Counted from the stretch's first letter, positions 1-64,000 are shown. The stretch is DNA of 64,000 nt from Candidatus Thorarchaeota archaeon (GCA_046758445.1 JBHIAE010000011.1:1-64000); one strand, 5' to 3'. The notes: generated by a model from the letters alone, not told the origin. Made by a program: numbers and translations.

Positions 1-393
1 AAGCGCAGATTCGACGGGACCACTGTAACTTGGATTGACCATACCAAGGATCACATAGCACTTCGAGAGTTTGAGGCACTGAAGGCACAGTTTGAAGAGG
101 CAAACAACGAACGCATTGAACTACAGCTTCAGGTTGTGCAATACAAGGAGCAACTTCGCATTGCGAAGACTAGACTCAAACGTGACGCAAAGGCAATCGA
201 GGCCGCAGACAAGACGGAGTTCGACACACCTCAGATTCGCGTGAGAGCTCTATCAAGCTCCGGCATCAAACGAGTTCGCAATTCTGGAATAGAAGTTGTC
301 ATTGAAACCAATGAGCCCGGAATGGTCGTTGACCCGACTGTCATAGAACCTGATGACAATGAGGTTCTATTGAGGAATCTCCAGCGGCTCTAG
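1..393 (+). CDS. Hypothetical protein with coiled-coil segment, 5'-truncated by the window edge
   Basis: Frame +1 is open from base 1 (KRRFDGTTVTWIDH...) to TAG at 391-393. Heptad-like stretch LREFEALKAQFEEANNERIELQLQV. Confidence 0.7.
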   Translation, partial: KRRFDGTTVTWIDHTKDHIALREFEALKAQFEEANNERIELQLQVVQYKEQLRIAKTRLKRDAKAIEAADKTEFDTPQIRVRALSSSGIKRVRNSGIEVVIETNEPGMVVDPTVIEPDDNEVLLRNLQRL

Positions 394-395
394 GT

Positions 396-779
396 CTATG
401 ATGCCAAGATTCGAATCTCTACCCTACTACCACGTCTTATCTTTCGAAGCATATCTAGCGTTTCTTCATCTGATGTGATCCGGCCCAGAACCGTGACCGG
501 GCTGAAGGTGGTCATGTCATCCAAATAGACACACAAATTGTCGCCAAGCGGCATATAGGCGATGTCTCCACGTGCCACTTCTTTCGTAGGCTTGATATTC
601 CCTTTTCCAATTCCGAGAGTGATCTGCATCTCAGCCCTCATCAGGGCAGCCCTCCCTTCGATCGGGAGTTTCGACTTCATTTCCTCTATGATTAGTGGCG
701 CTCGAACTCTCTCAAGCACAGCATTGAGCAGTGTGCCTCCTTCAAACTCCAGCTCAATGGGTAAGTCGATTTCACTCAT
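396..779 (-). CDS. Cyclophilin-like fold protein (TM1367/DUF369-like)
   Basis: KLPIEG...TKEVARGDIAYMPLGDNLCVY...SPVTVLGRI pattern typical of archaeal cyclophilin-like proteins. ATG start at 779 preferred. Confidence 0.75.
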   Translation of the reverse strand: MSEIDLPIELEFEGGTLLNAVLERVRAPLIIEEMKSKLPIEGRAALMRAEMQITLGIGKGNIKPTKEVARGDIAYMPLGDNLCVYLDDMTTFSPVTVLGRITSDEETLDMLRKIRRGSRVEIRILAS

Positions 780-872
780 CGCGCACACGACTTCATGCTG
801 GAACCAAGCCCCTAAAATCTCCTACGAATAGATTCCCAGCAAAAGCTTAATTGTAGCAGAAACACTGCTCAC

Positions 873-2015
873 TTGGAGTGGATTGGGCTGTACAGACCCA
901 AACTAGACGTTGCATTCATTGTCGACACGACTGGCTCAATGAAGGACGACATTCGGGCAGTGAAAGATAGCCTCTTCGACATCGTTGAGAAGGTCGTTAC
1001 ACGTACCAAGGGACTGAGTATCAGGTTCGGGATAGTTTCCTATAGGGACCATCCCCCTCAAGACAGGACCTACGTAACGAGAATCTTCGACTTCACAAGT
1101 AGAATAAAGAGCGTTCACAAGGAGATATCAAAGCTCAAGCCTTCAGAAGGTGGGGACACACCAGAGGCCGTGGCTGATGGTCTCCATGATGCGAGGACGC
1201 GACTCTCCTGGGACCCAGACGCATACAAGGTGCTCTTGCTAGTCGGTGACGCTCCCCCGCATGGTCGAGAGTACAACCAACTTGCTGATGACTACTTCCC
1301 TGACGGCTGCCCGAAGGGTCACGATCCAAGGAACGAAGTGCGGGAGCTCAAGAGGACATACGAAGCCACAATGTTCATATTCGTGTGCGGCTGCAATCCC
1401 TTGGTCCGGGACTCCTTCAAGAGCATTGCAGATGCAGTAGAGGGTGGAAGGTACTATTCCTTACAGGAAGCACATGAATTGCCCAATGCAATGCTAGAGA
1501 TTCTTGAGGGCATGAGTGACCTCATTGAAGCCGACCGAAAGGTCCTCTCTTACTACAAGGCAAATGACGGAGCATTTGACATTGGAGAGGCTGCTTCACA
1601 ACTCGATCTTGAGCTTCGAGAGATGAAGACTTCTCTCTCACGTCTCCTTGAACTGGGCAAGATAGCACGATGGCCAAAGGGCCGACCTCTTGAGGCATCT
1701 CAGATGGGGCTGACTGTAGTCACTAGCGAGGTTCCTGATGCTCTAGTTGCAGGTAAGCCATTCAAGTATGACGTGAGAGTCAAGAATCCGAGTTCCGCAG
1801 TGGTAGGAGTCAGAATCATTGTGACGCTGATTACAGAAGATGGTGTCTCTGAGGTTACGAATGAGCGGCACGAGATTGGCCCCGGGTCGGACCAAGTCAT
1901 CGTGATGAATCTTGTGCCTATGTCATTTGAGAAAGGAAAGGCCAGCGTCAGAGTGCAGGTTCTCTATGGGTCTAAGTCACTAGCGACAAAGATCTACAAG
2001 ACACGCCTCTACTGA
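873..2015 (+). CDS. vWA-domain protein with winged-helix and C-terminal Ig-like beta domain
   Basis: Intact MIDAS (VAFIVDTTGSM), GGDTPEAVADGL and LLVGDAPPH (vwkA-type vWA). wHTH-like DIGEAASQLDLELREMKTSLSRLLELGKI. Beta-rich tail (LVAGKPFKYDVRVKNPS). The start may be CTG at 888, after GGAGTGGA. Confidence 0.85.
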   Translation: MEWIGLYRPKLDVAFIVDTTGSMKDDIRAVKDSLFDIVEKVVTRTKGLSIRFGIVSYRDHPPQDRTYVTRIFDFTSRIKSVHKEISKLKPSEGGDTPEAVADGLHDARTRLSWDPDAYKVLLLVGDAPPHGREYNQLADDYFPDGCPKGHDPRNEVRELKRTYEATMFIFVCGCNPLVRDSFKSIADAVEGGRYYSLQEAHELPNAMLEILEGMSDLIEADRKVLSYYKANDGAFDIGEAASQLDLELREMKTSLSRLLELGKIARWPKGRPLEASQMGLTVVTSEVPDALVAGKPFKYDVRVKNPSSAVVGVRIIVTLITEDGVSEVTNERHEIGPGSDQVIVMNLVPMSFEKGKASVRVQVLYGSKSLATKIYKTRLY

Positions 2016-2029
2016 AAGGGGTATCAAGG

Positions 2030-3220
2030 TTGGAACTCGCGGCTATTCGAGGACGCAATCAGAAGGGAATCTCGTATGCACACGCAAGCGTAGACTCTTT
2101 GGCAAATCTTGTTGCTTCGTTGAAATACGGAGGCAGAGTCGTCTATACTGATGTTCGACCGTCTGATAAGGTCCCAGTGGATTCGATTGTTGTTGATTCG
2201 CGACTGTTCGATGAGCTGGATTGCGTTGAAACAGATCTCTTAGAGATAGACGTGATACTCGAGTCCATACCTTTGTGCAGTGAGATTTTACTCGCTATTG
2301 GTTCTATAGATAGATCGGTGAATCGGAAGGTAGTTGAGGCTGTTTCTAAGAGAATTGATGACTTCGAAGAACACCTTCACGGACTAATCTTGACTGCCGG
2401 GCAGACAATCAAGATTCCTGGGCTGAAGCTAAGACTTGTAGTGCAGGACCTACACCCTGTGTCGGAGGCAACTGGCGCAGCAAAGATTTCTTGGAAGCAT
2501 TTGCTCAAGGTCAAGCTCGACATAGAGCGGGAGCAGCAGTCGTGTCACAATTTGTGCGTCTTATTTGATGTGGGAGCCTCATCCAAGAAATCTGATGTTA
2601 CTCATGACGGTGAAATAGAGAGTTTCACACCTTCACGCACTGAGAGAGGCATGACTAGATTAGAAGCAGCGAGGCTTGTCATTGAAGATGTCTTGGCCAA
2701 ATCCAAGGAGTGCGATTCCTCTCTACTTGCGGCCTTGGCTTATGGAGAGAAGGTCTCCGAATTATCCATTCTGGACTCAGAGAGCGAAAGTGAAACTGGC
2801 CATCATCAATTCTCATCCAAATCCTCAGAAGCGCTTGACAATTGGCTTTCAGAGCAATTTGATGAGCACAATATGGAGCCCTCGAATCCAGCTGCTGGGC
2901 TACAAGCTGCATTGAAGGTAGCTTCTGAGCTTGCCGCCACAAACCGATTGCCAACCGTTCTCCTCTTTCTCTCTGGAGGAGCCTATTCAGAAGGCCAGAA
3001 CCCAGTCAGTGTGGTTCGAGAGCTAGCGCGGGCCGAGAATGTGACCATGGTCTGTGTGAGCCTCGGTGAGGACTCTGACATTGATTTGTTGAGAGCAATA
3101 GCCGAAGCAGCCCAGGGGAAGTTTCTCGAGATAAATGACGCTAGAAATGCTGTCCGTGTTCAAGCGGAACTATCAAAATGGGTAAGGAGTGTAGTTATTG
3201 ACAATGGACGAAGAGATTGA
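2030..3220 (+). CDS. CDC48/VAT N-domain-like + degenerate vWA protein
   Basis: N-half resembles the double-psi barrel plus CDC48_2 domain (VPVDSIVVDSRL, LHGLILTAGQTIKIP). vWA with altered MIDAS (VLFDVGASS), SNPAAGL, LFLSGG, LLRAIAEAAQGKF. Confidence 0.7.
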   Translation: MELAAIRGRNQKGISYAHASVDSLANLVASLKYGGRVVYTDVRPSDKVPVDSIVVDSRLFDELDCVETDLLEIDVILESIPLCSEILLAIGSIDRSVNRKVVEAVSKRIDDFEEHLHGLILTAGQTIKIPGLKLRLVVQDLHPVSEATGAAKISWKHLLKVKLDIEREQQSCHNLCVLFDVGASSKKSDVTHDGEIESFTPSRTERGMTRLEAARLVIEDVLAKSKECDSSLLAALAYGEKVSELSILDSESESETGHHQFSSKSSEALDNWLSEQFDEHNMEPSNPAAGLQAALKVASELAATNRLPTVLLFLSGGAYSEGQNPVSVVRELARAENVTMVCVSLGEDSDIDLLRAIAEAAQGKFLEINDARNAVRVQAELSKWVRSVVIDNGRRD

Positions 3221-4466
3221 AACTAGACTCCAAGCGTTACGGAAGAGTGGCGAGATAGTCGGATATCTTTGTTCAAGGCTCCCGGACACTGGTCTTCAAT
3301 CAGGGTGGATTGAGCGAGGATTGACCGCTAAAGGTCTCAAGGGCACACTCAAATCCAAGACAAACCAAGAGAGATATCTCGCTCCAACAGACCAATCCGT
3401 CCGGCTTATGTCTGACAGAGCCATGGATGCACCAAGAAGATATGGCCTGGTTGTCCTAGGAGAGAGAGGGCTGACTAAGAGTAAGTTCTCAGTATTCCTC
3501 AGTGACCAGAAGGGTTCACCTTCAGGTGGGAAGCACGTTGCTGCCTTTTGGTTTCAGGAGTATACTCCACATGACATCGTTCGCTTTGTGATTAGATATG
3601 GTCTAGGAGAGAGTCTTTCAGCCGAGTTTGATGAGCCAAATCTAGATTACGTCGAGCAGCTCAAGACCGACTTCTCCGACAAGAAAGTTCGCGAAGGTAT
3701 CTGCCTGCAGATTCCAAAAGACAAGTTCGACCCTGCGAATTGGGTCAAGAAATCGATGAGAAGAACGGACGACACGGAAGGAGAGGTCCTATTTCGCTCC
3801 GATAAACTTAAGCAGATTCCAGCGTTTGCACTACTCTACAGCAGATGGCTTCAAGACTTGAATCTGTTTCAGAGTATGAAACAAGCAGTATCATGCTGCC
3901 TATTCGTTAGAGAAGAAGAAACTGAGGTGGCAATCTGGGACTTGCCTAGGCGAATTGCCACTTTTGCTGTCTTTTCCTCTGAACCTCTTGAAGAAATCAC
4001 TCGAAAGTATCTTCTCCCTGCATGGCTTGCTAAAGGGCAAAGAATCGAGCCTCCGACGCGTACTAGAGAGGTTGTTGTCGGTCTTCCTGATAGCGACACT
4101 GCGGAGGACGCACCATCACGAGAGTCAGTTAGGACTGAAACCGAAACCACTGTACCAGTAAGAATCGAAGCGTCAGCGATAGGCGATCTAGCTTCTCAAA
4201 TTGAGAGCCTTGAGAAGCGTCTCGATAAGGTGCCCGTAGAACAGCTTCTTGGAAGACTGGAATCAACTGAAGCTCGAGCGCGCAAGTTGGTAGAAGCATT
4301 TAGCGAGCTGCAGAGGACTAGAACGTCTGCCGTGTCTCACGAACCCAGAAACAAGGCGACCCAAGAACATGCACAGAAGAGCCTCAAGGAGATTTTAAAC
4401 CGTCTTGAGGAGCTGGGATCCAAACTGGAGGAGATTGAGAAACGAGCTTCAAGGGTTCTGAAATAG
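3198..4466 (+). CDS. Hypothetical protein with globular N-terminus and C-terminal coiled coil
   Basis: 422 aa ORF overlapping the upstream gene. Heptads in IGDLASQIESLEKRL and LKEILNRLEELGSKLEEIEKR. Confidence 0.75.
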   Translation: MTMDEEIETRLQALRKSGEIVGYLCSRLPDTGLQSGWIERGLTAKGLKGTLKSKTNQERYLAPTDQSVRLMSDRAMDAPRRYGLVVLGERGLTKSKFSVFLSDQKGSPSGGKHVAAFWFQEYTPHDIVRFVIRYGLGESLSAEFDEPNLDYVEQLKTDFSDKKVREGICLQIPKDKFDPANWVKKSMRRTDDTEGEVLFRSDKLKQIPAFALLYSRWLQDLNLFQSMKQAVSCCLFVREEETEVAIWDLPRRIATFAVFSSEPLEEITRKYLLPAWLAKGQRIEPPTRTREVVVGLPDSDTAEDAPSRESVRTETETTVPVRIEASAIGDLASQIESLEKRLDKVPVEQLLGRLESTEARARKLVEAFSELQRTRTSAVSHEPRNKATQEHAQKSLKEILNRLEELGSKLEEIEKRASRVLK

Positions 4467-4484
4467 CATAGGAGTGAATCGGCG

Positions 4485-4802
4485 CTGCCAAAAGAATCGA
4501 GCAAGGACTTCGACACTAGAATGCAATCGATGGAGGATTCTATCAGAGCCATCGAGGAAGTGGGCGAAAGGCTCGACAGCATTCACGACACTCTTTTGTC
4601 TGTCGCCAAAGAACATTCTAAGCCGGTCACAGAATCTTCAGAAGAGAGCGAGGCAGCCAGCTTTCAGATCTTAATCAATCAGATTGACGCTCTCAGGAAA
4701 GTGCTTGAGCTTGTGGAGCTCGAAACTGATCTTCTAGAAGCCCGATTATCTTCCATAGAGAGCCTCCGGACTCGCCTTGGCGATTCTAATCATGTTGCGT
4801 AG
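4485..4802 (+). CDS. Small coiled-coil protein
   Basis: Heptad pattern (IDALRKVLELVELETDLLEARLSSIESL). SD GGAGTGA at 4471-4477 fits a CTG start at 4485; the first ATG is at 4521. Confidence 0.65.
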   Translation: MPKESSKDFDTRMQSMEDSIRAIEEVGERLDSIHDTLLSVAKEHSKPVTESSEESEAASFQILINQIDALRKVLELVELETDLLEARLSSIESLRTRLGDSNHVA

Positions 4803-7437
4803 GTAATAGGCTCTCTATTGCTTCTGCAAGGTGCCCTTCAAATTCGTCTGACGAGAATGAAGATATATTACGAAGATGGATATTGACCCCATCAAGTTGC
4901 TCTTGAAAGTCAATTCCTGCGGTTTCACCCAGTTGAAACAAGTCGATTCTATATCGTTCCTTCGAGGTCAAAGCCTGCAGAAATGGCCTAGCGGCATCAA
5001 TCTCTTCGCGTATATCACTTGTAAAGATCAAGACAAGTGTCGGCATCTGAGGTCCAAAGTCCTCAAGGAACTCCGCAATGGACCGGAAAGCCCCTGACAC
5101 ACTCGATCTCCCACCAACCTCGCCTATGGTGTCAAGCACATAGTACATAATCGAAACCAGGACCTCTTCTGAAGTAAGCTCGCTGGAGAATCGGACACTG
5201 GTCCTAACAGCATCTCCTTTCTGAATTGAGAACTTCACGGGGGATTCAGAGTAGGTCACTATACCTAGTTCTCCGTCACTTCTGTTGGTGGCGAGATTCT
5301 GAACAGAGTGCAAGGCGGCCAATGCGGCTATCTCGATTCTCGATGACTTCCGATCAAGCCTTGCAAGGTATTCCGACAGTTCGGGCGCATCTCTGACGAA
5401 AGGCTGAAGCTTCCTTCTAGTCGACAGAAGAGTCTTCAGCTGCATGTCTCGGATACCCATGGACGCTCCTGTAGAGATGCACAATACGACATTGATCGGT
5501 CTGAACACCTGTGAGGGTTTGAACTCGATAGCTTGAGTAGGTAGTTTGGCCAGCTCTTCAGATTCTAGCGACGGTACTGAATAAGCAAGGGTCATGCTAC
5601 TCCTAGAGTTCCTTCCTCCAAACCAGAGTCTAGTACCTCTCCCTATCAATCGTCCATCTAACATTGTTCTAATCTCATCACTGTGAAGATACACATAGGC
5701 GATGAGCTCATTCATGGAGGTACCACTTTCTGAATCGAGGGCGAAGACCGCTCTCTCGACATCAGTAGTGGTGCCGTCATGCTTGACAAGATCCACAATG
5801 GATGACTCGCAAAGTCCCAATAGCAGGGCATCCTCTTCTGCTATGCCTATTGTTCTGACAGGACAGTTCTCGTCAAGAGCCGCCTTTCCAGCCCACCATT
5901 GTCCAGTGCCAGCTTCCAGAGCCAATATTGACTCATTCTCAATGACCTCAACGGCCCTCATATCAGCTTCAGACATAGCGATAATGCCACTCTCTTGTGA
6001 TACGATTTTCACCCCGAAATGTAGTGCAGATAGCAGTTCTTGCGGGTTTCGGACTTTCAAGCAATCGAGCAAAGCGTAGTTGAATCGGTTCAGGTGCGAG
6101 GGTGAATCAAGAATTGGGCCTTCAGCCCTTGTCGCAGCCCTCACGAGAGTGCTGAACAAATCGGCTCTTCTCTTAGAGATGTTGTCGGTGAAGGACTGTC
6201 TCCATCCCGAAACCCTCAACGAGCCATCTCTCTCCTTCTGTAGTGCAAGCGCGTTTGCAGAGGGGTCACGAGGATCTCTGACAGTCATGACCACATTGTC
6301 GAAGTGGACGACTCCGCCCTCCCGAGACAGCATATAGTCAAATGACTCGATGATTTGCAGTCTACGAGCCGCCAGGATCCGAAGTATCCTTGCGAACTCG
6401 TTCAGAGAAGCCCTGCCTAGAAGTCCCTCAGCAACAACTGTAGAGTTGTTCATGATGAATGGCAGATAGGGTGGCCTTGAAGGAAGTAGTGAGAGAATAT
6501 TACCTCCAAGTATGCGTTGAATATCATCAGCTTCTGCCCCGGCACCCTTACTTAGAAGGAAGCTAAGCACTTCCGATAGGCTGTCTCCGACCTGAGTTTC
6601 TGGGTAAGCGCTGGCGAAGATGAGTCTTGATGACCAAGGGGCATCCTTTGTGACTTTGCGGAGGTATCGGGTTATCAACGCTAGAGAGGATATGGTCGCT
6701 CCAGCAGTGAGAATCCTAGACCCGGGGATGTCTAGGGGCCGTGCGATGAGGTTTCCCCACTCTCTGTGATCCCTGACAGAGAAGATCAGTGTGGGGGTTT
6801 CCAGTCCCGCCTCTTTCATGAACACCAACCATTCTAACAGAGCATCCAATTCGCTTCTAGCATTCAACTCAATGAACACAGGTAGATTGGACTTGAAGTA
6901 CCAAAGGAGGTCGGCTCGATTTGAACCCGTGAGATAGGTTTCTATCTCCGACGCCGCAAGATTGCATGCCCAGCCTGCGTTTGCTCGATGACCATGTCGC
7001 ATCTCCTGCGTTTGATAGAGCCTAGAGCTGAATGGTGGATTTGCGGCCCACTCCTCAATGAGTTTGATGTTTTCTGTCTGCTGAGCAGCAGGGAGCGACG
7101 TGCTTGCTACACTAAGTAGAGGCCTCACCATGAAGGCGTCAACGAACCATTCAGTATCCAAGCTCGCATGCAAGTCTTGGTAGAGTTTGCTCATCATCGG
7201 AGGCTTCTTGAGGTACTCGTAGGCCCGACGGGGTATGAAGCCAAAGGCTTCTGGATACTTAGTGGAGTAGTCATGCAAACGGTCCTCGACCATGCCGTAG
7301 TATTCAACGGCTCTCTGTGGGTCGAACAACATAGTTTGTGAGCCTACCTGAACAGCCCCAAGCTGTAGCATGGCGTCAAGTATGAAGAAGCGCCGAATCT
7401 CGTTTGTCGTAGCGTCTTCGACAACAAGCATAGTCAT
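4786..7437 (-). CDS. Fusion protein: inactive amidohydrolase-like domain + CDC48 N-domain-like + degenerate vWA
   Basis: N-half aligns by eye to 7580-9079 (ILDAMLQLG vs IVDAHHHMG; LIFASAYP vs VLFGTDYS; QRILGGN shared). Middle is CDC48_N/CDC48_2-like (GIIAMSEADM, LDGRLIGRG). C-terminal vWA (VVLCISTGASM, LIFTSD). Confidence 0.75.
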   Translation of the reverse strand: MTMLVVEDATTNEIRRFFILDAMLQLGAVQVGSQTMLFDPQRAVEYYGMVEDRLHDYSTKYPEAFGFIPRRAYEYLKKPPMMSKLYQDLHASLDTEWFVDAFMVRPLLSVASTSLPAAQQTENIKLIEEWAANPPFSSRLYQTQEMRHGHRANAGWACNLAASEIETYLTGSNRADLLWYFKSNLPVFIELNARSELDALLEWLVFMKEAGLETPTLIFSVRDHREWGNLIARPLDIPGSRILTAGATISSLALITRYLRKVTKDAPWSSRLIFASAYPETQVGDSLSEVLSFLLSKGAGAEADDIQRILGGNILSLLPSRPPYLPFIMNNSTVVAEGLLGRASLNEFARILRILAARRLQIIESFDYMLSREGGVVHFDNVVMTVRDPRDPSANALALQKERDGSLRVSGWRQSFTDNISKRRADLFSTLVRAATRAEGPILDSPSHLNRFNYALLDCLKVRNPQELLSALHFGVKIVSQESGIIAMSEADMRAVEVIENESILALEAGTGQWWAGKAALDENCPVRTIGIAEEDALLLGLCESSIVDLVKHDGTTTDVERAVFALDSESGTSMNELIAYVYLHSDEIRTMLDGRLIGRGTRLWFGGRNSRSSMTLAYSVPSLESEELAKLPTQAIEFKPSQVFRPINVVLCISTGASMGIRDMQLKTLLSTRRKLQPFVRDAPELSEYLARLDRKSSRIEIAALAALHSVQNLATNRSDGELGIVTYSESPVKFSIQKGDAVRTSVRFSSELTSEEVLVSIMYYVLDTIGEVGGRSSVSGAFRSIAEFLEDFGPQMPTLVLIFTSDIREEIDAARPFLQALTSKERYRIDLFQLGETAGIDFQEQLDGVNIHLRNISSFSSDEFEGHLAEAIESLLPTQHD

Positions 7438-7579
7438 GTGCTTCCTGGCTCATCCTATTATCTGGTTCCGCACGAGATGTTATATGCATGATGTGGATTT
7501 CCTCTTGTTGGTGGGGTGGACTGGGGAATAGTTTATACCACGCTGGCGCCCATTCTCTGCACCCCGGAGCATAGCCTAG

Positions 7580-9079
7580 ATGTTAGTAGTACGTGCGGTC
7601 GAAGACATACCGAAGAGGGGAATCAAGAAGAACGACAAGTTCCAGCTATACATCGTTGATGCTCATCATCACATGGGACGGGAGAAGAGTCACACAAACA
7701 GTCCTTCAGGTGCCTATGACTTCTACGCGCTTCTTTGGTTTGAGCTACAGCGGATGGCGAAAGAACAGATGGAGAAAGACCTCCTCCTCTTCGAACCTCT
7801 GGAAGTAGTTCCGCCTCAGCTTCCGGCAAAGATGTTTTCAAGCAAAGAGAACTGGGCACGCATGAATCATGGTTGGCTGGTTGACAGAACGATAGCGTTC
7901 CCATTCTCAGATGACTACTCGAAGAGCGATTCACCTGATGTTCCGTCTTTTCGTGTTTCCAATGACAAGATCGCTGGATGGACAACGCGTGCCCCACATT
8001 CTTCGCGTCTAATCGGGTTTGCCAGAGTAGATCCCAAAGATGCGCTGAATGGTGCTCCCAATAGACCCGTGAAGGAAATTGAAAGAGCCGTGAAGGTACT
8101 AGGTCTTAGAGGTCTCAAATTGCACCCCTTGGCTCAGCTGTTTGTAGACGACATTGAAGCTGACTATATGAAAGACATCATGAAGAGAGCAGGCGAGTTA
8201 GGCATTCCTGTGATTATGGACACGAGAAATACTCGAACAGTTCTAAGGATTAGAGAACTAATAGAATCCATGAGAGGAGTCAAGAAGTACAGGAGCTCTT
8301 TGAGTGGGCTGGCTGTCATTCTAGCCCACTGTGGGATGAGTCCTGGAAACGCACGTCTTTATGAAGTCCTAAGAGATCCAGTGTTCTTTGGTGAGACCTC
8401 AACTCTCCACGGAAAGGACATACCGATTCTTTTTAACATGGCCAGTGAACGCATCGAGGCCCCTGGCGTTCGCTGGTCTGAGAAGGTCCTTTTCGGAACC
8501 GATTATAGCTTCCTTTCTGTTCAAGCTGCAGAGCTGATTCTGTATCTGATTTCAAGAAGCTTTGAGGGCAGTCTCACCGATGCACAGAGGATTCTTGGAG
8601 GCAATGCTCTGCTTCTTGCCCAGAGGCCCTTCAAGAGTGGGAATGGGGTAAAACGCAAACCTAAGGGCGTCATCTGTGAAGCATGCAAGCCAGAAGCGAT
8701 GAATGACCTTGAGAATACCATTCTTTCACTTCTTGGCAGGGATTGGGACGTTTCGTCTTTGGACTTCTTAATACCACCTCGCCACACCTGGCCCCGCATA
8801 CGATCTATCGAAGAAGGAGGTTACAACGGAGTTCATTTCAACTCCTATGTGTTGACTCTTCGTCGCAGTGGCAAAGAAACACATGTCTGGATAAGAGAGA
8901 TTCCCGGGGGTTTGATGAGCTGCAGTATTCTAGGGACTAAGGGAAGGTCCACTTTGGACACTGCCGAGTTCGCGTTTCAAAAGATAAGCCCGGAGTTGCG
9001 TGACATTCTGAGGAAGAATACAGTGACTGCAAGAACAACAAACGAGCTAATAGAGGGTGTCCTGCAAATCCTCACTTGA
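7580..9079 (+). CDS. Amidohydrolase family 2 (TIM-barrel metal-dependent hydrolase) with C-terminal extra domain
   Basis: VDAHHHMG, LIGFARVDP, GLRGLKLHP, ILAHCG, VLFGTDY, ILGGNA motifs. TTTATA box at ~7532. Confidence 0.9.
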   Translation: MLVVRAVEDIPKRGIKKNDKFQLYIVDAHHHMGREKSHTNSPSGAYDFYALLWFELQRMAKEQMEKDLLLFEPLEVVPPQLPAKMFSSKENWARMNHGWLVDRTIAFPFSDDYSKSDSPDVPSFRVSNDKIAGWTTRAPHSSRLIGFARVDPKDALNGAPNRPVKEIERAVKVLGLRGLKLHPLAQLFVDDIEADYMKDIMKRAGELGIPVIMDTRNTRTVLRIRELIESMRGVKKYRSSLSGLAVILAHCGMSPGNARLYEVLRDPVFFGETSTLHGKDIPILFNMASERIEAPGVRWSEKVLFGTDYSFLSVQAAELILYLISRSFEGSLTDAQRILGGNALLLAQRPFKSGNGVKRKPKGVICEACKPEAMNDLENTILSLLGRDWDVSSLDFLIPPRHTWPRIRSIEEGGYNGVHFNSYVLTLRRSGKETHVWIREIPGGLMSCSILGTKGRSTLDTAEFAFQKISPELRDILRKNTVTARTTNELIEGVLQILT

Positions 9080-9144
9080 CCCGCACAATTCTTTATAATG
9101 AATCTGGCCGACATTGAAACATCGTACATGCGGAGGTAACAGCC

Positions 9145-10437
9145 ATCACCAAGTCGGTGACACTAGGAATTGAAGACGGCGGAGATCTCAGGGGATATGC
9201 CGTCGTAAATCCGAAGACAGCGAAGATTCTGAACGCAGAACTTGGGTCTATTGTCGTATTCGAAGATCCGCAGTCATCTTTCTGGGGAGCCGCACAGGTT
9301 CGCATCAACAAGGAGGTTCCGCCTGACAAGATATCTGTGGACACACTTGTTCTGGAAGCATCGCTGTTGATGGACGGAGATACAGGAATTGATGTAACTC
9401 TGTACGATGAAGACATGACAGCTCTTGAGTATGTTGAGTTCGGTCTCAAGCCCCTTTCCGAGGATGCGAACACTGATGATTTGGTGACTCGAGCAGCCGA
9501 ACAGGTGAAATCTCTGGAGAAGCTAATTGGAGGACGGCTTGTATATCCTGGTATGTCATTTAACTGGCCCGAACTTGCCGCAAAGGTCGAGATAATGACC
9601 ACTCGACCGTCACTCTCTGGAAAGATGTTTGCCAAGCTTGCATTTGAAGCATTGAGAGAGAAGACAGGCTACCAGTTCAAGACAATTGGCATAGCGACTC
9701 CTTTCAACGCTGTTCTCTGTGTTGATACGAGTGGTTCCATGAAGACGACAGATGTTCCTGTGCAAGACATCGCTCATGCTAGAGAAGGGCTCAAAGACCT
9801 GGCGGGTGACAATCCTGAGGTGCAGGCCTTCCTCGACAGGTTCAAGGAAGGAAAGAACGTAAGTCGGGCTGAAGCCGCCGCGATGGCTGTACTACTATAC
9901 TTAGCTGAGAAAGTCGGAAGAGGTTATGGGGAGAAAGTTGGAGTGATCACCTTCGAGAAGGAGGTGACGGAAATGACTTTCCTCAACTCTGAAACAGGCG
10001 AGGTCCAGCCTTTCGTTGAGTGTACTGGAAGGGAGAAAGCACTAGGCCTGCAGATCATCAGTACGCACGTGGTCGACAAGGTTGAGGAAGGCGGGACTCT
10101 AACTGACATGGGAACCGCATTGACAAAAGCGCACGAGATCATAGAGGCATTTGGGGACCCAGGCAAACCTACAATGCTCATAATGCTGACAGACGGCATG
10201 ACAACATCAGGTCCTCCTCCATTGAAGATTCTAAAAGAACGCTTCACCGATGGAGGAAGGCTTGTCATCTACAGCATAGGACTTGGAGAGCGCAGCGAAA
10301 TTGATGAAGAATTGATGCTTGCTATGGCACAGTATGGCAATGGCACCTATCGGCATGTAGACAATATGCGTGATCTGTTAGAATGGTACGGTAAGCTGGC
10401 AAGTGAGTTCGCCATTGTTATTCGAGGCGCTAGCTGA
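9145..10437 (+). CDS. CDC48/VAT N-domain-like + vWA protein (intact MIDAS)
   Basis: RGYAVVNPKTAKILNAELGSIVVF...DKISVD (double-psi barrel) and LIGGRLVYPG..VEIMTTRP (CDC48_2). vWA motifs VLCVDTSGSM, GTLTDMGTAL, IMLTDG. SD GGAGGT at 9132 points to ATC 9145; GTG 9157 is the alternative. Confidence 0.85.
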   Translation: MTKSVTLGIEDGGDLRGYAVVNPKTAKILNAELGSIVVFEDPQSSFWGAAQVRINKEVPPDKISVDTLVLEASLLMDGDTGIDVTLYDEDMTALEYVEFGLKPLSEDANTDDLVTRAAEQVKSLEKLIGGRLVYPGMSFNWPELAAKVEIMTTRPSLSGKMFAKLAFEALREKTGYQFKTIGIATPFNAVLCVDTSGSMKTTDVPVQDIAHAREGLKDLAGDNPEVQAFLDRFKEGKNVSRAEAAAMAVLLYLAEKVGRGYGEKVGVITFEKEVTEMTFLNSETGEVQPFVECTGREKALGLQIISTHVVDKVEEGGTLTDMGTALTKAHEIIEAFGDPGKPTMLIMLTDGMTTSGPPPLKILKERFTDGGRLVIYSIGLGERSEIDEELMLAMAQYGNGTYRHVDNMRDLLEWYGKLASEFAIVIRGAS

Positions 10438-10445
10438 ACCTGCTA

Positions 10446-11660
10446 CTAATCCGGTTCTAGGGCCTGAAGGAGAGCCTTCAAGGTTTCCAGATCCATCTCC
10501 TGAATCTGTTCCTCTGGTATACCCACCAACATGTCTTCAGTAACTGTCATGAGAACCTGAGCCTTCTCTTCTCCATACTTCTCTGTAAACTCGCCCAAGC
10601 GTTTCTCCTCTTCACTAACAACGACCTCGGCCGCCTTCGCAGCACGCTTTCGCTTGGGCTTCTTGGCCTCTTTTACTGTTGGAGCGGCCTCCATTGTCGA
10701 GGCAATAAGTGCCTCCAACTCTTCGTATGTTAATCCCTTGAGGACATCGTCTGATACGGACTCTCGTACCTCATCGGGTATCTTCTCAATGAGTTCTTGT
10801 CTTGTCGGTGCTCCCTTCTTTCTTCGAACCTTCTTGACCTTCCTGACTTTCACGGCCTTTTTCTTGGGTTTACGCTTTGGCTTCGCAACCTCGGCCGGTA
10901 CTTTCAAGGACCGGACTAGTTCTCTAGCAGTTTCAGGAGTGAGTCTTCTCACGTCTTCTGACGGAAGGGTTTCCCTTAGATCTTCAGGTAACTCACTCAG
11001 GATCTCTTCAACCTCGGCCGATAGCCTTGGGGTCTTTCTAGGAGCTTCCTCTGCTACTGGCGGAGTTGTGACCCTTGCCTCAGCGCCTGCAAGCACAATC
11101 GGAGCTTCTTCAAGCTCGCGTACAAATTCGGTCACGTCTATTTCAATATCAAAGCTCTGTGACCGCCAATTTAGATATCTATCAATCCCATCAGAACTCA
11201 AGTTGATGTGAGCCAAACGATTCCGGATGTTTCTCTCATCGGAATCTGGAAAATTCGCTGCAAGGTCTTCGATGTCCTCTGTCGTGAGTCGCGCCCAAAT
11301 TGGTCCCCTAAGAAGCTTTGAGAGCCCTGCGGCACAATGGGACCTGACCCAGGTATTTGAGTCCTTGAGTCCCTTGAAAAGATCGGGAACAGTTCTTGGT
11401 TGATGGTAGAAGGCAAGTGCCTGTGCACACGCGATTCTGACTGCCTCTTCTTCGTCATTCAAAGCCTTCGCCAGGTCAACCACAATGGAGGGGTCTCCAA
11501 GGTCAATCGATGCAAGAAGTGCTCTTTCTCTCACTACATCCGAGGCATCTGAGAATGCAGAAACAAGTGCCTTTCTAACCTTCTTGTTCTTCTGTGCACG
11601 AATTCCGACCTTCTCGGTTTCGAACTCGAGTAGCAGACGCCTGGTATCGGACAAGGGCAC
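10446..11660 (-). CDS. HEAT-repeat protein with Lys-rich linkers and three repeated C-terminal helical modules
   Basis: PBS/HEAT repeats (DASDVVRERAL, NDEEEAVRIACAQAL, KDSNTWVRSHCAAGL) followed by three ~30 aa repeats. Confidence 0.85.
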   Translation of the reverse strand: MPLSDTRRLLLEFETEKVGIRAQKNKKVRKALVSAFSDASDVVRERALLASIDLGDPSIVVDLAKALNDEEEAVRIACAQALAFYHQPRTVPDLFKGLKDSNTWVRSHCAAGLSKLLRGPIWARLTTEDIEDLAANFPDSDERNIRNRLAHINLSSDGIDRYLNWRSQSFDIEIDVTEFVRELEEAPIVLAGAEARVTTPPVAEEAPRKTPRLSAEVEEILSELPEDLRETLPSEDVRRLTPETARELVRSLKVPAEVAKPKRKPKKKAVKVRKVKKVRRKKGAPTRQELIEKIPDEVRESVSDDVLKGLTYEELEALIASTMEAAPTVKEAKKPKRKRAAKAAEVVVSEEEKRLGEFTEKYGEEKAQVLMTVTEDMLVGIPEEQIQEMDLETLKALLQALEPD

Positions 11661-11866
11661 TCCTCCGTGACGCGAGGGTCACACGCGACTTAGGTTGGTG
11701 TATATTGGCCGAATCTAGTATCCGGTCTTTAGCTTGTTGTTCGCATTACAACGTGCAGTTATTAAACTGTTCGTGATATGTATACCTTTTTCGTACCCGA
11801 ATCCTCTGTTGTAGGTTGACCGGATGAGATTTAGGCTCGAAATGTTGTCGCCTGCAGTGAGTAGCA

Positions 11867-12685
11867 ATGGGTCAGGAAGATGGTTCAGATACACTGCGAG
11901 TCATCGGTTTCGCTCTGGTTCTGTTTCTTATCATTCTCATGAATGAAGTGACATCATATCTGACGGTTTCGATGGATGCTACCACCAGGGGACTGATTGG
12001 GACGGGAGTATTCTTTGGGAATTTCCTGCTGATGTATCTGGCCCTGGTTGTCTTCTTGAGAAGGGAGAACGGCGGCGACGTTACTGGACTGGGCATTCAG
12101 TTCGATCAGAAGACCATCACACACCTTGTGGTGGGAACAATAGCGGGATGTGTCGGTGCCATCGCTGTCTATTCCATTGCGTTGTTTCTTGGCGGAGACC
12201 TTCGTCAGGTTGCAGAGATTAACGCCGAACTCATTGCCACTGAAGTTCTCATAACTGTCCCAGTTGCCCTCTTTGAAGAGCTGAGCTATCGAGGATACCT
12301 GATGACTCGAATGGAGCGGGTGACAGGGCGTAACGTCGCTATCATTGGTAGTTCAATATGGTTCTCTCTTTTACACTTTGGCTGGTGGATCCCTCTTGGA
12401 TCAGTTCCTCTCCATCTCGTGTTGATATTCACCTTCAACTTGTTTCTCGGTGGAGTTGTCTTGAGTTTCGGCTATTACTGGTCTGGGAACCGTTTGTGGG
12501 TGCCCATAGCATTCCATTTCGCATGGAACATGCTCGCATACGTCCTGTTTCCGGTCTTCCCGAGCGAACCTGTTCTAATGCCTGAAGTGTTCCAGATTGA
12601 ATGGGGAATCACGACCATACTTGGATTCATACTCGGACTCTCATTGATATGGCTCCTTCTTCAGGAGTTACAAAAGAAGAAATGA
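11867..12685 (+). CDS. CPBP family intramembrane glutamic endopeptidase (CAAX protease/Abi)
   Basis: EELSYRGY, FSLLH and HFAWN motifs; multiple TM helices. Confidence 0.92.
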   Translation: MGQEDGSDTLRVIGFALVLFLIILMNEVTSYLTVSMDATTRGLIGTGVFFGNFLLMYLALVVFLRRENGGDVTGLGIQFDQKTITHLVVGTIAGCVGAIAVYSIALFLGGDLRQVAEINAELIATEVLITVPVALFEELSYRGYLMTRMERVTGRNVAIIGSSIWFSLLHFGWWIPLGSVPLHLVLIFTFNLFLGGVVLSFGYYWSGNRLWVPIAFHFAWNMLAYVLFPVFPSEPVLMPEVFQIEWGITTILGFILGLSLIWLLLQELQKKK

Positions 12686-12710
12686 AGGGCCGGGGATTTC
12701 CGGCACCTTC
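12684..12710. terminator. Hairpin between convergent genes
   Basis: GAAGG-GCCGG...CCGGC-A-CCTTC inverted repeat between the CPBP and NfeD stop codons. Confidence 0.45.
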
Positions 12711-12718
12711 GAAACACT

Positions 12719-13420
12719 CTATTGCTGATGCACTTGACCGCTGGTCTCACGATCTACTATCATGGTAAGTCCTGATACTGCGATGACAGCTACTCTCTCG
12801 CCCTCACGTATGGGTGGACCACGCGTCTTTGCCCACCATATCTCGGCACCTACCTTCACTTTTCCTGTCGGATTAATGTCGGACAAGGCGATGACCTCAT
12901 GCCCTGTTCCATATGCAGAATATTGGGGCCATTCATCATATCCTCGAAGGAAGACCGCATATAGTGCCATCAAGCCCATCACGGTACCAACCATGATGTA
13001 TACCGTCGTGGTTCTGGACGGGTCGACCCATATCGATATGAGTATTGCAGCGCCGTAGAATGGGAATAGTTTGAGGGACACCTTGGCGTCAATGAAGCCA
13101 CCGTCAACGAAGCTGCCTCCACCCGTGAAAATCGCGAGCATGAGGAAAAGCACGCCAGCTATGACGATGAGCTCAATAGCACCGAATTCGGTGCCGGGTC
13201 TCAAGAATACCTGCATGGCGAACAGAATTAGGACTATAGGCACAACGACCTGAGCCATTGCCTTTCCGCTTGCTGGCTCCACTGCGACGACCATGAGAGT
13301 TAGTACAATAGCTATGAGAATCAAACCAACAAATGGGTCGAAGAAGACATAGCCCACGAGGACACTCATCACTGACATCAGCATCAGTACAACAAAGATC
13401 TTTATCCAAGCATCCATCAC
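12719..13420 (-). CDS. NfeD-like membrane protein (C-terminal OB domain)
   Basis: TM helices, then INPTGKVKVGAEIWWAKT..PIREGERVAVIAVSGLTMIV. Lies downstream of the stomatin gene. Confidence 0.88.
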   Translation of the reverse strand: MMDAWIKIFVVLMLMSVMSVLVGYVFFDPFVGLILIAIVLTLMVVAVEPASGKAMAQVVVPIVLILFAMQVFLRPGTEFGAIELIVIAGVLFLMLAIFTGGGSFVDGGFIDAKVSLKLFPFYGAAILISIWVDPSRTTTVYIMVGTVMGLMALYAVFLRGYDEWPQYSAYGTGHEVIALSDINPTGKVKVGAEIWWAKTRGPPIREGERVAVIAVSGLTMIVDRETSGQVHQQ

Positions 13421-13447
13421 ATCGGCCTCCCCTAGGTCATCCAGAAA

Positions 13448-14281
13448 CTACTCCGGTTTTCCTTTGTCCTTAGGCATCTTCATGCCACCAGTTCCTGCGG
13501 AGAGTGCTGCAGCGGTGCCCGCTACCATGCCGACTTCTGGGATGTTCGTCGGAACCATGATGATCAAGTTAGCGTTCTTCGATATCTCCTGCATTATGTT
13601 CCAAGTTCGCAATACGAAGCCTACGGATGACTCTTCGTACATCCTTGCAGCCTTCAACATGTTCTCAGAAGCCTCAAGCTCAGCTGTTGCCAGAGTGATT
13701 CTTGCTCTACGTTCTCTCTCAGCCTGTGCCTCTCGGCTCATGGCATCTTGTAGGGCCGCAGGAATCACAACATCACGAATCTCAACACTGGTTACTTTCA
13801 CACCCCAGTGTTCGGTCTTCTCGTCTATCAGCTCCTGCAGGTGAGCAGCGATACTGTCTCTCTCAGAAAGCACCTCATCAAGCGTGACCTTGCCGATTGT
13901 TTCACGGAGTGTCGTCTGAGCTGCAAGCTCTACTGCTACTGCATACCGCTCAACGGCAAGTATCGCCTTCTCAGGGTCGATTACCCGGAAGTACATGACA
14001 GCATCTACTACCACAGGCACGTTGTCTTTTGTAAGAGACCTCTCAGTCTTGAAGGCGTAGGTCAGCAGCCTCAGTGAAACCTTCATTGCGATCTTGTCAA
14101 GTATGGGGGTGACCCAGGTAATCCCCGGACCCTTAACACCTCTAAACTTGCCAAGTCGAAGAATGGCAATGCGCTCCCACTCCTTGAGGACCTTTATGCC
14201 GCTGGCAACAAACATCAAGACAAAGAGAAAGAGGAACCCTATCAGGGTCACCCAAGCCCAATATGGATCGATAAATTGCAA
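13448..14281 (-). CDS. SPFH/stomatin (slipin) family protein
   Basis: EWERIAILRLGK, LTKDNVPVVVDAV, AQTTLRETIG, WGVKVTSVEIRDV, EAQAERERRA. Confidence 0.95.
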   Translation of the reverse strand: MQFIDPYWAWVTLIGFLFLFVLMFVASGIKVLKEWERIAILRLGKFRGVKGPGITWVTPILDKIAMKVSLRLLTYAFKTERSLTKDNVPVVVDAVMYFRVIDPEKAILAVERYAVAVELAAQTTLRETIGKVTLDEVLSERDSIAAHLQELIDEKTEHWGVKVTSVEIRDVVIPAALQDAMSREAQAERERRARITLATAELEASENMLKAARMYEESSVGFVLRTWNIMQEISKNANLIIMVPTNIPEVGMVAGTAAALSAGTGGMKMPKDKGKPE

Positions 14282-14445
14282 CCTTCTGTTTCTCCTATCC
14301 TTGTCACATTTTCAAGTCTTGGCTGAAACGGCAGCGAAACTCCCGTTCCTGTTCTAGTTTCACGGGAACGCATATGAAGCTTCGTCTCGGAGCGAGCCAC
14401 TTCTGCCCACTCTGATTGAGGGGAGAAGTGACTTCCAGAAACTGC

Positions 14446-15249
14446 TTACTCCTTCTCGATCTCTTCAGGAGTAAGTTCTCGAGCTTCGACAGATTCCCAA
14501 GGAGTTATGGGCAGCTCGAGATTTGTCTGGCGGATTGCTTCTCCAACTGCAATCACAACTACGGCCAGAATAATCGAGGCCACGAGTCTCTCAACGGGAT
14601 AGACGAAGGTGATTGCCAGCCATATGTCGACAAGGCCCACCGGATCCCAGCCTAGAACGTACACGAAGTGATAAACGCTGACCGCATTACCCACGACATG
14701 ATCTGTGAGAAGCGCGATAAAGCTGAACAGCCATATGCCGAAGGACATCAATGCGATGTTTCTACCTTCCTCAAATGAAGTGGCGTCTTTGAGGATATCA
14801 GTCACTCTTGGAATGAGCAGCAAGATAATGATAACCAAGGTCACAAGATGGAGCCAGATAAACATGAATGCAGGAATTCCTATCGGGCTGGCAATGAATG
14901 CCAGAACTGCAACAAGAAACAGTACGAAGAGAAGACGTGGCTTTCCAGTTCTTAGGGCTCCTGCAGCGAAAGCTCCAGCTGTGGGTGCCAACGTCGGCAC
15001 TAGTGGTCCAAGGATTCCTCCTGGGTTGAAGACATTGACTCCAAGGAATGAACCTATGAACACAGAGATTGGCCCATAGAAGGGACCGAGAAGGAATCCC
15101 ACAATAGGTGCGGATACCATGCCCCAAGTGAGAAATCCCCCTCCCATTCCCAACACGGAATAGGGGATCATCGAGAGAACCAGATGGAACGCTGCAAAGA
15201 TGCCCACGAGAGCCCACGGATACGCTTTCGATTTGGTGAAACTTGGCAT
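14446..15249 (-). CDS. Integral membrane protein, ECF S-component-like
   Basis: Multi-TM protein with N-terminal GIFAAFHLVLSMIP and APIVGFLLGPFYGPISVFIGSFLG typical of S components. SD AGGAGG upstream. Confidence 0.65.
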   Translation of the reverse strand: MPSFTKSKAYPWALVGIFAAFHLVLSMIPYSVLGMGGGFLTWGMVSAPIVGFLLGPFYGPISVFIGSFLGVNVFNPGGILGPLVPTLAPTAGAFAAGALRTGKPRLLFVLFLVAVLAFIASPIGIPAFMFIWLHLVTLVIIILLLIPRVTDILKDATSFEEGRNIALMSFGIWLFSFIALLTDHVVGNAVSVYHFVYVLGWDPVGLVDIWLAITFVYPVERLVASIILAVVVIAVGEAIRQTNLELPITPWESVEARELTPEEIEKE

Positions 15250-15270
15250 GACAGGTCTCCTCCTATGAAG

Positions 15271-15310
15271 TGTAGTTTAGTAAACTACATAGGCAGTTGT
15301 GTACACTACA
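15271..15310. promoter_or_regulatory. Tandem palindromic operator
   Basis: Perfect TGTAGTTTA-G-TAAACTACA (15271-15289) plus a 14/19 copy GGCAGTTGTGTACACTACA (15292-15310), 21 bp period, between divergent genes. Confidence 0.7.
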
Positions 15311-15354
15311 CCGACGTACCAAACCGCTATTTGAATATGTTGGAGACCCCCCCG

Positions 15355-16686
15355 ATGGATAAACGAGAGCATCTATGGCCGTACGTCCTATTCCTGCCCG
15401 AGAGCTCTGAGCGAAGGCTCGACTTCATCAGAACCGTTCTGGCATCGAAGATCGCTCCCAGCGTTCTTTCTAGTTTCGACCAAGGAGGCAAGGTTCTTCA
15501 GCGCGACCTTGTCAAGCAACTCCCTCACTCCAATAAGAGTATTCTCGCCTACTTGAGAACTCTCAAGGAATTCGCTCTTGTGAAGACGGGATCAGAAGTG
15601 GAGGGAGGGAAGCGTGTTGTCTACCATGAATTGTCGAGGAGTGGCTGGAGCCTCGCTCGCTTCTTCTCTGAAGGTCTGCCGTCAGACCTCGGGGAACTTA
15701 CCGAGTATCTACTGGAAGACTACCTCACCAATCTTGTGTCCTTGTATCGAGATCTGGGACTAGACGAATCCTTGATTTTCGAAGTCTTCACACGCGCCCG
15801 AGCGAAGGAGATACTCCAAGGCTCGACCTCATACGACCGGCCTGAGTTTGTCCTTTTTGGCGCTTCAGCCTTCTTTACTGAGGTTGAATGTAGAAAGCTA
15901 CCTCCACCAGGCGGTGAGGTGGGATGCAAGGTTCCTGAACGATACTCTGGTGGACCAACAATCAGACTTGCCCTTGCACTTGCGGATCAGAAACACAAGG
16001 TTGCTTTCGTGTCTGCTGTGGGGAATGATCAAGACGGATGGAACGTAATCACTTCTCTCGTGAGTCAGAAAGTCGACGTATCACACTTCGTGGTCGAGGA
16101 TGACAAGCAGACCAACAAGACGATCTTGATTGGAGACGAGAAGGGAAAACGGACTCTCGTGGGAATTGGTGATCTCTCTGCATTATCGATTACTTCTCCC
16201 TCTCAAGTCCCATGGGAAACGCTGGCAGAGGCAAGAGTAGTATACCTTGGAGAAGTCTTCGTCGAGGTTGCAGTTTCAATTGCTGCGTATGCCAGAGCGC
16301 GCAATATCCCCATAGTCTACAGGTGTTCACCTCACTACTGGCGAAGGGGTATTGATGAGCTAGAGCCTATTCTGAAACAAGTCGACATCCTAGTTGCTTC
16401 AAGTAGAGAGTGGAAGGAGGCGAAGGGTGTGCTCGGTCCCAAACCTCTCTCCAAGTTAGCAGAGTCAACCAACGCAGCCATTGTGTTGAAGCACTCCCAG
16501 GATGCCTACAAAATCTATAAGAATGCCAACTCTAGACCAACTGAACTTGTTTCTGAATCCTATACTGATGATATCACTGGATGGTTGATGGCTGGCATCG
16601 TGCAGGCTATTGGACATCGGGAAGACACAGTGAAGGCAGTAGATAGAGGAATAGTGCTAGAGAATTCTATGCTCGCCGGTGGCTAG
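15355..16686 (+). CDS. wHTH + PfkB/ribokinase-like domain protein (probable transcription regulator)
   Basis: HTH: LQRDLVKQLPHSNKSILAYLRTLKEFALVK. PfkB N-signature YSGGPTIRLALALA..AVGNDQDG. The C-terminal DTxGAGD motif is missing. ATG 15355 follows GGAG; the track start 15184 overlaps the divergent gene. Confidence 0.8.
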   Translation: MDKREHLWPYVLFLPESSERRLDFIRTVLASKIAPSVLSSFDQGGKVLQRDLVKQLPHSNKSILAYLRTLKEFALVKTGSEVEGGKRVVYHELSRSGWSLARFFSEGLPSDLGELTEYLLEDYLTNLVSLYRDLGLDESLIFEVFTRARAKEILQGSTSYDRPEFVLFGASAFFTEVECRKLPPPGGEVGCKVPERYSGGPTIRLALALADQKHKVAFVSAVGNDQDGWNVITSLVSQKVDVSHFVVEDDKQTNKTILIGDEKGKRTLVGIGDLSALSITSPSQVPWETLAEARVVYLGEVFVEVAVSIAAYARARNIPIVYRCSPHYWRRGIDELEPILKQVDILVASSREWKEAKGVLGPKPLSKLAESTNAAIVLKHSQDAYKIYKNANSRPTELVSESYTDDITGWLMAGIVQAIGHREDTVKAVDRGIVLENSMLAGG

Positions 16687-17591
16687 CTGCTAGAAGAGGC
16701 GAGCACCCAGAAGAAGAGGCCTCCCAGGATCCATACGAATAGTCCCGCTCCGAGGACAATGCCAAGTGTCGCTCCCATTGAAGACGACCCGAGGTTGACG
16801 TGAACATTCGTGAAACTCTTGAAACCTCCTACGTACTTGGTTTCATAGCTGCAGTGGAACTCCTTGTCCGTGATACAACCACATATCTCACAGACAAATC
16901 TGTTCTGAAAGACGGCGCCAAATAGGCTATCCAGATTGGATCCGATAAATGCTGTAAGAACAGCCAGTGGCACAATAAAGATGAGTTGAGCCATGTTTGA
17001 AACCGGCACCGAGCCCGGAGCCAAAAGGGCAAAAGTGAGCGCTATTACTCCTATCCCCAAACCGGCGGCTGCAGCAGCAGCTTCTCCGAGAAGAGATACC
17101 GCACCTATTGTACCGCGAGGAACCTTCCTCCTCAGATTTGTAATCAACCTGGGCTTAGACTTGCTGAACACCCCTATTTCAGATGCTAATGTGTCGGCCG
17201 TGGTTGTTGCTACAGCTCCGATGAAGCCTCCGAACATCCAGAAGGGATCGATACCGAAACTGGGTGAAACATACATGCCGATGGAGAATATCATCGGGAT
17301 TACGCCACTGGCAATGACATTCTTGAACGCTCTCTTACCTTTGCCTTCTTGAGCTAGTCCTTGTTCAGCCTTCGCCCTATACTTGAACTTCGTTGCTGCT
17401 CCTGATGAAAGGAAGAAGAACAGAACAATCGCAAAGGCTGGAGGGCCTCCAGTATACCAAATAGTGAAGCCTACTACGAATGCGCTGACCATGCCCGATA
17501 TGTCAAGGAACCCAGCCTTGTAGGCAATTACACCTATGACTGTCATCACAAGTAGTCCAGAAACTACGGGGTGGGTCAACAGTTCTAGCAT
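16683..17591 (-). CDS. DUF92/TMEM19 family membrane protein
   Basis: ATTTADTLASEIG, PRLITNLRRKVPRGTIGAVSLLG, DSLFGAVFQ, FTNVHVN. Confidence 0.92.
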   Translation of the reverse strand: MLELLTHPVVSGLLVMTVIGVIAYKAGFLDISGMVSAFVVGFTIWYTGGPPAFAIVLFFFLSSGAATKFKYRAKAEQGLAQEGKGKRAFKNVIASGVIPMIFSIGMYVSPSFGIDPFWMFGGFIGAVATTTADTLASEIGVFSKSKPRLITNLRRKVPRGTIGAVSLLGEAAAAAAGLGIGVIALTFALLAPGSVPVSNMAQLIFIVPLAVLTAFIGSNLDSLFGAVFQNRFVCEICGCITDKEFHCSYETKYVGGFKSFTNVHVNLGSSSMGATLGIVLGAGLFVWILGGLFFWVLASSSS

Positions 17592-17886
17592 TCAGCTCAC
17601 ATCCGTGTTTCTTCATTCCCAATCCAGAGGTTGACTCCACTCTTCCCGATCGCGCCACCTATTCTCTGAACATATAGCAGATGACGCTTAGGAACTCCAA
17701 TTTGCTCCAGTGCGGCCTTCCTGTCCCTATTATACCTTTGGAAACTGCTCAGTCAATTGTCGAACTGAACTTCGCCTCCTTCCTATAAACCTTCTACAAC
17801 CTTAGAACAGTTAGACGTTGGCATGAAGTAAGAATTGCGCATTCTCCTATTGGCTCTGATTCATCCTTGACATCAAAGACGCTCTA

Positions 17887-20800
17887 TCAGTAGACGGTGA
17901 ACTGCTTCCTGCTCTGACTCACTGCTCGGTTCGGAAGAGTTCGGTTTCCTTGAATGATGAGTGCTTCAACATAGTAGCCGGTCACTACGTCAACAGGCGG
18001 GGTGATCCACCTCACATTGACTTCGTTATTCTGTGCCTGTGAGTCAGGGAATGGTAGCTCAAACTGTTTTGCAACTTCTCTGCGCGACATGACTCTCACC
18101 ACTATGGACAGGTCACTCATACCTTCTCTCGCACTAGCAATCCGCGCTGTGATTTCAATTGGTGTGAGTCTGGCCACAAGGCCCGGCACATCTTCTCCTG
18201 TTTCTCTTCGAATCGTGAAATCAACATTGAATTGGGGCTTATCAATTGCCTTCACTCTGAGTCTTTCCTTAATCTCAGTTGTCAGGTCGGAGTGCTTCAC
18301 AATTGCTCTAAGATGTGCAGTGCTCATCTCTGCTCCAAGTGGAATCCTCAGTGGAAGCGGAAACAACTTAGCTTCCTCTGGACTAAGCTTGGCCTCTCTT
18401 GTCAGTAGGACCTCTGATGCACCGACTGATTCGAGTTCGACTATGAGCTCGTAATTGAGGGCCTTCCCAGTTGTGTTGGTTATCTGAACGGTGGGGCTAA
18501 TGGCCTCGTCAGGAAGAACAAAGGCCGGCACACCGACGAACACGACCTTTGCAATCTCTTCTTCGGGAGGTCGGGTCAGAGGAATCTCAACTGACTTCTG
18601 ATCCACTAATGCTCCTTCATAGGAGAGCTTTGTGACTAGCTTGACGCTGTTGGGGTTCTCAGCTCCTGAAGGTCTTGGAACCAAGAAAGGTCCATAGGCC
18701 AAGGATAGATTTCTACTTTGCTTGACGGGCTGGTTCACTACCATACGCTCTTCACCGCTGGGAAACACGAGACTCATGGTCAAATTTGCGGGGTTTCCAA
18801 GCTCAGTGTTCCTTCTTACTCTCAACCACCCCGAAATCTTACCTCCAACATGCGATGAATCTGGAGTCTTCAGTGAGTCGATGTTCAGTATTACCTCAAG
18901 TCTGTCTATCCCGAAGCGGCTAGACTCTACCGAAACGAGCTGCTCATTGCTTTCAATCACTGACGCCCTGATTAGACCCGATTTGCTCTCGAGGTCCTCT
19001 GATTCCATTTGGGGAACGCGCCATGTGAATCTAGCTGATTTCTCAAGAATCTCAGCAATTCCAATCCTGGAAATCTCATGACTCTTCCCGGAGTCTGAAA
19101 GGAACTCTACTTTGAGCACCGCATCTTCACTGAATTCCTTACCCTGTGAGAAGAGTTCTACCTCGCCCATGACCAAATCGCCTGGGCTGTAGAGACTTCT
19201 CAGATCGGCATCAAGAATCAGTTGTGGTTCCTTCTTCACGAAACCTACGTAGAACGGCCTCGAAACCGCGGCTGCAATCTCCTCTCCGTCCTCATCCGTA
19301 AGGCCAATTCTGAGTGCACATCGTTCAACGCCTTGAGAGGCAGCCGCTGGGACAATGAGTGCAGGCAGATTGGAATTCTCAATCAGAACTGTTTCTCCGT
19401 TTTCTATTCTGAGCGATTGCGAGGTTTCAGCCAGAACCGACTCTTTCGACAGTGCAACGACCGCGATGCTGCAGTCAACTACCTTACTCTCGGGGTAGTT
19501 GGTTTCGATGCTCCCACTGAATAGAACAGGTGTCTTTCCATCAGCAAACTGAGTTGTGGTGCCCGGTCTGATAGTTGTTCTCATCCAGTATGTGTTAATG
19601 GTACTTGAGAGGTTGATCTGCTTGCCCGCCAGTCCGATTGCAACGATTATGTTGTAGGCAGTCACATTCTTCCGCGTCTGGAATACAATTCTCTCAATGT
19701 GTATCTGTCCTTGCTCAATCCTAGCAATCGGTACTATGCTCTGCTCGGAAAGGTTCCTGTCCGCGTCTTCGATTGAACAGCTCACTGTGAGGTTGTCCAT
19801 GGTGCGAGGACTTGAATTCCTCATCGTGAGAACGAACTCTGCTTCTTGGCCAGCGAAGACTCTGTCGACAACAGAAACTATCTCTGGCTCAAGTCCTTTC
19901 CACCAGCATAGCCAGGTAGGTAGTCTTGGTGTCCCCTCCAATGGGTCGAAGAGCCAATTTGTACAACATTCCCGAGTAATGTCTGCAAGGTTCCTCATCA
20001 GTGCGACCATGTTCATACCGGACTTCGCGTACACATCTAGTTGGAGATCGGCTCCTGTCGTCCTGGGGGGAGAAACCTCACTCCCAAAAACTGATACAAG
20101 GATTGGCTGGATGAACGGATTATCAACTATGTCCAGTTCTTCGAGTTCTTGCCTGACAAGATAGAACATAGATGCCACAGCGTCCCCCATGAAACGGTTG
20201 CGACGCGATTTGTCTACTGTACCGTCATCATTGATGATGTGATTGTAGATGTCCATGTACTCGCTATCGTTCGCAGAAGCTGGATGGAAGGGTCCCCACA
20301 AGCCTGCAGAAATCGCTGACGAGCGATTTGCAGCAAGAACCCTTGGGCTAGCATCCGGTATCGCCTGGCCAGACTCAACCATTCGTTTTGCCTTGAGAGC
20401 CAAGGCTTGGAGGAGGAGGGCTATGCCGATTCTTCTTGGTACAGAAAGCTGGGTGTCTATCACACGCAACTCGATTGTTCCATAGTCCGTGAACGGATAT
20501 AGATCAACCATCCTTGCGATACCGCGGTTGACATGCTTTGCGAAACCTTCTTTGTCAGAGCTCCTAAGATATGGTATGAACTCGAATTCGTTGGTTGGGC
20601 CAAGCTGTGTTGTATTCTTCAGGAGTCTTATTGACCTCTTACATCTGGGAGCGCGGGTAGCGCCATCGTCACTCATTGACACCTCATCTGTTGGTCTCTT
20701 GTTCTCGAAGGGGGAGTTGACGGAGATAGCGATTAGGTGCGGAATGAAGTTTCGAATCATATTGTAGACTGCAATCTTGATATTCTCGTGGACTTCGGGG

Positions 20801-21324
20801 CTCAGAATGTGATGGTGTTCTCCAAATGAGAGGTTTCTCAGATACTCTTGTGTAGGGTTGAGCCCAGTGGAAACGAGTATGGCTTGAGTATCCTTGGGGA
20901 GCGACTCATACGAGATTGCAACCAACGTCTGAGTCCACCAAGCGAGTTCCTCTATGGAAGTGCACGGTGGTGTCGCAACCTCGAGGATCCACGTGAGGCT
21001 TGTCACGTTTGGGTCGTGACCTAGAAGAGTATACTCCTTTATCCTGTCGCCAGGGCCTTCATAGCTGGCCACTATTCTAGAGCCTCTCTCTCCTTCCTCA
21101 GTCTGAGTCGATTGCTTGTACTTCTTCCTTACTGAGGTGACTCTAGACGCTCGTATCTTTGCGTCCAGTAATGCTTTCGCGTTGGATACGAGCTTGTCGA
21201 AAATCTCTAGTATCTCTTCACCTCTGATCCAGGTACCGTCCTTCTTGATAACTTGGAGTTCCACCTCGATTCCGTGTACGAATGGCAGTTGAGTTTCGTC
21301 ATCGCTTTCTATTATCTCATTCAT
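17887..21324 (-). CDS. Glutamate-cysteine ligase family 2 (COOH-NH2 ligase) fused to a long Ig-like beta-domain tail
   Basis: HGIEVELQV, LEVATPPC, GEHHHI, PHLIAISVNSPF, YGTIELRVIDTQ match YbdK/GCS2 motifs. ~650 aa beta-rich C-terminus. ATG 21324 follows AGGTG. Confidence 0.8.
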   Translation of the reverse strand: MNEIIESDDETQLPFVHGIEVELQVIKKDGTWIRGEEILEIFDKLVSNAKALLDAKIRASRVTSVRKKYKQSTQTEEGERGSRIVASYEGPGDRIKEYTLLGHDPNVTSLTWILEVATPPCTSIEELAWWTQTLVAISYESLPKDTQAILVSTGLNPTQEYLRNLSFGEHHHILSPEVHENIKIAVYNMIRNFIPHLIAISVNSPFENKRPTDEVSMSDDGATRAPRCKRSIRLLKNTTQLGPTNEFEFIPYLRSSDKEGFAKHVNRGIARMVDLYPFTDYGTIELRVIDTQLSVPRRIGIALLLQALALKAKRMVESGQAIPDASPRVLAANRSSAISAGLWGPFHPASANDSEYMDIYNHIINDDGTVDKSRRNRFMGDAVASMFYLVRQELEELDIVDNPFIQPILVSVFGSEVSPPRTTGADLQLDVYAKSGMNMVALMRNLADITRECCTNWLFDPLEGTPRLPTWLCWWKGLEPEIVSVVDRVFAGQEAEFVLTMRNSSPRTMDNLTVSCSIEDADRNLSEQSIVPIARIEQGQIHIERIVFQTRKNVTAYNIIVAIGLAGKQINLSSTINTYWMRTTIRPGTTTQFADGKTPVLFSGSIETNYPESKVVDCSIAVVALSKESVLAETSQSLRIENGETVLIENSNLPALIVPAAASQGVERCALRIGLTDEDGEEIAAAVSRPFYVGFVKKEPQLILDADLRSLYSPGDLVMGEVELFSQGKEFSEDAVLKVEFLSDSGKSHEISRIGIAEILEKSARFTWRVPQMESEDLESKSGLIRASVIESNEQLVSVESSRFGIDRLEVILNIDSLKTPDSSHVGGKISGWLRVRRNTELGNPANLTMSLVFPSGEERMVVNQPVKQSRNLSLAYGPFLVPRPSGAENPNSVKLVTKLSYEGALVDQKSVEIPLTRPPEEEIAKVVFVGVPAFVLPDEAISPTVQITNTTGKALNYELIVELESVGASEVLLTREAKLSPEEAKLFPLPLRIPLGAEMSTAHLRAIVKHSDLTTEIKERLRVKAIDKPQFNVDFTIRRETGEDVPGLVARLTPIEITARIASAREGMSDLSIVVRVMSRREVAKQFELPFPDSQAQNNEVNVRWITPPVDVVTGYYVEALIIQGNRTLPNRAVSQSRKQFTVY

Positions 21325-21334
21325 CTGACAGCAC

Positions 21335-22063
21335 CTAGAAGGATGAGAGCGACTCAAGCAATCGAGTTATCGCAACATTGTCCGTGATTACACCACGTGA
21401 CAGAGTGAGCTGTGCTATGAGGGTTGATCGGGACTCACCGAATGCTTGCACCAGTTCATATGTTAGAGCGCCGCCTCCATACTCTCCATCATCGAAGATC
21501 ACAGCAATTCCCGCCTTCTTCAGAGTTTGAACGAACGCCTTTAGCTGCTCTGCTGAGCCGGCAAGGTACCTCTTCCCTATCACTCCTGTCTTCTTCTTCT
21601 CCAGTGGTTCAAACATGTCACTCCATCTAAGAACGATAAGAAACTGTGGTTCTTCTCCGGCTGTCTTCTCCATCTCCCATTCAAGCATCTTGATGGTCCG
21701 GTCACACATTGCCCTTGACTCTTCATCATCTGCGGCCTTGATCAAAGAAGGGGCCTTGTCCGATTCCGCCATTATTCCCTCGACAGTAATGTTCAATGGA
21801 TCTCCTGGACTGAGAGCAGTCGGAAGGCAAATGAACCCAGTGGGAGTTCCGCGTATGTGGACATCACTAGCTTCGAAGTCCTTCGCGCTCAGTCCTCTCT
21901 CGAAAGGCTCAAGGGATGTGCGTAGTCTTGATACTCTCTGGAGTAGTCTTTCCAAGACATCCTTTGCCTTCTCTAGGTCCTTTGAAAGTTCTGAGCTCAA
22001 CGGCGACTCACTCTTCAGTTTCAAGAGTAGACTTACCCTTTCCCGAGCACTAGAGAGGGTCAT
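21335..22063 (-). CDS. Hypothetical protein, possibly degenerate N-formylglutamate amidohydrolase fold with N-terminal helical extension
   Basis: FICLPTA / LIVLRWS / EYGGGALT / IAQLTLSR occupy the positions of the FGase PH, DxH, YxGG and QxE motifs, but the metal ligands are lost. Confidence 0.5.
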   Translation of the reverse strand: MTLSSARERVSLLLKLKSESPLSSELSKDLEKAKDVLERLLQRVSRLRTSLEPFERGLSAKDFEASDVHIRGTPTGFICLPTALSPGDPLNITVEGIMAESDKAPSLIKAADDEESRAMCDRTIKMLEWEMEKTAGEEPQFLIVLRWSDMFEPLEKKKTGVIGKRYLAGSAEQLKAFVQTLKKAGIAVIFDDGEYGGGALTYELVQAFGESRSTLIAQLTLSRGVITDNVAITRLLESLSSF

Positions 22064-22120
22064 GACTGTTATTATCTTTGCTAGGATTCGTTGTCAGGTA
22101 TGCCAAGGGTGTCCGTTCTA

Positions 22121-23200
22121 TCACGTTGTCTTTCTCAGTTTCTTCTTCAGCTCGGTGATTCTCTTTACTTCCAAAGGATCCACGTCTCTTAGCTCGGCTA
22201 GCTCAATTGATACAAGATCTAGAAAGAACGTGAAGCCTAAGGACTCTTGAATGCGGGAACGTAGTCCGAGCTCTAGATTCATCGGATTGCAGCCATTCTT
22301 CGAGAAGATCTCGAGCGTTGCTTCGAATCTGTTTCGAGTCTTCTGGTCTTCTTCTGTACTTCGTAAGAACACTGGTAGGAGCGGAAACTCACCACAAGAG
22401 GCCGTGCCTTCGATTTCATTATGACTTGCTTCCGGAAGTTCTGAGTTGAACGCCATCACTTTCGCATTCTCATTCATTTGACATCGTGCTCTGTATGCGA
22501 CAGGAGTTAGGTGCTTCCATCCCACAAACAATGGTATCTTACCCATGGCGTCTTTGGCAAGCTGTTTCGGTGTAAATGGCATGTTCTCCCAATCTTTGGA
22601 CATTCTCTCAAGGTCCGTGGCAGCAGACTCAAGGTCAGTGCGTTGAAGATTCAGAATGATCTCGAGAAGTGGCAGTATGCCTGAAAGGATCAGTGGCAAA
22701 GCCGCTCGAGGCTGGAAACCAGTCGTTAGTTTCTGAATCGGTGTTCCCTTCGCTTGTTTCTCCAAATCGCCGCCCGTTGTAAACGTAAACGTAGGACAGC
22801 CTCGGCTTTGAGCGGACTCGAAAGCCGAGAGAGTTTCGTCTGTGTCACCTGAATAGCTGACAGCAATGACTGCCCATCTCTCGTTGACGAACGGCGGTAG
22901 AGTGTAACCTTGGAACGTCACGACTGGAATGGCCGAACGATCAGAGAGATAGGCCGCGCAGATTTCGCCAGCAATGGCACTACCTCCCATTCCAACCAAA
23001 CAGATTCCATCGATACCCTTCTGACGATTGTGCTCTGCCTCTTCTAACGTGGTCTTATCGAGTCTGCCAGCTTTCAGCATGAGCGGAAATCCCTCTACCA
23101 TGGATCTCATGCTTGTTTTGTCGATCTTCTCTAGCCCACTCAACCTATTGTCCCGCAGAATTCTTTCCTCGGCCCGCCTTAAATCTGATTGCAGCTTCAT
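22121..23200 (-). CDS. Bifunctional phosphoglucose/phosphomannose isomerase (SIS)
   Basis: GMGGSAIAG, VSYSGDTDET, QPRAA, QMNENAK, PEASHNEIEG. Confidence 0.93.
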   Translation of the reverse strand: MKLQSDLRRAEERILRDNRLSGLEKIDKTSMRSMVEGFPLMLKAGRLDKTTLEEAEHNRQKGIDGICLVGMGGSAIAGEICAAYLSDRSAIPVVTFQGYTLPPFVNERWAVIAVSYSGDTDETLSAFESAQSRGCPTFTFTTGGDLEKQAKGTPIQKLTTGFQPRAALPLILSGILPLLEIILNLQRTDLESAATDLERMSKDWENMPFTPKQLAKDAMGKIPLFVGWKHLTPVAYRARCQMNENAKVMAFNSELPEASHNEIEGTASCGEFPLLPVFLRSTEEDQKTRNRFEATLEIFSKNGCNPMNLELGLRSRIQESLGFTFFLDLVSIELAELRDVDPLEVKRITELKKKLRKTT

Positions 23201-23249
23201 TCAGATGATTAAGCTTAAGAGGCATTCATAGCGCCAGACAGGTGGCGGA

Positions 23250-23927
23250 TTGAGAATGCTGAAGGCGGTAGTGTTCGACCTTGATGGGACTCTAACGGTT
23301 CTTGCACTTCCGCTGGACGCGATGCGAAGGGACACAAAGGAGTTTTACCTTCGCAAAGGTCTACCTCCAGCCTTGCTAGAGCCGGAGGATGGCATTTCTA
23401 GCTCTACTCTCAAAGCAAGGGAATACTTCTTCTCTCAAGGCGTTCCCAACGAAGAATGGGATGCTATGCAGGCAGAGATAGACACAATCCTAAGTGCTCA
23501 CGAGGGCTGGGCGGCCACAGATGCAAAGCTGATAGACGGTTCTCTTGATGTTGTACGCGAACTGAAGTCTAGATGCCTGAAGACTGCTATTCTGACTAAC
23601 AATGGGAGAAATGCCGTCGACAAGATATTGAAACAGATACCTATGAGTGATCTCTTCGATGTTATTCAAACCCGACATGAATCACCGAGTCCCAAACCGT
23701 ATCCAGACGGCCTGAAGAAGATTGTCGATGAGCTAGGAGTTGGGTTAGACGAGGTCGTTTATGTTGGCGATGCCCGCATTGATGGTGCCGCCGCTGCAAG
23801 AGCCGGGATACCGTTTTGGGGAGTTGCCACTGGAGAAACATCGAAAGAGGCTCTGCATAAGGCCGGCGCAGTCAAGGTGTTTGATTCCTTGAATCAGATT
23901 CTTGATACTATTGACTCAATTCAATAG
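23250..23927 (+). CDS. HAD-family hydrolase (phosphoglycolate phosphatase-like)
   Basis: FDLDGTL, LTNN, KPYPDG, YVGDARID. Confidence 0.92.
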   Translation: MRMLKAVVFDLDGTLTVLALPLDAMRRDTKEFYLRKGLPPALLEPEDGISSSTLKAREYFFSQGVPNEEWDAMQAEIDTILSAHEGWAATDAKLIDGSLDVVRELKSRCLKTAILTNNGRNAVDKILKQIPMSDLFDVIQTRHESPSPKPYPDGLKKIVDELGVGLDEVVYVGDARIDGAAAARAGIPFWGVATGETSKEALHKAGAVKVFDSLNQILDTIDSIQ

Positions 23928-23929
23928 AG

Positions 23930-24500
23930 TCATTCGAGAAGGATGAGAATCAGAGCATCCATTCGGATCGTTGTGCGAGTCTTCGAACCCAGTGTTGAGT
24001 AATGGGCCGAAATATGGCGCCAAAATCTGGTAAATTTCTTCTCAAACAAGATTTGCTTAAATACTTCTTGAGACATGCTTGATGTTGAAGGGCGTTTGGG
24101 GCCGTTCTCTCTCTCACGCTTCTCTCCTCCTTCCAGCGTTCTCTCCGGCCCCTTTTTGCCCTCGTTCAATCTTTTCAGCGAAGCCGAGATATGCCACTCA
24201 TTGATACATCGTTTCTACATGAAGTGAAGGCGATCTCAATCCGCGCGGTTTGTAATAATACTGAATATATTATATGCTATAGCTTTATATACTACTTATG
24301 TCTAACAGGAGTATGGAATGGGGGGTCCGATTCTATCTCCTCTCCTCCCCCTCTCCCTCCTCTAAGAAAACCGTAAGTCAACGACACACGCGCTGACAAA
24401 CCTGTTTCTCGGGCCCCCCTTCTGAACCTCCTTTTCAGAACCCCCAAGGCCTGAGCATCCAGCAAGTTTTAAAGGCAGACCAAAGTCGGCATCGCAAGGA
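23930..24500. other. Long non-coding region with AT-rich core, pyrimidine tracts and G/C strings (candidate replication origin or regulatory region)
   Basis: No credible ORF. AT-rich 24250-24305, G6 string 24320-24325, CT tracts ~24105-24175 and 24331-24363, inverted repeat TTCTGAA...TTCAGAA flanked by C-runs ~24414-24445. Confidence 0.35.
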
Positions 24501-24509
24501 GACAGCAAG

Positions 24510-24848
24510 ATGTCTGGAGCAAGGAAAGCCGTAGATAGCACGCTTAGAAGGATTCTCATCTACACAGCCGAGATCATAATGTCAATAGTACTATTGATTG
24601 TCGTTTGTCTGCCTCTTGTCTTCAGCATTCCCATGTGGCTTCAGACGGTTGCTCTGGGCGTTTCCAGGTCAGAGCTGTTCCTGGATCCTGTCGCGATGTT
24701 TGGGACATCGGGAGCACTGCTTGTCACATTGCTTCTGTCGGGGCTGAGCGTTGTTGTCGGCTACCTTTACGTTTCCAGACTAACTCGAGCTGCAACTTCA
24801 GATGAGGAAGATAACGAAGAGGAAGAAGAGGAAGAAATCGAAGCGTGA
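24510..24848 (+). CDS. Small two-TM membrane protein with acidic tail
   Basis: SD AAGGAG, ATG start, two hydrophobic segments, poly-Glu C-terminus. Confidence 0.7.
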   Translation: MSGARKAVDSTLRRILIYTAEIIMSIVLLIVVCLPLVFSIPMWLQTVALGVSRSELFLDPVAMFGTSGALLVTLLLSGLSVVVGYLYVSRLTRAATSDEEDNEEEEEEEIEA

Positions 24849-24856
24849 ATTTCCCT

Positions 24857-25666
24857 CTAGTTTGTGAGAATCTTCTTAATCAGTTCTTCAAAGATATTCT
24901 GGAAGGCCTTTGCTGATTGTGAGCCAGAATCATTGGTCACAAACGGGGATCCAGTGTCACTCAGACTAATAACATGAGGGTCAAGGGGCATTTTTCCGAG
25001 ATGGTCTATTCCGTATTCTTTTGCAGCTGAATCGACCGCACCCTCCCCGTAGACCTTATGGGACTCGCCACAGTTAGGACACACGAACACTGCCATGTTC
25101 TCAATGATACCGAGAATCGGTGCTCCCATTCTGCTGACGAGCTGGATTGCTCTCTTGGCATCAAGGACTGCAACCTCTTGAGGAGTGGTGACAATCACGA
25201 CGCCAGTTATGTCTGGAATCATCTGAAGAATACTAAGTATTTCATCTCCGGTTCCAGGAGGCATATCCACTACAAGAATGTCAAGCTGTCCCCACATGAC
25301 ATTACCAAGAAACTGGGTTATGGCCTTGGTAACCATTGGTCCTCTCCATGCTATTGCGTCGTCGTTCCTACGAAGCAGGAAACCCATGCTCATCACTTTG
25401 GTTCCATAAGGACCCTGTACCGGTTGAATGGATTCCCCAACTGCACCAGGATGTTGTCCTTCAAGACCCAGAAGCTTCGGAACATTCGGTCCATATATAT
25501 CAACATCAAGGATTCCTGTAGCCATACCCCTCTTTGCAAAAGAGATTGCAAGATTGGTGGCTATTGTTGTCTTTCCAACTCCTCCCTTGCCTGAGAGGAC
25601 CACAATCTTGTGTTTCACGTCTTTCATGTTTTCTATGACCCTGGGGGGGATTGCCGGCGTTGCCAT
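24857..25666 (-). CDS. mrp: Mrp/NBP35/ApbC Fe-S cluster carrier ATPase
   Basis: SGKGGVGKTT, DVDIYGPN, WRGPM, DMPPGTGD, ENMAVFVCPNC. Confidence 0.95.
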   Translation of the reverse strand: MATPAIPPRVIENMKDVKHKIVVLSGKGGVGKTTIATNLAISFAKRGMATGILDVDIYGPNVPKLLGLEGQHPGAVGESIQPVQGPYGTKVMSMGFLLRRNDDAIAWRGPMVTKAITQFLGNVMWGQLDILVVDMPPGTGDEILSILQMIPDITGVVIVTTPQEVAVLDAKRAIQLVSRMGAPILGIIENMAVFVCPNCGESHKVYGEGAVDSAAKEYGIDHLGKMPLDPHVISLSDTGSPFVTNDSGSQSAKAFQNIFEELIKKILTN

Positions 25667-25741
25667 TTTGGCTCCTCAGTCTAGGTTTCTCCGGAGTTCT
25701 GATATAAGGAGTCGGATGTGACTATCACCGATACGGCAATC

Positions 25742-26560
25742 TCAGACAGAGCTCCCTTTGAACCAGCGAAAGATGTCCATTGCAGTCTTCTCGTTTGAGG
25801 CCGCCACGAAGCTCATTCTCTGATTCAAATCAATTGGCAGATTGAGCCGATTGCCCTCATGATCTACCACGAACCCTCCTGCCTCGAAAACCATATGGGT
25901 CCCTGAAACGTGTACAATGGGAAGGTCATCTCTGAGATCGACCATCGCATCGAGGCTGCCCGACGCTACCCAGCAGAGGTCAAGCAAGTTACTCGCCGAC
26001 CTGCGCATGTCTTGTACTGCAGCCAGAACTCTGACAGAACTACAAGAGAAATCATCGTCCCAGCGCTTCTTCGTATCATAGGAGATGATGGTTTCACTGA
26101 GGGGTACAGGATCTGCAACTTTCACGCTTCTACCGTTTTTCTTTGCGCCCTCTCCTGTGACAGCAGTGTATGTCTCTTCGGTGAAGATCGATTCAACAAT
26201 GCTGACCTCTATGTCATCGGTCATCATATTCTCTGAATACGGAACTGCTGAGATGCCTATCGAGCAGAGAGGAATCTGTCTTTCGAGGTTGGCTGAACCA
26301 TCTATGCCGTCAATAACGACTAGGTATTCAGGCTTCTTTTGGTGTGAAATAACACCCCTTTCTTCAGTCAAGAACGCTATCGAAGTATTGGACTCCCTGA
26401 GAACGCTTATCACACTGTCTTCCGAGGTCATGTCGAGAACCAAGGTCTTGTCACCAAATGGGTTGGTTCTTCCTGTGAGCTCAGATGCGGCTGACATGTT
26501 CTCAAGAACAGACTTCCTGGCGGCATCGACGGCCTCAGTTAGTTCCTTCATGAGTGTCAT
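25742..26560 (-). CDS. Inositol monophosphatase / FBPase family protein
   Basis: LTEERG, VIDGIDGSAN, LDLCWVASG, EAGG. Start ATG 26560 (MTLMKEL) preferred. Confidence 0.9.
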   Translation of the reverse strand: MTLMKELTEAVDAARKSVLENMSAASELTGRTNPFGDKTLVLDMTSEDSVISVLRESNTSIAFLTEERGVISHQKKPEYLVVIDGIDGSANLERQIPLCSIGISAVPYSENMMTDDIEVSIVESIFTEETYTAVTGEGAKKNGRSVKVADPVPLSETIISYDTKKRWDDDFSCSSVRVLAAVQDMRRSASNLLDLCWVASGSLDAMVDLRDDLPIVHVSGTHMVFEAGGFVVDHEGNRLNLPIDLNQRMSFVAASNEKTAMDIFRWFKGSSV

Positions 26561-26721
26561 CTGGTCTTCCCAGCCTTGTCCTTCTAGAACCCCTCTAAAA
26601 CAGTATTGACGGCGAGCCACGCTCATATGCTTGACGGTGGATTCTGCAATCTGTATTCCAATCGTTTAAATGCCAAAGATGCGGACATCACACAAGAACA
26701 AGGCCGGCTCCGGTGTATGCC

Positions 26722-27381
26722 ATGGGCTTTCTCAGCGGAAAGAAAAAGGTTGATGCAGAGAGGGGAATCCTCGAAATCAAAGGCACAATGAATGCTCTGA
26801 CTCTTAGAATCCGAAGACTAGATACCCGAATGACAGAGGAGCAGAAGAAGGCCAAGGATGCCATGTCTCGAGGTGACCGGGGCCAGGCGAGGGCGCATCT
26901 CTCTATTGTGGTTGATCTTGACAGTAGACGTGGTCGGTATCAACAGCAGTTCCTCACTCTGGAAACTGCACTGCTGAACGTCGAAGAGGCGAAGGATCAG
27001 GCTGAGGTTCTCAGAGCCTTTACAATCGCGAACGATGCTCTCACGGATGCACGGGCAATGTTGAGTCCGACAGAGATTCAACTTCAGCTCGACAAACTAT
27101 CCGAATCCTTTGAGCACATCTCTATCGCTGGAGAGCTTCTATCTGAGGATCTCTCGACTGGGACATCCACGATTGAATCAGACGAACGCATTGAACGCCA
27201 GCTTGACTCAATGGAGGCAGAGATACTTCTAGAGAAGGAAGGTGTTCTCCCATCGCTTGAAGCGAAAAGTGGAACAAAGACCCACGCTCAAGTTGAGTCT
27301 GAAGAGAAGCGCATTGATGAACTTCTCGCGGAGTTGGAGAAAGAGGCACAAGAGGAAAGAGAACGAGAAGCACAGAGCTGA
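26722..27381 (+). CDS. Snf7/ESCRT-III protein (Vps20/32/60 class)
   Basis: MGFLSGKKK N-terminus, basic helical hairpin, YQQQFLTLETALLNVEEAKDQAEVLRAFTIANDAL, acidic helix IERQLDSME, LPSL, and C-terminal amphipathic helix. Confidence 0.85.
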   Translation: MGFLSGKKKVDAERGILEIKGTMNALTLRIRRLDTRMTEEQKKAKDAMSRGDRGQARAHLSIVVDLDSRRGRYQQQFLTLETALLNVEEAKDQAEVLRAFTIANDALTDARAMLSPTEIQLQLDKLSESFEHISIAGELLSEDLSTGTSTIESDERIERQLDSMEAEILLEKEGVLPSLEAKSGTKTHAQVESEEKRIDELLAELEKEAQEEREREAQS

Positions 27382-27403
27382 CATTGAAACAGAACGTGCG
27401 CTG

Positions 27404-28051
27404 ATGGAAGTCAATCTCGTGGTTGTCAGACTGGTCGTTTTTGACGTAGATGGAACGCTCACAAGCCACTCGAGCATTTGGTGGAGGCTTCATGAGCACT
27501 TCGGCACTGAAACAGAGGGACGAGAGTTCTACAAACAGTACTTCGCCGGTGAGATCACCTACAATCAGTGGGCCGATCTAGACGCCTCTCTCTGGAAGGG
27601 TCAAACTTTGGATGATGTAATGAAGGTTGTCGAAGAAACAGAGCTAGTCCCCGGAGCCAAGGAAACAATCGATCAGCTCAAGGATGCCGGTATCAAGGTG
27701 GCGATACTCTCCGGAGGACTTGACATTCTTGCCAATCATATTGCAAGGCGTGTCGGTGTTGAGTACGTACTGACCAATAGGCTGCTGCACAGGAACGATA
27801 GGCTAACAGGAGAAGTTGAAAGTCGAGTTGGCTGGGGCGAGAAGGTACAAGAGATTAGGAAGATTTGCAGTCACTTTGGTGTATCACTGACGGAAACCGC
27901 TTTCATTGGGGATGGTCGCAATGATCTAAGTGTCTTCGATATGGTTGGGCTCTCCATTGCTTTTATGCCTGAAGATGATGAAGTTGCAGAGGCTGCTATG
28001 GTTGCGATTCGTCGGAACGATCTGAGAGAGATACTCAGCCATATCCTATAG
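27404..28051 (+). CDS. HAD-IB phosphatase (phosphoserine phosphatase-like)
   Basis: VFDVDGTL, ILSGG, FIGDGRND. True start is ATG 27404 or GTG 27419. Confidence 0.88.
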   Translation: MEVNLVVVRLVVFDVDGTLTSHSSIWWRLHEHFGTETEGREFYKQYFAGEITYNQWADLDASLWKGQTLDDVMKVVEETELVPGAKETIDQLKDAGIKVAILSGGLDILANHIARRVGVEYVLTNRLLHRNDRLTGEVESRVGWGEKVQEIRKICSHFGVSLTETAFIGDGRNDLSVFDMVGLSIAFMPEDDEVAEAAMVAIRRNDLREILSHIL

Positions 28052-29213
28052 GCGTCCCCCAGATCAATAGTGTGAAGACGTACAGCTGTAGGAGTACAAT
28101 CATCAATCCCTCAAATGTATCTAGCTTGTTATCGTCAGTTATGGCTCGTTTGAGGAACCAAAGGCTTCCCGCTATGACAACTATCTGAAACAACACATAC
28201 CGGTTCATCGGGATAGGCACCAGAATCCCTATCCCTCCCATTACAAGCAGCAGAATCTGGAGAACACCACCCATCAGATTCCCTACCGCTATCCCGACCT
28301 TGCCTTTCATGGCAGCAACTAGAGCTATGCCATGTTCTGGCAATGCGCCAGCGGCGCCCAGAATCAGAGCCGCAACTGTAACTGGATTGGCTACTGCCCT
28401 GATTGTGGCATCAAAATCGACAAGCAGGATCTCGACCGATGATGTGAGCAAGTGACCAGCAACAAAGATCCCAGCAAATCCCACCAAGCTAAGAATGGCA
28501 GCACTTCTCTTGGAGTGGTCTGGACTTGCCTTCTCCGGGTTCTCCACCTCTTCGCCCCTCATCAAATCAAAGGAATACAAGATGTATGAGAGGAACAAAA
28601 TAAGAGATGCTTCCCATGGAAATATCGGACTACCTGGCTCTGCAGCGAAGGCGACATCAACAATCCCCAAAGCAAACATGCTCACAAGAGCTACGATTGT
28701 CCATCGAATCAGCACTGAATCCTTTTTGATTGCCTCCTCGGGAACCTCCATGTCATCTTTCTGACGTGTTGAGATTACTATTGTGATACCAAGCAACAGC
28801 ATGTTGAAACCCGCGGCAATCAATACAGACAAGATCGCAATTGTCAATAACTCTGGTCTGTTCTGAGTGAATCCATTAATCGCAGTAAGTCCACTTATGA
28901 CGGCCTCGGGCATGTTACTGGCCAGACTTGACAGCATACCCGCGATATACACAGTATAGCCCCTGTGCCCTGCAACGCTTTCGATCCCCTCAACCGCCCA
29001 CTCCGAAGGACGGAAGGCGAGCCATAAACCTCCTACCAGTCCCAGAATGATGATTAGTGTTCGATTGAGGTGCAGGATTTCACTGTAGAAGAAGGCACCA
29101 ACGATGATGAGCGCAAATGCACCTTCGATCTTCCCGACACCAATAGAGTCCTTGACTTTGCGATACTCAATGTCATCATCATAAGTGCGGCGATCGTTTT
29201 GTGCGTTGGTCAA
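28035..29213 (-). CDS. Ca2+/cation antiporter (CaCA family)
   Basis: Alpha-repeats LASNMPEAVISG and GAAGALPEHGIA..GNLMG; ~10 TM helices. TTG start follows GGAGG. Confidence 0.85.
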   Translation of the reverse strand: MTNAQNDRRTYDDDIEYRKVKDSIGVGKIEGAFALIIVGAFFYSEILHLNRTLIIILGLVGGLWLAFRPSEWAVEGIESVAGHRGYTVYIAGMLSSLASNMPEAVISGLTAINGFTQNRPELLTIAILSVLIAAGFNMLLLGITIVISTRQKDDMEVPEEAIKKDSVLIRWTIVALVSMFALGIVDVAFAAEPGSPIFPWEASLILFLSYILYSFDLMRGEEVENPEKASPDHSKRSAAILSLVGFAGIFVAGHLLTSSVEILLVDFDATIRAVANPVTVAALILGAAGALPEHGIALVAAMKGKVGIAVGNLMGGVLQILLLVMGGIGILVPIPMNRYVLFQIVVIAGSLWFLKRAITDDNKLDTFEGLMIVLLQLYVFTLLIWGTPIGYG

Positions 29214-29328
29214 CTGGTTTCCTCCGGACGAGGGTGCATCTAAGGTCGTCCAGTACATATGGACATCGCAGTTCTGCGCCCTAATAGTTTGTCATCAGCG
29301 CCATCAGATTTCAAGGCCATCTCACACT

Positions 29329-30516
29329 CTAATCCGTGGCCTCAGCTTTTGAGTTGTAGTAATATCTTGCTCCTGATCCGGTATTGAGAATGACAACCTC
29401 CTCATCATAGTCAATCTGGCCCATCTCGACAAGATTCCTGAGACCTGCCAATCCAACAGCTGTTTCAGGACAAACATTGATGCCCTCCATGCGAGCAACC
29501 ATCCTTCTACAGGGCTCAATCTCCTGTTCGGCAACTGCCACGGCACTCCCACCTGACCTTCTAATGGTGGCGACTATCAGTCTCCCTGCAAAGGGACTAT
29601 TCACCCTCAGTCCAAGAGCGCTCGTGTCCCCCCCTGGCCATGGTTCCACATCGTCATTCTCGTGCTCAATCGCTCTTACGATAGGAGCACACCCAGCACT
29701 CTGTGCTGCATACATTCTGGGTCTTCGTGTATCAATGAGACCGAGTGCCTCCAGTTCATCAAGCCCCTTCCAGATTCCGATTAGCGCGGTACCTCCTCCA
29801 GTTGGGCATACGATTGCGTCTGGAACCCGCCACCCAAGTTGTTCTGCAATCTCAAAGGCTAGAGTCTTCTTGCCCTCTACTCGATAAGGTTCCTTTGTTG
29901 TCGAGAGGTCAATCCACTCTCCACCTTTCTTGTTCATCTCCTTTGCGGAGTCAGAGATGCCACCCGGCACTCGGGTAGTTTCTGCACCATATGCAGAACA
30001 GTCCTGAAAGAACGGTTCAGGAGTGTCCGCAGGCATATAGATATGACACTCTGCCCCAGCAGCCGAAGAGTAAGCACTTGCAGACACTGCTGCGTTGCCT
30101 GCAGAAGGCATTGCAAACGAACGAGCACCGAGCTCCGCATGCTTTGATATGGCAACACAGAGTCCCCGGTCCTTGAACGAGGCAGTAGGGTTTTGCGCCT
30201 CATCCTTGATGCTCAAGAGCCTTAGTCCCAAATGCTTGTCCAGTCTTCTGGCACTCACAAGGGGTGTCCAACCTTCCCCAAGACTGTATATGAAAGAAGG
30301 TGACTTTACAGGCAATAGCTGAGAATACCTCCACATCGAGTTGATCTTTGAAGGGAATTGGCCTGTGTGGATGTCCTCTATTACACTGATCAGGTCATAG
30401 ACTCCGAAAAGGGGCGAGCCACAAACACAGTAGGTCTGGGGAACATCAGCTGAGTAGTCTCTGCCGCACTGCGGACATTCGAGATGCAGAAGATGCGATA
30501 TCATTGACTGCCCCAC
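29329..30516 (-). CDS. thrC: Threonine synthase (PLP fold II)
   Basis: SLGEGWTPL, NPTASFKDRG, SAGNA, PYRVEGKKT, PTGGG, NTGSG. Confidence 0.88.
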   Translation of the reverse strand: MGQSMISHLLHLECPQCGRDYSADVPQTYCVCGSPLFGVYDLISVIEDIHTGQFPSKINSMWRYSQLLPVKSPSFIYSLGEGWTPLVSARRLDKHLGLRLLSIKDEAQNPTASFKDRGLCVAISKHAELGARSFAMPSAGNAAVSASAYSSAAGAECHIYMPADTPEPFFQDCSAYGAETTRVPGGISDSAKEMNKKGGEWIDLSTTKEPYRVEGKKTLAFEIAEQLGWRVPDAIVCPTGGGTALIGIWKGLDELEALGLIDTRRPRMYAAQSAGCAPIVRAIEHENDDVEPWPGGDTSALGLRVNSPFAGRLIVATIRRSGGSAVAVAEQEIEPCRRMVARMEGINVCPETAVGLAGLRNLVEMGQIDYDEEVVILNTGSGARYYYNSKAEATD

Positions 30517-30634
30517 AAATACATGGACGGCACCATTATTTGAGTGTGTTACATTGGGAACGAGGAAACAGATTACGAGATTTTGGAATAATGTGTGACC
30601 ATCTCGATTACTTTATACCGTGTTCTCTCTCCTA

Positions 30635-30755
30635 ATGTCAGTGCGCACCCAGCCTGAAATATGTCTGTTGTCATAGTGAGTTAGGAGAACCCCGTATGGG
30701 GTATCGATGAATTTCCTTTTCATGCAGCAGGCACAGGGCTGGTGCGCACCAACAT
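30635..30755 (+). ncRNA. Predicted long stem-loop RNA (ncRNA or structured 5' leader)
   Basis: Nested complementary segments with G-U pairs favouring the + strand. TTTATA box at 30612-30617, ~25 nt upstream. Confidence 0.5.
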
Positions 30756-30775
30756 AGTGAAAGGAGCGCATTGCA

Positions 30776-31786
30776 TTGCTTCCAGGGAAGGTACCTCCAA
30801 GCATGCTGGAGAAGCTTGTGTTCTCTCATCTTGGTCAGCGTGATGCTGACATTCTTCTGGGCCCGGCTGTGGGTGAAGATGCTTCGGTAATCCAAATCGG
30901 AGAGAAGGTGTTAGTTGCTGCAACTGACCCCATTACAGGCTCAGTGGAAGATGTTGGTTGGCTTGCCGTACACATCAACGCCAACGATGTCGCAACGTTC
31001 GGAGTTGCTCCTAGATGGTTTCTTGCTTCTATCCTGCTTCCTGTCAAATCTGGTTCAGAAGACCTGAAACGAATCATGAAACAGATTGACGAAGCCGCAA
31101 AGTCCCTTGGCATCAGTGTAGCAGGTGGGCACACAGAGGTCACAGAGGGGATCGATCGGCCAATCATTACAGGTTTCATGATGGGCATATCATCGAAGGA
31201 TGAATACGTGACTTCAGCTGGTGCCAAGGCTGGAGATCACATAGTCATGACCAAAACTGCTGCCATTGAAGGCACAGCGATTCTTGCGGCTGAAGGCAAA
31301 GTGATGCTCTCTGATCGTGTTGGTGAGGAGGTTGTCAGGGATGGGCGAGCTATCCGTGAGCAGATAAGCGTCGTGAAGGATGGTTTGACAGCCTTTGGCA
31401 CAGGTCACATTAGTGCCATGCACGACCCAACAGAAGGAGGTCTATCAGGAGGGATACATGAACTCTGCGACGCCAGTAGGGTCGGGTTCGAGGTCGATAT
31501 TGACAGAATTCCAGTTCGCGATTCAACGCGCCAAATCTGCGATGCGCTATCAGTCAATGTCCTGGAACTAATCAGCAGTGGGTGCATGATAATGACCTGC
31601 GACTCAAATCACTCGCGGGATGTTGTGGGCACTCTTCAAGCAAATGGAATAGCTGCCGCAGTCATAGGGACAATCAGGGAGAATCAGGATGAACGCATCG
31701 CACGAAGTGAAGGTAAATCCTACACATTACCTCGCCCCAAGACCGATGCGCTCTGGGATGCACTGGAGAGGATCAATCAGCCATGA
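30776..31786 (+). CDS. AIR synthase-related (HypE/ThiL/PurM superfamily) protein
   Basis: MLPGKVPP, GEDASVI, TDPITG, NANDVA, GGHTE, MHDPTEGG. Confidence 0.9.
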   Translation: MLPGKVPPSMLEKLVFSHLGQRDADILLGPAVGEDASVIQIGEKVLVAATDPITGSVEDVGWLAVHINANDVATFGVAPRWFLASILLPVKSGSEDLKRIMKQIDEAAKSLGISVAGGHTEVTEGIDRPIITGFMMGISSKDEYVTSAGAKAGDHIVMTKTAAIEGTAILAAEGKVMLSDRVGEEVVRDGRAIREQISVVKDGLTAFGTGHISAMHDPTEGGLSGGIHELCDASRVGFEVDIDRIPVRDSTRQICDALSVNVLELISSGCMIMTCDSNHSRDVVGTLQANGIAAAVIGTIRENQDERIARSEGKSYTLPRPKTDALWDALERINQP

Positions 31787-32552
31787 AGCTCCTCAAGTCG
31801 TCAATGCTCTGTAAATCAGCCGTTTCAATTACGATGGGAGATAGAGATATGTTTCCCTTGTTAAGGACCTCGTCTGCATCAGAGCCTTGTGGGGGTTCTT
31901 TGTGCATGCCCTTCAGCCAATAGTATGGACTCTGATTTGGATCGACTCTCTTGTCCAACTCGTTGTATATTCGAACTCTCGCAGGAGGAACTACGACTAT
32001 CTTGCTGTCAGGTGAAACCTCTGACGGGAAGTTCAGGTTCAGAGCGTCTACACTTGCCGGCAGTCCTTTCTCGAGGACTTTCAGAACTAGGTCACGAGTT
32101 ATCTCGCAGATCCTTGAATAATCCCTCTGCTTGTTTGCATTGTTGAACCACTCTTGAGGTGACACGCACAAAGACACGGCAACGGCGGGGATACCCATCA
32201 TTGCTGCTTCCAGAGCTGCCCCGACGGTCCCGCTCGTCAGCATACTCTGGTATCCGAGATTAGCACCCGCATTGATTCCTGAAACAAGTAGGTCAATACC
32301 CTCAATCAGGCAGCGTGCTAGGATGACCGAATCTGCCGGTGAACCGTCGTGAGTAATCATTTCGATGCCCTTGATATTCGCCCGTTTCTTCACTCTCAGT
32401 GGACGATTCAGTGTGAGCGCCTTGCCTGATGCGCTTCGTTCGCCATCAGGAACGACGATGACTATCTCTACGTGGGGAGAGAGTATTTCTGCCAATGTTA
32501 GAAGACCACTGCTTTCCGGGCCATCATCATTTGTGAGGCACACCTTATACAA
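31773..32552 (-). CDS. surE: 5'/3'-nucleotidase SurE
   Basis: LTNDDG, GSPADS, VSGINAGANLG, SGTVGAA, LNLNFP. Confidence 0.95.
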   Translation of the reverse strand: MYKVCLTNDDGPESSGLLTLAEILSPHVEIVIVVPDGERSASGKALTLNRPLRVKKRANIKGIEMITHDGSPADSVILARCLIEGIDLLVSGINAGANLGYQSMLTSGTVGAALEAAMMGIPAVAVSLCVSPQEWFNNANKQRDYSRICEITRDLVLKVLEKGLPASVDALNLNFPSEVSPDSKIVVVPPARVRIYNELDKRVDPNQSPYYWLKGMHKEPPQGSDADEVLNKGNISLSPIVIETADLQSIDDLRSFMAD

Positions 32553-32637
32553 CTCTAACGTCTCCTGTTCAGCTATCTATTGGCCTGTAGTCAGCCTAAG
32601 ATAAGACTGACGGAATCTCTCCACAGCTTCTGGCCAA

Positions 32638-33732
32638 CTATCGGATCTCTTCTGCAAGAATATCCACAATCTTCTTCGAAGCAGTCCCATCTCCATAGGG
32701 GCACGGTCTCTCATCGTCAAGCCCTCTATCGATCTCGTCTAGGATTGCCTGTGGGAACTTCCTTGGGTCCACTCCAACAACTGTCGCGTGGCCTGACTCG
32801 ACAGCTTCGGGTCTCTCTGTTGATGTTCTGAGAACAAACACCTTCCTGTTAAGTGAAGGTGCAGTGACTTCCTCTTGAATGCCACCTGAATCGGTCAATA
32901 CAAAGGAACAGGTCTGGATTAACCGGAGGAAATCGAGGTATGGTACCGGATCTATCATCTTGATGTTGTTTCCACTTGATTCGATCTTCTTAGCAAGGCC
33001 AAACTCTTGAAGTCGTCGGACAGTTCGTGGATGGGCAGAGAACAAGATGTTTCTACCAAGTGAGATGAGACCATCAACGATTCCCTCTAGTGTTTCCTTG
33101 GTATCAACGTTCTCGGCGCGATGAAGGGTAAGAAGGGCGAAGTCTTTCAATCCCAGACGGGCGGCCAGGTTTGGTTTCTTCTTTGCGATTGGAAGCTGAC
33201 TTTCCAGAGCATCGATTACAGTGTTGCCGGTCACAAACACCTTGCCAAAGACATTCTCATTCCTCAGTATGCGAGCCGAGTTGTCCGTTGGTGCGAATAA
33301 GTAGTCCGAAACATGGTCAGTTAGCCGTCTGTTGTGCTCTTCGGGCATCCTGGTGTCATAGCTTCTCAGACCTGCTTCAACGTGGGCAATTGGTATCCTC
33401 AATTTGGCTGCGGCCAGTGCTGCAGATAGCACTGCATTTGTATCTCCCTCCACGACAACTACGTCCGGCTTCTCGTGAAGAAGCTCTCTCTCGATTCCGA
33501 CCATGGCTTTCGCCGTCTGCTCAGAGTGAGTTCCCGAGCCTATGTCTAGGTTCTTGTCTGGCTCCCGAAGATCCATGTCATCGAAGATCGAACTGCTCAT
33601 AGTTTCCGAGTAATGTTGGCCGGTATGAAGTAGAAAGGTATCAATACCTCTTGACTCACACTCATGAACCACCGGTGCAAGCTTGATGATTTCGGGTCGG
33701 GTCCCAAGCACGATGAATGGTCTCAAATACAT
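32638..33732 (-). CDS. wecB: UDP-N-acetylglucosamine 2-epimerase (non-hydrolysing)
   Basis: GTRPEIIK, TGQHY, HVEAGLRS, PEEHNR, TDSGGIQEE, TERPE, PYGDG. Confidence 0.96.
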   Translation of the reverse strand: MYLRPFIVLGTRPEIIKLAPVVHECESRGIDTFLLHTGQHYSETMSSSIFDDMDLREPDKNLDIGSGTHSEQTAKAMVGIERELLHEKPDVVVVEGDTNAVLSAALAAAKLRIPIAHVEAGLRSYDTRMPEEHNRRLTDHVSDYLFAPTDNSARILRNENVFGKVFVTGNTVIDALESQLPIAKKKPNLAARLGLKDFALLTLHRAENVDTKETLEGIVDGLISLGRNILFSAHPRTVRRLQEFGLAKKIESSGNNIKMIDPVPYLDFLRLIQTCSFVLTDSGGIQEEVTAPSLNRKVFVLRTSTERPEAVESGHATVVGVDPRKFPQAILDEIDRGLDDERPCPYGDGTASKKIVDILAEEIR

Positions 33733-33883
33733 CAGCAGTCACGTATCCTCAGTCCATGTTCATAAGGATGACGGACCTACTTCGATTGTATTTGAAACTC
33801 TAGTATAGGATACTCTAAAAACATCTAAAAGAGAGCTGATGAAGTGTTGTCACAACGCCACGTTTCTGAGGTGAGTTTGGAGA

Positions 33884-34675
33884 TTGAGATACGGCCTCGG
33901 AGTAACAATAGGTGCTCTCTTGCCAGGCATCATATTCATGGGAAGTGTAATCCCAAAGATCGCTGGCATAGGGGTCACAGACGAGGCCCTTCTTGCATCG
34001 ATCTGGTCGATGTACGTTCTCTGGTTCTACATATGCATTGGCATAGCTGTGGTGCCACTTCTAGTTGTATACTATCGATGGAGAGAGAACTTCAGGCGAT
34101 TTGTCCTCTTTGAAGCGGGAGGCTTTGGCCTCTTCTCCCCTCTCTGGTTGTTTCTTGCAACTGAGATGTCTGGCACACCGTGGACCGAACTAATATTCGA
34201 GGGTATCCAGGACGGACTTCCTGCTCCGGGCGCTTCTGGTACCATCGTCGGAATCAGTATAGGGCCGGTCTTCTTCGTGCCCTTATTGATTGCAATGCTG
34301 CTTACGGGACTGATTGTGCTTCGTCCTTCCTTCATTGAACGGCACGGAGGCGGAGTAGTTTCGCCTCGGAAGCCTGCACCAAAGCCGGAACCCGCTCCTA
34401 CCCCTACAGCTGAGGACACCTTGGAAGCGCAGATGCCCGGTGTGAAGCCACCAGTGGCGGATGAATTGAGCAAGGTCGAGCTTCGTGCATTGCTCTTGGA
34501 GCTAGGAGTCCCTGAGCCGACAATTACCTCACTAACCAATGCGGGCTACGCAAGTGTCACTGATATCGTTTCTACCAGTGCAGAACAGCTAGCAATATCA
34601 ACTGGGTTGGACAAGGCTACCGCTGAGAACTTGCATATGGCAGTTCAGAAGAGGGTCTGGTTCGGCGGAATCTGA
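33884..34675 (+). CDS. Membrane protein with Pro-rich linker and C-terminal HhH (HHH_5-like) domain
   Basis: About 4 TM segments, PKPEPAPTP linker, LGVPEPTITSLTNAGYASVTDIVSTSAEQLAISTGLDKATAENL. Confidence 0.75.
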   Translation: MRYGLGVTIGALLPGIIFMGSVIPKIAGIGVTDEALLASIWSMYVLWFYICIGIAVVPLLVVYYRWRENFRRFVLFEAGGFGLFSPLWLFLATEMSGTPWTELIFEGIQDGLPAPGASGTIVGISIGPVFFVPLLIAMLLTGLIVLRPSFIERHGGGVVSPRKPAPKPEPAPTPTAEDTLEAQMPGVKPPVADELSKVELRALLLELGVPEPTITSLTNAGYASVTDIVSTSAEQLAISTGLDKATAENLHMAVQKRVWFGGI

Positions 34676-34709
34676 AGAACCTCTCCGTCCTTGCATCTCA
34701 GAACAGCTG

Positions 34710-35453
34710 CTATTTTCGAAGTCCAATCATTGCGTCGAGAGCTATTGTGACTAGCTTGTCCAACGGGGGTTTGCCTACGATCTTCGCTTCTCTCTCTATA
34801 TTCTCACCCACAATGACACAGATAGTCCCTACTTGAACACCCCTGAGGTGCCCAATGACAAAAAGCGCCGCCGCTTCCATCTCTGTGGCTAGAACTCCCG
34901 CGTGCTTCATATTCTCCCACTTCTTGCGAGTCGTTTCGGCATCTGCTGTCATCTCTGGAAATTCACTGTAGAACGAGTCCTTGCTGTGTCCAACACCAAC
35001 ATAGTACGTTGATCCAGTTGCGTTGGCCGCTTCCATAAGTGATACAACCAATCGGGGGTCTGCAATGGCTGGGAACTCCAAGGGAATGTACTGCCTTGAT
35101 GTTCCATCGTCTCTTACAGCAGAGGTAAGGATCACTAAATCTCCTGCCTGCAGCTTCGGGTCGATTGCTCCGGCGGTTCCAACACGTACAAATACTCTGC
35201 ATCCAACTCTTACCAGCTCTTCTATGGCAATTGCCGCTGAAGGGCAGCCAATCCCAGTCGAGCAGACTCCTACTGGAATTCCTTTGTATGTTCCTCTGAA
35301 GCTCCAGTACTCTCGATTCCTAGCTACTTCTATCGGGTCATCAAAGAACTGTTCCGCAATCTTTTGGGACCGTCCTGGATCACCTGGAAGCAAAACAAGC
35401 TCTGGCATCTCTCCGGGAGCAATAGCTATGTGGTACTCACGATTGTCGTCCAT
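34710..35453 (-). CDS. udp: Uridine/nucleoside phosphorylase (NP-I)
   Basis: LPGDPGR, STGIGCPSAAIAIEEL, RVGTAG, DSFY, EMEAA. Confidence 0.9.
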   Translation of the reverse strand: MDDNREYHIAIAPGEMPELVLLPGDPGRSQKIAEQFFDDPIEVARNREYWSFRGTYKGIPVGVCSTGIGCPSAAIAIEELVRVGCRVFVRVGTAGAIDPKLQAGDLVILTSAVRDDGTSRQYIPLEFPAIADPRLVVSLMEAANATGSTYYVGVGHSKDSFYSEFPEMTADAETTRKKWENMKHAGVLATEMEAAALFVIGHLRGVQVGTICVIVGENIEREAKIVGKPPLDKLVTIALDAMIGLRK

Positions 35454-35567
35454 TCCTTTGCTAACCGAGAGGCGCCGCACGAAAGCAAAAGAAAAGCGTT
35501 TCGCTTGGCAAGAACGCAGACACTTTGAGAGATAGCCTTAAAAGATTCTGACAGAGGGCGTGTTTAA

Positions 35568-35801
35568 GTGGAGTCCATGAGTGAACATATAACAGAGCTT
35601 CAGCAAAGAATTCTGTCTTCGATTCTAAAGGATAGTCACAGAGCAGCTGCTATCACAAAGACACTGAAGCGCAAGAATGTGACTTGTGACCAAAACACAG
35701 TTGTCTTGGCGTTGAATGACTTAGAGAAGCGTGGTCTAGTTGAGAGAGATGGTTCAAAGTCGTGGACTGCAAGATCGAAGGCCCAAGACCTCGTGGACTG
35801 A
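35568..35801 (+). CDS. Small winged-helix DNA-binding protein
   Basis: ITELQQRILSSI...VVLALNDLEKRGLVERDG. Confidence 0.7.
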   Translation: MESMSEHITELQQRILSSILKDSHRAAAITKTLKRKNVTCDQNTVVLALNDLEKRGLVERDGSKSWTARSKAQDLVD

Positions 35802-35813
35802 AAGTCTGGTCAT

Positions 35814-36830
35814 TTAGAGGACCTTGATGAGAGTATCCACTATGTTATAGGTCAGCTCCGGCGAATCCTCACAGAAGACGCGGGTCCTTAAGGTATTTGT
35901 TGTTACAACCCTGCCTTCGCTCTTCTTGAGAAGGGCCTCAAGAAGTTCTTCACCCTTCTCGATCACTGGAAGAACATGGGCCACAGCCATTCCGACTTCA
36001 GTTGCGCCCAAGTTCTGTAGACGTTCAGCCGCCTTGAGAAGAGTGCTGCCGCTCTTTGTGAGATCATCTATGACAATCACTTCCTTCCCCTTGACATCGA
36101 CCTCGCCATGCAGCTCCACACAGAAAGAGTTTGTGCGGCTCTTACCGAAGCCCTCAATCTCGTACCTGTCCCGAGCACCCTCGTCCGGTGTCACGATTAT
36201 GCAATCTGTGAAACCGAACTGCTTTCGTCCAAACTCAATGAGATCCGGAATCACATCTATCTCCTCGTAGAGCCCCTTGCTGGCTAGGTTCTCTACCCAC
36301 TGAAGGTTCTCAGGGGCATGAGGATTTACCACCCAGATCTTCTCACAGCCTTCGGCTATACGCTCTGTGGCCCATCTTCCTGAAGCTGCCTCACCAGTCT
36401 TGAATACCTTGTCTTGCAATGCGAAGGGCTGAAATGTCAGTACTACTTCGACTCTCGATGGCGGCGGAACAGTTTCTTCAGCATACATCTTGTGTCCTAC
36501 TTTTTCCACCTCAATTGGGTTCTTCAGAATATCAAGAATCAATAGCAATTCGATAACACGATCGGACGTTGTGTATGGTTCCTGTTCAGCAGGACCGGCC
36601 CCGGTACAACTCTGAATCACTACAACCTTCCGATTGGACAGCTCTGCGACATTGCTGAGTCTTGCATAGAGATCGGCGTTGGGGAACAGCCGCCTCCCAT
36701 CATAGTTCAGATTTGATATGAATACCCGAAAACCATGATTCTCAAATCTATCTTTCAGATGTTCTGCGCCGCTGGCAAGCACAACGTCGAACTCTTTCAT
36801 ATCGGACAGCCGAGTTTCGGGCGTCAACAT
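35814..36830 (-). CDS. Ribose-phosphate pyrophosphokinase-like protein (divergent PRTase)
   Basis: FPNADLYARL, VVVIQS, PFALQDKVFKTGE, TPDEGA, VIVIDDLTKSGSTL. Confidence 0.8.
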   Translation of the reverse strand: MLTPETRLSDMKEFDVVLASGAEHLKDRFENHGFRVFISNLNYDGRRLFPNADLYARLSNVAELSNRKVVVIQSCTGAGPAEQEPYTTSDRVIELLLILDILKNPIEVEKVGHKMYAEETVPPPSRVEVVLTFQPFALQDKVFKTGEAASGRWATERIAEGCEKIWVVNPHAPENLQWVENLASKGLYEEIDVIPDLIEFGRKQFGFTDCIIVTPDEGARDRYEIEGFGKSRTNSFCVELHGEVDVKGKEVIVIDDLTKSGSTLLKAAERLQNLGATEVGMAVAHVLPVIEKGEELLEALLKKSEGRVVTTNTLRTRVFCEDSPELTYNIVDTLIKVL

Positions 36831-36853
36831 CTCCTTAAAGAGACTTTGCCTAG

Positions 36854-37396
36854 CTACTTCACGTCTGGTCTATCCTGTCCCACGTACCTACTATGAGGTC
36901 GTTTGTCATAGCCCGTTCTTGCCGGGCTGCTGAGAGGGATGAACATCATCTGCACTATGGGCATTTCGGGATAGAGTAGGACAGGACTCAGGTTCTCGCA
37001 GTATATTTCGAGTGTGAGCTTGCCTGGTTTCTCTGTGCCTGTCCCCGGGTTCACAAGACCAGCAGCATGCACAATGATCCCAAGTCGTGCTATGCTTGAC
37101 CTACCCTCGAGTAATGCTGCATGTTCAGAGTCTAGACTGATTCTCTCCAATGTCTGAGCAAGGATGAACTGCCCGGGCAAGATCATGAATGGCCTTCCTT
37201 CAGTATCAACCAGTGTCGTATCTCTATCCAATGGCTCCTTGGAACGGATATCGACTGGTGGACCTGGATTGTACACTCTGAACACTACGTCTAGTTTCAG
37301 GTCTATGCTACATGGTCCAAGGGAGCCCGGGTCAAATGGATCAATACCGATTGCACCCCTGTCTATCGCCTTCTGAATATCCACGTCGGACAACAT
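36854..37396 (-). CDS. dcd: dCTP deaminase
   Basis: MLSDVDI, SIDLKL, EGRSSIARLG, LTLEI, RYVGQ. ATG 37396 follows AGGTGA. Confidence 0.92.
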   Translation of the reverse strand: MLSDVDIQKAIDRGAIGIDPFDPGSLGPCSIDLKLDVVFRVYNPGPPVDIRSKEPLDRDTTLVDTEGRPFMILPGQFILAQTLERISLDSEHAALLEGRSSIARLGIIVHAAGLVNPGTGTEKPGKLTLEIYCENLSPVLLYPEMPIVQMMFIPLSSPARTGYDKRPHSRYVGQDRPDVK

Positions 37397-37503
37397 ATGT
37401 GGGTCACCTACTCTTTTATTGTGCGGACGCTGATACGTCTTACACACAACCTAAAATGGTTGTCAGTGAAAACTATCCTGATATCTTAAGGTACGTGTTT
37501 CAA

Positions 37504-38220
37504 TTGAGTCTTACCGCCCGAGACCTTCTACAAAAAGTGGCCAAGGATGCTAGTCTCTCATACACCGAGGTGGCCAGCCGCATCAACGATGCAATGGATG
37601 GTGGTGAAGGTCTCCTCGACGCCGTCACAGCTCTTGCTGAGGAGAAAGGCCTTGATCCTCTGAAGTACCGCATAAACTCAGTCAAGATTGTGGAAGAGCT
37701 AATTCGGATTCTTCAGGAAGACTACACACAGACCTTGATGATATCTGCAGTCCTAGGTCAGATGGTGGAGGCCGAAGGAAAAGACCGATTCCCCATCCCG
37801 GCATTCTTTGCCTTTCTCGAATTACTCTCCCAGGTACCTCAGGCACCTTCTGACACGATATCTGAAACCTCTACAGAGATTGAAGAGCGCACAACGAGAG
37901 TGATCGAGCTTACCACAACTCTAGTTTCCGTGATAGTCGAATGGTCTCAGGAGGGAGTTACTGGCGTTGCCGAGGACTGTCCAGAGTCCCTGAAAGAGTT
38001 GGCCCGCCTGGTGTTCAGGAAGACGAAGCTATTTCAATCGGGCTTGTGGACGTGCATCTCATGCGGGCAAATTGCAGACGTGAAAACAACCAGAGCGCTG
38101 ATGTGTCGAGAATGCGACGAGAAGATACGGAGAGACTCTCCTCCAACTCCAAGTGCGGAAAGATGGGAGCGAAACCGTACGGGATATGGACGGACCGAGA
38201 GGAAGAATCAGCTTGAATAG
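37504..38220 (+). CDS. Hypothetical helical protein with C-terminal zinc ribbon
   Basis: WTCISCG...MCREC. The track start 37312 overlaps dcd, so TTG 37504 is preferred. Confidence 0.7.
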   Translation: MSLTARDLLQKVAKDASLSYTEVASRINDAMDGGEGLLDAVTALAEEKGLDPLKYRINSVKIVEELIRILQEDYTQTLMISAVLGQMVEAEGKDRFPIPAFFAFLELLSQVPQAPSDTISETSTEIEERTTRVIELTTTLVSVIVEWSQEGVTGVAEDCPESLKELARLVFRKTKLFQSGLWTCISCGQIADVKTTRALMCRECDEKIRRDSPPTPSAERWERNRTGYGRTERKNQLE

Positions 38221-38268
38221 AGTTGCCAATGTTCTCTTGACGATCCACTCCCGGTTCTGACTTGCTCC

Positions 38269-38904
38269 CTATAGACTCAGATTCAGTCCCATATCGAGCA
38301 AGTGTATTGCGCGTTCAACTTCGCCCGCAGAAACTGTGATGTCATCCACCTGCAAGAGAACCTCCTTCTCTGTAGATTCTTCAAGAAATAGGACAACAGG
38401 TTCTAGACCAGCCACAGGGCCAACGCTCAGCAGTGGAGCGACCAATCCATCGTAGAAGTCCGATTTTCCTAGAGGGATTTCCATCTTCTTGAGAAGGGCT
38501 TCACCCTTTACCGAAACGACCTGTCCGCAGGTTGGGCCCTCATGTGCCATGAGTGCGATGACGAAGCTTGCTGGCACATTACTATGCAGGTAGAATAGGA
38601 AGTCCGGAACCCACTCATACTCCCGAATAACGACGTCACCAAAGATGAGCATCGTATTATCCGCTACCATTGCTTGTACCGGCACAACGGGAGGCTTAAC
38701 GTCCGCCGGATATCTGTTCCATACCGCAAATGCAGGAGCATTGAATACTAGCAGAGTTTCGAACGTGTTTCTCTCGTACAGTTGTCGACACAGCATTTGT
38801 CCCAGTGGATTTAGGCCCAGGATTATTGTGTAGGTGCCAGTCATGTTTGCCTTCTTGTAGGCCTCCAAGATTGGAGATATCCATTCTTGTTCAAAGTCCG
38901 ACAT
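38269..38904 (-). CDS. Hypothetical protein (possible PAC2/proteasome-chaperone-like alpha/beta fold)
   Basis: 211 aa ORF. TIILGLNPLGQMLCRQL and GLVAPLL...VERAIHLLD loosely follow the PAC2 layout. Confidence 0.55.
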   Translation of the reverse strand: MSDFEQEWISPILEAYKKANMTGTYTIILGLNPLGQMLCRQLYERNTFETLLVFNAPAFAVWNRYPADVKPPVVPVQAMVADNTMLIFGDVVIREYEWVPDFLFYLHSNVPASFVIALMAHEGPTCGQVVSVKGEALLKKMEIPLGKSDFYDGLVAPLLSVGPVAGLEPVVLFLEESTEKEVLLQVDDITVSAGEVERAIHLLDMGLNLSL

Positions 38905-39089
38905 AGAGATTCGTCCGGAATAGACTCCGAACGACTGCTAAAGACTATTCTCATTGCCTCCTGTACCTCCTGGCTTGCTTGTGTCGTGGACTTGCCAAAA
39001 CACCTGCCACATCGATGAATTCAAAAGAGAATTCAGCACGCGCGAGAGCGTCAAGAGTGCAAGGTAGTGATGCCTCTTGAGGTGATATC

Positions 39090-40352
39090 ATGTCTGGAAA
39101 AAGTGAAGCCACACTCAACCCGTTTGAGATCGCGAAAAGGCAGATTGACATAGTCGCGAAGCACATGGATCTTGATCCTGACATTGTCGAAGTTCTGAAG
39201 CATCCCAAGAGAGTGCTGGAAGTGTCAATTCCTGTACGAATGGACAATGGCAGAATTAAGGTGTTTACAGGCTATAGAGTCCAACACAACGAAGCTCGTG
39301 GACCCTTCAAGGGCGGTATCAGATACCACCCCCAAGTAGACCTGGATGAAGTGAAGGCCTTAGCTACTTGGATGTCCATGAAGACCGCGGTTGTTGATAT
39401 TCCATATGGGGGAGCCAAGGGAGGAATAGTCTGCAATCCAAAGGAGATGAGCAGTCATGAGATTGAGCACCTGACTCGCCGATTCACAACTGAGATTTCA
39501 TTGATAATTGGTCCTTACCGAGATGTACCCGCTCCTGATGTCAACACTAATGCTCAGGTAATGGCTTGGTTGATGGACACGTACAGCATGAACCAAGGCT
39601 ATGCCGTTCCAGAGGTTGTCACAGGAAAACCAATAGAAGTGGGAGGATCCCTCGGGAGAAATGAGGCAACCTCCAGAGGGGCAGTCCTATGCGTCAGAGA
39701 GGCCGCGAAAGTCATCGGGCTAGATCTGAATGGAGCGACTGTTGCCATTACTGGCTATGGGAATGTTGGCTATAATGCAGCTTGGTTGATTGAGGAGCTG
39801 GGTGCCAAGGTAGTTGCTGCAAGCGACTCGAAGGGTGCCATATATGCTCCTGATGGTTTCGACGCGAAGAAAGTCTACAAGCACAAGAAGAAGACCAAAA
39901 GCGTGAAGGACTATCCCGGAGCCAAGAACATCCGCCAAGATGAAGTGATTGGCCTAGACGTCGACATCCTCATACCAGCAGCATTGGAGAACGAGATCAC
40001 CGCAGAGAACGCAGACACCGTCAAGGCCAAGATAATCTCTGAGGGTGCCAACGGCCCCACCACTCCTGAAGCCGACGAGATACTCCACAAGAAGGGAGTT
40101 TTCTTGGTGCCTGACATCCTTGCCAACGCAGGTGGTGTCACAGTTTCCTACTACGAATGGCTCCAAAATCTTACCCGTGAGTACTGGACAGAAGATGAGG
40201 TCAACGAGAAGCTTGAGAAGCGCATTGTGAAGGCTTTCAATGACGTACACAAGATTTCTAAAGAGAAGGGAGTTCACATGCGAACTGCGGCCTATGTCCT
40301 TGCTGTGGGTCGGATAGCCGCTGCCCACACGCTCCGCGGTCTATATCCTTAA
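39090..40352 (+). CDS. gdhA: Glu/Leu/Phe/Val dehydrogenase (glutamate dehydrogenase)
   Basis: GPFKGGIRYHP, PYGGAKGG, DVPAPDVNT, VTGKP, GYGNVG, EGANGP, NAGGVTVSY. SD GAGGTGA. Confidence 0.97.
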   Translation: MSGKSEATLNPFEIAKRQIDIVAKHMDLDPDIVEVLKHPKRVLEVSIPVRMDNGRIKVFTGYRVQHNEARGPFKGGIRYHPQVDLDEVKALATWMSMKTAVVDIPYGGAKGGIVCNPKEMSSHEIEHLTRRFTTEISLIIGPYRDVPAPDVNTNAQVMAWLMDTYSMNQGYAVPEVVTGKPIEVGGSLGRNEATSRGAVLCVREAAKVIGLDLNGATVAITGYGNVGYNAAWLIEELGAKVVAASDSKGAIYAPDGFDAKKVYKHKKKTKSVKDYPGAKNIRQDEVIGLDVDILIPAALENEITAENADTVKAKIISEGANGPTTPEADEILHKKGVFLVPDILANAGGVTVSYYEWLQNLTREYWTEDEVNEKLEKRIVKAFNDVHKISKEKGVHMRTAAYVLAVGRIAAAHTLRGLYP

Positions 40353-40359
40353 GCGACAC

Positions 40360-40396
40360 GAGGCTGTGTTCTACAGCCTCCTCTCTATTTCTTTCA
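40360..40396 (+). terminator. Hairpin plus pyrimidine tract downstream of gdhA
   Basis: GAGGCTGT-GTTCT-ACAGCCTC followed by CTCTCTATTTCTTTC. Confidence 0.6.
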
Positions 40397-40484
40397 AACT
40401 TCTCAGACCCGGAAACTGCCAATCCGTGGTAGAACATTGAAACACTGACGCATACCGATTGGCAGCAGAATCAAAGACAGAAGC

Positions 40485-40504
40485 GTGGGGACTGTAGTCC
40501 CCAC
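40485..40504 (-). terminator. Hairpin downstream of the glutamate synthase-like gene
   Basis: GTGGGGACT-GT-AGTCCCCAC inverted repeat. Confidence 0.55.
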
Positions 40505-40521
40505 TTCATTCCATGATTCTT

Positions 40522-42150
40522 CTACCAGTCCAATAGAATCTCTTCCATCTGGCTGCTTTGGTAACGATGTGCCATTGGGATACAAGTGACCTCTTCTGCT
40601 AACGGAGTCAATGAACACACATCATCTCTTTCGAGCAGATCAATCTTCCATTTCCTGGTGCCGGCCAATAGCTGTTGGAGACCTGCCCCTATCCTCTCAT
40701 GATAATATGAGAATACTCCAATTGCGCCCTTCGGCATGTCCTTGTACTTGTCGCCCCACTTGTTTCTGAGTTTGGGTGATGAAACCATGTACTTCTCGGG
40801 GTCATCACCGTACTTCTTCACGAAAGGCTTTGGCAGCTTGCCTTCTTTCGCGAGCTCAGCAAAATAGGATCCCTTGAATGTAGCAGTTATCGGTGACCGA
40901 GCCATGGCAACTGCCTTTACAAGAGGTCCCTTGCCGTCCAGATTGGACATTGCGATGGCCTTGAAGATTGCAGTTTCTTCAATGAACCCTCCAGCGATGG
41001 CAAGTGTTGGCACATGCCTACCTTTCTTCTTAAGTATCTCAGCACACTTCAGCATCTGAGCGTAGAGATAGACAGTAGGTGTGCTGGCCTCGTTCATCAT
41101 GGGCACCGGTGACATCCCGGTGCCTCCTCCAGCTCCATCGAATGTTAGGTGGTCAATCTTGGCCTCAGATGCGACCCTGAAAGTAAAGGCGACATCAATT
41201 GGTCGATACGCGCCCGTCTTCAAGAAGACTTTCTTGGCTCCGTTCTCCCTTAGCCAGCTTATGTCCTCGACCATGCCCCTGTGCTCAGGCATACCAACAC
41301 GACTGTGCCTCTCGAATGTCTTGAATACTCCGTCTTTGAAAGCTTCCACGATGACAGGGTCGTCTGGATCAGGTATGACAACATACCCACGCGACTTGAG
41401 TTGTCTGGCTCTCTCTAGAGAGCGCAGTCGCACCTCGCCGCCGATAGCCTTTGCGCCCTGTCCCCACTTTCTCTCTATGATATTGACCTCAAGCTTGCTA
41501 ATCGCATAGAGGTCAACGCACAGCCTCTGGTCTTCGACGTTGGTCTGGACGGCGATGTCTCCGTACTTTCCATCCCACCAATCTCTGTATGCCTTGATCC
41601 TGAAATTCATGTCAGGAGAGTTCTCAATCCTCTTCTGTCCATTTACTTCTTTGAATTTCGAATCCGGATCCATCCCACAAACGTTTTCACCAACTACCTG
41701 AACGACGCCTGAGAGTGCTGCCCCACCGGCAATGCCATCCCAGTTGAGTTTGGCCACGGCTGTAGAGCCGAGACCAGCAGTGAACACAGGGACCTTCATC
41801 GGAACTCCTCCGATTGCAGTCGATACATCGACGTTCGGGAAGATGGCCTTGTCAGAGTCTGCTTCAATCCCATGTGCACCTTGAACCTGCACCATTATCT
41901 GGAAGTCTTCCCATCCTAGGCCGTAATACTTGTTGCCTGAAGAGGTACTCGCTCCAAACTCCTCGGGTTCCGGGTATAGCACTTCATTTCCTCGGAAGGC
42001 AGACTTGCTAATCTCACACAACACAGTGCAAGACTTGATACAGGCAGGACACATTCCTGACTGAGGATTAATGTCAGACTGACGCGTTCTAGTCCCTGCC
42101 GAGCCACGTTTGTTTGGGGTTCCTGGATTCGGGATTCCTACAGTTGTCAA
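40522..42150 (-). CDS. FMN-binding glutamate synthase family protein (stand-alone GltB FMN domain)
   Basis: SGMCPAC..C...C, KWGQGAKAIGGE, FERHSRVG, LKTGAY, DGAGGGTGMSP, IAGGF. TTG 42150 follows GAGGTG. Confidence 0.9.
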   Translation of the reverse strand: MTTVGIPNPGTPNKRGSAGTRTRQSDINPQSGMCPACIKSCTVLCEISKSAFRGNEVLYPEPEEFGASTSSGNKYYGLGWEDFQIMVQVQGAHGIEADSDKAIFPNVDVSTAIGGVPMKVPVFTAGLGSTAVAKLNWDGIAGGAALSGVVQVVGENVCGMDPDSKFKEVNGQKRIENSPDMNFRIKAYRDWWDGKYGDIAVQTNVEDQRLCVDLYAISKLEVNIIERKWGQGAKAIGGEVRLRSLERARQLKSRGYVVIPDPDDPVIVEAFKDGVFKTFERHSRVGMPEHRGMVEDISWLRENGAKKVFLKTGAYRPIDVAFTFRVASEAKIDHLTFDGAGGGTGMSPVPMMNEASTPTVYLYAQMLKCAEILKKKGRHVPTLAIAGGFIEETAIFKAIAMSNLDGKGPLVKAVAMARSPITATFKGSYFAELAKEGKLPKPFVKKYGDDPEKYMVSSPKLRNKWGDKYKDMPKGAIGVFSYYHERIGAGLQQLLAGTRKWKIDLLERDDVCSLTPLAEEVTCIPMAHRYQSSQMEEILLDW

Positions 42151-42314
42151 TAATACACACCTCACCTTCGGTATATAAGGTCCTGAGTTGCGCCGTCCAC
42201 TTTTCAACCTGTACTTAAGTCTAATCCCCGATTGATTGCACGATTATGGGTCGAACTGAATTTGCAGAATCACGAATCATCTCCAATGGTAAGATCGGCG
42301 AGGCAACGGCGCAT

Positions 42315-42917
42315 CTATTTCCTGATGATCTCGAGAAGCTCAGCCAGTCGACGCTTCACGTCAGACTCCACGGTGGTCAGCTGAGCCAATTGGCCAATCT
42401 GTCCGACACGTTCACTTCGAAACTCTTCTTCGGAGATCTTGCCTTGCCGTCTTTGAAGCTCAATCCTGTCCATCTCTGTTGAGATCTCCTTTCGCTTCTG
42501 CTCCACAAGCTCGAACCCTTGTTTCAGGGACATCCACTCTATCATTGCATTGCTCTTCTCTTGCTCAAGGCGTTCGCGTCTGAGTCTCTCTGCCTCTTGT
42601 TGCCTTAGCTGTCTGTTGGCTGCACGGATCTCTTTCTGAATCTCGTAGAGTCGTCCCTCCACCTCTCGTTTCACCTGTACCATCTGTGTTGAGATTTGCC
42701 ATTTCTCATGATACTGAGTCATATGTTCCTGTTCCGAGATCTCACCCTTCTCCAGTTTGAGGTCAATCTCTGTCAATCCAGCCTTGACCTCATCCAATTG
42801 GTCCTTCAGTTCCTCGTAGGACTTTCTCAACGAGACCCATTCAACGCTATATTGTGAGAGAATCTCCTTTGGGTCCAGATAGTACTCGTCCCTTTGGTCA
42901 CCCTCATGATGGCTCAT
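42315..42917 (-). CDS. Coiled-coil protein with two G-x-ISExE (SHOCT/CdvA-like) motifs
   Basis: KGEISEQEH and QGKISEEEF within long heptad helices. Confidence 0.75.
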   Translation of the reverse strand: MSHHEGDQRDEYYLDPKEILSQYSVEWVSLRKSYEELKDQLDEVKAGLTEIDLKLEKGEISEQEHMTQYHEKWQISTQMVQVKREVEGRLYEIQKEIRAANRQLRQQEAERLRRERLEQEKSNAMIEWMSLKQGFELVEQKRKEISTEMDRIELQRRQGKISEEEFRSERVGQIGQLAQLTTVESDVKRRLAELLEIIRK

Positions 42918-43008
42918 CTGTTAACTCTCCAGGTGAGTAAGACTGTACGGTTTCTTCCGACCTTAAGGTGTTTCGTAAGCGTTGTTCTGATTGTCTGGCG
43001 TATGAACA

Positions 43009-43473
43009 CTACTCCGTTTCTCTTGCCTCTCGTTCAGGTTCAGTTTCAGGAGGCGTTTCTGTATCCAGATAGTCCCAAGTGGGTGGAGGTTCAGGAGGCC
43101 CACCTTCCGAAGATTCTGGCTCGAGCTCAGGAAGTGGAGGTTCTTCCTCTGCACCTTCTTCCTGTTCTTCCGCTTCCTCCTCTTCTAGTTCTTCTTCCTC
43201 CTCCTCTCCCTCTACTTCTTCAACTGCCTCCTCAAGTTCCTTGACTGTGGATGAAATCGCCTTCAGTTTTCCCGTCTCCAGCTTCTCGAGGAGCTGATAG
43301 AACATCCGTTCCACGACTTTGGCGCTTCCTTTCGCTTCGAATTCCAGCTCTCCGAGTTCGAACTCGAGCTCAGTATAGTCGTCTTTCTTCTTTCTCTTCT
43401 TGGGTTTCTTCTCTTCCTCGACCATCGGATGCACCCAGTGGGCATTCAGGAGTTTCGCTAATAAATCATTCAC
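43009..43473 (-). CDS. Acidic low-complexity hypothetical protein
   Basis: TELEFELGELEFEAKGS domain plus Glu/Pro-rich tail. Confidence 0.65.
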   Translation of the reverse strand: MNDLLAKLLNAHWVHPMVEEEKKPKKRKKKDDYTELEFELGELEFEAKGSAKVVERMFYQLLEKLETGKLKAISSTVKELEEAVEEVEGEEEEEELEEEEAEEQEEGAEEEPPLPELEPESSEGGPPEPPPTWDYLDTETPPETEPEREARETE

Positions 43474-43537
43474 AGTGCTACCAACTCTAACCTCACAGCT
43501 TAAGAGGACGTAAGCTCATCACATCCGACGGTTGTAA

Positions 43538-44611
43538 GTGGAGATGAAGATTCAGGCTAATCTCCTTCCGGAGAAGGACCGGAAACAGAAGCCGACCGAT
43601 GTTCTGAAGCTTGCATTTGGAACTGTGTTCAGTGATCACATGTTTCTTATGGACCACAAGAATGGGGAGTGGACCGACGCCAGAATAGAGCCCTACGCGC
43701 CCCTGTCCATTGACCCAGCCGCCTTGGTTCTACACTACGGCCAAGGCATCTTTGAAGGTTTGAAGGCATACAGAAGAGGCGAGAGGGTTCTCCTCTTTCG
43801 TCCAAGCAAGAACATTGAACGGATGAACCAGTCCGCCACCAGAATGGTGATGCCTACTCTCGACCCGGATTTCGCCCTCGAGTCCATGTTGAACCTCATC
43901 AGAATAGAACGTGACTGGGTTCCACAGGTCGCTGGGAGTTCTCTCTACGTTCGTCCGACAATGATTGGAACGGAACCGAAGCTGGGTGTGAGAGCATCAA
44001 GTGAATATCTCTACTACATCATACTGAGTCCTGTCGGTCCGTATTTTCCGTCCGGGTTTGGACCTGTTAAGATCATGGTTGCAGACAAACACGTTAGAGC
44101 GGCAAAAGGAGGGGTTGGAGCCGCGAAGACAATGGGCAACTATGCCGCAGGTCTACTTGCGGGGAAAGAGGCTGCTGACGTGGGGTACTCTCAGGTGCTT
44201 TGGTTGGATGCTCATGACAGGAAATACCTCGAGGAAGTGGGTACAATGAATATCGCCGTGAAATTCGATGACGAATTGGCCACACCCCCACTCTCGGGGA
44301 CAATACTGCCCGGAATAACAAGGGATTCTGTCCTCCACATCGCTCGTGATTGGGGGCTGGATGTGAACGAGCGACCCATAACCATTGACGAGGTCATTGA
44401 AGGGCTTTCAACGGGAAAGGTGCAAGAGATCTTTGGCATAGGTACAGCTGCGATAATCGCGCCTGTGGGGTCCCTCTACTTCAAGGGCAAGGCCTATGCA
44501 GTAGCCGACGGCAATACCGGACCGGTCACACAGCGATTCTATGACGAACTAATTGGCATTCAGAGTGGCGAGCGAGAAGACAAGTTCGGCTGGGTAATAG
44601 AAGTAGAGTAG
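43538..44611 (+). CDS. ilvE: Branched-chain amino acid aminotransferase
   Basis: LHYGQGIFEGLKAY, LYVRP, AKTMGNYA, EEVGTMN, ILPGITR, GTAA. Confidence 0.96.
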   Translation: MEMKIQANLLPEKDRKQKPTDVLKLAFGTVFSDHMFLMDHKNGEWTDARIEPYAPLSIDPAALVLHYGQGIFEGLKAYRRGERVLLFRPSKNIERMNQSATRMVMPTLDPDFALESMLNLIRIERDWVPQVAGSSLYVRPTMIGTEPKLGVRASSEYLYYIILSPVGPYFPSGFGPVKIMVADKHVRAAKGGVGAAKTMGNYAAGLLAGKEAADVGYSQVLWLDAHDRKYLEEVGTMNIAVKFDDELATPPLSGTILPGITRDSVLHIARDWGLDVNERPITIDEVIEGLSTGKVQEIFGIGTAAIIAPVGSLYFKGKAYAVADGNTGPVTQRFYDELIGIQSGEREDKFGWVIEVE

Positions 44612-44683
44612 GACATCTCCAAGGTCAAATCAGGAAGCTTTTATCGTCATATTACTGCTTTGAAGTCCTACGAGGTGTCTACA

Positions 44684-45190
44684 CTGACGTCGCAACTCAT
44701 CGTTGACTTCACCAAGTGTACGGGTTGTAGAATGTGTGAGCTTGCATGTTCCGCAAGACACGAGGGCATGTTTCAGCCCAGCTTGGCACGACTGAGGATT
44801 GTCAAGTATGACGATCTCGGTGTCGACATCCCAAATGTGTGTGGTCCTTGCGAAACTGCGCCATGCGTAGATGTATGTCCTGTCTATGCAATGCGAAGAG
44901 ATCCAGTCACAAAGATGACCTATCTCGATTTAGACAAGTGTATTCTCTGCAAATCGTGTGCGGGTGTCTGCGTAAACGGCGTGATTCTCCTTGACACGAA
45001 TCGTATGAGAATCATCAAGTGTAACCACTGTGACGGCAGTCCAGAATGTGCGACTGTTTGTCCCACCGGGGCTGTCTACTACGGGCCCTCGTCTGTTGCT
45101 GAAACTGTGGACCGCCACGGCAAGGTGGCGAGTTATCTCGATGAGATACGAAGACTAGCAGAAGCAAAAGGGTCATGCGGAGAGAGCTGA
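44684..45190 (+). CDS. 4Fe-4S dicluster electron-transfer subunit of AOR
   Basis: CTGCRMCELAC, CGPCETAPCVDVCP, CILCKSCAGVC, CNHCDGSPECATVCP. SD GAGGTG precedes CTG 44684; the track uses TTG 44660. Confidence 0.92.
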   Translation: MTSQLIVDFTKCTGCRMCELACSARHEGMFQPSLARLRIVKYDDLGVDIPNVCGPCETAPCVDVCPVYAMRRDPVTKMTYLDLDKCILCKSCAGVCVNGVILLDTNRMRIIKCNHCDGSPECATVCPTGAVYYGPSSVAETVDRHGKVASYLDEIRRLAEAKGSCGES

Positions 45191-45191
45191 C

Positions 45192-47084
45192 ATGAAGTAC
45201 GGGGGCTACACCGGACGCATTCTTCGTGCCCGACTGGATGACGGTGACTTTAAGATTGACCGGCTGCCTGAAGAGTGGATACGAGAGTTCATCGGAGGCG
45301 ATGGGTTTGCCGCTCGTTTGCTCTTTGAGGAAGTCCCGGGGGGTATTGATGCTCTTGACCCCCAGAACAAACTCATGATATCCACAGGCCCCATAACCGG
45401 TACACTCTGGCCCATGTCGGGTCGAACGGTCTTTGTGTCGAAGGCGGCGCTGACCGGCATTTGGGGAGAATCACATGTTGGTGGTTTCCTAGGTCCAGAA
45501 TTGAAATACGCGGGGTACGACATGCTCGTAGTTGAAGGAGCCTCTGACAAACCAGTCTACATTTCTATTGAGGATGACCATGTTCAGATTGTTGACGCGA
45601 GTGACATGTGGGGGATGCAGACCAACGAAGTTAGCGCTGCCATTCAGAAGAAACACAACGATCCAGATGTCCAGGTTGCGGCCATAGGACCCTCTGGGGA
45701 GAAACGAGTTCGTTTCTCCGCTGTCATTGTGAACAATGCCCGGGCGGCAGGGAGAACAGGAATGGGTGCGGTACTCGGTTCAAAGAACGTGAAGGCCATT
45801 GCAATTCGAGGACACGGTGCCGTGCAGGTGCATGACCATGAGGGCTTCACGGAATTTGCGAAGGAAGCCCATCTCAGAGTAAGAGAGAATCCACAAGCCA
45901 AAGAAATGGGCAAGTGGGGCACCTGGATTCTCACAGCTGTAAAGCAGGAAATAGGAGAACTGCCAACGTACAACCACAGAACAGGAGTCTTTCCCGGTTG
46001 GGAGAAGCTCGCGGGTGACTACATTCGACCACGGTACACAATATCTGACAGGGCGTGTTTTGGATGCAGCCTCGGATGCAAGAAGGTGAACTACGTTCGA
46101 AACGGGCCATTTGCTGGAACGCTAGAAGAAGGTCCTGAGTATGAGGGTCTCATGGCGTTTGGCAGCTCCCTGGGAATCGACGACTATCCTACAACTCTCA
46201 AGGCCAATCAGATCTGCAACAGATATGGAATGGACATCATCTCAGCAGGAGCAACCATTGGATTCGCCATGGAGGCATTTGAGAACGGCGTAATCAATGA
46301 GACTGACACTGGTGGTCTTAGATTGGATTGGGGTGACAGCGCCCTAACCATTCGTCTGCTTGAGATGATCGCAAAGAGAGAGGGATTTGGTGGCCTTCTG
46401 GCAGAAGGGAGTGCGAAGGCAGCCCAGAAGATCGGCAAAGGAGCTGAGAAGTATGCAATTCATGTCAAGGGCATGGAGGTATCTGGGCAAGACGGGCGCA
46501 CTCATCGAAGCATCGGCTTGGGTCACGCCACGGGAGCGCGTGGGGCAGACCATTTACGAAGTCTAGTGGTTGTCGACCAGCTTGGGTATGAGGATGTCGC
46601 CGCTGAACGGTGGGGTAAGGACAAACTCCCGGAGATAGTTGACCCCTATACCGAGAAGTACAAGGCGGTTGCAGTGTTTGAATCTGAGAACACATACTGC
46701 ATCCGAGACACACTGATTGTATGCTGGTACTCGGTGTCGTGGCCTCCCATATTCTGGATGCACGACTTTGCAAAGATGCTCCCTCTTGCTACTGGGGTCA
46801 AGGAGTTTGGAAGCGAGGAGGAACTAACCAAGATAGCTGAGCGCCAAGTGAATTTGAAACGTCTGTTCAACGCTCGTGAGGGCATCAGCAGGAAGGACGA
46901 CACACTGCCGGACAGGTTCACGAAGGAGCCCATGCCTGAGGGGCCGGGAAAGGGGCAAGTTGTCAATTTAGAGCCAATGCTGAACGACTACTATCGACTA
47001 CGCGGTTGGGACCTTGAAACTGGTCTTCCAACTGCTAAGACAATCAAACGATTGGGCTTGGAGTGGACAAGTGCCCACTCCTAG
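45192..47084 (+). CDS. Tungsten-containing aldehyde:ferredoxin oxidoreductase family protein
   Basis: ELKYAGYD, IGPSGE, RAAGRTGMGAVLGSKNVKAI, CFGCSLGC, GPEYE, YGMDIIS, RGADH, YYRLRGWD. Confidence 0.95.
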   Translation: MKYGGYTGRILRARLDDGDFKIDRLPEEWIREFIGGDGFAARLLFEEVPGGIDALDPQNKLMISTGPITGTLWPMSGRTVFVSKAALTGIWGESHVGGFLGPELKYAGYDMLVVEGASDKPVYISIEDDHVQIVDASDMWGMQTNEVSAAIQKKHNDPDVQVAAIGPSGEKRVRFSAVIVNNARAAGRTGMGAVLGSKNVKAIAIRGHGAVQVHDHEGFTEFAKEAHLRVRENPQAKEMGKWGTWILTAVKQEIGELPTYNHRTGVFPGWEKLAGDYIRPRYTISDRACFGCSLGCKKVNYVRNGPFAGTLEEGPEYEGLMAFGSSLGIDDYPTTLKANQICNRYGMDIISAGATIGFAMEAFENGVINETDTGGLRLDWGDSALTIRLLEMIAKREGFGGLLAEGSAKAAQKIGKGAEKYAIHVKGMEVSGQDGRTHRSIGLGHATGARGADHLRSLVVVDQLGYEDVAAERWGKDKLPEIVDPYTEKYKAVAVFESENTYCIRDTLIVCWYSVSWPPIFWMHDFAKMLPLATGVKEFGSEEELTKIAERQVNLKRLFNAREGISRKDDTLPDRFTKEPMPEGPGKGQVVNLEPMLNDYYRLRGWDLETGLPTAKTIKRLGLEWTSAHS

Positions 47085-47149
47085 GGGAACGCTTCACTCT
47101 ACGCCTGAATTCCTCTAGAGCTACTCTGCACATCTCCTACAAACTATTC

Positions 47150-48145
47150 CTACAGACCATTCCTACGCCGGGCGACAGTTTCGGCCAGGATGCAGAGAAT
47201 CTCGTACATCATCGTAGCAGCGACGAGTGCGGTGTTTCCAAGCGGGTCGAATGGCGGAGCTACCTCCACCACATCACCACCGATTAAGTCTAGTCCGTTC
47301 AAGCCCCTCAACAAAGTCTGTGCCTTGACCGTGGTAATTCCTCCGACTTCCGGTGTTCCAGTACCAGGGGCGTAGACCGGGTCAAGGCCATCGACATCAA
47401 AAGAGATGTAGGTAGGGCCATCGCCAACCACACGACGAGCCTCAGCGATCACCGCTCCCACACCTAGCTTGGTAAACTCCTCCATGAAGATGACGCGCAT
47501 GCCGGAATCAAGGGAGAAGGTCCAGCCATCTTCAGTGTTCTGGGCACCCCGACAGCCAATCTGGACTGTTCGCTTTGGGTCGAGCAAACCCTCTTCGACC
47601 GCCCTGCGGATTGGTGTGCCATGACTGAACCTATAGCCCATTTCCTCATCGCTGGTGTCAGTGTGGGCGTCAATCTGGACCAAACCAACTGGCTGATCCG
47701 CTGCAATCGCTCGTAGTATCGGCAAGGTAATTGAGTGATCTCCCCCAGCACTCAAAGGCACGGCGCCTGCAGTGTGCACATTGTGATAGAACTCCGTTAT
47801 GACGTCTAGGGCTGCCTCCAGCTGAAATGGATTGGTAATCGGGACGTCACCCATGTCAGCGACTCGGCATAGCTCATAAGGGTTAACCCTAGTAACGTGA
47901 TGGATAGTGCGCAACAGGCTCGACTTGTTGCGGATCTCACGAGGCCCGTGACGCGCGCCTGCACGATTCTCGACTCCGCCATCGAAAGGTATACCGATGA
48001 GTGCGATATCCAACTTAGACGGGTCACGAACGAGAGGTGTGCGCATGAAGGTCGCGATGCCAGTATAGCGCGGAGCGAGCATAGAGTCGTAATTGTCGCC
48101 CACATCAGACTCCTGATTTGGAGATTCTTTGTCCATTTCTCCCAC
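47150..48145 (-). CDS. speB: Agmatinase / ureohydrolase (guanidinopropionase-like)
   Basis: GGDHSIT, DAHTD, SHGTP, SFDVDGLDP, PGTGTP, DVVEVAP. Confidence 0.88.
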   Translation of the reverse strand: MGEMDKESPNQESDVGDNYDSMLAPRYTGIATFMRTPLVRDPSKLDIALIGIPFDGGVENRAGARHGPREIRNKSSLLRTIHHVTRVNPYELCRVADMGDVPITNPFQLEAALDVITEFYHNVHTAGAVPLSAGGDHSITLPILRAIAADQPVGLVQIDAHTDTSDEEMGYRFSHGTPIRRAVEEGLLDPKRTVQIGCRGAQNTEDGWTFSLDSGMRVIFMEEFTKLGVGAVIAEARRVVGDGPTYISFDVDGLDPVYAPGTGTPEVGGITTVKAQTLLRGLNGLDLIGGDVVEVAPPFDPLGNTALVAATMMYEILCILAETVARRRNGL

Positions 48146-48517
48146 CTTTCATTTATACATCATACATTAATGCTATTCAACAGAGCCATCACATTAGTCC
48201 GTGCGATTTCAGGATACCGGTCCAGGGCTCGAGTACTTCACCTGCAGATAACTTCAAACTATGCGGATTGGATTTTGAAGTCTTTCCGACTGCCAAGACA
48301 ATCAAGTGTTTGGGTCTGGAGCGGACAAGGGCCGACCCCTGAAGCCGACCTGTACTATATGTCTGAAAAGAAAGCATGCGGGTCATGGCTGACGAATAAG
48401 GAAATGGTGGTTCTCCCGTTCTTCATATTCTGTCTTTCGAACCCGCGCACTTCAATGAACCATGAGATGAATGGCTGTCACTCCCGAAGCCTTCTGAGAT
48501 TTCGACTCACATGATGG

Positions 48518-48979
48518 AGAGCATAAACATCTGAACAGATGCGTGGTGATAGGTGTCGTGCTGCTTGCGGGGTGATCATATTTGTTGTGGTACTCTGGCA
48601 TGATGCTGGGAATGGAGCAACGACACTTGGGGACCTCAACTCTGGCTGAGTTTCTATTGGAACCGTGGTCACAGTGAAAGGGGAGTTTCCCTCAGCCACG
48701 CCATGGCCCTCAGACTATGGCCTCATCACCGTATGGGACGGATTTCACACCTGGACGGCAGCCTTCCTCTGAAATGGGAGAGTTCCACCGACTGCGTCCA
48801 CAGTAGCGGTTAGTGGGACATTTGAAACTGTACTCAGCCTGCGCGATGTGTCGATTCTCGAGGCGGTCTGGTTGTTCCCGTTGGTTCGTCACATGCTAGG
48901 AGCCATCCCTACGCCCCAAGTCAAAACAAAGCACTTAACTCCTGCTTTGGCCGTCTCCCAAACATTGAGCGAGATTTGA
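48518..48979 (+). pseudogene. Disrupted gene for a membrane-anchored OB-fold-like protein
   Basis: EHKHLNRCVVIGVVLLAG / frameshift at ~48570 / VIIFVVVLWHDAG..., with in-frame TGA at 48647 and 48770 inside GTVVTVKGEF...LITVWDG...TVAVSGTF. Confidence 0.55.
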
Positions 48980-49531
48980 ATGTCGAAGGAAGACGATGTA
49001 CTACCTTGGTGGCGAGGACGCCTCAAAGGGAACCAGCTCATGTCTGCTTTCTTCTCTAAGACATGGAACAAACTTGGCAATAGAGTTGCTGCGATGTTTC
49101 CGGATCACTACCGTGACCTCTATTACACTGCTGGCCGCTTGGCCGGACTGGAAGCACAAAAAGAGTACTTCAAGATTGGAAAGAAGAAGCCTCCCAGTAA
49201 TATCAAGGAAGTCGTCGGTGTCATAGAAACGACTCTTGAACGGCTCATCGTGCCTTTCGGTGACGTCAAGATTAGCAAGGTGCGCAAGATGTGGCAAGAC
49301 GAAGAGGCGACTATCGAGATCAAGGATAACCCATATGCGGTAGGACTAGAGAGCGAGAAGCCATCCTGTTTCTTCCTGAAAGGATTCATCGAGGCTGTCT
49401 TCGAGTACCTCACAGCCTTCGAGACTGACGAGTATGAGAAGTTGGCAGTAAACGAGGAGGCCTGCATGTCAGCAGGCGCCGAATCCTGCAAATTCAAGAT
49501 CACACGTGTCTCATCACGCTGGTTGGGGTAA
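48980..49531 (+). CDS. V4R (4-vinyl reductase) small-ligand-binding domain protein
   Basis: KPSCFFLKGFIEAVF...EEACMSAGAESCKFKI. Confidence 0.88.
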   Translation: MSKEDDVLPWWRGRLKGNQLMSAFFSKTWNKLGNRVAAMFPDHYRDLYYTAGRLAGLEAQKEYFKIGKKKPPSNIKEVVGVIETTLERLIVPFGDVKISKVRKMWQDEEATIEIKDNPYAVGLESEKPSCFFLKGFIEAVFEYLTAFETDEYEKLAVNEEACMSAGAESCKFKITRVSSRWLG

Positions 49532-49605
49532 ATCCGTCTATCATCCCGGTTCATGGCTGGTAGTTGGGTTTTTGGTGGACAACTGCCTACTATCAGGAGC
49601 TCAGA

Positions 49606-50562
49606 CTACATTCGGACGTAGTCTACGCGATGAGAATTGCCGCAACTTGGGCAAGCATACTGGTCCGGGCCCACCCAGTCAATACTCTCCCACGACATTG
49701 GAGCGTTGCAGTGCTCGCATCTGTTCTTGATTACTGGCTTTACAAAGACCGTGCCAGCGCCAGCCTCTGCAGAGGTGACCTGCATCTCCTCCCTGGTTTC
49801 TTGAGCAACCTGAGTAGCAACAGATGCGGTGTCGCTGTATGTGTATTGGGATAGAGGGTGTCGTGGGTTCACGTAAGTGAAGGTCCGTACAAGCCAGTCA
49901 AGGTTCTCCTTCGGAAGCGCGTCCCATGCCCTCTCCTGCCACATTCGCACGAGGTGGTCCTGCCTAGGAACCCTTCCTCTAATATCGAACTCTCCAGTTG
50001 TTGCCTTGATCCTTAGTCGGTTCCTCCTGGCCTCGAAAGTTTCAACCATATGTAGAGGGAACATGTAGAGCTTGTCTTTCTTGTCGTCAAACGCGTACAA
50101 ACGGTAGTTGGTCAGAATGAAAGCATCAGGCCAGTAAGTGAAGACCGACTCACCTCTGAGCCAGACATAGGTCTGATAGAAATGCTTTGAGAACCTACGG
50201 TGATAGCCTATTGTTGACCATCTGTTGTATGGATGATCCGGATGGACAAATGGAACACCACAGACTTCGCAGAGCTTTCGTTGGTCTCCAGCCCTGAGTT
50301 TCTCGAACTCTCGTAGACCCAATGCTCCTCTTAGCTCTTCTCTCCGTGGCATCGCACCCAACACATTGATGATGCCGTTGACGATTTTGAACATCCCTGA
50401 CCTCTGTGTCAGCTTATACTCCTTAATGACGTGCAAGGGAACGCTCACAGTGGTCCTCGAGCCGTTGTCGAACTGAGCAAATCTGTAGTTACTTATGACC
50501 GACTCGGAACCTTGAGAGAGGAGGCGTTCTCCCTCAATCGGGATGTAGACGGGAGCTGGCAT
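49606..50562 (-). CDS. Protein with two PH-like domains and zinc ribbons
   Basis: VISNYRFAQFD and FILTNYRLYAFD PH-type strands; CEVC; C-terminal CEHC...CPSC. ATG 50562 follows AAGGTGA. Confidence 0.6.
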   Translation of the reverse strand: MPAPVYIPIEGERLLSQGSESVISNYRFAQFDNGSRTTVSVPLHVIKEYKLTQRSGMFKIVNGIINVLGAMPRREELRGALGLREFEKLRAGDQRKLCEVCGVPFVHPDHPYNRWSTIGYHRRFSKHFYQTYVWLRGESVFTYWPDAFILTNYRLYAFDDKKDKLYMFPLHMVETFEARRNRLRIKATTGEFDIRGRVPRQDHLVRMWQERAWDALPKENLDWLVRTFTYVNPRHPLSQYTYSDTASVATQVAQETREEMQVTSAEAGAGTVFVKPVIKNRCEHCNAPMSWESIDWVGPDQYACPSCGNSHRVDYVRM

Positions 50563-50674
50563 CTGGATAATCACCTTTGTCAATGTTCTCTGTTCTGGAA
50601 ACAAGTCTGATGACTGACGCTAAAAAATCCACCGTGTAGGAACAAATCGCGCCTCGCACCGGGCACTTCAGACG

Positions 50675-50887
50675 TCACTGTTTTGGAATGACTATGTAAA
50701 GGACATCCTCGTATGCAAGGATGCCGAACCCACTTGGATTCTCGAGCTTGACATAGTCCTCGTGAACCTCGAAGACCTTCACGTTGAGGATTTTCGCTAG
50801 CGTGTCCTTCTGCATATACCTCAGGTAGACAGTGAATACCTGCTGCGTCGCCTTCAGATCCTCGAATATCGCTTTCCAGTCCGGCAT
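50675..50887 (-). CDS. Small beta-rich protein (possible Sm/Hfq-like fold)
   Basis: SD GGAGG. Helix then VFTVYL..VKVFEVHEDYVKL..ILAYEDVLYI. Confidence 0.65.
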   Translation of the reverse strand: MPDWKAIFEDLKATQQVFTVYLRYMQKDTLAKILNVKVFEVHEDYVKLENPSGFGILAYEDVLYIVIPKQ

Positions 50888-50963
50888 ATCAGTTCCTCCG
50901 ATAGGCGTTGACAGACTGGTAGAGGTGCATTTAACAGTTGTTGCCTGTGTGCTTGCTCTTCCT

Positions 50964-51476
50964 CTAGAAGAAAGGCAATCCCGAATTCGGCTTGAGTCCT
51001 AGGTTCTCAAGCAAGCCGAACAGAGTGTCTGTCACGTTGCCATTTCCAGAGAACATGAAGATGTGACTACCACAGCGGCCCCTGCAGTCTGATGAACCAA
51101 ACCCTATAGGTCCAATCTCGAAGTCTTTTTCCAGTTTGAGCTTCTCGGCAACTTCGCATTCAATTTCGCGTTCTGTTTCTGCCCAAACTACGCCGACAGG
51201 TAGACCTACTTTGTCAATCAGGAAATCTACATGCCAGTGAAGTGTCTTCTCGGTAGAGAAGTGCCTTCTAATCCGGCTCTCTAATCTTGTCGAGCCAATC
51301 CCCATTGCGGAGCCGACGTAGACCCATTCACCTGGAACGAAATCTACGTCACCAAGTGTTCCCATGGGGACTATCGCATTTTGCTGAATGTTGATGACAA
51401 GACAGTATACCCCTTTCACAGTTGAATTCTGGGTCATTGCTGATTGATAAGCATCACTGACTGGCGATACCATCAT
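50964..51476 (-). CDS. GIY-YIG (Uri/DUF123) family nuclease
   Basis: KGVYCL, YVGSAMG, RIRRH, HWHVDFL, ECEVA, GFGSSDC..C.SH. The start may be ATG 51437. Confidence 0.9.
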   Translation of the reverse strand: MMVSPVSDAYQSAMTQNSTVKGVYCLVINIQQNAIVPMGTLGDVDFVPGEWVYVGSAMGIGSTRLESRIRRHFSTEKTLHWHVDFLIDKVGLPVGVVWAETEREIECEVAEKLKLEKDFEIGPIGFGSSDCRGRCGSHIFMFSGNGNVTDTLFGLLENLGLKPNSGLPFF

Positions 51477-51490
51477 AAGGTGTCACAATC

Positions 51491-52453
51491 ATGGCAGAAG
51501 CGACAATGACCGCGATTGAGGTAGTTCCTGGAATATACGCCGTCAGAGGAAAGTTCGCTGACGAGTTCGGTTTCATTACTAGCTACCTAGTCATTGATAA
51601 TGACTGCGCCTTAGTCATTGACCCCGGAACAGCTGGGGACCCTGGACACAGAACATTAGAAGCGATACGCAACCTTGGGCTTGACCCGCGGAAGGATGTC
51701 ACAGGCATACTTTGCACGCATGGCCATCCGGATCATGTCGGTGGCGCGTATGGTCTCAAGAAAGCAACGAGTGCTCCAGTCATGATTCATACTGGCGATG
51801 CTGATGTTTTGGAAGACCCTCAACTCTTCATCACGGATCGACTCGCTCTTGATTTCTCAGAACGCTTGTCCATGAGGTTTGATAGAGGTCCTCTGCGTGT
51901 GAATTACAAGGGCCTGAAGGCAGACCGAATGTTATCGCACAGGGACAAGGTCGTTGTTGGAGAATTATCACTCGAAGTCTTGCATACAGGCGGCCACTGC
52001 ATCGGACATGTCATCCTCCATGACAGGGCTCGGAAGGTTGTCTTTACTGGTGATGAAGCAAGTAATTTCCCAAATGACCCAAGGAAGTTCTATCTTGACC
52101 TAACGGGGAGCATCTCCTCAAAGAGTGCTGCTTTGGCCACCTTGAAGTCTCTTAATGCTGAGTACCTTCTCCCATCTCATGACGTACCTCACCTCTTTGG
52201 TGATGTCAATCTGCTTCTGGAGCAGGTGAGTGATGGAGTTATTCACTTCCAAGACAGTCTTCTTCATCATCTGAGTGCTCGTGGTGAAGCTGATGTTGAA
52301 CAGCTGGTGTTTGACACAAAGCAGTCCCGAAGTGTCCCAATTCCGGTGACTTACCAGCGTCTACTCTCCACAACAATTCAAGTTGTACTCGAAGGCCTTG
52401 AGAGTGCTGGCCTTGTCAAGAGTGACGCCAAAGGTATCTGGACTCCCTCCTAG
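51491..52453 (+). CDS. MBL-fold metallo-hydrolase with C-terminal wHTH
   Basis: LVIDPG, THGHPDHVGG, HTGGHCIGH, FTGD, PSHD. Confidence 0.9.
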   Translation: MAEATMTAIEVVPGIYAVRGKFADEFGFITSYLVIDNDCALVIDPGTAGDPGHRTLEAIRNLGLDPRKDVTGILCTHGHPDHVGGAYGLKKATSAPVMIHTGDADVLEDPQLFITDRLALDFSERLSMRFDRGPLRVNYKGLKADRMLSHRDKVVVGELSLEVLHTGGHCIGHVILHDRARKVVFTGDEASNFPNDPRKFYLDLTGSISSKSAALATLKSLNAEYLLPSHDVPHLFGDVNLLLEQVSDGVIHFQDSLLHHLSARGEADVEQLVFDTKQSRSVPIPVTYQRLLSTTIQVVLEGLESAGLVKSDAKGIWTPS

Positions 52454-52578
52454 TCTTTACCTAGGCCATTCGAGCTACATTCAATAATCTGCTGTGCGGT
52501 TCTCTAGTGTCGTGGTTCGATATCTCAAGGGACCTTCGAATCATGAGGCCCATTCGTTTCATACAGGGCGGTCTTAAC

Positions 52579-55203
52579 ATGAGTAGATCCGACAAGAAGG
52601 CTGACACACCGAGTACCATTGAGGCCATCCGGATGGCATCAGCATCAGTCATTGGAACGACTACGAACCTTGGCTATCCACTTGGAAGTGCAGTCGGCAC
52701 CGGCAGTATGATGGAAGAGAACTCGGAAACAGTGGCTATGAACATCGCCCCTCTGGTCTTCTCCATAAGGGATTCTTTGAGCGACGCTGAGGGACTTGAG
52801 CTATTGTCACTCGAATGGGATTTGGTACGCACCCCAGGCCCTGGAGTACTACCGGAACAGTTAGTGGTTGCGGGCGGGATATCGGAGGGTGTGGGCTCAC
52901 ATGTGGTTGTACTGAGCTGGGAGCGGGGCGTGGTTGATCCTTTCAAGATTGACACTCATATGAAGACTCTCTCAAAGAAGATTGCTGACATTGAGAGCGC
53001 TGTGATAAGCAATGGAATGAGCTATGAAACCCATGGACTTCCAATACTTCGGAGGTTCAACGACCGTCTTAATCGTGTGACATTCGTGGAAATGCTAGAC
53101 CGTCGATTTCAAGGATCTTGGGATTCGCTTCAGATCAAGCCTGAACATGTGGACAAAGAAGCAATGGTCACTGTGAACTTTCGAGATGACTTCACACTCC
53201 TTCCCCCTGGTCCTAAAATCACTGAGCGCACTCTCTTTGAGTTCCTCCTCCCGAGGGAGAAGGATGAGGCACTCCTGCGCCACTTCCCGCATCGAATTCT
53301 TACTCCAACCGGCCTGGAGGCACTTGCTGTTAAGGTGCCAGAAGCCGGAAGAGCAATTCTGAACGAACTAAACATGTACGCTTACAGCATAGAGGAGTAC
53401 GACATTGCTAAAGCCGCAATCAGTCTGTTCACTAAGTTCCTCGGGCGCGAAGAGGTTGGCTTAAGAGATACGGCAGATATCCAGCAGGAACTGAAGAAGT
53501 TCTCGGGCCTGCTGTCCGGAGCGGTTGATGATTTTAGCAGGATCGCCGAGGAACATGTAGGATCTGGAAAGACTCTCTCTCTGCCTGAACATAAGTCTGA
53601 GCTTCTCTCGGGGATAGAACTTCATGAAGATGATTTTGTAGGATTCCGTCGCTTTATTGCGGATGAACTTGTCGAACAGATGATGAAGTCATTTCAGCGA
53701 GAGTTCTTCGATGTTAGAGAGGTAAGGGCTTGGCGCCTAAGAAGTGCAACTACATACTTCATTATCTTCGCAAGGCGTGTCGCACAGTACTTCACAAATG
53801 AACTAGGTCAGTATATGCTAGTCACATCGGCTCGAAAGGCATTCTTGACAGCACTCCAAGAATTCCGAGATGAAACAAAATCCCAAGCCTCGGATGCCGC
53901 AAATGAGATACTCTTTGAGAAGTTCTATTCTGAGCTTAGAGCTCAGATGAATGCGATTCTTGACAAGAAGACCTACGAAGGACAAACGTACCAGCGATTT
54001 GACGATATGCTCCGGACGATTGATATAGAGATGACAGAGGCCTTCGGTCATATCGATATGTGGGACCTCATTAGCTTCAGTGACGTTGCCGGGATTGCCA
54101 GGGATGAGATTGCCAAGAAATACGCGATTGAACAGGGAAGTGAGGAGCTTCACAGTACTGGACAGTCAATGTCAGAAATCCTTGAGGCATTCGAGAATCT
54201 TGTTGTGGAAGTCATCCCTAACGTCGCAGACACTCTGCTATCAAAGCCACTTCTCAGGAAGACGATTGATCGAATAACAACTGAGAATGCAGATCTGATA
54301 AAGGAGCTTGCACAGTTCATTGAGAGGGGTACTCAGAAGTCTGATGTTTGGAAGGAGGAGGCCCGCTCTTGGATCAAGGCATACGCTGAGTCAGTTGACC
54401 CGCAAATGAGTGCACCTGAAGGCATTCTAGCCCTGTTGCGGTTTGTGCACACAAAGGTTGGTCTCGGTTCAACGGCACAGGCAATAGTGGATAAACTGAC
54501 TTCCGAGGCTGACCTACGCGAGCGTGCCTATCAGATGATTGTGGAGGAATGGGAGGAAACATGCAGCAGGTTTGAAGCTGAAAACGAGCCCATTCGAGAG
54601 AACAACAAAAAGCGGGAGGAGATGACTGCACAGACCGAGATTCAGTACAAAGAGGAGATGGCTCAATACGAATCAGAGATGGAGAAATACCGTCAGGACA
54701 TTGAGGCTGCAAGATTGTTGCCTGAAGATGAACCTCAGCCAGACATTGAGAAGCCTAAGAGGCCCACGTCCTTGGACGTAAGACTTGTCGAGATTAACAA
54801 TCTGTATCCTCATCAGGAAGAGAAACCTCTTCCACCCAAACCCGTAGCTCCACCTGAGATGTTCCACTACGTAGAGCTTAGGAATCTTTTGGCGGAGAAA
54901 CTAAGTAGACTGGACGAAGCCCAGGAACGAATGCAGTCGCTCTTTGCTGACCGACTTGAGAAGATGCAGTCTGATGCAGCCAAGGCTTCTGGAGAGGTAA
55001 GAATCGAGCTTGGGGATGACCTGCTTGAGTACCTCAGAGATTCTCGTATCCGAGGACTCAGTAGACTCATACCTCGAGCGAGTAGAGCATATCTACGAGA
55101 CCCAAAGAAGCCTGAGATAGTCTACCTGGTGACCTACGAACATAGCGGAAATGAGCTGACGGTTACGATAGGTGACAACTATCTCAGAGAAGGAGGTGCA
55201 TGA
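52579..55203 (+). CDS. Large alpha-helical/coiled-coil hypothetical protein
   Basis: ~875 aa open frame with a long charged coiled coil near the C-terminus; ATG 52579. Confidence 0.8.
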   Translation: MSRSDKKADTPSTIEAIRMASASVIGTTTNLGYPLGSAVGTGSMMEENSETVAMNIAPLVFSIRDSLSDAEGLELLSLEWDLVRTPGPGVLPEQLVVAGGISEGVGSHVVVLSWERGVVDPFKIDTHMKTLSKKIADIESAVISNGMSYETHGLPILRRFNDRLNRVTFVEMLDRRFQGSWDSLQIKPEHVDKEAMVTVNFRDDFTLLPPGPKITERTLFEFLLPREKDEALLRHFPHRILTPTGLEALAVKVPEAGRAILNELNMYAYSIEEYDIAKAAISLFTKFLGREEVGLRDTADIQQELKKFSGLLSGAVDDFSRIAEEHVGSGKTLSLPEHKSELLSGIELHEDDFVGFRRFIADELVEQMMKSFQREFFDVREVRAWRLRSATTYFIIFARRVAQYFTNELGQYMLVTSARKAFLTALQEFRDETKSQASDAANEILFEKFYSELRAQMNAILDKKTYEGQTYQRFDDMLRTIDIEMTEAFGHIDMWDLISFSDVAGIARDEIAKKYAIEQGSEELHSTGQSMSEILEAFENLVVEVIPNVADTLLSKPLLRKTIDRITTENADLIKELAQFIERGTQKSDVWKEEARSWIKAYAESVDPQMSAPEGILALLRFVHTKVGLGSTAQAIVDKLTSEADLRERAYQMIVEEWEETCSRFEAENEPIRENNKKREEMTAQTEIQYKEEMAQYESEMEKYRQDIEAARLLPEDEPQPDIEKPKRPTSLDVRLVEINNLYPHQEEKPLPPKPVAPPEMFHYVELRNLLAEKLSRLDEAQERMQSLFADRLEKMQSDAAKASGEVRIELGDDLLEYLRDSRIRGLSRLIPRASRAYLRDPKKPEIVYLVTYEHSGNELTVTIGDNYLREGGA

Positions 55204-55204
55204 G

Positions 55205-57649
55205 CTGTCAAGTTCGTGGGTAATCAAGACGCGGCAGATGTCTGAGGCAGGCAAGGAGCTTATTCTTCGTGAGGCATTGGCAGCTCACCTTAGGAGCTCT
55301 AGAGACCGACAACTTTTCACACAGATCGTACCTGACCAGCGTTCACTAGAGGACCTTCTCTCGGCCTTCGCATCTTTCTATCTCCAGAATTACATGGGTG
55401 TACGCCTTCACACCATAGAGGAAACTTTGGAGCTCACAATCGAGGAACAGGAGCAAAAGGCTATAGAGGATAGGGACCAACTCGAGCGTGAGATTCGCTT
55501 TCTATTCGGAAGGAAGCTTCCCGACGAAGTTGCGACCGAGAGCATCGTGAGTGAGTTTGTGGTCAGGTTCTGTGATGAACTCGGAAGCAGTAATCCTTCC
55601 GACCAAGAAACGGTGACTCGGGCACAGGACCTGATTAGGGAATATCTCGAAAAGATACCTGCTGAATTCTCTCCAAATCACGACATTGACTTTCTGAATC
55701 GCATCACCGGATCTGATTCAGCAATGCGGGAGGAGTTCTATAACAAAGCATCCGGCCTTAAGGAAACCGCGTTATCGCTGCGAAACGAACTCCTGCGAGA
55801 ACACGACTTCGAGGTTATCGAGATATCCGTCCTGAAGGAAGGCTTGAAGCGTATCTGGGGGGCTCCGAAATATGCCTCCTCTCACATTTCGACTTCGATG
55901 GTATTCCCAGCAGCCATTGCCGGTATTGCTTCTGAGGTTGCCAGTCATCTCTGCAAAGGACAGAAGGAAGTGGCAACAATCAAGAAATCTCACGAGATTC
56001 GCCTAGAACTGCTGGGTGTTCTGAAGGCTGTGCTACAGCGGCCAATCACATTGGATGAGTATGAAGATGCTTTGGTGAACAAACTGTCACAGAGCATAGC
56101 CTCAGCGATTGAAGAAGATCCAGATTCGACATTCGACCTGCTATCACATCTGATGCAAATCCCAGTCGTCGATATAGAGTCTGCGTTCAGGCGGAAGGGA
56201 CTGACAGACCCGGAAGACATTGCAAAAGGCCTTCGAATCACAAGAGCTGAGGTCGAGGAGAGAGCAAAGGATTCCGAGATCGATGAGGTCGAGATGGAGT
56301 ATCTAGAACGCTCACTCAAAGCGATTGACAAACTTGAGAACACACTTGAGAAACCGGTCAAGGGCATGTTGCGGTCACAGGGGCTCAGAGCATCTGAGCT
56401 TGACAAGTTCAATATTGAAACCCTTGTTAGGGACAGAGAGTCTCTCCTTGGCTTCGAGGTTCGTGTGCTGGAGGCTCTTGAGAAGAGGATACGCGTACCT
56501 CCACCTGAGGAAGTCAAGAGACTGCTGGATGCGAGAGAGAGAGTCCGTCAGGGGGCTCTCAGCTCAATAGGAGTTACTTCATCGGCCGATATGATACGGC
56601 ATCGGCGGCACGAAGAAACGATCGCATCCATCAAGCTTGACCTTGCATGGCTCTTCACATCAAGTATACTAACTAACATGGCTAGGATTGTGGAAACCTA
56701 CATCAGATCAAGGCAGGATCTTCTGCGCATTAAGGCGCTTCTGAAGAGCATCTACGAGGGAACAGAAACAGATCTCCAAGCTCTTCGTGTGGAAATCCTG
56801 ATTGACCTGGCATCGATGAGAATCTATGAGTTGAAGACAGTCTATCCAGAGCTGGGCGCGTCAGACATTTGCTCGTGGATACATGCACGTTTGTCAGATC
56901 AGGACATGACTGCTGCCAAAGCGGAGCTGGATGCAACTCCGAGTCCAGTTTTCGAAGGGGTCATAGATACTCCATTAGTGATGGACTCGCTAGAGTTTGA
57001 CAACTATGCCATTGCGTACGACATCATGCATCGTTTTCTCATAACTGAGAGGGGCAAGAAGATGGCAAAGGAAGAACTTGCACTCGAGGCCAAGTTAGAA
57101 GAACAACGGATTGCGGACAGCAAGAAGAGTTCCATAGACGTGTTGTCTTGGGTCTACACAAAGAGCCAGACTGTCTTTAGGGCCATTGGGCGTGTCGGTC
57201 CCAAAGGGCTGGAATGGACGCCAAATGATGATAGCAAGTGCGCCAATCTACTTTCGTACTATGTGAGGACGAGCAGAGGACGTAAAGTCTGCTCCTTATG
57301 CTGTGAAGCCCCAGAAGATGGCAAATGCAGAACACATGGCACCCGTGACATGATTCCGGGCAACGACATGGAGAACCTTGCAGTCTTCGTCAAGAGGTCT
57401 ATATCTGACATCAAGCAAGGTCTTCTTGGAGCGTCCGCTGAGCCCATGAGTCTAAGGGAGGCCCGTTCAATCGTGGACCGTGAGATAGGCGTGTTGAAAC
57501 GACAAGGCAAGCTTACATCCAAAACAAACTTGAAAGAACTGATGCCTGGCGAGATCAATCAGATTGTTGGACCTGCAATTGCGCGAGTCATTGGTAAGTA
57601 CTTTAACGACTCGCTGAATTACGCCGCAAGGAGCTACGATTACACCTAG
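55205..57649 (+). CDS. Large alpha-helical hypothetical protein with C-terminal CxxC...CxxH zinc finger
   Basis: ~815 aa; VCSLCCEAPEDGKCRTHG. SD GGAGGTG precedes CTG 55205 right after the upstream stop; the track uses GTG 55172. Confidence 0.8.
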   Translation: MSSSWVIKTRQMSEAGKELILREALAAHLRSSRDRQLFTQIVPDQRSLEDLLSAFASFYLQNYMGVRLHTIEETLELTIEEQEQKAIEDRDQLEREIRFLFGRKLPDEVATESIVSEFVVRFCDELGSSNPSDQETVTRAQDLIREYLEKIPAEFSPNHDIDFLNRITGSDSAMREEFYNKASGLKETALSLRNELLREHDFEVIEISVLKEGLKRIWGAPKYASSHISTSMVFPAAIAGIASEVASHLCKGQKEVATIKKSHEIRLELLGVLKAVLQRPITLDEYEDALVNKLSQSIASAIEEDPDSTFDLLSHLMQIPVVDIESAFRRKGLTDPEDIAKGLRITRAEVEERAKDSEIDEVEMEYLERSLKAIDKLENTLEKPVKGMLRSQGLRASELDKFNIETLVRDRESLLGFEVRVLEALEKRIRVPPPEEVKRLLDARERVRQGALSSIGVTSSADMIRHRRHEETIASIKLDLAWLFTSSILTNMARIVETYIRSRQDLLRIKALLKSIYEGTETDLQALRVEILIDLASMRIYELKTVYPELGASDICSWIHARLSDQDMTAAKAELDATPSPVFEGVIDTPLVMDSLEFDNYAIAYDIMHRFLITERGKKMAKEELALEAKLEEQRIADSKKSSIDVLSWVYTKSQTVFRAIGRVGPKGLEWTPNDDSKCANLLSYYVRTSRGRKVCSLCCEAPEDGKCRTHGTRDMIPGNDMENLAVFVKRSISDIKQGLLGASAEPMSLREARSIVDREIGVLKRQGKLTSKTNLKELMPGEINQIVGPAIARVIGKYFNDSLNYAARSYDYT

Positions 57650-57651
57650 GT

Positions 57652-57972
57652 CTATCCGTCCCTAACACTGCTCGATATCCATTCAAGGTAGTCAGAAGAC
57701 CCTCCGTCAACAGATACTACAACGAATTCAGGCACTTCATAGGGGTGATTGGCCTTGATAGCTTCCCAGAGTCGGTCCTCACTCTTCTTCTCTGTCTTCA
57801 TTAGAAGGATGGACTCTGCTTCATCCTCAATCTTTCCCTTCCACCAATAGAAGCTTCTCACTTCTTGGATAATGTTCACGCATGCACATGCTTTGGCTTC
57901 TACGAGTTTCTTCGCAAGTCCAGCAGACTTTGCCTGTGGGCAAGTGGTGAGTGCAAGGATGTGTTCTGGCAT
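57652..57972 (-). CDS. cutA: Divalent-cation tolerance protein CutA
   Basis: LVEAKACACVNI, SFYWWKGKIE, HPYEVPE, YLEWI. Confidence 0.95.
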   Translation of the reverse strand: MPEHILALTTCPQAKSAGLAKKLVEAKACACVNIIQEVRSFYWWKGKIEDEAESILLMKTEKKSEDRLWEAIKANHPYEVPEFVVVSVDGGSSDYLEWISSSVRDG

Positions 57973-58066
57973 GTGAGAATGGAATACTTGCCTCCTTAAA
58001 CGCATTTGCAGCGAACTTCCACGAAACGCCAATCTTATTATCACACTCGAAGTTCCTGTCTGTGCT

Positions 58067-58528
58067 GTGGGGAAGATGAGCCTAAGTTCGCCCTTAAGAC
58101 TAGCACTGCTGTTGGTCCTTGTCACACTCTTCGCACCATACTATATCGTTGAGCAGAATCTATTGGGTGGCTCCAGTCTTCACATTGTCGCACCTATCTG
58201 GACTATGGTTTCACATTCGGGGGGTCCGTTTACACTGGAGCTGCCATCGGGAATGACCATAGACTATGCCCCTCTATGGGGGCTAGGAATTGTGATGGCA
58301 TTCCTCGTGTTCTTTGCTGCGGATAGGAGAGAGATATCTTGGAGAGGATATCTTGTGATGGTCTTCATTCTCCTATTGATGCAGATTGCCTATCACGTGA
58401 TCATTGTCGTCCTGGCGATAGGAGGCCCACCCACGACATTCACATTCATACCACTAGTTGCCGTCATCGCTTTTGTTCTAACATCTGTGATAGACCGAGA
58501 GCAAGTATCAAGCTGGGAGAGCCCCTAG
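58067..58528 (+). CDS. Hypothetical membrane protein
   Basis: Four hydrophobic segments. Confidence 0.65.
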   Translation: MGKMSLSSPLRLALLLVLVTLFAPYYIVEQNLLGGSSLHIVAPIWTMVSHSGGPFTLELPSGMTIDYAPLWGLGIVMAFLVFFAADRREISWRGYLVMVFILLLMQIAYHVIIVVLAIGGPPTTFTFIPLVAVIAFVLTSVIDREQVSSWESP

Positions 58529-58737
58529 TATTTACGGAGCTCAAGTCAGAGCTTATCTTTGTGCTGCTTAATCTCCGACTCGTTTACACTTGGTGCGGTA
58601 GTATCGCTGGTTGGCACTTCTTGTGCTCGCCGACTTGGAGATAGTCCACTACATGCCGAAACCCTCACAATAATATATCGGACGCACAATATATGACTCA
58701 GTGCTCAAGCTGAAGATTGTCTGCTGGAGGAGTAGAT

Positions 58738-60456
58738 GTGGCAGTCGCGTTCATGGCCGCATTGGAGAAGTCTCCCGAAACCTACGACCATGAATTCGAT
58801 GCCGTTCTTGAAGGGCGTGCCAGTCAGATAAGGGAAAGAATCCTAGATCTTGTCAAACCAGGGATGAATGTGCTGGACCTGGGTTGTGGCACGGGCCTTC
58901 TGGCAACGGAGGCTGCAAAGAGAGAGGCAAGGGTGGTTGGTATTGATTCGAATCTGGAGATGATAGGGCTTGCCATAATACGGGCAGCAGGTTTGGACAA
59001 CGCCCCAGAGTTCTTGCATGGAGATGTTCTATCGTTTGGAGAGGAAGTTGGCACTGGAAGGCCTGAGAATGAATCTGGCCGATTCGACCTCATTGTGACC
59101 ACATTTCTGCTTTCGGAGCTCAAACCACCCCAGCGCGATCTCCTCATGCAGGTCGTCGGATCATTGCTGCGTGTTGACGGGATATTTGCAGTTGCAGCGG
59201 AAACTCTACCGAGTTCCTTCTCAGAAAGAAGGAGATTCTGGAGAAACAGAAGCCAAGCAGAAAGGCAATCGCGAAGGAGATTGCCCCGGCCTATCACCAA
59301 TTTGGACGAAATCGTAGAAGAAGCAGGGCTTGTCATTCTTGAAACTGAGAAGTATGGGTCAGAGATTACGTTCATTCAGGGTGAGGTCGGAAAGAGCCCC
59401 CCTTCCCTCACATATCGGACCAGAGCCAAAGCGTTCGAAGGTGTCAAGGCTAGACTAAGAACTTGGTACAATCATCTAACCGGCGGATGGCGTGGGATTC
59501 CAATCAAGCCTGGCCTGTATAAGTCGGGAGATCCGAAGCGCAACAGTCCTATCGTAGTGACAGCCAATTACGAACTGACCTATTATACAGTCATGCGCGC
59601 TCTGGCGAAAGAGAGAATCGATGCCTGGGTCCTTGTATGCGACACTGACGGTATTAACGTATGGTGCGCGGCGAGGGGGACGCACTTCGACAGTGAAGAT
59701 GTTATCCAGATGATGCGCCTGACTAGTTTGGGCGAACTAGTGGATCATAGAGAAATCATAATGCCACAGCTCTCAGCTGCCGGAATGGATCCTACGTTGA
59801 TTCGAGAGCGAACAGGGTTCAGAGTCCGTTATGGACCAGTCCGGATACAAGACCTCTCAGAGTGGCTTGCACTTGGAAAGCCCCGACCGAAGCCGAGGAA
59901 GATGGCAAGTGTGACCTTCAATCTGAGAGAGAGAATGGAACAGAGTGCAGCACACATTCCCTTCCTGTTCGCAGCTCTGCTTGGCAAACCGATCGCGGCC
60001 ATCTTGGGGATTCTTGCGGTTGTTAACATCTTGCTCTTTGTAGCTGTCCCACCAGCAATGACCTTATCGTACCCACTTACGCTTCAGATTCTTCTATTGA
60101 TAGCGGAGTTCATCGCAGCATTGGTGGGCAACGCATTCACCCTTGGTCTCTTGTTCCCCATTCTTCCTTCAAAGGGGAATTCCTTCTGGCGACGAGGGCT
60201 CGGACTTGCAGGAATCACTTTGCCGCTTGCCGCTGTCATCATGATAATGTTTGGGGTACATTGGACGTTGTTTGTTGTATGGATGGTTGTTCAATTGGTG
60301 ATGGCCACGTCCCTGACAATGGACTGGTCTGGAATGACATCAGTAAGTGATCCAAAGGTGATAAGAAGAGAGTATCCCTATATGATTCAGACTCTGAAAG
60401 TCGGTGTTGTCTTCATAGTAGTCTTTAACTTGGTAGTAGCTCTCTTGGGTTGGTGA
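58738..60456 (+). CDS. Class I SAM methyltransferase fused to HgcA-like corrinoid protein (CdhD-like domain + TM domain)
   Basis: VLDLGCGTG (SAM motif I). PGLYKSGDP..SPIVVTANY, DTDGINVWCAA, IMPQLSAAG, YGPVR, then ~4-5 TM helices. GTG 58738 follows GGAGGA. Confidence 0.88.
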   Translation: MAVAFMAALEKSPETYDHEFDAVLEGRASQIRERILDLVKPGMNVLDLGCGTGLLATEAAKREARVVGIDSNLEMIGLAIIRAAGLDNAPEFLHGDVLSFGEEVGTGRPENESGRFDLIVTTFLLSELKPPQRDLLMQVVGSLLRVDGIFAVAAETLPSSFSERRRFWRNRSQAERQSRRRLPRPITNLDEIVEEAGLVILETEKYGSEITFIQGEVGKSPPSLTYRTRAKAFEGVKARLRTWYNHLTGGWRGIPIKPGLYKSGDPKRNSPIVVTANYELTYYTVMRALAKERIDAWVLVCDTDGINVWCAARGTHFDSEDVIQMMRLTSLGELVDHREIIMPQLSAAGMDPTLIRERTGFRVRYGPVRIQDLSEWLALGKPRPKPRKMASVTFNLRERMEQSAAHIPFLFAALLGKPIAAILGILAVVNILLFVAVPPAMTLSYPLTLQILLLIAEFIAALVGNAFTLGLLFPILPSKGNSFWRRGLGLAGITLPLAAVIMIMFGVHWTLFVVWMVVQLVMATSLTMDWSGMTSVSDPKVIRREYPYMIQTLKVGVVFIVVFNLVVALLGW

Positions 60457-60462
60457 CAGAGA

Positions 60463-60789
60463 ATGACGATTGTTTTGGAAGATGTGGGCCTAGAGATTGA
60501 ATACAACCGCCAAAAGTGTAATCGCTGTGGCATATGCTTGGAGGTCTGCCCTTTTGGGGTCTGGGAGATGCCAGAAGAGGGGCCGGCAGTACTTGCAAGG
60601 ATTGAAAACTGCACAAATTGTACAGCCTGCGCCAAGAACTGTCTGGGCGGTGCAATAGCCGTCAGGAACATAGGTTGTGGATGTATTTGGAATGAAGCGG
60701 CACGGCGGCGTGGTGATTGTGAGGAGTCTGTTGTCAGAACCAGCAATTTAGAAACCGGTTCGCACGCCAGCAAATGTTGTTCAGACTGA
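60463..60789 (+). CDS. HgcB-like 2[4Fe-4S] ferredoxin with Cys-rich tail
   Basis: CNRCGICLEVCP, CTNCTACAKNC, IGCGC, terminal KCCSD; immediately downstream of the hgcA-like gene. Confidence 0.85.
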   Translation: MTIVLEDVGLEIEYNRQKCNRCGICLEVCPFGVWEMPEEGPAVLARIENCTNCTACAKNCLGGAIAVRNIGCGCIWNEAARRRGDCEESVVRTSNLETGSHASKCCSD

Positions 60790-60916
60790 AGACTCGTCAA
60801 ACAGAGGTCCGGGGGAACCTCTAGACGCATTTCATCGATTATGAGGACGTGAGCAACCAAGTGCATCCTCTAGTTTATATGTGAGTTGCTGGTCCCGCAC
60901 AGCCGAAGGGTGATTC

Positions 60917-62320
60917 TTGATGGCGAAGAAGTTCGTTCCTACAGGGGTCATGCCAGCTCTAGTCACTCCGTTTACCAAGGATGGAGACATTCTCGAAGAG
61001 GGCTTCGGGCAGGTAATCGACTACACAATCGGCAAGGGTGCCACGGGAATAGTCCCGGCTGGCACAACCGGAGAATTCTCGTATCTGCGCACCGAGGAAC
61101 GCAAGAAACTCCTCAAGCTGGCGGTCGAGTTTGTTGACGGTAGGGTGCCCATTGTGGCTGGCACGGGTCAACATAGCACGAGGGCAACTGTAGAACTTAC
61201 GAAGTACGCGGCTGACATAGGATGTGACGCTGCTCTTATCATCTCACCATTCTATCTGAGGCCAACAGACAAGGGATACTACGAACATTTCTCCACTGTC
61301 GCTAGAAAGGGGGGCCTACCCGTCATCCCTTACAATATCCCCCAATGCACTCTAGGTGTACTCAACTCCAACGTTTTGGAGGATCTCGCAGAACTCGATA
61401 GCATAGTGGGAATAAAGGACAGCAGTGGAAACATAGGCCACACCGTAGAACTAATCCAGAAGCTGAAGGGGAAGATGCCAGTTCTGATAGGGCACGATGA
61501 GTGCTTTCTCTCAGCAATTGCCGCCGGAGCAAGTGCTGCAATTCTCGCATCCGCCAATGTTATTCCCCACATCTGGCTAGACATCATGGAGAAGGTCAAG
61601 ACCGGGGATTTTGAGGGCGCTAGTGAACTTCAGCATAGTGCGCAGACACTTGCCAGGATTGTTACAAGAAATGGAGGAGCTCCGCCGGTCAAGGCAGCTC
61701 TGAAGATGATGGGAATTAAGGCAGGTAGGAGTAGGATGCCTCTGAATACTGGGGGAACGTTGACACTTGAAACAAGAGAGGAGATTCGTATTGAGCTCGA
61801 GAAACTTGGCGCAATTGAGAGTCTGAGTCATCCTCCGCTTGACGCGAACATCGATATTGGAAGTGTTCTGCATGATATGGGCGTAGATCTGGGTAGCAAA
61901 TCTGGCCTTGCATTTGGACGCGGATCAAATGACTCAGTTTCTGTAAGCATTGCTGCAGGTCCGAAGGGCGGTTCCCTGGGACCTGCATTTGTAAAGCTCC
62001 TGACGACTCCGAAGATTGGCCATGAGGCGTTGACAGTGATTCTGGAACCGAATCTCCAAGTCTTACCTTCAAGCATCATGTTGCCGACAAAACAGATTCA
62101 GTCAATGCGGCAGGCATCTTTGTTCTATGGGCCTGTCCAATCTGGAGCTGCGCGGGCGGTAGCACTTCATGTCGAGGCTGGTAAGATTCCAAAGCAGTTC
62201 TTGCGTGACCAAGTAATCATTATGGCAATTGACATGGATATGAACACAAGAGAACGTAGAGTGGTACGAGCAGCCACCGAGGACGCAGTATCTGTAGCCC
62301 TTGGGCAGATATGGAGCTGA
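60917..62320 (+). CDS. DapA/NAL-family class I aldolase fused to a degenerate Fae domain
   Basis: ALVTPF, GTTGE, YNIP, GIKDSSG. C-terminal GPKGGSLGPAF..GHEALTVILEPNL..YGPVQSGAARAV is Fae-like. Confidence 0.85.
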   Translation: MMAKKFVPTGVMPALVTPFTKDGDILEEGFGQVIDYTIGKGATGIVPAGTTGEFSYLRTEERKKLLKLAVEFVDGRVPIVAGTGQHSTRATVELTKYAADIGCDAALIISPFYLRPTDKGYYEHFSTVARKGGLPVIPYNIPQCTLGVLNSNVLEDLAELDSIVGIKDSSGNIGHTVELIQKLKGKMPVLIGHDECFLSAIAAGASAAILASANVIPHIWLDIMEKVKTGDFEGASELQHSAQTLARIVTRNGGAPPVKAALKMMGIKAGRSRMPLNTGGTLTLETREEIRIELEKLGAIESLSHPPLDANIDIGSVLHDMGVDLGSKSGLAFGRGSNDSVSVSIAAGPKGGSLGPAFVKLLTTPKIGHEALTVILEPNLQVLPSSIMLPTKQIQSMRQASLFYGPVQSGAARAVALHVEAGKIPKQFLRDQVIIMAIDMDMNTRERRVVRAATEDAVSVALGQIWS

Positions 62321-62326
62321 TAAGAC

Positions 62327-63805
62327 ATGACTAGTGAGGAATATCGGTTCAAAGGGGTTTATCCTGCACTTGTCACTCCCCTTGATGACAGCGGCGTGAA
62401 CGAGGAGCAATACAGGAATCTGATAGAATACACACTCAGCAAGGGTGCAACAGGCCTTGTTCCATGCGGGACAACTGGTGAGTTTACTAGCATGAGGTTC
62501 GATGAGAAAGTTGAGGCTATTAGAATCGCATGCGAAGCAGCGCAGGGTCGTGTTCCTGTCCTCGCAGGAACTGGCGCTGCATACACGAATGATGTCATCA
62601 AGCTCACACGTCGGGCGGCTGAGTTCGGAGCAGCAGCAGCTTTAGTTGTTTCCCCATACTTCCTCAAACCCTCAACCAAGGAAGTATACGAGCATTTTGA
62701 GAAGATAGCAAACACAAGTGAGATTCCCATCATCATATACAATATTCCGCAGGTGACAGGAGTCAATCTTGACTGGTGGCTGATCGATGGTCTTCGGGAG
62801 ATAGACAATATCATCGGACTCAAGGACTCAAGTGGCAATCTTGTAAATCTAACAACGGTACTGGTGAGGAGACCCGACGACTTTCAGGTGATGGTTGGTC
62901 ATGATGAAGTTGCGCTTCCAGCTCTAGCATCTGGATGTGATGGAGCCGTTCTTGCGAGCGCGAACGTGTTTCCTGACAGATACCTCCGCCTCCAGGGTGC
63001 GCTTGCCGTAGGAAACCTGAAGGATGCTCTCATCATTCAGAGGAGCATACAGAAGACGGTGCGAATCATTGTCAATAGAGGAGGAGGAATGGCTGTGAAG
63101 GCCGCTTTGAACATGATGGGAGTCCATGTCGGTAAAGCCCGACCTCCGTTGCATGAAGGAGATCTCCTTCGCTACGAGGACATTGATGAGCTCCGTACCT
63201 GTCTAGAAGACTTGCAGCTGATCGAGAGGGGTCCTGTTACTTTCAAAATGGGCGAGGAGTCCATAGTGGCCGAGAGCTACCCAAAGGCCAAGGGGCTTGT
63301 CCCGGATGAGATTCCTGATATCACTCTGCTTCATGGTGAAGCACTTGCTGGTGAGGGACAGGAAGTCGCCCACGTAGATTTGGTGATGGGAGTCCGAAAC
63401 GGACCAATGAAGGAAGTTTTCGAGCACGCTGGGAAACTTATCGAGGGATTCCACTCCTCCACTGTCATAAAGGACATTGAGCCCACAACGGTGTTTGCGC
63501 CCACTGTTACTATCACAAGCGAGAAGCAGAAGAGAATGGTCTTTGAAGTTGCGCAAAAAGCTGTGGCAGATGCTGTCGTTCGAACAGTCACAGACGGCAT
63601 TATTCCAGAGGAGTTGGTGCCCGATCTCGTCATCGCTGCAAACGTGTTCGTACATCCAACGGCAGTCAACTCCAGACGTGTACATATCAACAACTTTAGA
63701 GCTGTCAGGTTTGCAATTAGGCGGGCTATTGAGAACAGGCAGTCTGCCGATGAGATCATAGCCAGAATAGAGTCCGCGAGGCATCCCTTTGCATACAACC
63801 CATAG
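62327..63805 (+). CDS. DapA/NAL-family class I aldolase fused to Fae (formaldehyde-activating enzyme) domain
   Basis: GTTGE, YNIP, GLKDSSG. C-terminal GEALAGEGQEVAHVDLVMG, AQKAVADAV..DGIIP, NVFVHP, RHPF. Confidence 0.9.
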   Translation: MTSEEYRFKGVYPALVTPLDDSGVNEEQYRNLIEYTLSKGATGLVPCGTTGEFTSMRFDEKVEAIRIACEAAQGRVPVLAGTGAAYTNDVIKLTRRAAEFGAAAALVVSPYFLKPSTKEVYEHFEKIANTSEIPIIIYNIPQVTGVNLDWWLIDGLREIDNIIGLKDSSGNLVNLTTVLVRRPDDFQVMVGHDEVALPALASGCDGAVLASANVFPDRYLRLQGALAVGNLKDALIIQRSIQKTVRIIVNRGGGMAVKAALNMMGVHVGKARPPLHEGDLLRYEDIDELRTCLEDLQLIERGPVTFKMGEESIVAESYPKAKGLVPDEIPDITLLHGEALAGEGQEVAHVDLVMGVRNGPMKEVFEHAGKLIEGFHSSTVIKDIEPTTVFAPTVTITSEKQKRMVFEVAQKAVADAVVRTVTDGIIPEELVPDLVIAANVFVHPTAVNSRRVHINNFRAVRFAIRRAIENRQSADEIIARIESARHPFAYNP

Positions 63806-64000
63806 AAATCATCAATATGCAGACTAGCGCTGACCGTATAGAAACGCCAAATGTATATCTATCCACAATTCCTAGGATATCCGCCAACAGGATACCATGG
63901 TGGTTCAGACAATGAGAACTTGTGTCAAGTGTGGAAGAGTCAACCAGCCTACGAGGAAGCATTGCACTCGCTGTGGAGCATCTCTGATTGGAGTCACCAA

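Follow-up and report, generated by a model that had tools for sequence, protein, structure and literature searches.

What do two adjacent genes encode when both are named DapA and both carry a second, Fae domain? The question is raised by a same-strand pair of ORFs (60917/60920-62320, then 62327-63805, + strand; hereafter genes A and B) in a 64,000-nt window of Candidatus Thorarchaeota archaeon DNA (GCA_046758445.1 JBHIAE010000011.1:1-64000), the window being the whole stretch analysed. The DapA name is carried by hundreds of proteins with Asgard, Korarchaeota/Thermoproteota, Bathyarchaeia and Chloroflexota labels, and because these fusions are so named, reconstructions may credit a probably missing lysine step and miss a C1 enzyme. 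Literature searches found no paper describing a DHDPS/DapA-Fae fusion, and an Asgard paper naming both Thorarchaeota and Fae described Fae-Hps only.

The gene pair and its aldolase domains

Pfam searches identified a DHDPS domain (PF00701) in gene A (E-value 3.6e-73, 246.3 bits, profile positions 3-282 of 289) and gene B (1.5e-70, 237.7 bits, positions 2-273 of 289), together with a Fae domain (PF08714) in each (gene A, 1.9e-24, 86.9 bits; gene B, 4.7e-34, 118.1 bits). The features of the pair are listed in Table 1. The start of gene A, placed by the first-pass annotation at the TTG at 60917 (467 aa), has been corrected: translation most probably begins at ATG 60920, because the orthologs of this gene (n=120, 66-92% identity) have a length of 466 aa (P0123).

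Table 1. Coordinates of the features of the gene pair, counted from the first nucleotide of the window.
Feature	Position	Strand	Remarks
Candidate archaeal TATA box TTTATA	60874..60879	+	~41 nt 5' of gene A start; consensus match only
Shine-Dalgarno-like GGGTGA	60908..60913	+	7 nt 5' of ATG 60920; read from sequence
Gene A, type A subunit	60920..62320	+	466 aa from ATG; DHDPS-family aldolase + degenerate Fae
Gene A aldolase (DHDPS-family) domain	60941..61789	+	Pfam, alignment to E. coli DapA, orthologs
Gene A Tyr113	61253-61255	+	= E. coli Y107
Gene A Tyr139	61331-61333	+	= E. coli Y133
Gene A Cys144	61346-61348	+	= E. coli R138 position
Gene A Lys167	61415-61417	+	= E. coli K161
Gene A Fae domain	61928..62302	+	without His22, Asp24 and C-terminal arm; keeps GPKGG, GHEALTVILEPNL, YGPVQ
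Gene A Gln408	62138-62140	+	= Fae Gln88, in YGPVQ
GGAG within gene A 3' end	62313..62316	+	10 nt before gene B ATG
Gene A stop TGA	62318-62320	+	6 nt 5' of gene B start
Gene B, type B subunit	62327..63805	+	492 aa; DHDPS-family aldolase + Fae with catalytic His
Gene B aldolase domain	62348..63157	+	Pfam, alignment to E. coli DapA, orthologs
Gene B Phe112	62660-62662	+	= E. coli Y107 position
Gene B Tyr138	62738-62740	+	= E. coli Y133
Gene B Val143	62753-62755	+	= E. coli R138 position
Gene B Lys166	62822-62824	+	= E. coli K161
Gene B Fae domain	63335..63790	+	keeps GEAL, His349, Asp351, NVFVHP and C-terminal arm ..ARHPF
Gene B His349	63371-63373	+	
Gene B Asp351	63377-63379	+	
Gene B His486	63782-63784	+	C-terminal arm ..ARHPF

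When aligned to E. coli DapA, both proteins keep the GTTGE motif (T44/T45), Y133 and K161, and the position of Arg138, which we take to be the DapA residue that binds the carboxylate of aspartate semialdehyde, is occupied by Cys in gene A (YNIPQCT) and by Val in gene B (YNIPQVT). The first-pass annotation had described an intact Schiff-base aldolase without the DHDPS substrate Arg in both genes, and all the motifs that it named are present as described. Among the A-type Thorarchaeota orthologs, the Lys, Tyr133 and T44/T45 are found in 121/121, with Cys at the R138 position in 118/121. The B-type orthologs have the Lys in 105 of 109, Tyr133 in all 109, Phe at the Y107 position in 108 and, at the R138 position, Val (101/109) or Leu (7/109); the set formed by Lys, Tyr133 and T44/T45 is retained in 103-109 of the 109. 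Arg was found at the R138 position in none of the 247 A- and B-type fusion sequences. The Lys161 and GTTGE have gone from both aldolase domains in one lineage (L028, GCA_003560875.1), the B protein of which keeps the Fae His, Asp and C-terminal arm. This lineage implies that aldolase catalysis is not essential wherever the pair occurs, and that the Fae module can persist without it.

In a maximum likelihood tree, the aldolase domains of the fusions formed a clade of their own (support 86/95), apart from the clade containing E. coli DapA (97/89). Judging from their sequences, both genes encode a class I (Schiff-base) 2-oxoacid aldolase domain of the DHDPS/NAL superfamily, in a clade apart from true DapA.

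Complementary Fae domains and a putative shared site

Canonical Fae is a homopentamer in which methylene-H4MPT lies in the cleft between two adjacent subunits. Roles in Fae for His22, Gln88 and the C-terminal arm were reportedly set out by Acharya et al. in 2005. The Fae domain of gene B, which aligns with residues 8-168 of Methylorubrum extorquens Fae (PDB 1Y5Y), keeps GEAL..EVAHVDL, FxHP and the C-terminal ARHPF, and scores above the TIGR03126 cut-off of 118 (128.5 bits). That of gene A scores below this cut-off (80.5 bits) and aligns with residues 14-122; it has Ser at both the His and the Asp positions, and about 25 C-terminal residues are missing. The GHEALTVILEPNL and YGPVQ elements present in gene A have been lost from gene B, in which the xPNL loop is deleted and the GP of GPAQ is lost. 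Neither chain alone has the complete set of Fae elements, but A and B jointly hold them all.

This pattern extends to the orthologs. The Fae His is present in 0/121 A-type versus 108/109 B-type sequences, Gln88 in 121/121 A-type Thorarchaeota orthologs and 6/7 other A-types (it is lost from the B-types outside Thorarchaeota), and the EPNL loop in at least 90% of A-type orthologs. In at least four lineages, the elements retained by A are those lost by B, partly through deletion. Identity to stand-alone Fae on the two faces of the domain was 0.37 versus 0.13 for A and 0.18 versus 0.50 for B, an analysis that is partly circular, since the faces were taken from the A/B complex model presented below; the deletions in the Fae domains are located on the degenerate face. 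The first-pass annotation had pointed out that the two C-terminal Fae domains decay in complementary ways; this pattern was confirmed across lineages, and its recurrence among the A-type (n=121) and B-type (n=109) Thorarchaeota orthologs indicates that it is not due to chance. Loki genomes have a single gene, the Fae domain of which is complete on both faces. A 427-aa ORF located 5' of this Loki gene proved to be unrelated to gene A.

Because each Fae domain keeps only one side of the cleft, we propose that there is one composite H4MPT/formaldehyde site at the B/A interface. B would provide H349, the His acting as acid catalyst, together with D351, the GEAL strand and the C-terminal arm, and A would provide the EPNL loop along with Q408, the glutamine of GPxQ. 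A model of the complex of the two Fae domains had an ipSAE of 0.81 (best control, 0.01), a mark attained by 58/80 solved complexes and 2/110 mismatched pairs, although the model may pass merely through its likeness to the solved Fae homopentamer (1Y5Y) and does not tell a heteromer apart from homomers. The model runs had at least 84% of contacts in common, and the partner pLDDT was 82. In the model, the retained faces are opposed, and the interface is formed by exactly the motifs that A and B have each kept, H349 and D351 on the B side among them. A 1:1 ratio of A to B would not match the five-subunit ring that canonical Fae forms. By placing the retained motifs at a shared interface, the model supports the hetero-oligomer suggested in the first-pass annotation, and we consider that A and B may form a heteromer.

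Distribution, proposed reaction and alternative readings

The fusion was detected in 56 of the 59 Thorarchaeota genomes, and the A-then-B pair was found in Thorarchaeota, in other Asgard families and in contigs labelled Korarchaeota/Thermoproteota and Chloroflexota. The arrangement with A upstream and B downstream recurs in four distant contexts with unrelated flanking genes, two of which (L028 and L029) have a 4-bp overlap between A and B. Across 251 Asgard genomes, all the families with the fusion have Mch, a marker of H4MPT, and the fusion is absent from every Mch-free family. H4MPT-dependent C1 genes are also found in this genome (Mch and Mer). Full-length canonical Fae-Hps is present in most fusion-bearing Asgard families as well, and the idea that the fusion replaces Fae-Hps was rejected on this ground. 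Fae-Hps was found in 0/59 Thorarchaeota genomes, and Hps was not found in this genome. Because A and B have the only Fae domains found in Thorarchaeota, any claim on how this group handles formaldehyde, or on how formaldehyde enters its H4MPT Wood-Ljungdahl branch, rests on the pair. At the pair loci compared, no conserved neighbour (aminotransferase, kinase or dehydratase) was found as a source or fate of 4-hydroxy-2-oxobutanoate (HOB). The MTase-HgcA-like and HgcB-like genes upstream of the pair were discarded as a functional clue, as they are not conserved beside it elsewhere.

The reading that we favour, to which we give about an even chance, is that A and B are two subunits of a conserved hetero-oligomeric bifunctional aldolase/Fae enzyme in which formaldehyde would pass from methylene-H4MPT to a pyruvate enamine or back. 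The Fae site would form or capture formaldehyde, and the Lys-bound pyruvate enamine would gain or release the same molecule; by analogy with Fae-Hps and PanB, the overall reaction would be pyruvate + methylene-H4MPT + H2O <-> HOB + H4MPT. We infer that the aldehyde is formaldehyde and that the substrates are pyruvate/HOB, and the direction of flux likewise. The interpretation of the pair as an aldolase-Fae C1 enzyme, already made in the first-pass annotation, is partly supported, being in keeping with the distinction from DapA, the presence of Mch and Mer, the complementary Fae decay and the Fae-domain model; the loss of the aldolase Lys in L028 weighs against it. Channelling of formaldehyde between the two active sites, suggested in the same annotation, would be a further, putative property.

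It is very unlikely, to the point of being barely credible, that the two genes are genuine DapA (4-hydroxy-tetrahydrodipicolinate synthases) with an accessory Fae domain, as annotated. Every public name includes DapA, the solved structures nearest in sequence are DHDPS enzymes, and the scores obtained with the dapA equivalog TIGR00674 (217.7 and 224.4 bits) exceed its cut-off (206.15) by a narrow margin, which accounts for the automatic naming. Nevertheless, the fusions lie in a clade distinct from E. coli-type DapA and uniformly lack Arg138, a residue that Dobson et al. reportedly found to be essential in DapA. Profiling against the lysine DAP genes, as suggested in the first-pass annotation, lends no support to a DapA role either: no DapB, DapF, Asd or Hom was detected in this genome, where the absence of DAP partners is probable rather than proven because the assembly is 92.7% complete. 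In the profile search of this genome, PF02774 and PF01678 were absent and PF01113 gave only a 31-bit match in a 359-aa ORF; DapB_C (PF05173) was found in 0/31 Thorarchaeota genomes. A distinctly improbable alternative is that A and B are independent homo-oligomeric paralogs (isozymes) forming no A-B complex, with the A-type Fae as a dead remnant. Both parent families are homomeric (DHDPS is a tetramer and Fae a pentamer), the complex model is as compatible with homomers as with a heteromer, and one gene suffices in the Loki genomes. However, the A-type Fae is clearly constrained, as seen from its invariant Gln88 and its EPNL loop, the losses in B match exactly the elements retained by A, and A keeps its place before B, closely spaced or overlapping, amid otherwise unrelated neighbourhoods.

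Two further possibilities, both unlikely, retain a Fae-related function. Fae activity, in detoxification or in entry to the H4MPT pool, might be the sole real function, with the DHDPS domains serving as an oligomerisation scaffold or as an unrelated aldolase. The lack of other Fae domains and of Fae-Hps in Thorarchaeota is consistent with this possibility, as is L028, in which the B-type Fae residues outlast the Schiff-base Lys of both aldolases. However, the aldolase catalytic residues are conserved in Thorarchaeota (Lys/Tyr/Thr in 100% of A-type and ~95-100% of B-type sequences) and the R138 position is occupied by a fixed residue, neither of which is expected of a scaffold. Moreover, most other fusion-bearing Asgard families would have no need of a further generic Fae, because canonical Fae-Hps is already present there, and the two-domain fusion is maintained across phyla. 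Alternatively, the enzyme might be an aldolase/Fae-like enzyme with another 2-oxoacid donor, another aldehyde or another pterin, such as an H4MPT-dependent hydroxymethyltransferase acting on 2-oxobutanoate or 2-oxoisovalerate, or an aldolase using glyoxylate or acetaldehyde. The DHDPS superfamily spans many 4-hydroxy-2-oxoacid lyases, the HpaI-like, NanA and KDG-aldolase NCBIfam models matched the fusion aldolase domains below their cut-offs, and sequence does not fix the ligand of the acceptor pocket; the composite Fae site is also unlike the canonical one, even on the retained faces (identity 0.37-0.50). This alternative is countered by the Fae catalytic His/Asp of B, the score of B above the TIGR03126 equivalog cut-off and the tracking of H4MPT genes by the fusion. 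A ketopantoate role, with the fusion replacing PanB (2-oxoisovalerate + formaldehyde), is unnecessary given the canonical PanB in the genome (387 bits).

A more specific version of the favoured reading, which we consider quite unlikely, is that A and B together make up a natural pyruvate hydroxymethyltransferase, dedicated to this reaction and dependent on H4MPT, i.e. a HOB synthase/lyase, in archaea without a detected aspartate-semialdehyde or homoserine dehydrogenase. Hom is rare in the fusion-rich families (f1, 3/59; f12, 0/19; f13, 0/3; f21, 0/3; f27, 0/5) and common in fusion-free families (f5, 18/26; f22, 13/16). It occurs together with the fusion in 12 of the 36 fusion-bearing Loki genomes and in G007, G041, G058 and G025, and families f17 and f20 have neither. 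The trend is therefore negative but not exclusive, with related genomes constituting non-independent samples, and a homoserine bypass was rejected as the main reading. ThrB was not found, and the ThrC-like genes are unusual PadR fusions. HOB has been described as a "non-native metabolite" made by promiscuous aldolases, such as E. coli RhmA in the synthetic homoserine cycle, and the same review describes no dedicated natural HOB enzyme or H4MPT coupling (PMC8879981). If the pair were such an enzyme, it would carry Wood-Ljungdahl C1 units into a C4 skeleton, from HOB on to homoserine, or, in reverse, C4 hydroxy-acids into the H4MPT pool. It would then do in nature what the HOB-aldolase step does in the synthetic homoserine cycle, and would illustrate how complementary degeneration can divide one active site between paralogs.

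Significance and comparison with known systems

Should the proposal of a hetero-oligomeric aldolase/Fae enzyme hold, the pair would be the first natural enzyme in which a class I pyruvate aldolase is coupled to a methylene-pterin, and it may connect central carbon with C1 metabolism. Synthetic methylotrophy is in search of an aldolase dedicated to pyruvate and formaldehyde. The half-site decay, together with the complete single-gene form in Loki, provides a clean, testable case of the passage from a homomer to an obligate heteromer.

The pair resembles Fae-Hps (NF009833), found in methanogens and many Asgard archaea, in which Fae is also fused to a formaldehyde-making/using aldolase in H4MPT-using archaea; the two share a fusion logic, whereby free formaldehyde would be kept off the cytoplasm. 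However, Hps is a metal-dependent enzyme with the OMP-decarboxylase fold, whereas the partner in A and B is a class I Schiff-base aldolase of the DHDPS family, and the Fae of Fae-Hps is N-terminal and complete in one chain, whereas that of A and B is C-terminal, with its site split over two paralogous chains. The two proteins score 65 and 101 bits against NF009833 (cut-off 274), over the Fae part only, and so resemble the Fae-Hps design without being members. M. extorquens Fae (1Y5Y/1Y60; PF08714, TIGR03126) is a stand-alone homopentamer of identical, complete subunits, whereas A and B are each incomplete. E. coli DapA (b2478), from the best-scoring named family (TIGR00674), has the fold and the Schiff-base machinery (T44/T45, Y133 and K161) in common with A and B, which differ from it in lacking Arg138, in their separate clade, in having no DAP partners found and in their extra Fae domain. 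The chemistry proposed for the pair is most like that of RhmA and PanB, which add a formaldehyde-level C1 unit to C3 of a 2-oxoacid, taken in the case of PanB from methylene-pterin, but these two enzymes are metal-dependent and lie outside the family to which A and B belong.

Tandem aldolase-Fae genes and the identity of the aldolase domains

Gene A and gene B, which lie side by side on contig C11 of a 3.25-Mb Thorarchaeota assembly (G000, 92.7% complete), share the same architecture, a Pfam DHDPS domain (246 and 238 bits, respectively) followed by a Fae domain (87 and 118 bits), and display 36% identity across both domains. No other Fae domains were found in the genome. The ATG at 60920 is the likely start of gene A, because its orthologs are 466 aa long, and two upstream sequence elements are listed in the table below. 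Six nucleotides separate the stop codon of gene A from the ATG of gene B, which is directly preceded by GGAG. The MTase-HgcA-like fusion and HgcB-like ferredoxin genes immediately 5' of the pair have no counterpart at locus L011, where synteny is otherwise preserved (a giant helical pair, CutA1 and the DHDPS-Fae pair), and appear to be a lineage-specific insertion outside the operon.

Alignment with E. coli DapA bore out the aldolase motifs reported in the first-pass annotation, with Thr44/Thr45 (GTTGE), Tyr133 and the Schiff-base Lys161 present in both proteins, and the DHDPS substrate Arg138 replaced by Cys in gene A and Val in gene B. These catalytic residues were conserved in 121/121 A-type and 103-109 of the 109 B-type Thorarchaeota orthologs. 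Position 138 was fixed as well: 118 of 121 A-types carry Cys, 108 of 109 B-types carry either Val or Leu, and Arg was found in none of the 247 fusion sequences. Position 107, which in DHDPS extends into the active site of the adjacent subunit, was occupied by Tyr in 111 of 121 A-types; in 108 of 109 B-types it was Phe.

Every public record bears the name "4-hydroxy-tetrahydrodipicolinate synthase", because the cut-off of the NCBIfam dapA equivalog (206 bits) is narrowly passed (218 and 224 bits). Identity with DapA is very unlikely, given the missing Arg138, the separate phylogenetic position and the undetected pathway partners. In the maximum likelihood tree, the fusion aldolase domains formed their own clade (86/95), and E. 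coli-type DapA sequences grouped in another (97/89). DapB, DapF, an Asd/ArgC-type dehydrogenase and homoserine dehydrogenase (Hom) were all undetected in G000, and a search of 31 Thorarchaeota genomes (17 of high quality) gave no DapB_C match; the fusion is present in 56/59. Both stand-alone DHDPS-family genes of G000 (contigs C2 and C76) likewise lack Arg138. The C2 gene (303 aa, YNIPLFT), immediately 3' of an aldehyde:ferredoxin-oxidoreductase-like ORF, may encode a 2-keto-3-deoxy-acid aldolase linked to the oxidation of aldehydes.

Coordinates of the genes, sequence elements and loci considered
Feature	Location	Strand	Remarks
Gene A	window 60917/60920-62320	+	ORF
Gene B	window 62327-63805	+	ORF
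TTTATA box	window 60874-60879		upstream of ATG 60920
GGGTGA	window 60908-60913		upstream of ATG 60920
MTase-HgcA-like and HgcB-like genes	window 58717-60789
Weaker ThrC-like match	window 29374-30336	-	151 bits
Threonine-synthase-like gene	G000 C68:4917-6410	-	497 aa, NF006050
Threonine-synthase-like gene	G000 C14:53420-54913	+	497 aa, NF006050
Stand-alone DHDPS-family gene	G000 C2:88114-89025 (L004:1492-2403)
Pair	L011		complete Thorarchaeota genome; A then B
Pair	L027		297-kb contig, cluster labelled Anaerolineae; A then B
Pair	L028:6544-9449		GCA_003560875.1; A then B, 4-bp overlap
Pair	L029		Korarchaeota/Thermoproteota-labelled contig; A then B, 4-bp overlap
Single fusion	L012:8001-9491		Lokiarchaeota
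A-type copy with in-frame TAA	G053 C135:11100-12584		another Asgard family
Stand-alone Fae	L030:1196-3308
Stand-alone Fae	L032:3690-5504

Complementary Fae domains

Fae is reportedly a homopentamer that binds methylene-H4MPT in a two-subunit cleft, with His22 (M. extorquens numbering) said to be the acid catalyst, Gln88 flipping and the C-terminal arm becoming ordered upon binding. The complementary decay of the two Fae domains proposed in the first-pass annotation was recovered across lineages in the motif alignments (121 A-type and 109 B-type Thorarchaeota sequences, plus others). Gene B retains GEAL..EVAHVDL, NVFVHP and the C-terminal ARHPF (residues 8-168 of 1Y5Y aligned), and gene A has Ser at the His and Asp positions, aligns only with residues 14-122 and ends about 25 residues short. 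In all lineages, B-types retain GEAL, His, Asp, FVHP and the arm, with the xPNL loop shortened by a 4-6-residue deletion and GP of GPAQ lost; A-types retain the loop and GPxQ and lack His, Asp and the arm. The His22 equivalent was present in 0/121 A-types versus 108/109 B-types from Thorarchaeota. The Gln88 equivalent was present in 121/121 A-types, six of seven A-types from elsewhere and 97/109 B-types, and was lost from B-types outside Thorarchaeota. The full motif set was found in five stand-alone Fae proteins (P0475-P0479) and in the lokiarchaeal fusion. The active site is thus apparently split between paralogs.

When the two Fae domains were modelled as a complex in three runs with family alignments A3 and A4, the ipSAE was 0.81, versus 0.01 for the best control, a mark attained by 58/80 solved complexes and 2/110 mismatched pairs. 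The runs shared at least 84% of contacts (partner pLDDT 82). The proposed hetero-oligomer is supported by this score to the extent that A may bind B, but likeness to the solved Fae pentamer may account for it. The confident interface consists of the elements retained by each chain: GPKGG, 355-367, the EPNL loop (370-387) and 409-433 in A; 333-340 (GEAL), H349, D351, 437/439 and the arm (462-484) in B. Identity to stand-alone Fae over the interface columns was 0.37 for the own face of A and 0.13 for the other (39% of columns deleted), and 0.50 and 0.18 (16% deleted) for B, with a similar asymmetry in other lineages; the Loki fusion gave 0.34 and 0.53, with no deletions. As the faces derive from the same model, this analysis is consistent with a split site rather than independent proof of it.

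Pairing, distribution and association with H4MPT

Type A lies upstream of type B in four contexts with different flanking genes, and these neighbourhoods gave no pathway clue. Lokiarchaeal genomes have one fusion gene, preceded by an ORF that is not related to gene A. The L012 gene has Cys at position 138, and its Fae domain combines His, Asp and C-terminal arm with the EPNM loop and GPAQ, so that this gene may represent a homomeric version of the enzyme; Fae-Hps also occurs in Loki genomes. The in-frame TAA in a tandem A-type copy from another Asgard family could reflect a pseudogene, a sequencing error or recoding.

Genes A and B each have hundreds of orthologs, and an exhaustive profile search yielded fusions that fall into about 15 clusters at 50% identity, with source labels including Thorarchaeota, Lokiarchaeota/Promethearchaeota, Korarchaeota/Thermoproteota, Bathyarchaeia (partial genes) and Chloroflexota/Anaerolineae. 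Among 251 Asgard genomes, full-length fusions were found in families f1, f8, f9, f12, f13, f16, f18, f21, f24 and f27, and in none of f5, f14, f17, f20 and f22. Mch, which marks H4MPT C1 metabolism, was present in every fusion-bearing family and absent from f5, f14, f17, f20, f22 and f26. Canonical full-length Fae-Hps was found in most Mch-positive families, including fusion-bearing ones, and in 0/59 Thorarchaeota genomes; Hps was not found in G000. These distributions tie the fusion to H4MPT users and indicate that it is neither just the generic Fae nor a replacement for Fae-Hps. The H4MPT-dependent C1 metabolism presupposed at first pass is represented in G000 by Mch and Mer. Mtd (PF01993, F420-dependent methylene-H4MPT dehydrogenase) was not found in this assembly; its presence in 2/3 same-genus genomes sampled and 19/30 Thorarchaeota genomes leaves assembly incompleteness or patchy loss as what may explain its absence. 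On two contigs (L030 and L032), complete Fae genes that stand alone and most resemble the B-type domain neighbour an amine-oxidase-like flavoprotein gene in one case and an SHMT gene in the other, which is compatible with C1-unit handling.

Possible reaction and relationship to known fusions

The aldolase-Fae enzyme family to which genes A and B belong is real; it is widespread, misannotated and predicted to consist of two subunits. Its domain architecture, conserved residues, lost DapA features, gene pairing, association with H4MPT and complementary Fae pattern are shown by the analyses above; from these we infer an A:B complex, together with its aldehyde, keto acid and reaction direction. 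Each A/B interface would form one composite Fae site, with class I aldolase sites alongside, and a formaldehyde-level C1 unit would be shuttled between methylene-H4MPT and C3 of Lys-bound pyruvate, with 4-hydroxy-2-oxobutanoate as product or substrate. By analogy with Fae-Hps and PanB, such a transfer would be the simplest reaction. 4-Hydroxy-2-oxobutanoate has been termed "non-native", made only by promiscuous enzymes in a synthetic homoserine cycle (review, PMC8879981).

Alternatively, Fae may be the only real function, with aldolase catalysis dispensable. This explanation is supported by L028, in which the Schiff-base Lys is replaced by Ala and Leu and GTTGE is lost from both aldolase domains, B also lacks Tyr133, and the Fae His, Asp and arm of B persist; judging from these residues, the Fae module can outlast aldolase catalysis. 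A homoserine bypass is speculative, because ThrB was not found in G000 (nor were Hom and Asd) and its ThrC-like genes are atypical PadR fusions. Hom is mostly missing where the fusion occurs in the Asgard sample, with exceptions. The two 497-aa ThrC-like genes (338 and 310 bits) each encode a C-terminal PadR-like winged-helix domain and adjoin a gene for an ECF-S/TIGR04002-like membrane protein.

Our literature search found no paper describing a DHDPS/DapA-Fae fusion. Relative to known Fae fusions, the two-gene aldolase-Fae design constitutes a new variant of the theme.
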